A stretch of DNA of 64,000 nucleotides from Octopus vulgaris (taxonomy: Eukaryota). Location: NCBI GenBank assembly GCA_951406725.2, contig OX597814.1, forward strand, positions 221,836,001 through 221,900,000, read 5' to 3'. The notes under the pieces were generated by a model, which made no database searches, was not told the DNA's origin, and saw nothing but the letters and a program-made list of their open reading frames with translations. Position 1 is the stretch's first letter. Each line of letters begins with the position of its first letter. A program made the position numbers and the translations under genes. Shown here one piece after another: positions 1-64,000 of this stretch.

Positions 1-217
1 TTATTTCATGTTAGTCCAGTTCACTCAGCTGGAAAAAATGGTCAGTATTTGTATTCTAATGGACTAGCCTTGTCTCATTCAGAATCACGTCGAATCTCTC
101 TGAGATATGTGTTCGCGTGACTGTCGAGTTCTCGGCTACTTGCACTTTAACTTCACGAGCAGGCTGTTCTGTTGATCGGATCAACTAGAACTTTCGTCTT
201 CGTAACCGACGGAGTGT
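1..217 (+). mobile_element. 3' part of tRNA-derived SINE family A (diverged copy)
   Basis: Reverse complement matches the body of the copies at 52022-52407 and 57172-57526 (cacgagcaggctgttc-gttgatcggatcaac...cgtaaccgacggagtg). Confidence 0.75.
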
Positions 218-245
218 CAGTAAGTATGCATGTATATATACATAC

Positions 246-329
<84 letters not shown>

Positions 330-515
330 AAGCAAAGCGTTTATAATTATGAACAAGTCATAATTATATCTAAGAGGTTTATAAAACCCTTGCATGTTAA
401 AGATAGCAACCAAAACCTTTATAAAAACATGATATCACTCATATTTCTCCTCGTGATAAGACCTATCTTTGGGCGACATGGCAAATAGAATCCACACCTT
501 GAAAATAACAGGTTA

Positions 516-580
516 ATTTCCTACTGCAATTTCGGCATTAGGGACCTCTTAAGGGACCCATTCGCCTCGCCAGGGGAAAT
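516..580 (-). ncRNA. Degenerate type I hammerhead ribozyme motif, probably from a Penelope-like pLTR
   Basis: Minus strand reads atttccc-CTGGCGA-GGC..GGGTCCCTTAAGAGGTCCC..GCC-GAAA-TTGCAG-TA-ggaaat. Core has G in place of A6, so probably inactive. Confidence 0.5.
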
Positions 581-596
581 ATTCCTATAGACAGAA

Positions 597-957
597 GTCA
601 AAACAAGACTTTACCTTGGTGGTAGCATGAATCCCGACCGGCAATAGAAATGTTTTCACCTCTATCTACTCAATCTTCTGTATATTTTATGATAACATGT
701 TTGGCTATTGATATATTCATAAATCATCTTAATTATTTATAATATATGTTCCGTAATGTCTTTATATTACTCTCTACTTATTTAAATTTTCCTTACTCAT
801 ACCTGGTAATTTTGCCGTGGCTTGTAATTACTAGTCTTTCACATAAATTCTGTCCGTGATAATTGAATTCAAAACTTTATTGTATAGATGGAGGTGAAAA
901 GATCTCTGTTGCTGATCAGGATTCTTGCTAGCCCCAAGGTAAAGTCTTGTGTTGATT
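597..957. repeat. Imperfect inverted repeat, arms ~597-668 and ~885-957
   Basis: acaagactttaccttgg...ttttcacctctatcta is the reverse complement of tagatggaggtgaaaa...ccaaggtaaagtcttgt, with scattered mismatches. Confidence 0.8.
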
Positions 958-959
958 TG

Positions 960-1075
960 ACAAAGTCCAGTGCCAATCGTCTCGCGTGCTGTCACGCTGG
1001 ATTGTCTGAAGCGATCATGGAGCTGTTGCAGGTGGCGCTCTCTGTGGGCATGATCTGCAGTGCTTTTTGTGTTGG
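960..1075 (-). mobile_element. Possible small Tc1-type transposase HTH fragment
   Basis: Minus translation ...RERHLQQLHDRFRQSSVTARETIG resembles the Tc1 'DR..LRDRF.TA' region. Confidence 0.35.
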
Positions 1076-1189
1076 TTATTCTACTTCTAGTAATGTTGGT
1101 AATATTATTTCTTCATTTAATAAATTTAGATTAAATAAATTCAACAAAAATAAATTAAATAATGATTCCAATAATAATAATAAAGACTA

Positions 1190-1632
1190 CGATATAATTT
1201 ATTGTACATGTAGAGACTACATGTAAATTCAATAATAAATGTGATTTGGATAATGTAGTTTATAAATGTATGGTAACTTTAATTGATGATAATAATACGA
1301 ATGATTATTACTTAAACGCTATCTACATAGGGTCGACTTCGAATAAAATTAAATTAAGGGTGGCTCAACACATGTATTCTTTTAGGAATAGAAATCTAAT
1401 TAATTCTAAAAGCCTCAGTAAATATATATGGGAACTTAAATCTAAATGTATTAAATATAAATTAACTTGGGAGATAATTTGTAAGGTAAAATCTTATCGT
1501 ATTGGTAGTAATTCTTGTTTATTGTGTACTAATAAATTTAAGGAAATATTATTTAATAATAAATATGTGTTGATTAATTCCGTAGATGAGCGTAAAATTA
1601 AATGCAAACATAAATTAAATTATTTAGTTTAG
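1190..1632 (+). pseudogene. GIY-YIG endonuclease domain of a Penelope-like retroelement (C-terminal EN type)
   Basis: ORF 1246-1632 has VVYK...IYIGST..K.R..QH..SF, SKYIWELK, CLLC and C.H motifs; upstream CTCR Cys motif is interrupted by stops; followed by ~1.6 kb of very AT-rich sequence. Confidence 0.85.
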
Positions 1633-2535
1633 CTAATTTTTCCGTATATATAAAACTCTATTTTATGTTACTAATTTATTGTAGATATAATTTAAGTAGT
1701 ATTAGTGTATTGATTAGCATGATTTTATATGTTATATTACAATATTTGAATATGTTTAAACTTGGATATTTCTCAATAATTAAATAAATATATAAATTTA
1801 TTAAGATCTATTAACTATAGTAATATAAATTAATTCAAATATATTATATATATTTTACGTATTATAATATCAATTATTTGGACTTTAAATTTTCCAGTAA
1901 ATAGTCATTGTAAATAGATTTGTTGTTCTATTATTCTTTGATTCTAAAAGCTTAAATATATTTCGTCATTTTCATTAATACATTTATTCTATTTTTACAC
2001 GACGTTTTCACGAGTTAAATTTCTTATTAACGCTAAGGCCTCAGTTTTTACGTTTCAAATTCAGTTAAAAAATTTTCTTCGATAAAATAAGTAATGTATT
2101 TTTATAACAATATTATTAAATTTTGAATTGAATTTTCTTTGATTATTATTGTAAAAATATTACTTTCTATATTGTTATTTGATAATTATTGGTTACGATA
2201 CGATTATTTATTTACTAATAGGTAGGAATTTTATTCGTTATGTAGTGCTGAATTTAAGTAAATCCTTTTAATAATAATTGATACTTTGGTTAATTCTATA
2301 CGTGAGTGTAACATATAACCTATATAGAAATTAATTATATAGTAAGTTTAACTAATGTGTGTGTATATATTTGAAGCATCTTTCTATTTTCAATTCTTGT
2401 AGTCATAGTTTGTAGGAATATTATGTATATAAGTTAGCATGAAGTTTTTTTAGTATATATTACTTAATCAGAATACGATTTAACTTAGATGTTTATATAT
2501 ATATATGTATATATAAATATATAAATATATATATA

Positions 2536-2579
<44 letters not shown>

Positions 2580-3249
2580 GTGTGTGTATGATGTATGCAT
2601 AGTTTTATATATTTTGTTTTAATTACTTGTATTTGAATTTTCCAGTAATGATATACTATATTTTGTTATTTTTCCTTCTATAAGCTAAAATATATATTTC
2701 ATAGATAAAATAAATATTTATGTCTATTTATTCTAGTTTTATTTATACCACGTCTTTAACGAGATGAATTTATTATTAACAATAAGTCCTATGCATTAAG
2801 TTTAAAATTTAGGTAACAGAATATATTTGTTAATATATTTCGTATTTTTATTTTTAGAAATATAACTGAATTTTGTTCGATTTTTTTTTTGAAAAATTAC
2901 GTATTTTTATATATATCTATGTTTTCTTACAAGATAATATACATATATTTATCTAATTATTTTATTGTTTTCATCTTGGACCTGATGAGTGACTATATTC
3001 TAATTGAATTGATTTACTGTTATCAGTTTCAAAAATAGCTAATTACTAATTACATACTATTTATATAATATTTTGCATTTTATTTAGTTCTAGGTTTTCC
3101 TAATGATATGATTTAATTATATCATTGTTGAATTGCTACATGGTCGTTCTTCTCTAATTAATATACATATATTATGTATTGTGAAATTTGATTTAGTATT
3201 GCTAAATTGAATTTTTACCTGTAAGTTTGGTATCAAACTCACTAATACT

Positions 3250-3370
3250 CCGCTCGAAACGTTAAACCCTCCTTCTTTCTCTCCTTTCCTGAACGTCCAA
3301 TAACACTATACTTGTTCCACGTCCTCGCGTTGTTGTGTTTTCTCTTTGTGTTTTCACGTTTGGATCAACT
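3250..3370 (+). mobile_element. Truncated Penelope-like pLTR end abutting a microsatellite
   Basis: Begins with gctcGAAACGTT (3' half of a minimal hammerhead, as in 19754-19792), then a T-rich tail and (TA)/(TG)n. Confidence 0.4.
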
Positions 3371-3441
3371 ATATATATACATATGTGTGTGTTTGTGTAT
3401 GTGTGTATGTATGCACGTATGTATGTATGTATATCCACACG

Positions 3442-3519
<78 letters not shown>

Positions 3520-3525
<6 letters not shown>

Positions 3526-4670
3526 CGGCCAAAATTTAAGGATCACTTAGAAAGAATAAACTGCTAACCGAGTTCTTTGTTGTTCAGAAAACTGTTAACG
3601 GGCTAACAGTTACCTCTTATAATGGTACTTTAGTGTAACATTCCTCTGGTAACCTGTGATTAAAAGCAAAGTATTGTGTGCTTACACCAAAAGGGCAAGT
3701 CAAATTCTGTGGCAGCAACTATTGTAGGAAGGTCTACATGGGTTGTGCAACGAATTGTAGCTCGTGTTAAGTCATTAGGATCGACAGATGGTAAACCCCA
3801 AACCGGTAGACCGCGTAAAACTTCACCAAGACAGGGTCGTATTATGGCTAGAATGTCACAGAAGGATAGGTTTAAAAGTGCTACTGAGATATCTCACGAG
3901 TTTAGCTCCACTTCCGATGACAACATATCGCGCAAAACATTTCTCGGAGCTTTCGAAGTTCTGGGTTGCTTGCTCGGGAACTTGCAAAGAAGCCTCTGAT
4001 CCCTCTTTGGACAGGAAACAGCAGTCGCTGGTTCATTTTAGTGATGAATCAAAGTTTAAAATTGTTTGGTTCCGATGGCGGGATGTACGTCGGACGAAGA
4101 AGTAGTGAAAGTTTATCGCGTGCATGTGTGAAGAACACAGTGAAATATAGGGGAGGCAGTGTAATTGCACGGGGAGTGATCTCTGTTGCTGCACCTGGTC
4201 CACTTATTCGCCTTCAAGGGACTGTCAATGGTGAAATCTACAAGCAGATTCTTAGACAGCATGCCCTTGCACATCTCCAAACCACGTCAGTTCAACCTCC
4301 AATCTTCGTTCAAGACAACGCTCCCTGTCACACTGCGAAGCAAGTCAAAGATTGTTTTAGTGATGAAGAGTTTGATCCCATGAACAGGCCACATCAGACC
4401 TGTAAGAACGTTTGGAAGATTATTGGAGATGGGCGCGAAGGAGAAATTCAAAGAACCAAGATGAACTCTGGGAATTATTAAAAAACGAATGGAACAATAT
4501 TGCGCCATCATTTTGCAAGAAATTAATTCAGTCCTGTAGTAACAGATGTCAGGAGGTCATTGACAGTTAAAGGATGTTCCCAAAATATTAATATTAAGGG
4601 TTTCTCTTTTTTGTTCTAGTTCCATTTTTCATTGTTTTTCTAAGTGGCCCTTAACTTTTAGCTTTTGCAG
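3520..4670 (+). mobile_element. Tc1-family DNA transposon, frameshifted transposase
   Basis: GRPRKTS..Q.R, FSDESKF, GGSV..GVIS, FVQDNAPCH motifs spread over ORFs 3676-3999, 3788-4105 and 3966-4481; terminal motif aaaa-ttaagg--cacttagaaa at ~3530 is inverted at ~4637-4662; starts in (TA)n. Confidence 0.9.
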
Positions 4671-4914
4671 TTTGGAAGATTATTTGTTTATTTCCTCACA
4701 ACTTACGAAATATTTGTAAGGAAAATCAGACAAGGTAGAAAATGCTAAAATAATTTTATCATAAGGGACATTTTAGTACAGATTTCAGTCTTTTCGACAT
4801 TTTCAACTTGGAATAAAGTAAGAAAACCAATTAAATTGTGGAAAAATTAAATGAAAAGTTTTTTTAAAATATTTTTATAATCATGAAATATGTAGGACAT
4901 TTTTCTTTCTTTTT

Positions 4915-4989
<75 letters not shown>

Positions 4990-5539
4990 ACGGAAGGTGC
5001 TGGTAATACACAAACAATGTCTTTTCCCAATCCCACCAGACACGGAGCATCATATTTTTCGGATGCTACTCGGTCTTAAGTGATTAAAGCTGGTTCATTT
5101 CATTGTATCCAGACCGTGTTTTGATCCATAACTTTTCCTAACGTTTGAGCGTTCTTTTCGAAAAGGTATCGTTTTATTTTGCCTTTGAGAAAATTGCAAA
5201 TGGGAATGTTGTCCATTAATTGCTTTCGGTTAACATATGAAGCGCCAAAAAACTAGCCATTCTCGAATCCACGATTTTTAAGGTACCTTCTAAAGTTCAC
5301 GTGAGATATGTGAAGTAATTTTGCGATGTATCGTGTCGTATTAATGGATATATTTATATTAGCGTTCCGATTTGGTCGCCCTCTACGACCGTAGGACTGC
5401 CGCAACGCTTACGGTTTCCTACATTAAAATCAAGAAACTTTGATACATAGTATTTTACATCCCCGTAGTTAGCTATATTTTTCATATACATGCTCCTTAG
5501 CACACTGAGTTACTTTTAACTCATTTTTGCTTGTATGTA

Positions 5540-5557
5540 TGCATATATATATACAGC

Positions 5558-5604
<47 letters not shown>

Positions 5605-5673
5605 GTGTTCACACTATATATACAATATAGTACATATATATATATATATTTACACACATATATATATATATTT

Positions 5674-5727
<54 letters not shown>

Positions 5728-5956
5728 TATAAATATATGCATAATGTATATATATATATATACATTATATATATATATATATATAATATATTTATGTTTA
5801 TACTTACATGTATAATATATTTGTATGTGTAAATAGGTATATATATTTCCGCCCCGACATCTGAAACTCGGAGTTTTATTATGGCAACCGAAAAAGTTGT
5901 CACATATTAAATTACACACACACACATACACGCACACACACTCACCCACACATACA

Positions 5957-6014
<58 letters not shown>
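5540..6014. repeat. Compound (TA)n/(CA)n microsatellite field
   Basis: Seen directly; source of the YIYIYI ORFs. Confidence 0.95.
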
Positions 6015-6018
<4 letters not shown>

Positions 6019-7604
6019 TAGATATGTTTCGACCAAAGATTGGTCCAGGCCATGTCTAACTTAATAGTACCACCTGATAGGATTATTCGAATCCTGTTTA
6101 AGTCAAGTTTTGTTTATGGTCCAGTCAAGTAGTGAGTTCTTGTTGGGTGAGTTGTATCCAATTATGGGTGGCTTATCTGGTATTCTTTGAAGGAATCTAT
6201 CCAGACTCCGTTTAAAATTGATGGGATCCTTTTCCTCTTTGATCTCCCTCGGGACAATGTTAAATAGGGCAGGGCCTGTTGAGGAAAAGAAATTATGTTG
6301 CAGTGTACATGTATGTTGTGATCTTGAATTGGGCAGGGGACGTATGGCCTGTGGTCCCAGTCTTGGATGAACCTTGAAGCTAATGTTAAGGTCGTTTGGG
6401 CAAAGTTGGCAGTATATTCTTCACATCGTACAAATGATGTACCGCTCACGGCGACGCTGGAGGGAGTAAAGTTTCAAGGCTTTAAGGCGATCCCAATAAT
6501 CGAGAGCAGCCATGCCTTCAATTCGTTTAGTGAGTGCCCTCTGGGGTGACTCAATCCTGGAGATGTTTTGTCTTGTATGGGGAGACCACAGTGGGCAGTA
6601 ATATTCAAGGTGTGGCCGTACAAAGGAGGAGAAAAGTGGTATGATGACACCTTCTTCTCTGGACCGGAAAGTTCTTAAGATCCAGGAACTCATCCTACGA
6701 GCTATATCGACCTTCTTGTTGATGTGTGCACTCCAACTGAGATCGTCATCAACAATTACACCCAGGTGTCTGATATTGTTAGAGGTTGTGAGCGGTTCCC
6801 CTGAAGGTAGAGAGTATGGCTGTTTTAGTGTGGAATTTCTTCCAAAATGCATCAGCTCAAATTTTCCCTCATTCAGTTGCATTTTGTTTGTCTGTCCTTT
6901 GACTCACAGCATATAGATCAGACTAGAGTTGAGTTCGGTCTGCTTCTTCATTGACGATTTGCTGGAGCTTAGTGTCATCAGCAAATATTTTCACTTTGCA
7001 GTAATGTACGACACTGGAAAGGTCGTTTATGTAAATTATGAAGAGTAGCGGACCCAAGACAGTCCCCTGGGAAACACCGCTGGTGACTTTTGCTGGGCTT
7101 GAATGGACTCCATCAACTACAACATGTTGTATTCTATTCGCCAGGAAATACTTAATCCGGTGTAGAACTTTTCCACGGATTCCAACATTTGCCAATTTTG
7201 AGAGTAGGATATTATGGTCTACCCTGTCGAACGCTTTACTGAAGTCAAGATATATGACGTCAGAGTTCGAACCTGTTCACAGGACTTTGAGTACATCTTC
7301 AATGTGGTGTAAGAACTGTGTTAGACAGTCCCTGCAATAGCGAAAGCCATGCTGATTTGCATTTAGAAGTTTGTGGGTCTCCAGGAAGTCAGCTATCCTT
7401 GATCTTAACTCTCTTTCAAACACTTTAATGATGTGGGAGGTGAGTGAGATTGGGCGATAGTTGACTGCGAGGGATCTGTTTCCCTGTTTGAAAACCGGGA
7501 TGACCGACTGGGATAGAAACTGTTTCGGTATATAACCTGCGTCTAGCGAATCTCTCCAGAGGTTGGTCAGAGGGACTGCAAGTTGGTGTCTACATTCCTT
7601 GATA
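6015..7604 (-). mobile_element. 5'-truncated CR1/Jockey-group LINE (RT, C-terminus and 3'UTR)
   Basis: Minus strand: NYRPISLTSHIIK, NQHGFR, VIYLDFSKAFD, GVSQGTVLGPLLF, IFADD, LYSLQRRRER, FKRSLDRFLQRIPDKP; frameshifts and stops present. Confidence 0.92.
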
Positions 7605-7910
7605 ACTTCGATAGGTTTCGGCCAGTAGAGTCTCAGGCCACGTCTAACTTATTAGCAGCACCTGAAGTATTTTATTCCTATACGGGGCACCATGGCCCAC
7701 TCTAACAGAGAGTTATTATTGTTGGAGACAATAGCCGGGTGTAGGATGTTGATACTGGATATTTTAAAGGAATTTGTCCTGTGAACTTTTGAATTTTATG
7801 GGATCCGTCTCCATTTTGACGTATTTTGGTATGGTATTAAAGAGACCCGGACCAGTTGAGGTAAAGTAATGGTGAAGTAATGTTGCTATGTGTCCTGAGT
7901 TCAATTTTTA
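7605..7910 (-). mobile_element. 3' end of a second, related CR1-group LINE
   Basis: [28 protein letters not shown], and 3'UTR (caggtg...taagttagac-tggcc...gaaac-tatc) homologous to 6020-6075. Confidence 0.75.
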
Positions 7911-7914
7911 TAGT

Positions 7915-9150
<1,236 letters not shown>

Positions 9151-10101
9151 ATACATTTTTCATTTTATGGGGTTTGTGATGATAGACATTTGTAATATGC
9201 AGGAAAAGTTGTATTTTCGTACAGTGAAACTTGTCTGGGTGACTGTTGATGTACGTACATATGTAGATATGTTGATATCAATAATATAAAATTTCCAATA
9301 TTGAAAAGTTTTATGTTTTTGTAATAATAAACAGAAGTTGAAGCATACTCAGGCTGATACACGTCCGTATGTTTACAACTTTCTCTCCATCTCTCTCTTC
9401 TATCTACGCCTCTCTCTCTCTCTCCTTGATCTTCTAGTCTCTTTTCTTTCTCTCTCTTTTCGTTTTCTCTCTCGCTTCACTCGCTCTCACAGTCTCTACT
9501 TCCACGTACATACGTATGCCTATATAATAATACATACAATGGGTATTAAAACAGAATTCAATAAATTAACTAGAGGTTATATTTATTCGGTGAATTAACT
9601 CAATCGTTACACAGTATTTCACACAGTCACGCACGTGAGGTATGTGTTAGTGATAGTCTTTTCTCTGGTTATGTAATAATGGCAGATTTCTGCACCAATG
9701 TTTATGTTTGGAAGGGTGTTGGAGTCAAAATATTCAAGTACACGTAAGCCACACAAACACGGTAAATACCCACATATTTAATAGAAGCTGAAAATTTTTG
9801 ATCGGAGTAATTATTAGACAAAACCTACGCCTAGGAGTGTTTCAAATCAGAAAAGAATATACATTAATTGACACAACGTAACCTAAATACGATATGTTGG
9901 TCACAATATCTCATCAGTAATATTGATGTAATATAGCAAAGACAGAATGAAATGCGCCTTAGATCTGAAGCTAACTGGTGAAAGCAACGGACATAATTCA
10001 GTGATGTATATACTGCTCAATTGTCAAAGTACTACTTCTGTATATATGACTACATACATACGTGAATATGTGTGTATATCTGCCTGTGATATAGGCATGC
10101 A

Positions 10102-10230
<129 letters not shown>

Positions 10231-10329
10231 CTTTTAGGTCCTGTTCTTGACACATTTTCTTTTGTTTTTACCCCTCTGCAAAATAATTTTATTTAATTCA
10301 TTTTGCAGGAAGGACTACTTCAGCCAGAT

Positions 10330-10395
10330 CGTGTTCTGCCCTTACCTTCGAAACACGCATTGAGTCGAAACAGGGGCAGCTGAAGAAGGGGAGTA
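10330..10395 (+). ncRNA. Candidate non-circularly permuted hammerhead ribozyme
   Basis: CGTGT-T-CTGCCCT / TACCTTC-GAA-ACACG / 15-nt linker / GGGGCAG-CTGAAGA-AGGGGAGTA. Stem III 5 bp, stem I 7 bp, stem II with G-U pairs. Confidence 0.6.
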
Positions 10396-10654
10396 TTCCT
10401 TGTATTGTTTGTCTTGTACTCTGTTTGCTTGTTTGATTTTATGTTTTCCTTTCTCGTTGTGTTCTACGTTTATTTGTGGTGTCCTGTACTCATATATGCA
10501 TGTATATATACATATAGATGTAGGTATGTACATATATGTATGTATGCATACGTTTTATTTATTAAATTGTTATTATATGATTGAACACTCGCGTCGTTTT
10601 CTTTTTCTTCTTCTCCAATTAAGTTTTATATACATACATACATATATACATACA

Positions 10655-10686
<32 letters not shown>

Positions 10687-11391
10687 CATGCATGAAATGT
10701 AACCATACAGATATTGGCGATTGTTTTTACTTCTTCGGACTTTTTCCTTTCTCCTTTCCGACGAAGAGCCATGGTAGGAACGCCAAATTTTCTCTTTTCA
10801 CCGAGCGTCAAGCTAATATATTCCTTGCGCACTCCTCCTTGTTTGTTAATTTTATTATTCGTGTTTTTGTATTGATTGTTTATTTAAACTAGCTATATAT
10901 ATATATATATATTCACACACACACTTATATCAATAATAGATAACATATGTCTATTGTTTAAACACCAGAAGCTGCAGTTTTTCGTCCGAGAAAAATCCCT
11001 TTAAAGATTTATAGTTTTAAAAGCACAATATGCATGAAAGCTAGGTGAAACAGAATCGTCCCACAGTTTATCTGGAGAGTGAAGCTGTAGCAATCGTTTG
11101 TCTCAAGTATTTAGAGATAATATGTAAACCATGTACATGTTTGTAATAGTGCTGCATGACACGAGTACGTAATATTGATAAACCTCAACAACGAAGTAAT
11201 ACGGTGTCTATCGTTCTCGGGATCACTTTTGTGGGTATTTCCTTTTGCTAAAATTCTGAAGTAAATTGTGTTTTTAACACAATACGTCTATAAAGGGGTT
11301 TCTTTTCAGGACTGAAAACTGCAGATTTTGGTGTTTAAATAACACATATATGTCAAGTATAGGGCATTGGTAATATTTATAATCATAGAAT

Positions 11392-11605
11392 GCGGTGAGC
11401 TGACAGAATCGTTAGCACAGCGAGCGAAATGCTTAGTGGTATTTCGTCTGTCTTCACGTTCTGAGTTTAAATGCCGCCGGCGTCGACTTTGCCTTTCATC
11501 CTTCCGGGGTCGATAAATTAAGTACCGGTGAAACACTGGGGTCGATACAATCGAATTACCTCTACACCAAAATTTCAGACCTTGTGCTTATTGTAGAAAG
11601 GAATA
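11392..11605 (+). mobile_element. tRNA-derived SINE family C
   Basis: gcggtgagctgacagaatcgttagca...gtcgactttgcctttcatcc...ggggtcgataaattaagtacc; recurs several times in the window. Confidence 0.85.
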
Positions 11606-12828
11606 TTTATATCATAGAGCTACTTCTGTTCCATAATTTCAATATTCATAAGCATATATATGGCAACAGAATAAAGAATATGCACAGTACAGTTGTAAAA
11701 ATTATTGAGCCGTTGTTAGATAAGTTTTATAGGAATCGAATCATAGTTGTTATACTCCTTTTCAATATATTATCTTCATATTGAGCACCAGCTAGTTTAC
11801 ACTCTTAAAGGTGTTCAAGGTGAATGGATATTTGACCTTTTTAAGTATTCTTTTGATACAGTTACAATTTGCAGTTCTCGTGCTTCTTTGAACGAGCTGG
11901 TCTGTAGGAAAGCGTTGTCATTAGAATGTCTTCAGAGACACGTTAATGTTCGTTTTAGGCCACTGGATTCGAGAAAAAGATGAGCAATGAGATATTTCTA
12001 CTAGGATTATATTCTAGGATGGACAGTTTAGGCTAAGTGGTTAATGCAGAACGTGGAGAAAAGATGTGGTAGAAAAGATGGAGATAACGAGAAACGAGTC
12101 TTGTTAATAGGGGGAGCCTGATCAGTAGCGGTACGTGACCACTGAGCGTCAATGATGAGTAACCACCGTAAATGGGATGCGCATGTATATGTGTACGTGT
12201 ATGCATGCGCAAGTTTGTGCGTTTGCGTGTTTGCGCGTTTGTGCGATTGTGCGCGTGTGTTTGTGCGCGTGTGTGCCTGCGCGTTTGTGTGAGTATGGGT
12301 TGGTAAGTTCTCGAAATGCATTTTGCAATATATTGCAATCAATAGCTATAAAATATACATGTTAGGTTCTTGTGATCATGATCAGTTTATGCATGTCACA
12401 ATGTCCTTGGCGCATCTTATGATTTATTTCATGATTTACGACTATGCGTCTATTTATCTATCTGTCCAACTATCTTTACACGCATAAGCAACGCAAATGG
12501 AAATACATTTAGGCACACACACACACACACACACAAACATACACACAAACAAACACAGGAAACGAGAGAACGAGGGAGGGAGAAAAACGGTGATACAAAG
12601 AGAATGAAAGGGTTTGTAAATAATGAAAGCGTGTTCGTAATGATATTAACGATGTGTTAATTAGTGTAGATCAAAACTGCATCCAATGAAACGTATCGTC
12701 TCTTTAAAGATAAAGTAATAAGACACTGGAATATTACAAAATAATGTGTTAAAAATTAGGGTGGGGGGATAAGAGCCTACATAGAATGTATGAACCAAAT
12801 AACTGATAAGTAGGCATTGCAACGACTG

Positions 12829-12880
<52 letters not shown>

Positions 12881-12949
12881 GTATGTATGTATGTATTATG
12901 TGTGTGTGTGAACATATTATGTATATACATAATATTAGATTACTAGTGT

Positions 12950-12989
<40 letters not shown>

Positions 12990-13544
12990 TATACACACAT
13001 ATATACACATGTATATATACATACATACGTACATTCACACATACATACACACATATCTATAGATATAACCATGTGTGTATATGTGCACTCCCACATACTC
13101 GTATGTACGTGTATATTTGTGAATAAATGTATGTATAATGCCATGTGCACCTCATGAATCAATGTATAGAAATATTAAATTAGAATGCGTGATAAACGAC
13201 AGTTTAAGTGAATAGGATTTTCTTAAACTCACAAGATATTAAATTAAATTCTCATTTTCAGGCAACTAACTTTAAATTCGTTTAACGCTATTGAATACAA
13301 TTGTCATTTAAAAATGACTCTTTACTTGAAATGAGGTTACCTTACGGACTGGCTGTGAGGAATTACGCAATGACTGAAATAAGGAACAATCTCAGAATAG
13401 TTACTGATTATATTTTGTTGACAATTTAAATGTGAAAGAAGGGAGATAATTGAAAAAAAAATCATAAAAAAACGAATATAATTACGATATATGCAAAGTA
13501 ATTGAAATATAATTACGAGATTTTTGCAAGTCTTCCATCAGAGT

Positions 13545-13715
13545 TCACGATTTAATCGACCTACCCACTCGCCGAAATTGCTGAGGTTCTTATTTTATCG
13601 ACGCCGAAATTAAGAAAATTAAAACCGCTCTGGGTGGAATTAAAACTCAGAAAGTAAAGATCGACTTTCAATATTTTCCTGGGTGTGCCAGTGATTCCGC
13701 CAGTTCGCCGCCTTT
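13545..13715 (-). mobile_element. SINE family C, diverged
   Basis: Reverse complement begins aaggcggcgaactggcggaatc and follows the family C layout. Confidence 0.6.
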
Positions 13716-13790
13716 AATATACATTCACGCTGGTTTCCTACTAATATATGTGTACCTTGTATTCATATACTTCTTGCTTATATGAACATA

Positions 13791-14196
13791 TACTCTTTTA
13801 CTCTTTTACTCTTTTACCTGTTTCAGTCATTTGACTGCGGCCATGCTGGAGCACCGCCTTTAGTCGAGCAAATCGATCCCGGGACTTATTCTTTTATAAG
13901 CCCAGTACTTATTCTATCGGTCTCTTTTTGCCGAACCGCTAATTGACGGGGACGTAAACACACCAGCATCGGTTGTCAAGCAATGCTAGGGGGACAAACA
14001 CAGACACACAAACACACACATACATATATATACATATATACGACGGGCTTCTTTCAGTTTCCGTCTACCAAATCCACTCACAAGGCATTGGTCGGCCCGG
14101 GGCTATAGCAGAAGACACTTTGCCCAAGATGCCACGCAGTGGGACTGAACCCGGAACCATGTGGTTGGTTAGCAAGCTACTTACCACACAGCCACT
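13791..14196 (-). mobile_element. tRNA-derived SINE family B with internal microsatellite
   Basis: Head gtggctgtgtggtaag (A box) ... gggttcagtccc (B box), internal (TA)/(TG)n, tail (gtaaaaga)n. Confidence 0.92.
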
Positions 14197-14304
14197 ACTT
14201 TATATAATAAATGTTAACAGGATTAGATTTGAGGCTACATTAAAACATTAGGCTTTATTTGTGTTGTGTTCAAGAGTGGCATATAGGCGCAAGAGTGGCA
14301 TATA

Positions 14305-14478
14305 GGCGCAGGAGTGGCTGTGTGGTAAGTAGCTTGTTCACCAACCACATGGTTCAGTCCCACTGCGTGGCACCTTGGGCAAGTGTCTTCTACTATAGCC
14401 TCGGGCCGACCAAAGCCTTGTGAGTGGATTTGGTAGACGGAAACTGAAAGAAGCCCGTCGTATATATGTATATATATG

Positions 14479-14522
<44 letters not shown>

Positions 14523-14737
14523 TGTATCTGTGTTTGTCCCCCTAGCATTCCTTGACAACCGATGCTGGTGTGTTTACGTCCCCGTCAATTAGCGGTTCGG
14601 CAAAAAGAGACCGATAGAATAAGTACTGGGCTTACAAAAGAATAAGTCCCGGGTTCGAGTTGCTCGATTAAAGGCGGTGCTCCAGCATGGCCGCAGTCAT
14701 ATGACTGAAACAAGTAAAAGAGTAAAAGAGTAAAGAG
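14305..14737 (+). mobile_element. SINE family B
   Basis: ggcgcaggagtggctgtgtggtaag...gactgaaacaagtaaaagagtaaaagag; near-identical to 13791-14196 in the opposite orientation. Confidence 0.92.
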
Positions 14738-14898
14738 ATATAAATGACAAACATTAATAAATGTATTTAGAGGAAGGTAACTGATGCAATAATACTACAT
14801 GGAAAGTATTTATTATACACTATGATCTAATGTCGTTCAGATACCAGACTAATACAGGCGTTCCCTGTTTCTTCTTGACACTTTTCTTTATGCATAGT

Positions 14899-15732
14899 GT
14901 AGTAATTCGCATTCGTCTTGGTAGAGTAGTAATTCACATTCGTCTTGGTAGAGTAGTAATTCGCATTCGTCTTGGTAGAGTAGTAATTCGCATTCGTCTT
15001 GGTAGAGTAGTAATTTGCATTCGTCTTGGTAGAGTAGTAATTCGCATTCGTCTTGGTAGAGTAGTAATTCGCATTCGTCTTGGTAGAGTAGTAATTCGCA
15101 TTCGTCTTGGTAGAGTAGTAATTCGCATTCGTCTTGGTAGAGTAGTAATTCGAGTTCGTCTTGGTAGAGTAGTAATTCGCATTCGTCTTGGTAGAGTAGT
15201 AATTTGCATTCGTCTTGGTAGAGTAGTAATTCGCGTTCGTCTTGGTAGAATAGTAATTTTCATTCGTCTTGGTAGAGTAGTAATTCGCATTCGTCTTGGT
15301 AGAGTAGTAATTTGCATTCATCTTGGTAGAATAGTAATTTACATTCGTCTTGGTAGAGTAGTAATTCGCATTCGTCTTGGTAGAGTAGTAATTCGCATTC
15401 ATCTTGGTAGAGTAGTAATTTGCATTCGTCTTGGTAGAGTAGTAATTTGCATTCGTCTTGGTAGAGTAGTAATTTGCATTTGTCTTGGTAGAGTAGTAAT
15501 TCGCATTCGTCTTGGTAGAGTAGTAATTTGCATTCATCTTGGTAGAGTAGTAATTCGCATTCGTCTTGGTAGAGTAGTAATTTGCATTCATCTTGGTAGA
15601 GTAGTAATTTGCATTCATCTTGGTAGAGTAGTAATTCGCATTCGTCTTGGTAGAGTAGTAATTTGCATTCGTCTTGGTAGAGTAGTAATTTGCATTCATC
15701 TTGGTAGAGTAGTAATTTGCATTCATCTTGGT
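14899..15732. repeat. 27-bp minisatellite, about 31 units
   Basis: Unit gtagtaattcgcattcgtcttggtaga; translates as (TKTNANYYS)n on minus and (VVIRIRLGR)n on plus. Confidence 0.97.
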
Positions 15733-16441
15733 GGCTGTGTCAGCAAAATCCAACAAGATTATGCTGTTATAATCCAGAAAAGAAATAAACCAGATATGAA
15801 AGTATCGCTGAATTCCTTGATTCGAAAATCCTTATTGGTTTCTTCTTGGAAAATGTCCACTCACTGCATGCGATTTGTTGTCTTACAGAGGATACAGAAA
15901 ACTTGAGTTTCTTCTTGAGTTTTAATATTTGATAAAAAATAAATAAAACCCACTGTATCGCTGCCAAACCTATATATTACTAGTACAACAGTTCAAAAGC
16001 TGTTTCATTATTCCACGAGTTGAAGAAATAGGTAATAACATTGAAGATAACTTCTTTCTACAAAGTTTCTTGAGAATATTGAGATCTGTGACAGCACTGA
16101 TACTGACAACTTTTCAAGTAATTTGATACCAATTTGTGTCACTTCTATCACCTTTACTGAACAATCGTTGACAATTTCCTGAATTTTTAATAGAGGCGAA
16201 AAATTCTATTTATTATTTGACGTGTTTAATGACAGAGTGTTGTAAGCGCCACTCCGGTCATTTTCGAGGTTACTATATCGTTTTCTTCATCTCGACGTCT
16301 AGAAGCAGAAAAAGTTGGGAGGAAGAACTGGTGAGGCTTGCAATAAAATCGAAAACCCAGCTAAAAAAAATTGTACCCTGACACTATTAACACAACACTC
16401 GGTCACCCGAACTCGGACCAGAGAGTTTAATAACACACCAT
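15733..16441 (-). mobile_element. Degraded Gypsy-like leader and gag region
   Basis: Follows an LTR and a TGGTG PBS-like start; frameshifted fragments FIASL, KIQEI...GDRS, DLNILKKL resemble Gypsy gag. Confidence 0.45.
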
Positions 16442-16708
16442 TGTAGGCACACACGCTCAACAAATAACTTTGGTGTGGTCCCTGTATTGTTTTTCGAGGT
16501 GCTGTGGCTCATTTTCTTCGTTGCCATCGTAACGATAATGGGCTATTATCTTACTATCTTGTCTTACTCGTCACTTAAGGATACTTACCTTGGTATATTA
16601 AAACACAAACAATACTTTTGGGGTGGGATCTCTGTATGTTTTTCTCTTGGTATTATGGCTAAAATATGCAATGCGATACACTGTTTTGTAGTACCGGTAT
16701 ATTCTACA
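16442..16708 (-). mobile_element. Candidate LTR
   Basis: Termini TGTAG...CTACA; on the minus strand the end is followed by aTGGTG (PBS-like). Confidence 0.55.
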
Positions 16709-18564
16709 AAATGAGAAAGACGCAGTAATTGGTTCATCTTTCATGCATAAATCTATAAGTTTACTTAGATGGAATAATTCACGGTCATTTCAAGACCAAA
16801 CCCAGCTTCCTATCTTCATTTCTTGCCGAGATATCGCATTCTGAAAGTCGCCAGTTTTGCGTTTTTCTTGGTTCTTAAGTTGTAGCGCTTAGGACAGTCG
16901 GTTTCTAAACGTCTCAATTATGGAATGTGTTACTAGCCTTCTATCTTCAAACTAAACATTTTACCGGTATATCAGTTCTCCACTCTGTACTTTGCGTGCT
17001 TAAATTATTTAAAATAATTTTGCTCGTTTTTTTTTCCTGTTCTTTTTTTTTTTTTTTGGCTTCAGTAATGAATATTAAATAATTCGGTATTCTACGTTGT
17101 CCGTTCAAAACTTAAAAAACGTCAATTTGAAATAAACATTTAGTGATGAATGAAATCAATATTAAAAATATATGTTATTTTTATCCTTACAAATACTGTC
17201 AGGTTATTATTCCAACTACAAATTTATAGAGGAATTCAGTGAATTTATTTGTTTGAAGAGTGAAAGAATTTGTCATGCTGAGTACCTACCCACTTCCGAA
17301 TAAGAGAATATATAAAAATTCTACGTAATTTAAACTCAAAATCACGAATAAAGTGCTGAATGATTCAAAAGAGTAGAGGCAGGAGAACATTTAGGGCGAG
17401 GGGAAGAGAATCCGGTAAAAGTTTATGCGAGTAATGTGATAGTTCATGGTGAAGATGGAATAATGAGTGATGGAGATGGAAGTCAAAGTTTGAAATAAAA
17501 TCCACACCAAATGAAACGTGGTTGAAATGGTTACGATGAAGTAACATGAGACGGAAGATAAAGGAGATCGCAACGCAAAAAACAAAAGGTGGCAAAAAAG
17601 GGGACACATTCATGAACACATACATACACACACGCACACACACACAGATACACACACACACACAAATACACATACACACACACACACACACTATATAACA
17701 TTCACTGTCGCTCATTAACACAGGCGTGAACACAAGAAAAGAACAAGTAAAATTTGTTGAGGAACCGAGATCAGCAAGGAGTGGACGAAAATATAAAAAA
17801 AATTTAAAGGCAGTAAATTGTTGTCGGAATTGTGGCAGGAGAAGAGTGAAGATTGGAAGAATGCGAGCAATAAATGGAACAATAAACAAGTACAATTCAA
17901 ATTGAAGTACTGTACATATGCCACTGTATCGATAGATATATGCGGAGTGTGTACGTTGCCGACAGGAAATGCACCGACGGAATATGTATACATTCATACA
18001 CATATCAAAACTCATATGCAACAGAAAACAGTGGAATACATGATATACAACATCAAACTATTGTTCAAAATGGAGTAAATAAGATGGACTTGTTGATCGA
18101 ATTCAGAATAAACAGATCAGGTGTGCATGGAATTCAAACATAAAGATTTTTCATTTTTTTGTTGGTTTCATTTGAGCCAAAGTCTGTCAGTAGAACGAAG
18201 AAATGAATGATCATGTTAAAATGTTGGTCTGTAGCAATGTTGAGTCACTGGGTGGGTCAGTTCGTGCATTTGACGAGCATCTATTGCGCATAAACGAGGT
18301 TTTAATCGTTATAGATAAGCACTGACACAGGAACGGCATGTTGGTAATCTTTGGTTGGTCACAGTACTTCACATTTAGCGTTAGAATTTATCAGAGGGAA
18401 ATTATTCCTCCGGCTTCAGTTCCATAAAAGCTCCTTCTTTAAATATAAAATAAAGTACATGCATATATACTTTTATGTGTTTGTGTGTGTGTGTGTGTTT
18501 GTGTGTGTGCGTATCTGTGTGTATGTATATATACATACACATGCATATACGTGTGTGTGTACAT

Positions 18565-18633
<69 letters not shown>

Positions 18634-18794
18634 AATTAAGGACTGAACACGAAAAGTGGACAGTCAACATGCTAGATATAGACGCCAAATCGTCATTCAC
18701 CACAAAAGATTATGTTCTCAGATCAAACTCAACATGCACGCGATATTTCGGTATCGTGTTTGCATCTAGTCCAGCAAATTACATTTATAACGGA

Positions 18795-18859
18795 CCATGC
18801 TGATGATGGCTGCAGTTTTCCTTGCGGAAAATAACAGCTGAAACTAAGTTAGTACATGG
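18795..18859 (+). ncRNA. Type I hammerhead ribozyme, copy 1
   Basis: CCATG-CTGATGA-t-GGCTG..TTTTCC-ttgc-GGAAAA..CAGCT-GAA-ACTAAGTTAGT-A-CATGG; predicted cleavage after GUA at 18854. Confidence 0.85.
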
Positions 18860-19307
18860 GTAATTATTTTATTTCGTATATTTTTCACTTGTTTATTGCT
18901 ATGGTTTTGTGTTGAGTTTGATCTGAGAACATAATCTTTTGTGGTGAATGACGATTTGGCGTCTATATCTAGCATGTTGACTGTCCACTTTTCGTGTTCA
19001 GTCCTTAATTGGTATATATATATATAAATATTTTAATCTTCGGATTCTTTTTTAATATGCTAGACCACTGGTCTTAATTGATAAATATCAATTTCTACCC
19101 TTAATTAATTTTATATAAATAAATATGTTCTCTAACCGATAAATTAACTGCTGCTAATTATTAGCTGCAGGCTAGTTTTCTCGGGTTTCAACGCGCCAAA
19201 GTAAAGGCATTTGAAAGATATATTCAAATGTAATAGGCTGAACTCCATGCACGCGATATTTCGGTATCGTGTTTGCATCTAGTCCAGCAAATTACATTTA
19301 TAACGGA

Positions 19308-19372
19308 CCATGCTGATGATGGCTGCAGTTTTCCTTGCGGAAAATAACAGCTGAAACTAAGTTAGTACATGG
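19308..19372 (+). ncRNA. Type I hammerhead ribozyme, copy 2
   Basis: Identical to 18795-18859; predicted cleavage after 19367. Confidence 0.85.
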
Positions 19373-19614
19373 GTAATTATTTTATTTCGTATATTTTTCA
19401 CTTGTTTATTGCTATGGTTTTGTGTTGAGTTTGATCTGAGAACATAATCTTTTGTGGTGAATGACGATTTGGCGTCTATATCTAGCATGTTGACTGTCCA
19501 CTTTTCGTGTTCAGTCCTTAATTGGTATATATATATAAATATTTTAATCTTCGGATTCTTTTTTAATATGCTAGACCACTGGTCTTAATTGATAAATATC
19601 AATTTCTACCCTTA

Positions 19615-19662
<48 letters not shown>

Positions 19663-19664
19663 CA

Positions 19665-19930
19665 GGGACAATTCACAAAAACGACAAAAGACGAAGCTAG
19701 GTGATGTAGACAACAAACAGATGTATTAGTTTAACGCTCGGGAAGTGAAAAAGTCTTCAACGTTTCGAGCCTACGCTCTTTCACAGGAAAGAACACAGAA
19801 AGAAACAAGGAGGGAAAATAAAGAATGTTTAGTGGTTAGCGATCCATCATAGCGAATGCCGGACAGAGGGGTTACACAGAAGAGCTAGGAAGAAGGGGAG
19901 ATAATAAAGTAGTGGTGATCCCAAAACGAA
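19665..19930 (-). mobile_element. Penelope-like pLTR fragment with a degenerate minimal hammerhead (19754-19792)
   Basis: Minus: tctttc-CTGTGAAA-GAGC-gtag-GCTC-GAAA-CG-TT-gaaga, then a T-rich tail ending at (TA)n. Confidence 0.55.
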
Positions 19931-21067
19931 GGTGCACGTGCATGAGTATAACAGAGTGCACGGGGAAGAGGGCTGGTGACCTTGACGTGTACGTGTGTAT
20001 GCGTAGGTGTGTGGATGTGTGGCTGGGAAGTGGTCAATGCTAGTGTGTGCGCGGTGGTGTGATATGATGTAGTGTTGTGTGGTAATGTGGTGTGTGGTGT
20101 ATTGGTGTGTGGATGGTGTGATGGTATTGGGAGGTGGGGAGACGAGAGTGGGGTGTGGGTTAGGCTGAGGGTGGTGGGGGGGGGGGGGGTACGTGGGATG
20201 GGGTGGGGTAGGGTTGGATGGATGGATAGGGAAGGTCGGATTGAATTGAATCACTGATTGGATGCAAAAATTTAGCGACAACTGTTAGTAATTTTGAATG
20301 AAGAATGTAAAGATTTCTAGAAATTAGGTAATACTTGTGGAAATCAATTAAATGCTTACAGAAATGACAATCTTATGTCTTTTTCGAGACAAGTTCAACA
20401 ATGGGTATATGTTTCACACTTTTAGATTTTAACAGTATAGTACAGTCTAAGTCAGCTCACTTTTTCTCGGTTGGAGAATGTATAAACTCGGTTGGGCAAA
20501 AGCTGTAAAAGGGAGCAGTTAATAATTTCTAACATCATTCGCAATATACTAAACGAAAACAAGCTATACATCAAAAGTTCCGTATTTGCAATTCATTTGT
20601 AAAGAATTTTTAATTTGTTGAACTTAAAGTAAACTCAAGTTATCGAATGGTTTCTGAAAGTTTCGCTCATATATTGGCATTTTAAACAATTTTATTCGTG
20701 CATTAGAACAGGATTGAAGGCTTAATATTAATCTGTGTATGCGTATACGAACAGAGATGCGTATAAGCCTGCCAGCTGGCATTCCTCTATCATGAAAATT
20801 CGCCAAATGTGTACCCAAGCGGAAATTGACAAAATGCTACCAAAGTAAAAGAGCGATTAAATAAAGCTATCACTGCAGGGAAAAGCTTTTACCCGTATCA
20901 CATCTATCTAAAGAAGGCTGCTTGACATGAAACAGAATATTATTTCAAGGCAATATTATGTATCTACCATATTACAATAAGTATTCTCTGTACATAACGT
21001 ATGGAGTACTCACAAATTATTGATAATACGTAGGTACGAGTACTTACATGCATCCACATATATACAG

Positions 21068-21128
<61 letters not shown>

Positions 21129-21199
21129 AAAAACTACAAACTGGGACAAAGAACGCAAAACATTTAGAAGACGATACAAAAGACACGGACGGGACATTC

Positions 21200-21268
21200 G
21201 AAGCCTTCAATCTTCAGTCAAGAACCGGATCATGCTCGCAATTTCGGCTGATTAATCTTGAGATTGCT

Positions 21269-21270
<2 letters not shown>
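21200..21270 (-). ncRNA. Candidate non-circularly permuted hammerhead ribozyme, second example
   Basis: Minus: GCAAT-C-TCAAGA / ttaat / CAGCC-GAA-ATTGC / 14-nt linker / TCTTGA-CTGAAGA-ttgaaGGCT. Stem III 5 bp, stem I 6 bp, stem II irregular. Confidence 0.55.
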
Positions 21271-21314
<44 letters not shown>

Positions 21315-21957
21315 ATGTATGTATATATGTAATGTGTGTGTGTGTGAGAGTGTGTATGTGTGCGTAAGCGTGTATGTGTGTGTGTATGCGCGTCTGCGTG
21401 CGTGTATGTATGTGTATGCGTGCGTGCATACGTGTATGCGTGTATGTGTGTGTGTGTTCTAAGTCTAAGAATAGCATGTACTATGAAGCATTGCTTTCAT
21501 GAACCTTCCAATGCGACTTCAGTTGAAATTCACGATAATTTCCCTGTAATGTTAGCCTGTGTTCCAATGGTACCAATCTACATTATCATATCACACTTGA
21601 TAGGTAATTCATTTGTTTTATATCTCAACCAAAGTTAGTACAGTTGCTGTGAATATATTTCTGACTGCTTTTCTACCGGCTCAATAATGATTTTCACAAA
21701 CCAATGACTTGCTATTAGTATTTTTACTCAGAGTTATTTAAATATTAGGATCCACATATTATCAAAACATCAGATAACATCCGTTCCTGTTTTTGTTTTC
21801 TGTTTTTTTGTTTTTTTTTACCTTTTAAACTAATCCAGTAGTTCTGATAATTCATGGTAGATACGTTGTAGTGAAATCAAACCACATTTGTAGATATAGC
21901 AAATGAAATTTTCTGCGTATGTGTGTGTGTGTGAATAATTGTAGGTTTTTCTGCTTA

Positions 21958-22352
21958 TCTTTATATATAAAGGTGAGGTTGTGTGCTGTCTGTCTCCTAC
22001 GATTTAGATTCCTAACTACTCCCACATTTTGCGGTGCAGTTTAACCAAAACCGGGTATCTTATAGTCGTGATTCATATCGAGCCCTTCTGGGTATTAGCG
22101 CGCGTCTACGATGAGTCTACGATTAAAAAAAAAATTTACCATCAATTTTTCCCATTTTTAATGCATTTTTGGCATATATAAGGGAAGTAACTCTCTAAAA
22201 ATGTATTATTAAATCTCAGAACGTAAAAAGCTACAGTAACACCCCCCTTTGTGGTTAGCCATATTGAGATGGCTATTATACTTTACATCTCTAAAAATGT
22301 TTATATAGTTATTTCCTTTACAAACCCGAGCAACGCCGGGCGGTACTGCTAG
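21958..22352 (+). mobile_element. Non-autonomous Helitron
   Basis: 5' TC, 3' hairpin cccgagcaacgccggg then CTAG, inserted between A and T. Confidence 0.85.
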
Positions 22353-22581
22353 TATTTTATAAGCCTACTTCCTAGAAGAAAAGAGCTGATTTCTGAGAAA
22401 TAAGGCTGTATCGTTGGGAATTGTATAACAGTAACAAGTACATGTCGAACTTTAGATAAAACATTTTCAGTGGGCCCCTTACGATAAGTGTAAGTGTGCA
22501 AAATGCTTAACAGCCTGTGTATTTCTTTGGCTGGAAAAATACTAACTTTTCCAGATTCTCACTTAAACATATACTAACATA

Positions 22582-22746
22582 GGCGCAGGAGTGGCTGTGT
22601 GGTAAGTAGCTTGCTAACCAACCACATGGTTCCGGGTTCAGTCCCACTGCGTGGCATCTTGGGCAAGTGTCTTCTGCTATAGCCTCGGGCCGACCAAAGT
22701 CTTGTGAGTGGATTTGGTAGACGGAAACTGAAAGAAGCCTGTCGTA

Positions 22747-22790
<44 letters not shown>

Positions 22791-23002
22791 TGTATGTTTG
22801 TGTGTCTGTGTTTGTCCCCCTAGCATTGCTTGACAACCGATGCTGGTGTGTTTATGTCCCCGTTACTTAGCGGTTCGGCAAAAGAGACCGATAGAATAAA
22901 TACTGGGCTTACAAAAGAATAAGTCCTGGGGTCGAGTTGCTCGACTAAAGGCGGTGCTCCAGCATGGCCACAGTCAAATGACTGAAACAGGTAAAAGAGT
23001 AA
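22582..23002 (+). mobile_element. SINE family B
   Basis: Full-length match to 14305-14737. Confidence 0.92.
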
Positions 23003-23009
23003 CGTAGCC

Positions 23010-23680
23010 AGTTTTCGAAGCACTTGTCCATAAATATTTCTTGCTTTTTTTGTATGAGACACCCACATCCTCAGGGAAGCTGACTTCTGAGACTATAACG
23101 AAATTTCTTCTTACGCTCAGATAACTACATTAGGTTTGTTGTTTCCACTTGGTAGAAATTTTGATGGAAATTTTCCACCAGCATTCCTTGTGTTGTGTAT
23201 CCATTAGCAGAGATGTTGATTGAATTTATCACTGGCCACTCTTTTGTACGGACAGCATTGTGTATTGTTTTAGCAATATCATGTTACAGTTGAATGTTGT
23301 ACCTTGATGACATTTCTGCGCATCTGCTGACTACACAGGTTATATTCGCCACAGAAAACTGACATAATCGACATTTACGCTGAATCTTGACACAGCTTCA
23401 TTGTATCGTTTGTTCGCTGGGTATGTTGTGGATATTTCTTGCTGCTGGATTTCAAAAGTATAACCTTCACCATGTGATGCGATGTAGCATTCATGAGTCC
23501 AAGCGCGTTTACACTTCATTTTAATATTATTATTCTCCTCAAGTGTGCGTGATACAAACCCATGCATAATGTTTTTTGCGGAATTCAGACTGTTACTCTT
23601 TCCATTCTTTACTGAGCTAAACTAGTCCTGTACTTCTGGGTTGACATTGAGTGACTGCTTCTTGAGAAGTTTACTGTATA
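23010..23680 (-). mobile_element. Degraded R4/Dong-group LINE, zinc-knuckle and RLE region
   Basis: YIASHGEGYTFEIQQQEIST, HDIAKTIHNA, WWNFPIK..K.KP.VVI fragments. Confidence 0.7.
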
Positions 23681-26165
23681 TACATGTATGTATATAAATA
23701 TAAAAACTTGTGTGTATGCATGAATGCAAGTATTTAACAAGTAGAGCTTGTTAGCGTATTTATTTTAACTGAGATTGGCAGTTTCACAACTTTCACGTGA
23801 TATTTCCATGCCTACAAACACATACATAAATATATAGATACATCTGCGGACACTACACCCGCAGTATAACTTCAGATTTATGCCAATGATTATTGAGGAC
23901 TTATTTGTGTGACTAAATGCTTTGGTAACATTTACAAGACGTCGGCTTTTACCAGAGAAGAAAGTACGGGACTTATTAAAATATTATAATCACAGAATTT
24001 TTTAATGGAAATGTAAACTCAATTAGAAACATCCAAAGTGTACATAGGTGTGTATATACATACAAGCATATGTATATGCACATACGGATAAGTCAAATCA
24101 TACAAATTCACTGGGACAATTGTATGAATACATACGAATGTACAGGTAAGTGTATGTTTACAGATGAAACGTGATTGCATACGTACATATACACCTACAT
24201 AATACACTGACCCCCACAAAAAAAAAATCAAACGGTAAGTTAAGTCGTGTAAAATGTACGCTGAAGATAGCTAGAGTTGGCATTACATATAAAGATAATG
24301 ACAAAAACTGCTTTTTTTTTACAATTTCAAATAATGATTAACATGAATGTGTGTTCATGAAGGTAGAATTGTGTGACTTATTTCTCACGCGAAATACATT
24401 AGACTGATTAATTTAATTAATGTATTTGATCATTTTATTTAGTAATGATATTTATAACATTTATAGCTAACCATTATATTTAATAAAAGGTGTTTGATTA
24501 TTTTATCCTACTCGATGCAAAATTCAGTGTTGAATGTAAAACAATAATTGGCTCCGCAAGCATTCCAAAATATATTTGATCGAGGAAGAAGTAATCCGTT
24601 TGACAGTCTAAACGGTTATAGTCTTGAATGAACTGCAATCCATTGCGTCGCGTATTTACTGTACTAAATACGGAAAATCATCCAATTTAAGATCGATATG
24701 TCTATATACAATTCTGAAGAATACGATAAGGTATGCTTCAATTTAACGACTATTAAGTGTATCGTAATTCTTTTGTGACAAATGATCAAACGATCATGTA
24801 TTTTATTTAAAGAATTCCACAAGTAAATTGTCTTTAGCTAGATTCGATCTTTCTCAAAATAAAGAAACCAAACATATTCCAATATACGACTAAATGCATT
24901 AAAAGAGTTTATGAAGTCTTTATCTTAAATTATAAATGATCAAAACTGACAATTCATTCATATAACGGCTATCTTAGTTTTATTAATGTTGTGTACCAAA
25001 AACTGTGATAGTTACTCATAAATACATCTAGATTCATACCTACAATATCACACGTTGTCTTTGTATTGTTATTTTCAAAGCATAGTATATGATACATATA
25101 AATAGATAAGGCTAGCTGCAGTGTAGTCGTCAAACAATATAAACTAATTATATTAGCGACACGATCAAACTTGTCACTATACTTCTTAGAAGTAAACGAT
25201 AATTTTATTAGACCTATTTTATTATTTTGGACAAATACATGAAATTAAATTACATTTTTGCGATAAGCCTTTATTAATCATAATGTTTTGAGTTCTATTG
25301 AGAAGAAAAGATTTAAGCCAATCACCCAATTTACAGATAAAAAAAAACACTAAAAGATGAATGGAATTTTTTGTGAGATACAGTATGATAGTCTTTTACA
25401 AAATCTAGGTAGTCGACATTTAAGTCTCGTCCATCAATAGATTTACTTTAGTTGTTGATACATAGCAATAATTGAGATAATGTTGATTTGATTTATATTT
25501 TAAAAAACAACGTTGTTCTGCAAAATAACATTTTACATTTTAGAAATCGTTTGAAATTTCCTTAATTAGAATTTTCACAACCTTACATAAAATAAAATAA
25601 AGTTAATAAGCCGATAATTTTCTACCTCAAGCATTGATGACTTTGTATGCATTAGAACTTCTAGACTGAGTTCAGGCAGCAAGTTAATTCTCTCTGATTA
25701 AAACCAAACTTAAACATAAGTGGTAAAAAGATAAGCCAATTCATAGGCTAAGCTTCTTTAAAACTTTGCTAGAATATTATCAGGTTGAAAAGAAAATTTA
25801 TAAAGTAGAATTGACAAAATCAAATGTAATGATTTATCAGTGGCTTTTTACTGTTATCAGTCATACTAATATAATCACTTACTAAAATCTTCTTCTTTAT
25901 CTGTATTGGTTGTTGCAATTTCAGCCAACATATTCAATACTGGTATTTTTGTTTTGGAATTTATTTAATTATTTGTGACATATACGTCAAACGACAATCT
26001 GGTCCTTTACATAGTTCTCTCCCAAATTTTTAAAGATCATCTCTTAATTCAAGGGTTTCTAAATTTATCATGAGGTAAATTTACTCAGAACCTGGAGTAA
26101 AGTTACTCAAAGAAGGTGAATTTACTGAGTCTGGTTTTGTACGTATTTCATTTCAGGCGTGGCTA

Positions 26166-26201
26166 GGCGCAGGCGTGGTTGTGTGGTAAGAAGCTTGCTT
26201 C
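26166..26201 (+). mobile_element. 5' head of an interrupted SINE family B copy
   Basis: ggcgcaggcgtggttgtgtggtaagaagcttgcttc; the SINE continues at 29027. Confidence 0.8.
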
Positions 26202-28395
26202 CGTTTCCGGTGTTGGACGTGCTTTTTGCTTGTCTGTAAGTCGGACGTTTTGTTGATTGTTGAATTTATTCATTATCGGATGTGTTAACCGTCTGCCATT
26301 GTTGTGGATTGTTGTTGGTCTTTGAAAGTCTCTGTGCTGTTTCTCGGTGCCCGGAAGCGGAAATTGCATTTTTTTGTAAAGCCATTTTGGCAATTGTTAG
26401 TTGTTGCTTGTTTGAGGATTGAACTCGTAAAGGCCGTTGTGGGCTTTATTGTTGCACCCCCACCCCCCCAGTGGGGATGGGATTTAAACTGTTGGGAAAA
26501 AAAACTATTATAGGTTTCCCTTTTTAGGGAATTTTAAAATTATTTTTTCGTGTGAAGAATTAATTTCGGCCGAGTATGTCGGTCGAAATAATTCATGAAG
26601 AAAGTAAACTGGAGGAGCCAGTGAAAAAGGTTTCGGCAGTTGCCGCAGTGGCAATTGAAAATGTCACATTACTGAAAGAGAACGAATGAAGGAGGAAGGA
26701 TGGGATATGAAGATATCACCCTCCTCCAATGTCGAAGAATTAAAACGGCGGACAGTCGTTTTTAAAACGTACTGTCCGTCAACCAAAAAGTTTAAACACT
26801 TTGAACAGTGCAAAATCGAAAAATGTCCGGCCCCCATATGGAAAGAGCTAAAATACATAGCGAAGGGCCGGACATATGCCACGATAGAAGCAAGATTCGA
26901 AAACGAAGAAAAGGCGCAAGAGCACTTGGCGAGCCCACTGAAAACGAAGAAAGTGGTGCTTCTGCCAACCTATATGAGGAGGCGAACTGCCCGCATAAAT
27001 ATGGCAGAGGTACCACCTGAAATCGAAGCTTGGAAAGTAATGGCTGCCCTGTTGTACAACAGGACAGACAAAATAAAATTTTTGCAGATTACATGCACTG
27101 CCCCCAAAATTGGCTCGAGCAGAGCATTTCAACAATCATCCAGGTGGCTCAGGAACACATCGAAATGCTTCCAGACCGAGTGCTTTTGGGTGAAGATACA
27201 GTGTTAAGAATCCACGTGGAAAGAAAGAAACCAAAATGTTACGAATGTGGTAAATAAAAGCCACATTCGTGTAAACTGTGAGCAATGGCTCAAGAAAGTG
27301 ACGCATACACCAGGCCCTGCAACTATTCAAAAAGACCCCAAACCCGCACACACATTAACCCCCACAGAAACAAAAATTCCTACTCCCCTATCTGTGGTGC
27401 CCGCCCCCAAACATGATACTCCCAAAACCAAGCCCAAGCAAACACAGGCCCAGACAACACCAAATACACCCACCCTTCTAAAGTGATACCAGAACGCATA
27501 ACTCCCCCAGAGGTCACCATGGAGGTGGTCGTGGGGGAGTTCATGGTAGTTCGGAAACGAACTCACGAACCTTCCCCATCCACATCCCCCACAAAAGAGA
27601 AAAAAGCAGCACCTCACCACAAACAATAAAAAGGCCCCAGTCCCATTGCCCTAAGAAAAGAACGGGAAAAAGACACCAAAATTTTGGTAGAATATAATAC
27701 CAACGATCGATATGTAGATCAAATTATAATAGAACACCACACTACTGAACCTTTCCCACAATACAGGGATTTAAACGAGAGATGCGCCTGGATAGATGAT
27801 ACACTATACAGGGAAGTGAAGGAGAGGCATCCAAAGACTATCAGAATGATTTTGGACCTGCCCAGCTATTTGAAGAAGAAGGAGAAGGAAGGGGCTGCCT
27901 CACATGTTGTGAAGTTAGCCCCAACATCACCAGTTAACGGTAAATAGAGTCCTTGATATTTTTCCCATTGTTTTAATGGCTGCACTTAAACTTGGATGTT
28001 TGAATGTGCTTTGTCTGAGCTTGAAGTGGAAGAAAGCCTGTTTCCTCGAGGACCTCAGATCACACGATAAGCATGTGATAGTTGCTACATCCTGAATGGC
28101 TATGAGAAAACCATGTGTCCTAGCCTGACTGGAGGTCGAGGTGGGTAGTTGTAATGATCCGAAAAGGCTTGGCTCTGCAGACAAGTACAGTTTATGTAGA
28201 TCTAGAAGGTGGGCTGGTCGTCCTTGATGTGACATATAGCAGTAAGGCCTTCAGGTTGATCGGTATCTATGCACCTTGTGCTAGAGGATTTCAAACTGAT
28301 TTTTATCGGCACCTAGAGAACTTTCTCGTGATGCCGAAGACATTAGTGGTGTTAGGAAACTTAAACGCTATCGTTGACACACGCATTGATAGCGT
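26202..28395 (+). mobile_element. Tx1/L1-group LINE 5' part: 5'UTR, ORF1 with CCHC knuckle, start of ORF2 APE endonuclease
   Basis: ORF1 pieces 26686-27486 with CYECG...H....C across a frameshift; ORF2 start MAALKLGCLNV at ~27976; FRLIGIYAP...LVVLGNLNA (APE motifs). Confidence 0.85.
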
Positions 28396-28810
28396 TAGCC
28401 GCGATGCTCTGCCTGAGCCAGTTTCGGTTTGGAGCAGAGCGTGTCACTTGCAGGATTTGTACTTTTTCCTCTCTAATGAATAACAGGGCGGCCATCACCC
28501 ATACGGCATCAAATTCCGGTGGTACTTCCGTCACCTTGACACGGGATGTCCGCTGCCCCGTATAGGTCAGCAGATGCACCCCTTCCTTCGATTTTTAAGG
28601 GCTTACAGACTGCTCGCGTGCCTTCTCTACAGTCCTAAACCTGGCTTCTACTGTGCCAAATTTTCTCTCTCTTGTAACATAAATGATGTCATTCCAAATA
28701 GGAGCAACTCATTTTTCAATTTTGTTCTTGTCAATATGTACTATCTTATTTTCGTCTGAGCAAAACGTTTTAAAAACAATGGTTCTGTTTTCCTTTTTTG
28801 GATGCCTTTC
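28396..28810 (-). mobile_element. Inverted ORF1 fragment of a related Tx1-like LINE
   Basis: RTIVFKTF...RTSRVKVTEVPPEFDAVWVMAALL...NWLRQSI is homologous to RTVVFKTY...RTARINMAEVPPEIEAWKVMAALL...NWLEQSI. Confidence 0.8.
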
Positions 28811-29026
28811 CTTCAGTTATACACATTGCAAAATTTGCAATTAAAAATGATTATCACGTTTAATTTTTAAATTAAAAAATATATATATAATTTTTAACCG
28901 CATGACATTTGTATATTATCATCCGAAACATTTTCATTCGTGGTAAAACAATTTCTTCGTCCTCTATGTTTGTCCTCCGTGTTTGTCCCATCTGCGTAAG
29001 GCTTTGATAGCCAATTTTATGAAATA

Positions 29027-29540
<514 letters not shown>

Positions 29541-29660
29541 TTTTTTTTTCTTAGATCCGAAGTTCAGAAAAAAATTTAAATAGGCCTAATTTGCATAAAA
29601 ATTATACTTGTATCATTATTGTGTTTCTGATGGAGAAGTCTCATACAGAAGACTATATAT

Positions 29661-29887
29661 TATTTACATTATTTACATTTGGCGGGTATTTGACGTCATC
29701 TTCTTTGTTGTTAACACAACGTTTCGGCTGATATACCCTCCAGCTTTCATCAGGTGTCTTAGGGAAATTTCGAACCTGGGTTTCCCCAAGACACCTGATG
29801 AAAGGTGGAGGGTATATCAACCGAAACGTTGTGTTAACAACAAACACGATGAAGACAAATATCCGTGAAATATAAATAATGTACATA
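29661..29887. mobile_element. Palindromic Penelope-derived element with divergent minimal hammerheads (29713-29758 minus; 29790-29835 plus)
   Basis: Arms 29661-29767 and 29781-29887; each has gacac-CTGATGA...GAAA-CG-TT-gtgtt. Confidence 0.8.
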
Positions 29888-30094
29888 TTTCCCCATCTCT
29901 TAAATATAGAACTGTATTACAGAACACTATGTTCGTCTCTGTTTCCTGTTCAACATTAGTTCATAAATGAAGAAACATTGATATGTACTTTCTTTATTTA
30001 AACTTAACAATGTTAAAGAACATAATTTTAAATTCCCTCTATATTCATCGTTTCAATTGTAGAAATGTTAGCAGAAGTTGCTGAGCGATACATA

Positions 30095-30292
30095 CTGGCT
30101 TCACATTTTGGCACAAGGCCAACTATTTCGGAGCTAGGAGTAAGTCGATTACATAGACTCTTATTTTATCAACCCCGAAAGGATGAAAGGCAAAATCGAC
30201 ATCGGCAGAATTTGAAATCAGAACGTAAAGACGGAAGAAATGCCGATAAGCATTTTGTCTGGAACGGTAACGATACTGCCAGTTTGCCGCTT
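30095..30292 (-). mobile_element. SINE family C
   Basis: tttatcaaccccgaaaggatgaaaggcaaaatcgac... is the reverse complement of the family C core. Confidence 0.8.
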
Positions 30293-31669
30293 TCCTGAGC
30301 AATACATATTGGATAGTAAATTTTGTTTCAAATCTTGTCAAGAAATAGACGAGACTGAAAGGACTTCGAACACATCAATCTTAGATATATTTTTATCAGA
30401 AGTTCATGAATTACTTTTTACTTTTTAAAATGTTCGCTATCGTTAGTTTAATTTTTCTGCCTTGAGCATTCTGCTTTCTTTCGTCTATTATTATTACATG
30501 GCACATAATTTTCTAGCAAGTTAATCATTTCGTCTACATTTCCTCTACAAAATTTATGTTTCTGAAGTTAAAGAGACCTTAACCATTAACTTCAGGCTGC
30601 TCATATTTTTGTTTGCTATCAAAGCATTGTTTACACAAATTTCAATTCAATTCCATCTCATAAAATATACAGTCGAGCTGTACAAAAGTTTTTCTTTTGG
30701 AAAAGGTGATGATGGAGTGATTACGCACAATTTCGGTCCTCAATGTTTAGATATGCTGCGGCCAAATGAATACTGGTCAGTCAACATAGCGGAGACGAAA
30801 AGTTCATAATTCAATAAAATGGAAAAACACTTATGGAGCAAAGCCACCTTTCATCGACCGACTGGTGCAATGGAAAATCGTTATTTTCTTCACATTTTTC
30901 ATTGGTCTGTTGAAATTCTCAGCGGTCGTCTGTTGTACCACCAACTGGTTGTTCTCTGAAAAGCCTTAAGCCAAATCTCATACGTATTAGGTCGTTTGTA
31001 CAATAGTTGGTATTGTTCAATGAGTCTCGATAAATCCGGTCTTAATTTTAGAGTTATTTGTAGACATACTTATAGTTTTTATTTTAATGTGAAGAAATTT
31101 CAACTTTATTGTTTAAGCTGTCTTCTTTCATTTTATCTGATGTAGCGGAACGTGTCTTCATAAGTAATGATTTACAGAACAGAGAAGGCAGCCGACAAAA
31201 CACATCAAATCACACAGCAGGCAAGCGGAAAAATAAAATAATTTAAAAGTAAATAAGATAAATTGTATTGCAGCATTGTAAGGAAAAGAAATGGGATACG
31301 GTACTCGAATTTCGTTGAATGTAGTTAGTGTTCAAAAATAAAAGCGCTTACGAAATATATCTCACAAAAATAATGAGGATATTATTTAAAAGACGAATTC
31401 AAAACAAATAAGGAAATATATAAATAAATAGTTCTTATAACGTCGAGCAGGGAGTGGGGAAGGTGGGACAAAACTATGAATAGTATTTCATGAAAAACAA
31501 TATATATATATATATATTTTTAAATCATCATTTATTATAGTAGAGATGGAAAACTTCAGCTGACAAATAAACGAAAAGAAAACATTCGTTTATGAAAGAG
31601 TGTTAGAAAGTGATGTTATGCAATAATTTTTAAACATTTAAGGTACTTGACTAAGCGAAGCTGTTTACA

Positions 31670-32150
31670 TTTTCATTAAGGTCCTTATAGTTTATTTTCA
31701 GAGAATCTGAAGAATATGTGAGTAGCTCAAAGGTAGACGATTGTAACCTAACACATGGTTTCTTTGTGGACGAGCTGAATTTGTATGCCAAAAATATGAA
31801 CGATAGGAAGAAGAGATTTCACCTTATGACTCTTTCAAAAGACACAGAATTGGAGCTTCGTCAAGGAAAATGCTCTTAACAGTTTGTAAAAGAAGGAAAA
31901 TTAGAAGCTAGTCAAACAGCATCTCAGTCATTAGCTAAATTATTTCTCCGATAACCCACACAGAACGCTTGGAGTACCTAAGGATAGATGAAATTTATTG
32001 TAGAATGGCATTTGTAATAAAAAAAAGACAAACTAAGGGAAATTACAAATGGATTGAAGGATCTTATATTCAAAGCTTTCTTATAGGCAATGAATTAATG
32101 GCCGACGACCTGTTTACTGACAACACTCATAACAACATTTGAGCTACTCA
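31670..32150 (+). mobile_element. Degraded R4/Dong-group RT fragment
   Basis: DCNLTHGFFVDELNLYA (YxDD region), G..F...KC and YL.I motifs. Confidence 0.55.
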
Positions 32151-33946
32151 CTTAGACCCGAATCTTATTTTAAACCTCAAAGACTACTACCAGAAATTTC
32201 TGTATTTCTAGTGTCTGTACCTAAAAAAGAAAAGAAAGAGGCAGAGCCATTGAAAGTTACATTACCAAACCAAACCACACCACAAACCAAACCACACCAA
32301 TCTATTGGTGGAGTGAAGGCCGATCTCTTCTATAACGCCTGCTAATCAACAAAGAACTGACATAGATTACATCTGCATGCATGGATTAAGATGTTCGATT
32401 TTCTTTCCTGATGTCATTTTGAGTATGATGCTTTTTACCATAGTCGATCAAGTCTTGTGAATTAAATTGGGAAGGTGTAAACTGTATAGATGTTCGTCGA
32501 TCGGATTATGCTTGTAATTCAAGGCCCCTTTCTTGTCATATATTTTGCCATTATTTTTTGTGAGAATTCCACAGTACGTGTCTATAATATTATTCAGGTA
32601 ATTATTCATGGTAATTAACGAATCAGCGGTATTCTATTCTACTTGAGCGAACAATTGAGAACAATGACATCAAAGCGACAATGAATCTATTGTGCATGAT
32701 CTTTCTGCTTTCGAGCTGAAATTCTTACGTTTCACTTTTGTTAAAATCCTTCGGAATGATTGTAAACATTAAAACCCAAGGTACTCTATATATTGGACCT
32801 ACAATTAGTTCATTCGAAGATGTGTTATTTTTGCATTAATGGAACAGAAAATAACAAATCACCAAATGTTCAAAAGCTGAAGGATAGATAAAAACTGAAT
32901 GTAAAACTATCAAACACTATAGTTAATACAGAATATATAACCCAAACCACAAACAAGTATCTGAAAATGTCACCACGATATATAACTGCCTATGAAGCAT
33001 GAAGTAATGTCGTAAACTTTAAATACAATTCGTAGAAAGTATAAACTTGGAGATCAAATATACGGCTTTACTTAGAGAGTATACACATTCTTAATTTAAA
33101 AGTATGCTGGTGTCATTTTCTTATCTAAATTTCTGTACAAATCACGAAATATAACGAAGTGGGACAGAGTAAAGGAAGAGAGCACAGTTGTCGAATCAGT
33201 TGCCCAGCCGATGTTTAGCACATTAAAAATAAAAGAGAAAGAAAATACATATGTCAAATTAATGAGAAATCTGCAGATGCTTCTACATTCGAACAACGGC
33301 TTTAGATTTATAATTTTGATCACTGGGAACTTTGTTATGAGCTAACTTTCTCAGCGCCGTTACTGAGAAATTGAACTTCACAAATCAGAAAAGACACGGC
33401 CAATTACAAAATTACAATTACATGCCATTAATGGAACTGTAATTATATCTAAAACAATCTAGAAGTGAACTGTGTATAATGTACATATACTCGTGTATGG
33501 TCATTCAAACGTTATATGCTTGTATGTGTCTGCTTTGTACGTAGGCTAACATATAAAGATTTGCACACTCTGTTTATACGCGCATACACACATGCATATG
33601 TATGCAGATATATAGATAATTCCCACATGGTTATCTAGTTGCTGTTCTCTAAATTAAATGAAAGAATCTTGTTTCTGAATTGCACAACATATCATTTTCT
33701 ATTAGTGAGAAATTGGAAAAATAAAACTACAACCGCACATACACATCTACCTAAAGACATACATACATGCTTACATAGATACAGGCTTACGTACACACGT
33801 GCATTCATGCATACATATATAATGCTTTCGTAGTGTTAGTGCTAGTACCAACATTTAAGATGCCAGACTAGGCTCTTGAAGAGACCCTAAACTTGTACAT
33901 CATAACAATGAGGACACTAACTACCATTGGCAACTCCCCTATCGAC

Positions 33947-35359
33947 AATTCCTATCAGTCACTATCAATGTGGTAGGCATGTATTTTATGTCAAATCAAT
34001 TCCCGGGATTTCTGAATATGTGGGTTAGGTAGTGTACGCTTATGTGTAGAGATATGCGTAGGCATACTTGATGTAATGTAATGGGTGAGTATGTTCCGTT
34101 TCTTCACAACCTTTACAAATAGACGGATGGAGACAGAGCAGGCCTGTCCAGATAGCTTTTGAGTGCTACATTGTATTAGATAGAAAACACCTATCGAACA
34201 ATAAAGGGAGAAAGAATTACCACTTGTGTACTCAATAGCAAAAATAATAACTTCATGAGAGTAGGTTATGAACTCCTGAAAAGTACATAAATGTGCAGCT
34301 TTTCCATGTGAACCAAAAGAAACTCGGAGGAAGATATATATTAATTTCTATTTGGCAAAAAGTTATGTTTGGTTACATATCCTGCGAGTTAGAAAATGTC
34401 AACCACATTCACAGTGTAGATCACGTATTCTGATCTAAACTGTATTCTGATACATCAATTCCGTGCTATTCAAGGACAGGAGATAGCTACAGAATACCCG
34501 ATGAAGAAAAGAGGTAAGGAAGTCTCTAAACATTTTCGTTGTCGATTGCGCCATACCAGTGTGGAATAAAACAGCTACATCATCAGAAGCTACCATAAAA
34601 TATCCGTAATGTACTATCTCCCTATTAGACATGACATTGTTGCTGAAACTATTTACAATGCTATCCGCAGGAAGGATAGCTCTCACAAACGAACACTAAA
34701 ATCACTCTTATACCACACTGTAAAATGACAAATGCTAGTGGAACATTCCACTAAAAACATCAACATAACACAAACACGATAGGTCTGATATTATTTTATA
34801 GGAAAGAGAACAAAAGTCGTGCAATATTGTCGAGTTTAGCTACCCAGTGGATATGAATATCTAAACTCTAACAATACATAAAAACATCTATATTAAACAA
34901 ATGTGAAACTTATGGCTTTTGTATCCGAGCTATAGATTTTCGTTTCTACAAAGTGTTAAATATGCACTGGGCTATATAACAATATATTTGAATATGATTC
35001 CTGGAAAATCGAGGTTTTCCAGCAAATACCAAATGAGACTGATTTGCATCCTCCAAGGACAATCGATAGAATATGTAAAGCATTCAACGATTCTCCATTT
35101 GAGTATCGGTGAAGGAAAATATGGTGAAATGCGTGTATATATGGGTCACACAAAAACGTACATAAAGAACAATGAATCAGCAAACCTTTGTAAAGGTTGT
35201 GAAGAAACGGAACATACTCACCCATTACATTACATCAAGTATGCCTACGCATATCCCTACACATAAGCGTACACTAACTAACCCACACATTCAGAAATCT
35301 CGGGAATTGTTTTGACCTAAAATACAGGCTTACCACATTATTAGTGACTGATAGGAATT
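33947..35359. repeat. 173-bp inverted repeat (33947-34119 / 35187-35359)
   Basis: Direct comparison: gcatacttgatgtaatgtaatgggtgagtatgttccgtttcttcacaacctttacaaa pairs exactly with its counterpart; the outer part has mismatches. Confidence 0.9.
34120..35186 (+). mobile_element. Degraded R4/Dong-group LINE 3' region
   Basis: CRLRHTSVE, YYLPIRHDIVAETIYNAIRRK, WNIPLKTS, VEFSYPVD fragments. Confidence 0.7.
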
Positions 35360-36365
35360 CTAGAAATAACTTAAATCCCAAATATACAAATACCTCCATA
35401 GTTACCATTACCTACAATTAAAAGAAGTTCAGAAGAATTTCTCCAAATTCTCTAAGTTATCATTAGACAACTAACGTTTCTTTGACCAGAGTAAAGTAAA
35501 CGAGAACACTCTCATACTAAATCTTATTCAGAGTATCACAGGGGGAGTCTATCTGAAAATATGTGATAACACATTTTGGACAATCAACACCTACTTCTAT
35601 TCAGTTTCCATGAGTACGAAAGGGCACCTAGGTGATATCTGTTCAGCACATGGTAATGATATTAAATGCAGACTGCAGGTGTATAAAAGACGTTGACGAA
35701 AATCATCAATAGCTTACACCGGGTGGTGAAAATAAACGTTCTATTCTCAGGAAGATCTTAAGTACTTTTGATATAAAGATCAGCAGTCGGAAAGAATTAT
35801 TTCTATAAGAATGCATCGTGATTAAACAGAATCAAACAGGAATACTATATCACATCAACAGTACAACTAACACAATCTTTAAACTTTAACCAATACTGTG
35901 GGAAAGCTGCGTAATTAGAAGACATCAGGGAGATATTTAATTGTTAGTTACTGGCATAAAAGCTTCACGTTCTACTGAAAGTGGCAAATATTTAATATTA
36001 GAAAAAAAAACCTGTGAAAGATTAGATTAACAGTTTAAAAATAAGAATGGGACAGCAGCTAGATAAAGAAATATTCTTGCCAAGTCAACTCCATTGTTTC
36101 TGTATAAATTTCGTACAAACTGTTTAAACTTACTAAACAACGTTTGATAATAAATCTATACAGCCCAAAGTAAGAAAAACAGCAAAAATCTTGCGATAGG
36201 AGGCATGAATTTAATCTCATTCTCCAGTGAGTTACTGGAATCACACTACGTTTCTGACAAAACAAAGATCTCAAATGCCTTGGCAATAGTTTTTGCACTT
36301 GTGACTAAAAGTAGGATGGTTGTAGTTGATATCATTAAATCTCTTCTAATGTTTTACAAAAGTAA

Positions 36366-36580
36366 GGCGGTGAACTAGCAGAATTGTTACCGTACCGGCG
36401 AAAATGCTTAGCATCGCTTCTTCCGATTTACGTTCCAAGTTTACATGCCGCTAGGGTTGACTTTGTTTTTCATTTTTTCGGGGTCGATAAAGAATGTTCC
36501 AGTTGAACACTGGGGTCAATGTAATCGACTCACATCCTCCTCCGAAATTGGTGGCCTTGTGCCAAAATTTTAAACCAATA
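36366..36580 (+). mobile_element. SINE family C
   Basis: ggcggtgaactagcagaattgtta...ggggtcgataaa...cactggggtcaatgtaatcgact. Confidence 0.8.
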
Positions 36581-37731
36581 TTTTACAAAAGTCCGTTAGT
36601 TAATCACTAATATTTAAACCTGCAAGAGATACTAATATAATCCATAATTTCTTTGTGAACACCAAAAGATCGACATTAGAAATATACATTGCTGAGAAAA
36701 ATATGGAATTTTTCCTTCTTATAAAAAGATGGAATTATACCTGACGAATGGAATTAAATTTGGCGGGTGGAATTATACATGGTGTCTGCAAAATTATTTT
36801 CTAAATCCAAAATAATTTTATTATTGGTTACTCTAGCTTCCTTATTCTACACGGTGACATCTAGAAATATTCAGGTGCCATCGAAATTCGCTACAAGCAA
36901 AAAATGGAGTGGTCAAATGTTTCTAAACTAGATTTCAAAATAAATATGTTTCTTAGAGCTTTCCTAATATAAATGGATCACATTCTTTAATGTATTTGCA
37001 ACAGCAGCACTGACCAGCATATATGAGAATTCATTTGATTGGTGTTCAGAAGAAAGTCTCTCCATAAAAATTAAATTCAACTAATGAACCTGATAGCAAG
37101 TCTCAGAAGAAAATGCAGAAAATTATTTCAGTGCTCCTTTGATTGCCATATGTTATGAATCAAACAGAATCTGCTAAATAGCAACAAAGCCCAATGCATC
37201 AACAGTGAAGACAACAAAATGTGACGGGTTGGGAACGAACTGCATTAAAGATATTTACCTCCCGAATACTTTCAGTAAAACTTCAGAATTTTTGGACTCA
37301 CGAAACTCAACACAGACCTGCAAGAGAAACACTGCATGCAAAAGATAAATAAATAAAAACGAAATAAGGCTATATTTGCGTTTGTGTTCGTAGATCTGAG
37401 GAAATTGGTAGGATGTATTGCCTCTCTTAAATGTATAACACTTCAAATGTATGCTTCTGGAATGCGAGTATAGAAAATCATCAAAAAATACTCGTTGACA
37501 AATAAATAAATAAACAAAACAAAACAAACTAAAAGGATGGTCTGAAACCATTGATATGTAACTGATGATATCTGTTATGACAGCTCAGATCAAGATATTA
37601 CAAGATGTGGTTAGCAGTTTCTCCGCAATAAACTTTTAATTTCGTTTGCAGCATAATGAAAGTATTCCTGGAACAAAACGTAATACTAACCGTAGGAAGG
37701 AAAGCTATAAGATGAATATAAAGATATTTAA

Positions 37732-38195
37732 GGCGGCGAGCTGGCAGAAACGTTAGCACAGTGGGCGAAATGTTTAGCGGTATTTCGTCTGTCTGTACGT
37801 TCTCAGTTCAAATTCCGCCGAGGTCGACTTGGCCTTTCATTCTTTCGGGGTCTATAAATTAAGTACCTATTTCTTTATTACCCACAACGGGATAAACATA
37901 GAGGGGACAAACAAAGACAGACATAGGTATTAAGTCGATTACATCGACCCCAGTGCACAACTGGTACTTAATTTATCGACCCCGAAAGGATGAAAGGCAA
38001 AGTCGACCTCGGCGGAATTTGAACTCACAACATAACGACAGACGAAATACGGCTACGCGTTTCGCCCGTGCTAACGTTTCTGCCAGCTCGCCGCCTTCTA
38101 TAACTTAAGTACCATTTGCGTACTGGGGTCGATCTAATCGACTGGTCTTCCTCCACCTAAATTTCGGACCCTGTGCCTAGAACAGAAAAGAATAT
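37732..38195 (+). mobile_element. SINE family C, split by a nested copy
   Basis: 5' half 37732-37867 and 3' half 38097-38195, joined through the duplicated tctataa(a/c)ttaagtacc. Confidence 0.88.
37868..38096 (-). mobile_element. Nested SINE family C copy with an alternative 3' tail
   Basis: Opposite orientation; 17-bp TSD with one mismatch; tail ...cctctatgtttatcccgttgtgggtaataaagaaata. Confidence 0.88.
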
Positions 38196-38433
38196 AAGAA
38201 TATTTCTTATGTTGAGTACGCACGTATATAATTACAGAATGAAACTTCTACCAAGTGCATTGATAACATGAGTGCAATTAATAACATGAGAACAAAACAA
38301 AAAAGAAAAGAAGCTGAGAGAGAAAGTAATAGTTATAGAAGCCGAGTGTTCAGTTAACTCCAATTTTGCAATTTAGTCTCAAAGTGAAAGAGATAAATAA
38401 TCAAAGCTTTTCTAAAATTTCTATCAGTCTCTT

Positions 38434-38464
<31 letters not shown>

Positions 38465-38494
38465 GTATTTATATATACCTACTATATATACACT

Positions 38495-38554
<60 letters not shown>

Positions 38555-38599
38555 TATAAATAAATAAATAAATAAATAAAGATATATACTGTATATAGG

Positions 38600-39400
38600 T
38601 AGTACTGGATGTGTTGCTGTCATTCTTGTGGTTGGCATAGTGGAGATACGTTCCTCATTACTCTAATCAAGTCTGCTACGAGGATGTTGATTTTGGTAGT
38701 ACTTGACATCGCTGAGTTACTACGGATTATCTGCGGATTAGCCATAGGTTTACAATAGTATTAGTGGAGTAAACAGTGTTTAACAGTTCTGTTAATCATA
38801 GTATTTTCTATCCACAGTTCAGCATCTAGGACCTGGTGTGTCTAGAGGTGTAGTCTACAGTAACCTTTATACTGCTAAGGATAGAGTCAGCTAAGTGTTG
38901 TACAGTTGTCATCATCTGTTCTTTGTTTAGTGGAGTGTCCATATGTGTATTACGTTTCACGACAAGGTTAATGTCGTCATCGTATCGAGAGTACATAGCT
39001 GAATGGATATTACGGGTCGCTAGGCATTGCTTAAAATGTCTGTCTCACCATACCATGAAGAGGTTGGCAACATCACCGGCGATCCCTGCACCAATAGCAC
39101 GGCCTTTCATCTGTTTATATAGTTTATTATTTAACTTTAAAATATGTCTTTTAAGAGTAGCGTGTGCAACAGTAGTTTTGATGTCGTGTATATCTGAAGG
39201 TGGGTGGTCTCGTTTTGTTTAGCCGTGCCAGCATTCACTGTGGGTCTTTTTGTATGCCGAGGTAATGGTAGGTGGTCTACCTCGCTTGTTACTGGTGGGA
39301 CCAGCATATACCAGGTTTTGTGTGACAGATATACGTCGGTACAAGTTAGGGTCAGGAAGAGGCCTAGTTCATATACGTCCATATTTGTAATATACGTACA
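38600..39400 (-). pseudogene. Penelope-like element reverse transcriptase and thumb fragment
   Basis: Minus: QMKGRAIGAGIAGDVANLFMVW*D...MYSRYDDDINL...SIKVTVDY...YYCKPMAN...SAMS...ILVADLIRVMRN. Confidence 0.8.
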
Positions 39401-40099
39401 TCTCTGTAATTCCGAAAGCTTGAGCCAAGCTACCATAACTCTGACGAAAGTCGTTACTTGTTGCTTGAAAAAAAAAATAACAGCTAAGCAACATCTTCAT
39501 TTCATTAGACACTTCATCTCACTGAAGGTTGTATAATTTAAGACTACACGTATACATGTGAGTGTGTATACGTGTTTATATGATTGTGTGTTATTGTACA
39601 TTTGTTTAGGTAGGTTTATATTTCCATGTATATATCTAAGACATTGTATCCATTAACCTTTAGACGGTGGTGAGAGGAAGATAATATATACCCCTCCTTT
39701 TTCTATAGGCTACTTCTGACGTTATATCATATAACGTTTTTTCAAATAATATTAATTGCGTTCTGTAAATCACTATACATATCCATCATTTTCTGTTAAA
39801 ATGTCTTATTTACGAATTTCATTTCTTCATTTCCCTGCAGAGAAGATTACATTGTTTTACATCATTTATTCCTTTGGAATAATATCAGTGATATCTTCGA
39901 AACATGTGTCGGAAATAAAAGTATTTGAATTATACCTGCGTTAAATTCCTATTATTTATTTATATATTATACAAAAATTCCACGTAACCCGAAGTAAAAA
40001 CAAGGAGTTACAGCCTCTTTACTTGTGTGATTTTTTGCTACCCTGGTAACTATTTATCTATATTTTCCGTGCTAATTGTTAACAAGGGAAAATACACAC

Positions 40100-40179
<80 letters not shown>

Positions 40180-40180
40180 G

Positions 40181-40224
<44 letters not shown>

Positions 40225-40469
40225 GAGTCCTACTCAACTTCTCTCTTCATTGATACCCCGATGCAATCTGTACCCTGTATATATTACAAGCAGAGGACTT
40301 CTACTATCCTCCAGCCACGTAACATGAGACCGTACGGTTTCGACCTCATTGTGATCATCCTCGAAATCAGTTCGTCTTGGTGATGGAAAAAAGCACCTCC
40401 TTATAGGTGTTACAAATATGTATATACGAATGTGCGCGCACACACACACACACAAACATAAGCACTACC

Positions 40470-40625
40470 TACTACCACACACGGTCGGTCTACAAAATTC
40501 ATTAGCAAAACATTTTTGTTCAACCTGGGTCTATATAGTAGGAGACATTTGTCCAAGGCGCTGCGCAGTGAACTGAAACCGAAACCAAGTAGTTTGTAAA
40601 GTGAGTTTCTTAAACATACAGTCAT
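40470..40625 (-). mobile_element. Diverged SINE family B 5' fragment
   Basis: gacatttgtccaaggcgctgcgcagtgaactgaaacc matches the reverse complement of the family B head. Confidence 0.55.
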
Positions 40626-43600
40626 GCATAAAAAATAAATAAATAAATATTACTCGTAGATTGTACCTCATGCATCACCATGCTTCATAGGAATGTATTT
40701 TTGCGTAGCAGCTGCTACTACCGAGGTTCGTTTCTTACCCACTGATTTCTTATCTTTGTACATTCAACTGTTTGTGCATTGCTGTGTCCGATTTTGTGCG
40801 TGTATGCGTGTGTGTATGGTTGTGTGCATGTGTGTATTTGTTTGTAACTATTTTACTGAGATTCTTGGTCTTCTTTTAATTCCAGTTCAGTGTTCAGAAA
40901 GCAAGCATATGTGGCCAGTCTATTTGTTTCCAATGTATGTAGAAAGCCATTGTTTATTGAAAAAAATGAAAAAAATTAACTAGATAGAAATTTATCTACT
41001 ATTTCTAGCATATCAAACTACCTCCTTCAGGAGGCTTGTTTTTATCATGTGAATAGGCCGCGTAATTGTGCGTGTATGTAAGTTAGAGACTATGGAATAT
41101 CCGACTAAATGTCTGACTGTTAAAATCATATTGGAATTCATCTCGACTTTTATGTATCTCAAAGACAATTCATTTAACTGTAATATAATATATTCTTATA
41201 AATTAGATGCTAGAATTTCTTATTACCGTGAGTTGTGGTGGTGTCAAAGTAACGTTAGAGTGCTGGACTAAATGTGCCACAGCATTTAGATTTCATTAGT
41301 CTACAAGCTCGGTTCATAGTAGAGATAGTATTGTTCATGTACAGGGATTGATATTGAATCATTAGGTATTAGATATCTATGATTACCTTTGCTTGAAATA
41401 GTATATGCAGAGGTGGAGTGAGAGAGTGAGAGTAGGAGAGAGAAAAAGGGAGACGGGGTAGGGAGAGAGATTTATGTTCAAGTTTGATATTTTATATTAA
41501 GGAATTTTTATATTCACTTAGATTTCTACGTTTAGTTTGCAACAATAACGTTCCAAAATTCATTATCCCATTCCTATTTGAAAACTTTCATAGTTCCAAA
41601 ATCAGAATAATGATGGTAATAAAAAAACGTGTTGTTTGCATGTTTTACTGCAGGTTCCAAAATATCTTAGGAATATTGTTATAATTGATTAAATCATTAA
41701 AGCTGGATTTAAAAATTATACAACAGTAAGTCCTGCTATATTTCATCATTTATTTTACGTGCAGTGTAGCTGTGCATCGAATTTTGGTTTGTATTTTACT
41801 ATTAGTAAACTTTCCATAGCAATTATTTTCATTTTATTTACTTGTAGTTATTATTTGTGGAATTCTATATAAAATTCAAGTGCTGTGAACTAATTTTTTT
41901 CCTATCGAATTACATTTTACGTAACATATTACAATGAACCGCAGTGGCTCCTTGTAAATAGATGTTCAATCGATATGAAAGTATTGTACTTATGTAACCG
42001 ATATAGCGTCTTGAGTAATGGGTTTACAGCATACATGTTCTACTGAAATTTCTAAGTAAATTATATTGGCTGTCTTAAGTACGTTCTGTGAGTTGCTTGT
42101 CTCTTTTTACTTATTTTGTTGAGGGGCTTTCTTTCAAGTTCTTATCGTAATATATTCATTCTACATCTGAGGTTGTGATTAGGTGTGATACATGTTTTTT
42201 TCTGTTTTATGGGATTGGTTAATGACATAATTATTCATTTTAACCAAAATGTACTTGGCTCTTCTAGTATACAGTATATGTGGTCTATATATTCATAATG
42301 AGTGTGATATCTGTAGCATTAGACTGAATGAAACTGTTTTTGCATTTTTCTATGGCTGGCTCTGTAAGATTACCCAATATTGGCTAATGATTTCTCTGCA
42401 CGTAAGACTTTATCTAAGGATTACTTAGAAGACGAAGATGTAAAATCTTCTGTAGGAAGGGATTAAATTACAAATATTCTATACTTACGGCGATTCGTTG
42501 GTCAACTTAGTCACCAATTCCATCACAATAAATCAAGCATTCAGTAACGAAGGCATTAAATTCTCGGGTACAAGATAAAGCATACGATGACATGTACCTT
42601 TAGTTGCTACATGTATTCTTCCTTATTGCTACATGTATTATTCCTTATTGCTACATGTATATCTGAACATTAGGGTGTTTCTGTATCTGATTTATGGTCA
42701 CGTCATGTTGGATCATAAATGTAAGAATAAATATTTTCAAGATGAGATTTAAACCAATCAGGCTCTTCATCCATATCTGCGTTTTACAAAAAAAAAAAAA
42801 AAGGAGACTTGACTCCTAAATATAAGGCTGTGAACGAATTTTCATAGAAAAACACCAGTTAGCTCTATAGTTTTTATATAAAACCCAATAGAAGCACTAT
42901 AACATGCAGCATAATACCAAACACAAAGAAAAAGAAATCCATTCTTAGGTATATCACACGAAAAATAACTCATAAAAACTGCCTATGACTTACTATTTCT
43001 GAATGCGGCATTAATGATTTTATCGGTTATAACAATGTTCCTATGATCTTTACGATCTACTTCAAAGCGCACAAATAACACACCATTATTTCCTGTATTT
43101 TCTTGTGATAATGGGACCATGTAAATTTCAAAGTATTACTGGACTAATGGATTAGGAACGCTATTATTCCAAATTCAATATGCAGGAATGGTTAAGAAGC
43201 ATGTAACTATCCATAATAAAAAAAAAAGACCAAATTCGATCATCGTTGGTTCTTTGATACAATATGTTTGAAACGAAAGCTGTTCTTCGCTATTTATGCG
43301 TGCACAAGCATAAACATGCGCACACATGCACTCGGATGCACTCAGATGCACTTACACACACACACACACATACACTCACGCACAAATGGTGGCTGCTCAC
43401 CCGCTTTCGAGTGTGGTCGCAAGTTTTCGCTAACAGTAGAGATGTAGTCTCCTCTCTGTCGTGAGTCTCCTTGACCAAGACGAAGAAACACACTACTACA
43501 AAATGTTTGGCGATTATTGTGCCACATGGTCGTTGTTATGAAAATTCCTTCACTTACGGAGCGACATGCATTTCAACGAAGAATGCAGCTGCATCGTAGG

Positions 43601-45210
43601 TTACCGGAAATCCGCTACTTTCTTGCTTATTCAGTATTTTCTGTGCTCCGGAGTCCCAGAGAATTGCGGAAGTGAAGTAATTTCACTGTTGAAATTGCAT
43701 GCATGAATTACGCGAACACACAATAGCGAAAGGGTTTCCGTCCATTTGTGATGAGAAGAGATCTGAGTATTAACTGAAGCCAAGGTAAATAAATAAATAA
43801 ATAAATAAATGAGTAAATAAAAAGATAAATAAATGTGAAATGTTAAAAAAATGTAAATGAGTGCAAGGTGCTTATCTAAAAAGCACCTGCTGCACTTATA
43901 GGGATAAACGGTTCCTTGATCCCAGAAGATTCTCCATTAATATTGGAAGCTGCAAAATTGGCAACAAGCAAAAAGGCAAGACGGACAGGCATTACCAACA
44001 ACACGGGTTTGAAGAACGAGTACCCTTCTCATATACGCATCTACATACATGTACAAAGACACATACACACAGGCACATACATACGTAAATCTGTGCACAC
44101 ATATACAATGTTAAACCGCCGCTGACTATTTATTTCATCTGACCTTTGAGTGGTTTTTATCTCTCATTCTCCCCAGTGTTTCTAAAAGTTACCCGACTCA
44201 CCGTATCGCTTGGTTACGTTTACAGTTTTACTCGCATACCGTAAGAATATTTAGACTGTAGCAGCTTACATGGTTACCAGAAGTAGTCATTCATTATAAA
44301 TCTCGTCTTCACGTACTTATGAGCGTAGGAACACTAGTATGGTCACTGCTCACTCATTTTTAAAATATAAAATTTAATTCTTTTGTATATATCTACATAG
44401 GTAGGTAGGTAGGTAAGAGAGATTATATATACGTAAGTAGGTATACGTAAATATATGTATACGTTTAGCAATAATAATCTCGTTTTTCTTCCACATTCTA
44501 ATTATTTTTAAGGGTATTTTATACGAATATATTGTATTCACAATTGCATTGGTGAAAAAATAACAAAACCGAAAAATCAGTTTTGCACGCAAGGGAATGT
44601 ATTCAGCTTGAATGATGTATGAGTAATGTCCCTTGCAATCGAATCGTGAGAATTATATAAAAGACTGAAGGAAACAAAGACAGACACAAAGGTAAAAAAA
44701 AGCGAACAGAGAGAGTATTTCTAATCAGTTTCAGTCATAGAATGGTAATCAAATTAAGTAATAAATGCTGAACAGATAAAGGAAATAAATAAATTCGATA
44801 ATGAATTAATGAATATATTAAGTGAAATGAATAATCAGGTCAGGATAAAGCAATCTGCATCTACGCAAACATCTCTAATCTTTGAGCTCATCAATCATCC
44901 GTCAGTAATGTCAACCATTAATCTAAGCTGTAATGTGTGAGCGCGCGCGCGCGAACGTGTGTGTATGTGTTGCGTGTGTGTATGAGTGTGTTTGCATGTG
45001 GATATATATATATATATGGATATATATATTAAATTATAGATAAAACCACTATTAGGCAAATCAAACAGTGAAAAACATAAACCAAAACTTAGAAATAAAA
45101 TTAATTAATATAATATACAAAATATATAAAACATAAAATTCAAACTTTAAATTATTTAAATTTAAAGTTAAAATTTTAAAAAAATGTTCATTATTAATTT
45201 ATACTTATAA

Positions 45211-45249
<39 letters not shown>

Positions 45250-45259
45250 TTTTATTTTA

Positions 45260-45260
45260 A

Positions 45261-45339
<79 letters not shown>

Positions 45340-45355
45340 CATTATTATTATTATA
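45260..45355. repeat. (ATT)n microsatellite within (TA)n
   Basis: Seen directly. Confidence 0.95.
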
Positions 45356-45380
45356 TGGATATATATATATGGATATATTC

Positions 45381-45413
<33 letters not shown>

Positions 45414-46759
45414 TATATGCATATATACATATATATATATACATATATATACAGAGGTAGGCATCGTTAAACGAAAAGTTAACTTCGTTAATCGTTAATC
45501 CGTTAATTCTTTGAAAATGTAACGTAAGTTAACGTTAATCCGTATACGTTAACCTTTATTGACAAAAAAGCATATCTATCGTTTAATATTCCACCAAATC
45601 TACTGTCTCATAATTTCCATGAAATTAGATACTTTTAACGATGTAAAGATTTGTTGGAAAAAAGAATTTCCGAGAGGAGTTTAGGAAAATTCACAGGACC
45701 TAACATTTTCTCCCTTATAGCTTTCTGGAAAATAGGTATATTTTAATGAAATTTTATACAAATATCTTTCAAACGGTGTAGATGACGATTACAAAGAAAT
45801 TTGTTGGCAAAATTTTTAAAAGAGGGCGTGGGGAAGAGGAGTTTGTAGAAAACGGAGTTTTGGATCAGATGGCCCACATATGTTGGAATTTTTCCGCTTT
45901 GACGGAAATTTTTTCAAATGTTTTTCACCAAGGTTCTCAGAATGATGAGAGGCATGTTTTTACGAAAAAAAAAAAAGAAAAACGAAAAACAATTATATAA
46001 AATTTTCTTTTCATTTCCCCCACCGCCTCACCACCCAAGTCCAAAACGATTTTGGCCATTTTTTTTTCACTACGCACTTAAAACCTGTGTGAGAACCATT
46101 TTCGATTTTTTTTTTTTTTAATGTTAATTGTTTCGGAGGAAAATGCGTAATTTGCTTCTCGCACATCTCAAACGTCCCTCCTCATTTCTTCCTAATTCAC
46201 ACATCTATTGATATTTTTCAATATTTTTCCCACATAAATAAATTTTATGGAATGATATAGTCCCTACGTAAAAATATCTTTAGTGTTCATATTAATTTGT
46301 CAAATGTAATGTGTATCTGTTCACGTATTTTGAATTGTCCACAATATTTGCTTGTAACTCTGTAATTTTTTTACATATAGATTTGAAATTGTGCCAGTGG
46401 GTGCTTTTTATACCATTGGTATATAGTTACGTAACGTTAGCTGATCTTGCTGATTAAATTTGATTAACAAATTTAATTAACAGGTGTAAAGACAATAACA
46501 TTATGGATAAATACTAAAACTGAAATTCTTAATGCATTTAACCTGTTTGATTTGTACTAAAATTATCCCAGATGACAACAGACAGAAATTTTACCACTTT
46601 TCAAAGATGAGGAACATTAATTTGAATTAATTAAAATACAGGTACATTCGGTACAAGATTTTATTATTTCGCGTAATATTTCGTACCTCGGTGTGGGATA
46701 ATTTTTTCCACCGATTTTTTCGGGTGCATTCAACGTATCTGACTTCCAAACCCACCTTT

Positions 46760-48022
46760 ACATTTCCCAACACGGCTTCGTGCCGAAGAGATCATGCTTG
46801 ACCAACTTACTAGTAATGGAAGAATTGGTGACGCGCATCCTCGATGATAGTGATGCTGTTGACATCGTTTTATTGGACTTTGCCAAAGCTTTTGACTCGG
46901 TAAACCACCGCCTACTACTTGTCAAGCTTCAAGCATATAGTTTCCATCCGGATATTGTACGATGGGTTGGTGCCTTCCTCTCAGATCGCTCCTTCCAAGT
47001 TCAAGTTAATGGTTCGCGGTCCGACGTCTCCAGTGCGAGCAGTGGCGTGCCTCAAGGTTCAGTGCTTGGGCCCTTGTTGTTCTTAGTCTTCATAAATGAC
47101 TTGCCCGACGACCTCACGCAACACACCCTTCTATTTGCCGACGATATCAAACTGGTCGCTCCTCGCGGTAGTATATAGGATCTTCGTCGATGCCTCCACC
47201 AAATTTGGAAGTGGTCTAACGATTGGGACCTGTGTCTGAACGTGTCAAAGTGCTGTCATCTGCCTGTCGGCTCTACTCCTGCAACTCAACTTGATTTCGA
47301 GCCGGGTCGTCTGCTGCTGGAGAGGACCGATCAGGTAAAGGACCTGGGTATCTTGGTGGATTCCTCCTTTTCGCCTTCGGCCCAGTGCGTCCATGCTGCC
47401 AACAAAGCGCGCGGAATTCTGTTTTTGATTCGACGGTCATTCGGAGTGCTCACAGCAGCCATATTCCTGCCACTCTATGTCACGCTGGTGAGACCCATAT
47501 TGGAGTATGGGATTCAAGCCTCTTCTCCTTATCCCCTCAAAGACATACAGCACCTCGAAAGAGTTCAGAGGCTGGCTACCCGCCTGGTTCATGGTCTCAA
47601 AAATTTGTCCTACGAAGAAAGGCTGAGGACGCTCGACCTTTATTCTCTTGAAAAACGCCGCCGCCGTGGTGATCTCATTCTCGCCCACAACATCATAAGC
47701 GGGAAGTGTAACCTCTCGAAAGAGCTGTTCTTCACTCCTGCTCCGGAGCGTCGGCTGCGGGGTCATTCCGAAAAGCTCTACCTGCGACGATTTCATCTCA
47801 ATCGAAGGAGAGGAGCTTTCTCCGTCCGGGTTGCGGATCCGTGGAACAAGCTGCCAGATGAGATGGTGAAGATGCCAACGACCGCTTTGTTCAAAGCCTC
47901 CCTGGACCTCAAGTGGCCTGAACTCTTTACATGAACACCACCCTGTACTTAACTCCATGTCCCCCTACATGGCCTTGCTATTTGCTTTTGAGCCAAATGA
48001 ACTAACTAACTAACTAACTAAC
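46760..48022 (+). mobile_element. Young 5'-truncated CR1-group LINE; RT frame broken by one stop
   Basis: QHGFVPKRSC, LDFAKAFD, GVPQGSVLGP, LFADD, LEKRRRRGD, WNKLP; ORFs 46780-47178 and 47242-47934 are in the same frame; (AACT)n tail. Confidence 0.95.
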
Positions 48023-48058
48023 ATCATGTCTAGTTTTCAAATCAAATAAAATCAAATC

Positions 48059-48537
48059 TCCAGAAAGACATTCAGCACCTGGAACGGGTTCAACGCTTAG
48101 CCACCCGAATGGTCGCGGGTTTGGCTAAGCTTACGTTTGAGGAACATCTCCAACTGCTGGCATTGCCTTCACTCGAACGACGGAGGATGCGGGTAGATCT
48201 CATCCTGGCTTTCAACATCTTCAACGAGAATGTAAACCTACCATTTCAGGAGTTTTTCACAGGCATGAGGGCAAAATCTATCCTCGACACTTTCGACTCA
48301 AACAGGCGGAAGGCCGCATTCTGCGTCCGAATCCCAGCCCCATGGAACAAGCTACCACAAGATACTATTCAACTGCTCACCACTCCCCAGTTCAAAGAGG
48401 CTCTGGACAACTGTGGCGGCTATGTATTAAATTGTATATAACAATAACTGTCTGTTTTTGTTTGTTTTTTGTTTTTTTACATAGCTTAAGCACATTGTGC
48501 ACTTCTGCCAATAAATTTGATTTGATTTGATTTGATT
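48059..48537 (+). mobile_element. 3' end of an older, related CR1-group LINE
   Basis: KDIQHLERVQRLATRMV, LERRRMRVD, PWNKLP; aataaa followed by a (TTTGA)n tail. Confidence 0.85.
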
Positions 48538-49516
48538 TTTCCGGAAAAGAAAGGTAGGATAGCTGGTGGGAACCTCGAAGTTTCCCACAAAGGAATTTTG
48601 TTTCGCGGGTCTTTTTGTCTTTTACAGCTTATTTTGAATGTTTTCAACGAATGTGACATCGAAATCACGCCTAAACGGCTCTTTTCCCAGAAAATGATGG
48701 AAATGCTTGCTATTTTTAGCATTCTCTGCTACCACGTAACAGTTATTTGCGTTCACACCGAAATATTTACCAACATTTTCCTTCCGTTTATTTTTTTCAA
48801 ATTTATGGAAGTCAGTATTTTTTCTTTTGACATGAAGTTCAGCGAGGTCACGGATCAAATGGAAACACATCAATCGCTGTTCCCCCTTGGCAGGACAAAG
48901 AAATTTCCCGCAGTCTTTGCAAGCAACAAGCATGTGGATTTGATTTCGAATCCAGGCAGGGCCAAATGAGGTCCTACAGGTTATTTATAATAATAGGTGG
49001 TGTTATATCAGGGTTGAAAGAATGACGCGTACAATATTAAATATGCTAAGACAATCTGAAAACAATAGAAACTTTTAAGCAATTATCGGATTTTTATGAA
49101 ATTTTGGGGTTATCAGACTTGAGTTAACGGTGTTAATTGCAACACCGGTACCTGGTGTAGCGCTGATATTTGTACGTATCGCTCGCGTGGAGATGAATCG
49201 CTTCTGTCTCTAGCGGTCGGATGTCCACCACTCATGAGACCAAAAACGGTCGAAATCACGTGATCCCGTAGTCTTGTCGCTGACGATGGTGAAGAATTAA
49301 CCTCCTCGCTGGCGATATAAACAAGAGTGCATTTTACACCAAAAGCCTATATGAGAATTTCTCTCATAGTAACTACCGCAGTAAAGTTCGTTTCAACAGA
49401 ACATCCATCCACGTCTAAGGTGGGATAAATTTTACCTCTTGGTATTAAAACAGTTTCTGTCCCTCATATATATTTAATAGTTGATATCACTCACAGTAAA
49501 GAAAAGAAACAAAATA

Positions 49517-50400
49517 CAAGTGTATGTCCTGAAGAGGAAGTCAACATATTCTGCAAAGTTATTTCCCTTGAAAAATGCAAGGGGAGTAACGTCCTTGCTG
49601 TTAGGACAGTGTTACCGAGGCACTGTAGCTATAGTATAGGTGAAAGAAATAATAGAAATTCTGAGTCATCTCTACTACATTTAGGAGAGATACGTCATTG
49701 CACCGAATATGAAATCAATTCGAACAGAAACGGAAGAGATTGGCAATTGGCAGCCAACAGAAAATATGGTAGTCCTAGATAACTTAAAATTTGGGGCGTT
49801 CCCCATTAGAATGAACCTTTTGAACATATGTCTGCCAGATCAACTACATTCTCCTCGGTTTTCAATTTCTCCATCATAAACGAAAGGTTACACGTTTTGG
49901 CAACATATGGGCAATCAGACTACACTACACCTAGCTTGTTACTATGGAAACCGGCACCTATACGTCTGACTTTCGACCGGGTGAAATTACCCAAAATTTG
50001 TTAAATTTAAATGCTATTAACTTTTTATTTCATAATTTAAAGCAAAAATGAATTTCACTTTCATAACTAGCATACAAAACTACTTTAATACACCAAATTT
50101 GAAATTCAAGTGTATGTCCTGAAGAGGGAAGTCAACATATTCTGCAAAGTTATCTCCCTTGAAAAATGCAAGGGAAGTAACCTCCTTGCTGTTAGGACAG
50201 CGTTACCGAGGCACTGTAGCTATAGTATAGGTGAAAGAAATAATAGGAGAGATGACTCGGAAATTGTTGCTCTTCGATTACTTTCGCAAACAGCAGTAAG
50301 TATCTTCAGCTGAATACACGTCGTTGATTGGTTAAAATTACCCAAATACTACAAATTTAACACGAAATTACCTCTAAAATGATTTTTAAATCTGTGAGCC
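49517..50400. repeat. Modular unclassified repeat; 49517-49657 recurs at 50107-50246 and 49693-50052 recurs at 53343-53703
   Basis: Direct sequence comparison; copies differ by scattered substitutions. Confidence 0.85.
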
Positions 50401-50439
50401 AAACTGAAGATGCCTAATAAGAATGATCTATTGGTTGTT

Positions 50440-50950
50440 CTATGGAAATTATGGCCTAGAAGGATCAACGATAACCAAATTCTAAAGAGAGTTACCGAGA
50501 ATGAAGTGTGCAATGATTTAGTGTGACCATCAGATGCGACGTCGTAAATTAGATATATTTGTGAACAGAAAAGACTAAAGCATGCCTGATAATCGACATA
50601 GCATGTCCTGGGAGTAACGGAATCGGAGAGAAAGGAGAAAAGGCGAACAACGACGATGAATTGAAGTTGGAAATATGCCGGTTGAGGACAATGATGAGAG
50701 TTGACATGATACCAATAGTGATGGGCGTGCTGGGAAGTATCAGCAGGATCTGCGCTGCTCTAGACTGGTACAAATGTAAAAAAAAAAAAAATAGCATACT
50801 TACAAATAAAACATCATTGCTAGTAACCTGCAGGAGTTTTGCACATGGGTTCTTGAAACATGATCAGTAATTAAGTGTCACTTTAATCTACTGGCTGTGG
50901 GCAGCTGACATTGGACATCATACTGAACAAAATAAGCCGATAGTTTTCAT
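50440..50950 (+). mobile_element. Dong/R4 LINE 3' fragment (RLE) followed by (AAT)n
   Basis: IDIACPG, LKLEICRL..M.RVDMIPIVMGVLG; 3'UTR homologous to 55050-55135. Confidence 0.8.
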
Positions 50951-51142
50951 AAAATAATAATATTAATGATAATGATGACAATAATAATGATAATGATCCT
51001 TTCTACTATAGATACAAGGCCTGCAATTTTGGGGGATGGGATAAATTATTATTATCATTTATTATTATTATTATTATTATTATTATCATCTGTGCAAAAG
51101 CAATAATAATCATAATAATAGTAATAATAATAATAATAATAA

Positions 51143-51205
<63 letters not shown>

Positions 51206-51318
51206 TAAATGCATAGAATGAGCTTCTCGTCCTAGGTGTACGAAAATACTCGGGAGAGAAAGGGAAGAAAATTTGAAGAAAGAAGGAAAAAAAAATCTAT
51301 AATAACAACAATAATAAT

Positions 51319-51372
<54 letters not shown>
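50951..51372. repeat. (AAT)n/(ATT)n microsatellite field
   Basis: Seen directly. Confidence 0.9.
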
Positions 51373-51373
<1 letters not shown>

Positions 51374-52021
51374 GCGTTGGTATTTAGGAAGAAAATATCT
51401 TCACTTATTTAGTTTCCATTCATTTGTTCAATTTATATAAACAGGATTGCTTCCCTTGCACTTACAATATAAGGGGAATAACTTTTGCCGACACTATTTT
51501 TGTGGAATTCACACTTAGATACCGTATACCTAGGGGATAAAATAATAAAAGCAACAATATATTTATTCTTCAATATTTAAGGGTGATAAAAATTCTTATA
51601 ATCCAATTAATGTTGTGTTCAATTGTAAGTGAGTGACAGAGAAAGATAGTGCGAGTGAGAGGCAGGCAGACGGATAGACAAACAGCAGGCACGCAGGTAG
51701 ACAGATTGATAGACAGACAAATAGACCGGCAGTACAAGAGCAAAGCTTTCAGTACATTGACGCTACAATGTGTTAATAGTAAAGACATTCAACGTTCAGT
51801 AGCTAAGTCCATCTTTTCATAGCTGTTTCCCAACAGACTATAGAAGCCAGAGCATTGTAAATGTAATGACCGCGTGCGTCCGCTGGCAGAGCTGAGATGC
51901 AGCAAGTCCTCTACAAGAATTGAGATCAACAAGCCGATGTTACACGCAGATAAATATCAGGCCTGTAGTACCTTATGATTCGGGAGGGTTGTCAGCTTTA
52001 CTTAGGACGGACACTGGATGG

Positions 52022-52407
52022 ATGGAAGCACTCCGTCGGTTACGACGACGACGAGGGTTCCGGTTGATCCGATCAACGGAACAGCCTGCTCGTGAAATTA
52101 ACGTGTAAGTGGCTGAGCACTCCACAGACACGTGTACCCTTAACGTAGTTCTCGGGGATATTCAGCGTGACACAGAGAGTGACAAGGCCGGCCCCTTGAA
52201 ATACAGGTACAACAGAAACAGGAAGTAAGAGTGAGAGAAAGTTGTGGTGAAACAGTGCAGCAGGGATCACTACCACCCACTGCCGGAGCCTCGTGGAGCT
52301 TTAGGTGTTTTCGCTCAATAAACACTCACAACGCCCGGTCTGGGAATCGAAACCGCGATCCTACGACCGCGAGTCCGCTGCCTTAACCACTGGGCCATTG
52401 CGCCTCC
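52022..52407 (-). mobile_element. Full-length tRNA-derived SINE family A
   Basis: Minus head ggcgcaatggcccagtggttaaggcagcggactcgcggtcgtaggatcgcggtttcgattccc has A and B boxes; possible TSD ga(c/t)ggacact. Confidence 0.92.
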
Positions 52408-53189
52408 TATGATGGACACTATTACTTCAGGAAATATTTAAAATAAAGAGTGCTTGAAATCTGTTTGGCTTCACTTGTCAATTCCTTGCAACAAAAAAAA
52501 GAAACAAAGAGAGAAGGAAATATATAAATAAATAAAGAAAGAAAGAAAACTGAAAATAATTGTTCAGTTTATGTACCGATCGAGCTGCTGGAAAAAGCAG
52601 CCAAATCTTCTCCCTAACCACACCCTAACGTCAAAATAAGGAAGGACATACTAGCAATCTTTTCAACTTGGTTACCAATTTTCGAAATTTAAAGTTTATT
52701 GAAAATCTTAGAATTTGGTACATTCATGTCGTTTTTCTCAGCTGCATCTCAGAGGATAGTTAACTTTTTCCAGGAAAATGCTTTAAAAAAGTTATGAAGC
52801 TTTAAAGTTTGATCATTTTCACCTTGGCATAAAACAGGGTTCGGAAGCAGTGATTTTGTGCGTGACGTGTTTTAATATGAAACTATAAACAAGGCAACTT
52901 CTGCCTTACGCACGATAAGTTTTTTGCTTCTTTGGTATTTTCAGAACATTTTTGTGCATTTTTATTATACTTTCGGGAATTCATACGGTTACGCAAAAAA
53001 AAAAAAAAAAAATTGTGGGTGCGTGATGTAAGGCCTATTTGACCATTATTTTAAACAGATCTCTCGACCAGGCTACAAGCAGCAGATGGGCACAGGCAGC
53101 AGAACATTGCATCAATGCACATGTTTTCTTGTAGAATATATTTGTCAGCACGTGCTATGTCACAGACGAAAGAGTTCTCATGTTTGGCT

Positions 53190-53703
53190 AGTTACTATGG
53201 AAACAGGTAGGAATGTGTTTGTGGCTTACTATTGGCTAAAATTACCCAAAATTTGCAAATTTTAAAAGCTAAAAGACCGTTTTTTAAAGACTTAATATAT
53301 GGCGAAAATGAATTTCATGACACTGAGAAGCATTTAAATCTACGTCATTACACCAAATGTGAAATCAATTCGAACAGAAACTGAAGAGATTGGCAATTAG
53401 CAGCCAACAGAAAAGAGGGTAGCCATAGATAACCTAACATTTGGGGCGTTCCCTATTAGAATGCACCTTTTGAACATATGTCTGTCGGATCAACTGCATT
53501 CTCCTTGGTTTTCAAATTCTCCATCATCAACGAAAGGTTACACGTGTTGGCAACATATGGGCAATCAGACTACACTACACCTGGCTTGTTACTATAGAAA
53601 CAGGCACCATTATGTCTGACTTTCGACTAGGTAAAATTAACCAAAATTTGTTAAATTTAAATGCTATTAACTTTTTATTTCGTAATTTAAAGCAAAAATG
53701 AAT
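53190..53703. repeat. Second locus of the modular repeat seen at 49517-50400
   Basis: Shared modules gttactatggaaac...aaaattacccaaaatttg...aaaatgaat...acaccaaat-tgaaat. Confidence 0.8.
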
Positions 53704-53877
53704 CGAGCAGACCTGCTATCGAAGGCCTTCTATCATCCACCTCTCTTGTCTTGAACATGAGAGACGCCATTGTTGAATTCAAAACTGACTAAACAGAATA
53801 GGAGGAGACACGTGAGATGGAGAGTCACTGAAGAGGTCACAGGAGGGGAAACGAAATATTTCCAGACAGTGATTTAA

Positions 53878-55135
<1,258 letters not shown>

Positions 55136-55155
55136 TAATAATAATAATAATAATA

Positions 55156-56390
55156 GACCAAAATAGATAGGAAAACAAGAAAAATAATGACAGGATCTAG
55201 GATGCATCACCCAAAATCTGACATAGAAAGACTATATATACAACGTATAGAAGGTGGTAGAGGCCTTATACAACTGGAAAACTACTATAAAATAACCACC
55301 ATAGGATTGCAAAAATATCTACTTCAGAAGGAAGGAAAACTGATACAAATAGCGGCAAAACACGAGCAAAACAAAAAACTGTTCTCAGTATTTAAGGAAG
55401 CTGACAAATACAAACAAGAAATCATACCACCTAATAAATATGAAGAAGAAGATGAAGAAACAACAAAAGCTATAAAACAAATGAAATCCAAACTAAAAAT
55501 AGAACAGCAACGAACCATGATAAAACGATGGCAAGAAAAGCCCCTTCATGGTAAATACTGCACTAAACTAAACGCAAAAGAAATAGACAAAAAAAAATCC
55601 CAGCAATGGTTGAGAAGCTCAGGACTCAAAGCAGAAACAGAGGGATTTTTAATTGCAGCACAAGACCAAAGCCTCCCCACCAGAAATTACCAAAAACATG
55701 TAATGAAAAGAAATATTACAAGTAACTGCAGAATATGTGGAGATGGACAAGAAACAATAAATCATATTATCTCTAGCTGCCCAGTCCTGGCTAAGAAGGA
55801 ATATATTCACAGACATGACAGAGTTGGAACCTACATACATTGGAAGCTATGCCAACATTATGGAATAACAACAGAAAAAAGATGGTATAGGCACACACCA
55901 GAAAAGGTCACAGAAAACGAGAAAGCAACCATACTCTGGGATATGCCGATACACACAGATAGAGAAATTAAGGCCAACAGACCAGATATAGTTGTCAAAG
56001 ATCATGAAGAAAAAAAATGCATTCTAATTGATGTATCAATACCGGCTGATGACAACGTGTCTCTAAAAGAAATGGAGAAACTCTCAAAATACAAAGACCT
56101 GGAAATAGAGGTAACCAGAATGTGGAATCTAAAAACAGAAACAATTCCTATCATAGTAGGTGCATTAGGCATGATAAAAAAATATTCAGACAAATACATA
56201 ACAAAAACACCAGGACTTACAAACACATATAACATACAGAAAATTGCACTACTAGGCACTGCACACATCCTACGCAGAACACTTTCCATACAATAACCAT
56301 CAGAGCATCACAACAAATCACAGCACATACCCAAAGCCCACAGAGCTGCGCTCGGTAGTAAAGTGAAAGCACGCGATAAAAATAAAACTA

Positions 56391-56395
<5 letters not shown>
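55156..56395 (+). mobile_element. Young 5'-truncated Dong/R4 LINE between (AAT)n arrays
   Basis: Uninterrupted frame to 56296 plus a short 3'UTR; (AAT)n on both sides. Confidence 0.95.
55187..56296 (+). CDS. C-terminal part of Dong/R4 retrotransposon protein (end of thumb, CCHC knuckle, PD-(D/E)xK restriction-like endonuclease); element-encoded and N-terminally truncated
   Basis: GGRGL, CRICGDGQETINHIISSC, RHD, RPDIVV..LIDVSIP..KY; 369 aa without stops. Confidence 0.85.
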   Translation: MTGSRMHHPKSDIERLYIQRIEGGRGLIQLENYYKITTIGLQKYLLQKEGKLIQIAAKHEQNKKLFSVFKEADKYKQEIIPPNKYEEEDEETTKAIKQMKSKLKIEQQRTMIKRWQEKPLHGKYCTKLNAKEIDKKKSQQWLRSSGLKAETEGFLIAAQDQSLPTRNYQKHVMKRNITSNCRICGDGQETINHIISSCPVLAKKEYIHRHDRVGTYIHWKLCQHYGITTEKRWYRHTPEKVTENEKATILWDMPIHTDREIKANRPDIVVKDHEEKKCILIDVSIPADDNVSLKEMEKLSKYKDLEIEVTRMWNLKTETIPIIVGALGMIKKYSDKYITKTPGLTNTYNIQKIALLGTAHILRRTLSIQ

Positions 56396-56459
<64 letters not shown>

Positions 56460-56463
<4 letters not shown>

Positions 56464-56950
56464 TTAAAACAGAGAGGTGGAAGTTGAAAGCAGGGAGGAG
56501 AGTAGACAGGAGGAACAGGAGAATGGTGATGGGAATGTTAAAGTTTAGGAACAGGAACGCTATACAGGGAACCCTGATACTGTGGTGGGTGGACATGTAA
56601 GGGAAATGGAACCAACTAGACAATGAATTGCTTGAAATTCAAAGGCGACTCACCGACTTAATGAAAACTCCAGTAGAAAAAATCCCCATGAATATGAGAA
56701 GGGTAGATAGGAGTATGATAAATAAAGTAACACAATAGATAAAAGCTGTCACACCATACATAAAGACGGAGGACATAATACAAACAAGCAATCTTCTCCG
56801 GGCTATTGCGCTACTTCTTTAGGGGAAATTACAATTTAAGAGAACAAAAAATCGTAGACAAAAGAACCGTGGTGGAAACGACGCATAGAAAGGGACATAA
56901 TGCGGCCAAGGCAAGATCTAGGAAAAAAATAAGCAATGGTTAAGAGGAAA
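56460..56950 (+). mobile_element. N-terminal fragment of another Dong/R4 LINE
   Basis: EPWWKRRIERDI..RQDL motif typical of the R4/Dong pre-RT region. Confidence 0.6.
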
Positions 56951-57171
56951 CTCGAAAAAATGGGGAAAAGACCGGCCGAGTGGTTGAGAGTACACACCAC
57001 TATCAAAGCCCAACAAAGCCGAAACGCATCTGGCGTTCTCGCTAGCCTCTGCTGGCACAGCTTTTCGTCTCCCTCCGATATATATTGTACTTTTAACAGC
57101 AAGTCCATATTGAGACGTCATATCAGATGAATACCGCAGTAACTTGCCTATGAAGGTTGTATATACACTGA

Positions 57172-57526
57172 ATGGAAGCACTCCGTCGGTTACGACGATG
57201 AGGGTTCCGGTTGATCCGAATCAACGGAACAGCCTGCTCGTGAAATTAACGTGTAAGTGGCTGAGCACTCCACAGACACGTGTACCCTTAACGCAGTTCT
57301 CGGGGCTATTCAGCGTGACACAGAGAGTAACAAGGCCGGGTACAAATACAGGTACAACAGAAACAGGAAGTAAGTTGTGGCGAAAGAGTACAGCAGGGAT
57401 CACCACCATCCCTGCCGGAGCCTCGTGGAGCTTTAGGTGTTTTCGCTCAACGCCCGGTCTGGGAATCGAAACCGCGATCCTATAACCGCGAGTCCGCTGC
57501 CCTAACCACTGGGCCATTGCGCCTCC
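57172..57526 (-). mobile_element. SINE family A with small internal deletions
   Basis: Near-identical to 52022-52407; TSD-like atacact(g/a)aat on both sides. Confidence 0.92.
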
Positions 57527-59237
57527 ATACACTAAATATTGTGTAGATGACTATTTTAAATTAATACTTTGATAGTATCTTGTCGGGGCAGACATGCTAA
57601 ATCAACAATAAAAATTTAATGATAGTGTATCGTCAATAGATAATCAATAAATAACTGTTTATGGCTTCCATTAGTCACGATTGAACATGCCTGTGCTTCA
57701 TTTATGTATAGGACGAAATAGGATCATTTGAGGCATGCATTGAAGACTCCCTTCTCCACAAGACGGATGTTTTTCCCAGGGAGTGTTCGAATCTCCTTAG
57801 ACCTACACAATTTAGTGTCAAGATCGTTTCAGGCTTTGCTGTCAGAATATACATTGCCAGAACAGATACAGCTAGGCATCATATCCGATCCTCTAACTGT
57901 ATCGTCAATCTACCAGCCTGGTTCAATACCTTTTTATTGATCACGAAAGAATGAAAGAAAAAGTGATTTCGGCGGGATCCGAGCTCAGAATGTAAAAGTC
58001 GAAACAAACCTGCGAGCAACGTTTTAACTGCTTCTCTAAGTTGTTGCTTTCAACAAATATTACAACAAATATTAATCTCATAAAATAATAGATTATTTAA
58101 GAAGCATTGCTCATAATTTGTCTCAGAATATTTTTTCTACCTTTTTCCAATTTAAATTAATGTTATCTTTTTACTGCATTTTTTTGGTATCAGATCCTAA
58201 CTTTAAAAGATAATTTGATTATTTTTCCATGTACATGGTGAGTAAAACTGATATTAATAATTTTCGCCTTTGAATCTTTTTTTTTTATTATTGTTAATGA
58301 AATACTTCGTAAAAAAAAGAACAAAAATAAACGACTTCAAAATAATCTTTAGCGATGTAAATACTCTGCGGATAAAATTCTAATGAATTTAGCTCCAACG
58401 ATGTGCTTCATACGACGATGGATTTACCAACAACGATGTATTAGCTCATGATATTATTACATTGCAATGAAATTACTGGCTATGAAGTGAAAGCCGATGT
58501 ATTTAACGTGATGTAATTACCTGTGATGAATTTACTGTAATGAATTTTCCGGACAGCAACTCTCAATTGTAATACGATTAACAATAACAAGATTTTACCT
58601 TAAGATACTTAATTTTCAATTAAAGGAACGTCTGACGGCAACACTGATGACTGTCACAAATGTAGCACAAACCAAACATGCTTTGGTAACATATTGATTT
58701 ACAATAAAATGTATTTAGTCAAATTCCATTTCATATTGAACGCAAATTCCGTTGGGTTAATTTCTTTTCAATTACCTAGGTTCAATAAAATATGTACTGG
58801 CAATAAACGAGAAAAGCATTCGATTAAGTATATTTCTCTCTTACACATATACGATGTCCGCATATGTCTTTGAATCAATATACAGAATCATTATTAACAA
58901 AGTTCTGTTTTCTGTGAATTGACCCTTCCCTGGTCATATTTTCCTTTCACCTGCCCAAAATAGTAACAATAGATAGGTAACGGCAATACATTGTCGTGTC
59001 ATTACTGACTCTCACATATATTTTGTGACCTTATGCTAACGCGAGCGGCCAGTAAGGCCGAATGATGGACTACCTGTTTGTCAATGCGTATGTTGAACTG
59101 TTGAAAGCCAGGAAATGTGTGGTGCCGGTTAGTTTTTGCTACTCTAAGACTTGAGCAGGCAGACTTACAATCAATGAGTCGTCGTCGGTGGCGAGTATTA
59201 AATCTCTAGCACGTGAGTGAGCCTCAGCCCATCAAAA

Positions 59238-59623
59238 TCTCTCTCTATATAAACGGCAGTTTGTCTGTGTGTGTTTCTGTGTGTCTGTTTGGTTGTACCC
59301 TCACTCTGAGCACGGCTTTCAACCGATTCTGATGAAACTTGACACACACATAGCCCAATGTCATAATTCAAAACTAACGCAGCGAAAATTTTGAAAAGTT
59401 CCCCCAGTTCTGAAAAAGATCGATAAATTCGACATGGGGTCAACAATCAAAAACACAAACCACAGATGGTCTAGGGGACGCAACTCGACCTTTTTAACTA
59501 TCAAAAAAAAATTTACCATAATTTTTTTTCCCATTTTTTTCCTATTTTTTGGCTATAACTCTCTAAAAATGCTTTATAGTTATTTCCCTTACAAACCCGA
59601 GCAACGCCGGGCGATACTGCTAG
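59238..59623 (+). mobile_element. Non-autonomous Helitron
   Basis: 5' TC, same 3' hairpin and CTAG as 21958-22352, A|T target. Confidence 0.85.
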
Positions 59624-59759
59624 TTACAGATAATGTAATTAAAACTATATTAACCAGTGTCTCCATTCTTTTTCTTAAATATATCAGGAGATAGTTTGAG
59701 ATGATTTTAACCGTTAGCTGAATTCTTGCAATAAATTCGACTCTATTAAGAAACCAAAG

Positions 59760-60230
59760 GGCGGGATGATGGTGTTTAATCGGTTGATGATACTGGCCGG
59801 ATCAATGGTTTTGAGAGACCTTGTTTCTGCGTGTCTCGAAGGCTCTGTAAAGAGTCAAGTATACTCTATTACCGCCTGACTAAAAATCCTTAAAAAGCCG
59901 AGTGACTACACGGTGTCTCTCTCGACAGTGAAAGAAAGATTTGAGTGGTTACCAAGGTCACAGATTACAGCCTTCTAGTTGAAAAGTGTGAATAAGACTG
60001 TTATCGTGAGACTGGTGTGTTGCTCGATCGAATTAATCGCGTCATACAGAATTAAGCTGTCGTTCAGCTGATGATTGACAATTTGGTGAAAACCGGTGAT
60101 ATCTAAGCCAATGTCAGACCTGTCAAAATATAAGTTTTGTTTGTATAATTTCAAGTGTCTTCTCCAGTCAATTTTGTCATAACATGTAACGGCAATGGAT
60201 CCGATGATTCGAAATTTATTAAATCTAAAT
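59760..60230 (+). mobile_element. Possible highly degraded RTE-group LINE 3' region
   Basis: Weak fragments resembling K.KVY...R and GV..LDRI; frames broken. Confidence 0.3.
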
Positions 60231-61059
60231 AAGTTACCAAATAGGTTTTCAGAATGTGTAGTTTCTGTCTAAGCATAAATCGCATAATTAAATAGGTGAA
60301 ATTGAACGATTTACTGTACCAGCTACCACACCCATCTTTCCTAAATTCTCCACCTCTTCATTTAAATGTGGCATAAACAACTTCCTGGCTAACAGCTTCC
60401 TCGCCACTCTACCATCTCTCCTATTTCCCCAGATAACCTTTCATTTCCAACATCACAACTGTAAGTGGCTTTCAGTCCACGTTTGAAGGAGTTTCGTTAA
60501 ACAAATATACTAGATTAAATACCAACTGTGTAATAATACATTGTAGACAACTTAAACTAGATGAAGCCCTAGGGGCTTAAACGAAGTTCATTAGAACAGC
60601 ATCGTTATCCTTAAACATATAGTACAGCGTTTCATACTCAGACCATTCACAATACTTTGCTTTCTTTGTATCACTAAAACTCCACAGTCCCTCCACTATG
60701 AAACATTAGTCTTTATTTGCAGAATAAAGTCTAATTTTTAAACTGGGCACACTGGCTCTCCGATACAGCATTCACATTTGAAACGTAAGCCATATATGTA
60801 TTTTTATACAACTGTCCCGTGCACAGACCCACCTATCTACACTGACGTTCTGGCGCACATACACATATACAGAATAAGATACTTAACTCAGGTGTGACGA
60901 GGCATTCCGTATACTGTTCATGTCACGCAAATCAGTCTGCCACCCACCTCCACTCTTCTCAAATCAGACACCAATTTCAACCAACCTCATTACATGCAGC
61001 ATCCACAACTGCTACTTCTTTCAGATAAGCAATTCTAATAGAATAAGCTGAACTATATT

Positions 61060-61503
61060 TTCTCTTCCTCGATAAATCTGTCGTTCGTGAGAAGGGACTC
61101 AATAGATGGCAGCGTCGTAGCTGCTCTACTAAGCACGTCACCCGAACGGCAAGTCGAGTCGTATGCAAGCGATCCTTTTCGGTCTCGATTTCTTCGAACA
61201 AGTCGGGCAGAACATCGACAACGACGACGGCGAGGTCGCCGCCGCCGCCGAAGTTCCAAAATGGCAATTGCGCCGGCGACGCTGCCGCTCGCCGAGCGAA
61301 CGCGACGAGCAGGCGGCGAACGCCGAGCTAAGGCATGAGCCTTGGGATTGAGGCGCTTTTGGAAAACAAAATTAAGTGAAATGTCTTCCCTTTCTATTCT
61401 TATACTAACCACTTTTCTTTAAACTATCTCATTTCGATTTAGATGATTTGCTACCTTTCTATGTTTCCTCTATGTTTAGCCCCCTGCGGGCAATAAAGAA
61501 ATA
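61060..61503 (+). mobile_element. GC-rich LINE 3' end, possibly Tx1-like
   Basis: GC-rich coding-like block ending in a stop at ~61351, T-rich UTR, and tail ctctatgtttagccccctgcgggcaataaagaaata. Confidence 0.45.
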
Positions 61504-62329
61504 ATTATTTGTTACCCTTACCAATGGCTTCCAATACAAGATTTTATATTTCCTAAATAATGTCTCAATTTAAGCCTTCTTTATGATCCAGTTTTGATTC
61601 TCTGTTGAAGCAATTTAAATTATTTCTGTACAACAAAATGACAAACTTCAACTCCAACATATTAAAATAGGAAGATTATTAACGATAAACTATAGTGTTA
61701 ATAAATCATTTATTATACAGTGTATTACACCATTCTATAAAACTATACAAAAGCCTAGTCGTGCACAATATTTTGGTTTCGATTCTTGATTCATATCGAT
61801 TTTGTTGATTTTTCAGCTTCCCTACTTTGAACGTGCCTTGAAAACTGTTATATACATGATTTTACAACGAAATTGGAAGGGTATTATTATGATATAGTTG
61901 GATGCTTACAGAGAATATTCTGCCAGGAAATGTTTTAAATAGTTTGCCTTCAAATAGAGATGAATATAACAGAGAATTTTTGTGTATTTAGATGGTGATA
62001 CAGGTTGGCCTTCTGCTTCTCTTGGGATGAACAACAATTGAACTGGTTACCGCTACTGTAACAGGTTCACAACTATTCAGCACTCATATCATATGCAATA
62101 ATTAAAAAACATACACAAGACACATGCGTATACACATAAACACATACACACACTTATTTATTGACTTACTACACACAGAAATGTTATATGTATGAACAAA
62201 TATGCATCTTGGGAAAAATTGCAAATAGAAAAATACTTGTATTCAAGCACAGCGCACACACATACTTATATATCAGTTGAACACATACATGCATGCCATG
62301 CATATATACAAACTAACAAACAAATATAG

Positions 62330-62399
62330 ACACATACATACATACATACATACATACATACATACATACATACATACATACATACAATACATACATACA

Positions 62400-62433
<34 letters not shown>

Positions 62434-62490
62434 CATACATACATACATACATATATACATATATACATACATACATACATACGTACATAC
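62330..62490. repeat. (TACA)n microsatellite
   Basis: Seen directly. Confidence 0.95.
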
Positions 62491-62623
62491 CTACTTGCAT
62501 AAAAACAAGCATAGAGTCAATCACCTTTAAATGCAAACTATTATACATACATACACACATCTATACATAAACATATCATCAAATTTTAAAAGTGCGTACA
62601 AGCAGCATCCATAATTATAGATA

Positions 62624-63896
62624 TACGAGGGTGGCCTGAAGGATTCATAGGCGTAATATGAATGAGTGACGCTAGAGCTGTGAAATCACGCATGCATTAA
62701 TCTAAACTATTTTTATTAATAACTACATTGATAGCTCCAGGTAAACTGACGTCTGACTGCTCGAAGAAGACTTCAAAACTAACTAGTTGCGATTTCTCTT
62801 GAAAATTAGCAAAATTTGGCATTGCCGTATTTTCAAGTACCTGCAGAAACAGGGTTTAGCGTACCACAACATTCATACTGACATGATTGCAACATTAGGG
62901 AATGATACTCCAGCTTTATTAACAGTGCAAAAGTCGGAAGCTTAATTTAGGAGGGAAAGGGAGATTCTTGAAGATGATCCAAGCTTTGGACGTCCTGTAA
63001 CTGTCAGTACCAGGGAAAGCATTGATCGTGTTCACTTCATGCTGATGGATGACAGGCGATTGACAATAAATCAAATAGTTAATGCTATTATATATTTCGT
63101 GAGAGAGTCTACACATTGAATTTGACCTGACGAAGGTTTCTGCTTGGTGGGTGCAGCGACTTCTGAAACGTGATCGAAAGTGCAAAATGCTGATCACATC
63201 ACAGGGAAAATCTGACATTGTTCCAGGCTGATCCAGCTGCTTTCCTTGGATGTTCTCTAAGCCAGGGTGAGTGTTAGGTTCATCACTTTGGGAGAGACAA
63301 CCTATGCAGTGGAAACACTCATTCCTTAGCGTAGTTCAAAGACTGCTAACGACGTTTCATCTGCAGGTAATCAAACGGCTTCCGTTTAGGGGGTGCAAAA
63401 GACATTTTGTTTATTGACTATCTTCAAAAGAGCGGACCATCAGTGGAGAGTAAAACACCAACTTGCTGACGCAGTCATGAAAGGTTATCATGATCAACCA
63501 CCTAGAGAAACTGACGAAAGAGGTTTTGTTTCACCAGAACAATGTTTTAGCACGCACCTCCTTCGTTTCCATAGCTGCTGTGCATGATTGTAGCTTTGTA
63601 CTGGCAGACCAGCCTCCCTATTCTCTTGATTTGGCCCCACCTAACTATCATCTGTTCGCTGAGAAGAACAAACACTTAGCTGGGAACCAACATCGCATGT
63701 CACATTAGCTGTTGATGACGTTTTTGACCAACTGGATGAAAGCTTCTTCACCAATGGGATGCAAGCACTGCAACACCGATGGAAGAAGTGTGTGAGCAGC
63801 AGGGGGGGGGGGGCTATGTTGAAAATTAAACCTCATTTGGTCACATTCCATGAGGGAATCTTGGTCAGCCAATGAACTTTTCATCCGACACTCGTG
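62624..63896 (+). mobile_element. Near full-length mariner fossil
   Basis: Imperfect TIRs tacgagggtggcctgaaggattcataggc / gccaatgaacttttcatccgacactcgtg; KVSAWWVQRLL (WVP.L), VLFHQNN, PPYSLDLAPPNYHLF (YSPDLAP.D). Confidence 0.9.
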
Positions 63897-64000
63897 TGTG
63901 TGTCTGTGTGTGTATGCATACATGCATACGTACATACAATTATCAATACCTAATTTATATCTACATACATGCGTACGTTCATACATACATACATACGTGC

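Follow-up and report, generated by a model that had tools for sequence, protein, structure and literature searches.

The hammerhead ribozyme can be divided into three blocks, S, G and C, and RNAs in which these blocks follow each other as type SGC or type CSG have been found to cleave (PMC10085705). The six permutations of that scheme presuppose that A9 is joined directly to G10.1; as far as the parts of the paper considered here go, no insertion of more than 1–2 nt after CUGANGA is reported for the SGC types, and two CSG sequences are given. In the pseudoknot-containing hammerhead (PMC11300833), A9, G10.1-C11.1 and G12 are likewise described as continuous, and what is called 'helix IV' forms the pseudoknot loop's stem. 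Penelope-like elements (PLEs) and retrozymes carry hammerheads of type I, whose folds are nested and whose dimers form through stem III (PMC4209133; 10.64898/2026.07.22.740005). Naiads, a type of PLE, have been reported to lack canonical hammerheads, although in some of them there are words of the core to which no descriptor applies, GAAA lying 35–50 nt away on either side; the sections of the report used here annotate only 'HHR_core' and 'HHR_half_core' words and propose no fold (PMC8557442). Two octopus elements, Naiad_Obim and Naiad_Ovul, are listed there as (TA)n-targeting.

Here we analyze a putative permuted hammerhead near position 21200 of a 64,000 nt stretch of the Octopus vulgaris genome (contig OX597814.1; hereafter, the window). 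The feature is real, and its sequence points to a wiring that lies beyond the six published permutations and appears to be spread through Naiads; cleavage is predicted.

Results

The window is repeat-rich, with a GC content of about 35% and remnants of reverse transcriptases and transposases. An order-free hammerhead descriptor yielded four matches, two in SGC order (at 21200 and at 10330-10386) and two of type I (at 18795 and 19308). To assess the chance level, the window was dinucleotide-shuffled 150 times in blocks of 200 nt. With a loose descriptor, all shuffles taken together contained 6 matches in SGC order and 25 across all six orders, to be compared with the 2 SGC and 2 type I matches of the real window; with each of three stricter descriptors, there was no SGC match in the 150 shuffles versus two in the real sequence. 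The original prediction of a second S-G-C-order hammerhead family at 21200 is borne out, and the doubt that it raised about the chance rate in shuffled DNA is not: the blocks lie where they had been placed, and stems I and III pair perfectly. No hammerhead model was among the 122 Rfam matches at E values up to 5, as expected because the block order is non-nested; the type I motifs of the window were missed by this search, too. Scans of metagenome, viral and prokaryotic genome contigs with motifs of the 21200 family found nothing, and a motif containing stem I of the 10330 element found no viral and three metagenome loci, which were taken as chance matches: two of them (L001 and L002) were rejected as hammerheads because they lack the UH and stem III, and the third (L003, 79-125, minus strand), although SGC-like with stems of 7, 7 and 3 bp, lies within a 469-aa bacterial ORF in DNA of 68% GC. 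Further copies of the two families were not found within the window, and the 21200 locus is a single truncated copy, not a tandem array.

Several other features of the window were observed along the way. On the plus strand, 18726-19637 is made up of a tandem pair of copies spaced by about 513 nt. Both contain a type I hammerhead, with its core at 18800 in one and at 19313 in the other, and an inverted partial copy accompanies them at 18613-18734, all embedded in (TA)n; the arrangement is retrozyme- or pseudo-LTR-like. In the region 29710-29840, a pair of minimal hammerhead-like motifs of type I stand back to back on opposite strands, with cores at 29795 (plus) and 29753 (minus); the latter motif shares the word UCAGCC-GAAA with the 21200 family. 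At 19660-19800 (minus), the start of a repeat with a T-rich tail lies next to (TA)n; it contains a CGAAAC block, and its core may be altered. At 14827-15906, repeats of 27 nt form a long array in which both strands have open frames. Finally, a GIY-YIG-like ORF remnant was found at 1198-1632 (plus), with a diverged second copy at 2218-2532; neither matched a Pfam family at E 0.01, and we take the former to resemble the C-terminal Penelope endonuclease.

On the minus strand, positions 21267-21211 of the 21200 copy carry the hammerhead blocks in the order S-G-C (Table 1). Stem III (5 bp) and stem I (6 bp) consist of Watson-Crick pairs only, and CUGANGA, GAAA and UH are all present. A linker of 5 nt leads from the 3' strand of stem I to CAGCC-GAAA-UUGC (21250-21238), and 14 nt separate UUGC from UCUUGA-CUGAAGA (21223-21211). 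The linkers had been thought to match those at 10330, which is roughly but not exactly the case (5 versus 2–3 nt and 14 versus 15–16 nt). As noted before, a T-rich tail (51% T) lies between two (TA)n runs; insertion into (TA)n is shared with Naiads and is not specific to them. For a stem II with G10.1-C11.1, this copy has no upstream partner, and a downstream one requires a 5-nt bulge; all other hammerhead features that can be tested from sequence are present. The copy is 5'-truncated and, as had been suspected, probably dead, most likely because the upstream strands of stem II and of the interaction helix are missing. A 7-bp pairing of its 5' junction with 21203-21197 was set aside, since it shares bases with stem III and all but about four of its letters belong to the family sequence.

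Table 1. Features of the two elements in the window (positions refer to the window) and helix lengths in Naiad 3' ends, given in bp in the order closing helix/side hairpin/stem II/interaction helix/stem III/stem I.
Feature	Position	Strand	Pairing or basis
21200 copy: (TA)n flank, 5' end	21273..21308	.	sequence
21200 copy: 5' truncation junction	21268..21272	-	departure from family sequence; 5' strands of stem II and interaction helix absent
21200 copy: stem III 3' strand GCAAU, ending in U16.1	21263..21267	-	5/5 pairs with 21242-21238
21200 copy: C17, predicted cleavage 3' of AUC	21262	-	analogy with hammerhead core
21200 copy: stem I 3' strand UCAAGA	21256..21261	-	6/6 pairs with 21223-21218
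21200 copy: stem II 3' strand CAGCC, ending in C11.1	21246..21250	-	partner GGCUG upstream in other copies, not here
21200 copy: G12-A13-A14-A15.1 and stem III 5' strand	21238..21245	-	block reading, pairing
21200 copy: stem I-stem II interaction helix, 3' strand	21224..21231	-	partner lost in this copy
21200 copy: stem I 5' strand UCUUGA	21218..21223	-	pairing with 21261-21256
21200 copy: core CUGAAGA, C3-A9	21211..21217	-	family variants at 21213 (N7) only
21200 copy: strand after A9, likely 3' side of closing helix	21204..21210	-	inferred from 10330 and Naiad ends; family-variable
21200 copy: T-rich 3' tail to 3' end of element	21126..21203	-	loose ends of other copies at 21149, TA-rich flank
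21200 copy: (TA)n flank, 3' end	21097..21124	.	sequence
10330 copy: full split wiring	10271..10391	+	pair lists
10330 copy: closing helix	10271-75/10387-91	+	5 bp; starts on base next to A9, abuts hairpin
10330 copy: side hairpin	10276-10308	+	9 bp; ends on base preceding stem II strand
10330 copy: stem II	10309-13/10345-49	+	5 bp; partner GAAGG at 10309-10313
10330 copy: interaction helix	10315-21/10367-73	+	5/7 pairs, 2 mismatches
10330 copy: stem III	10330-34/10353-57	+	pair lists
10330 copy: predicted cleavage site GUU	10335	+	pair lists
10330 copy: stem I	10336-42/10373-79	+	pair lists
10330 copy: core	10380-86	+	pair lists
Naiad_Bfor			10/7/6/15/7/2
Naiad_Chem-3			8/8/4/8/5/5
Naiad_Amil			7/6/6/9/13/6
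Naiad_Movir-2			5/9/6/7/6/4
Naiad_Plae			5/8/6/8/6/6
Naiad_EuTe			4/8/6/5/10/5
Naiad_Obim			3 (+2 wobbles past mismatch)/8/6/5/5/6

The 21200 element is a high-copy repeat. In its length of 147 nt it was found in sequencing runs of four organisms from 12 studies, and the numbers of matching contigs in four runs (X1, X2, X5 and X6) were 4761, 3181, 2031 and 1054, which are not copy numbers. No RNA run was among those listed with the element, which has no bearing on its expression. Relative to the family, the copy in the window has two deviating positions and one inserted base, none of them within the stems. Across the four organisms, variants of at least 3% were observed at none of 37 core and stem positions, versus 9 of the 20 positions in that stretch that are unconstrained (Fisher p = 2e-5) and 7 of the tail's 53 positions (p = 0.04); these p-values overstate the independence of the positions because variants are inherited from few master copies. 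The 3' strand of stem II (21246-21250) also has no listed family variant at this threshold. Other copies of the family have TA-rich loose ends at 21149, 21254 and 21256.

At 21268, where the copy in the window departs from the family, 45, 62, 43 and 30 contigs (X1, X2, X5 and X6) have loose ends in which the family runs on upstream. The 30 letters known upstream of this position are majority calls from these ends, with an agreement of 0.71–0.87. Read on the minus strand, they contain both of the missing partners: GGCUG pairs with CAGCC from G10.1-C11.1 over 5 bp, and the letters directly after it, GCCAGAUU, form 7 of 8 pairs with 21231-21224 in front of stem I, an interaction helix of −5.2 kcal/mol. 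The only two variants listed for the 3' strand of this helix, at 21227 and 21231, each improve it, the former by turning A-C into A-U (10–13% of depth) and the latter by turning U-G into U-A (1–4% of depth). The variant at 21227 is weak evidence because it is also a CpG change, and the A-C mismatch is retained in about 87–90% of depth.

These results bear on the structure of stem II. It had been proposed that stem II is formed with the GGCU that follows the core after a 5-nt gap, or else that a GG was deleted. The upstream partner pairs better (−8.3 versus −5.0 kcal/mol for the downstream option), and the C of the GGCU strand (21203) is replaced by G in 13, 5, 4 and 0% and by U in 13, 7, 6 and 7% of depth, with no compensating change. 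Family contigs of four organisms have no insertion after CUGAAGA, so no GG was deleted, and a six-letter deletion at this site, which would have restored a downstream stem II of 10 bp, was rejected on the same grounds.

At 10330, the whole wiring is present in a nearly intact copy of another family (Table 1), and stems I and III, together with the core, are found in both copies of the window. The two families had been regarded as unrelated in sequence, which has to be qualified: they are not wholly unrelated because the word GCCAGAU, lost in the 21200 copy, is found upstream of the cleavage block in both. When the 100 nt upstream of 10330 were shuffled 20000 times, with thresholds chosen after the locus had been seen, 1045 shuffles had a partner for stem II, 94 also had the hairpin, and 2 had all three elements. 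A G-rich strand follows A9 also at 10330, and both stem II partners can pair there, the downstream alternative with −3.5 and the upstream one with −5.7 kcal/mol. The nested minimum-energy folds of the two copies lack stems II and III and bury the core in part; at 10330, nested folding gives a firm hairpin and a firm stem I, and the closing helix with about 0.6.

To compare the two families with Naiads, we used File S5 of PMC8557442, which contains 54 consensus sequences; 53 of them were parsed by eye over their last 420–600 letters, and the counts that follow refer to these ends. The split wiring was recognized in 10 of the 53, which come from five phyla and form seven unrelated sequence sets: Bfor (ctenophore), Chem-3, Amil, Anas, Aacu and Movir-2 (cnidarians), Plae (acanthocephalan), EuTe (crustacean), and Obim and Ovul (octopus). 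Stem II reads GACACC/GGUGUC in Octopus, GGCUCC/GGAGCC in Acropora, GGCCCC/GGGGCC in Pomphorhynchus, GACGCC/GGCGUC in Eulimnadia, GGGGAG/UUCCCC in Morbakka, GGCC/GGCC in Clytia and GGCCCA/UGGGCC in Beroe. Every helix differs in sequence between the seven sets, and G10.1-C11.1 and the core are constant. In none of the sets is the base after A9 a G or a downstream stem II present, and each has an upstream partner of 4–6 bp; the interaction helix has 5–15 bp. The Beroe end as a whole and the Pomphorhynchus end in its upstream part were first examined after the wiring had been fixed, and the closing helix and the side hairpin are present in both. [quoted passage not shown]

The remaining Naiad ends are diverse. 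In six nematode Naiads (Nbra-1 to -3, Hcon, Hpol and Asuum), the hammerhead is of type CSG; block C is intact there, and an interaction helix is present. The spider Naiads Ptep and Smim loosely follow the order S, stem II hairpin, G, C, possibly a second way of separating A9 from stem II. Seven of the 53 ends (Mgal, Bpla, Mphi, Scon, Mmer, Movir-1 and Chem-4) contain near the 3' end what we take, by eye and against a twister consensus, to be a twister-like motif, apparently in a P5 layout. A third conserved motif, a candidate ribozyme, was observed in 11 Naiads (Chem-1, Chem-2, CGi, Sglo, Olur, Tgra, Pmar, Skow-1, Skow-2, Pfla-1 and Pfla-2) at the place where others carry a ribozyme. No motif was recognizable in 17 of the 53 ends, several of which are incomplete.

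The 3' ends of the window families and of the Naiads have the same wiring; as sequence homology, the relation is weak. Of the 11 letters after the 5' strand of stem II, 9 are identical in the 21200 family and Naiad_Obim (p of about 1e-4 to 6e-4), and stem I of the 10330 element is common to Naiad_Obim and Naiad_Ovul. Three motifs of the 21200 family had no match in the 54 Naiad consensus sequences, in which line breaks may hide some. Naiad ORFs combine an N-terminal GIY-YIG domain, a CxC linker and a C-terminal reverse transcriptase, and the elements occur with pseudo-LTRs and as partial tandem or inverted copies. No ORF adjoins either copy in the window, and 30 upstream letters are known for the 21200 family.

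Discussion

The 21200 copy is probably the truncated tail of a repeat whose full-length form has a split hammerhead core, and this repeat is likely a Naiad-type PLE or a non-coding derivative of one. That the 21200 and 10330 families belong to the Naiads is only inferred because neither copy has a link to an ORF. From 5' to 3', the wiring would start with a closing strand, the side hairpin, the 5' strand of stem II (from G10.1), an interaction strand and block S, and would continue with block G, the second interaction strand, the 5' strand of stem I, CUGANGA, the second closing strand and a U-rich tail. Types SGC and CSG have this cyclic order, too; here the chain would be opened between A9 and G10.1, and the side hairpin and closing helix would keep G10.1 beside A9 and stand in for the lost bond. 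A standard hammerhead core would form, with its cleavage site behind the UH triplet and at about 135 nt from the 3' end; for the 21200 family, the analogy predicts cleavage after AUC at 21262. Folding and cleavage by hammerhead chemistry are inferred. The cut would set the ends of the element RNA, as proposed for other PLE hammerheads, and, if the parallel with the elements of PMC4209133 holds, would free unit-length RNA from tandem pseudo-LTR transcripts.

The S-G-C order itself has already been published as type SGC, and the split wiring goes beyond it (PMC10085705). As far as that paper was considered, types SGC and CSG share with the present wiring the cyclic S-G-C order, a short linker between stems I and II, a full core, and an extra helix that connects the free sides of these two stems. 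In contrast to them, block C is split here, with the 5' strand of stem II upstream of block S, and the closing helix and side hairpin separate A9 from G10.1. A stem II 5' strand right after CUGANGA, as in type SGC, is absent from the 21200 family and ambiguous at 10330; the split wiring is not type SGC as defined. With Naiads, according to PMC8557442 and the ends taken from it, the 21200 element shares the (TA)n target, a T-rich 3' tail, 5' truncation and, in ten of them, the wiring. The type I and minimal hammerheads of PLEs and retrozymes (PMC4209133; 10.64898/2026.07.22.740005) are similar in their position at the 3' end of a PLE-type repeat, in possible assembly from two copies and in tolerating an unpaired base after A9; unlike in their dimers, stem III lies within one copy here, and stems I and II would be exchanged. 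Tandem units with a type I hammerhead each, as in non-LTR retrozymes, are not found at the 21200 element. The pseudoknot-containing hammerhead resembles the split wiring in having its core in a pseudoknotted frame with an extra helix, and differs from it in the continuity mentioned above (PMC11300833). In the mostly open-access literature, our searches turned up neither a hammerhead with an opening between A9 and G10.1 nor permuted hammerheads in Naiads or cephalopods, and supplements may hold related forms; the consulted parts of PMC13725137, PMC10162972, PMC11300833, PMC3088659, PMC8370743 and two 2026 preprints describe neither such an opening nor permuted hammerheads in Naiads.

The core could be built within one RNA copy or between two, and we lean slightly towards two. 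One copy would then contribute blocks S and G and the other one the 5' strand of stem II and block C, and the tandem pseudo-LTRs of PLEs would supply both. Each copy would be nested, and the loop of one, comprising UH, the 3' strands of stems I and II and GAA, would dock onto the junction of the other. Alternatively, as a variant of the same general explanation, a single copy would form a pseudoknot in which the interaction helix folds back along stems II and III, which we regard as a serious but rather doubtful possibility. Helices II and III are described as stacking oppositely from the core (PMC4209133), and the interaction helix links the distal ends of stems I and II with that of stem III. 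According to a rough estimate of reach (2.8 Å per pair and 6.5 Å per linker step, our own values), the one-molecule fold is allowed in four of nine families, including the 21200 family (48 versus 36 Å), and single SGC constructs were reported to cleave during transcription (PMC10085705). In the other five families, the interaction helix meets stem III without a linker and falls short unless stem III frays, a geometric puzzle that was likewise noted for some SGC ribozymes (PMC10085705), and two-copy assembly is known for PLE hammerheads (PMC4209133). Our fuller proposal is tentative, and we would not be surprised if it failed: Naiads may carry non-circular hammerheads, of type CSG in nematodes and with the core-opened wiring in at least five other phyla, that cleave only when two copies dock. 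Their activity would then be tied to the tandem pseudo-LTR transcript, and docking would also explain why the SGC ribozymes published so far are slow and pose a geometric puzzle.

The same fold might also exist without cutting, an ability lost or never possessed, and serve as a hammerhead-shaped 3' signal for the element's reverse transcriptase or its endonuclease. PLE hammerheads cleave poorly in vitro (PMC4209133), many Naiads carry different 3' motifs, and we found no precedent in the literature for activity without the A9-G10.1 bond. Nevertheless, this is unlikely, given that CUGANGA, GAAA, UH and G10.1-C11.1 are kept in ten Naiad ends and in both copies of the window, and that only N7 varies in the core of the 21200 family. 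Moreover, the same place is occupied in other Naiads by a CSG hammerhead (6 of 53) or by the presumed twister-like motif (7 of 53), and ribozyme-type motifs at one position suggest that cleavage is the selected function.

Considerably less probable still is an ordinary type SGC hammerhead, in which stem II would be a GGCU/AGCC helix, interrupted by a bulge of 5 nt, between CAGCC and the letters that come after CUGAAGA, and the upstream pairings would be incidental. The 4-bp GGCU/AGCC pairing does exist in the 21200 copy, G21205 and G21204 are invariant in the family, and the 10330 element has its G-rich strand after A9. The length of the insertion exceeds what is reported for SGC types (PMC10085705), 21203 varies uncompensated, and the seven Naiad sets have only the upstream partner. 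A chance match within repetitive DNA, finally, is hardly credible. Very large collections do contain good-looking SGC matches that are due to chance, as L003 in its bacterial ORF illustrates; for the window, the 150-shuffle descriptor test has already refuted this reading, and the upstream test at 10330, the letters shared with Naiad_Obim and the Naiad series oppose it as well.

The split core thus remains the preferred explanation. If true, it would add to the six-way hammerhead scheme a form that this scheme excludes by assumption, and it would overturn the statement that Naiads lack hammerheads. Type CSG would be represented by six nematode Naiads, compared with the two sequences given in the parts of PMC10085705 considered here. 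Standard descriptors miss the split wiring, and therefore the hammerhead counts of invertebrate genomes may be too low. Non-circular permutations would move from rare environmental RNAs to high-copy repeats of animals.
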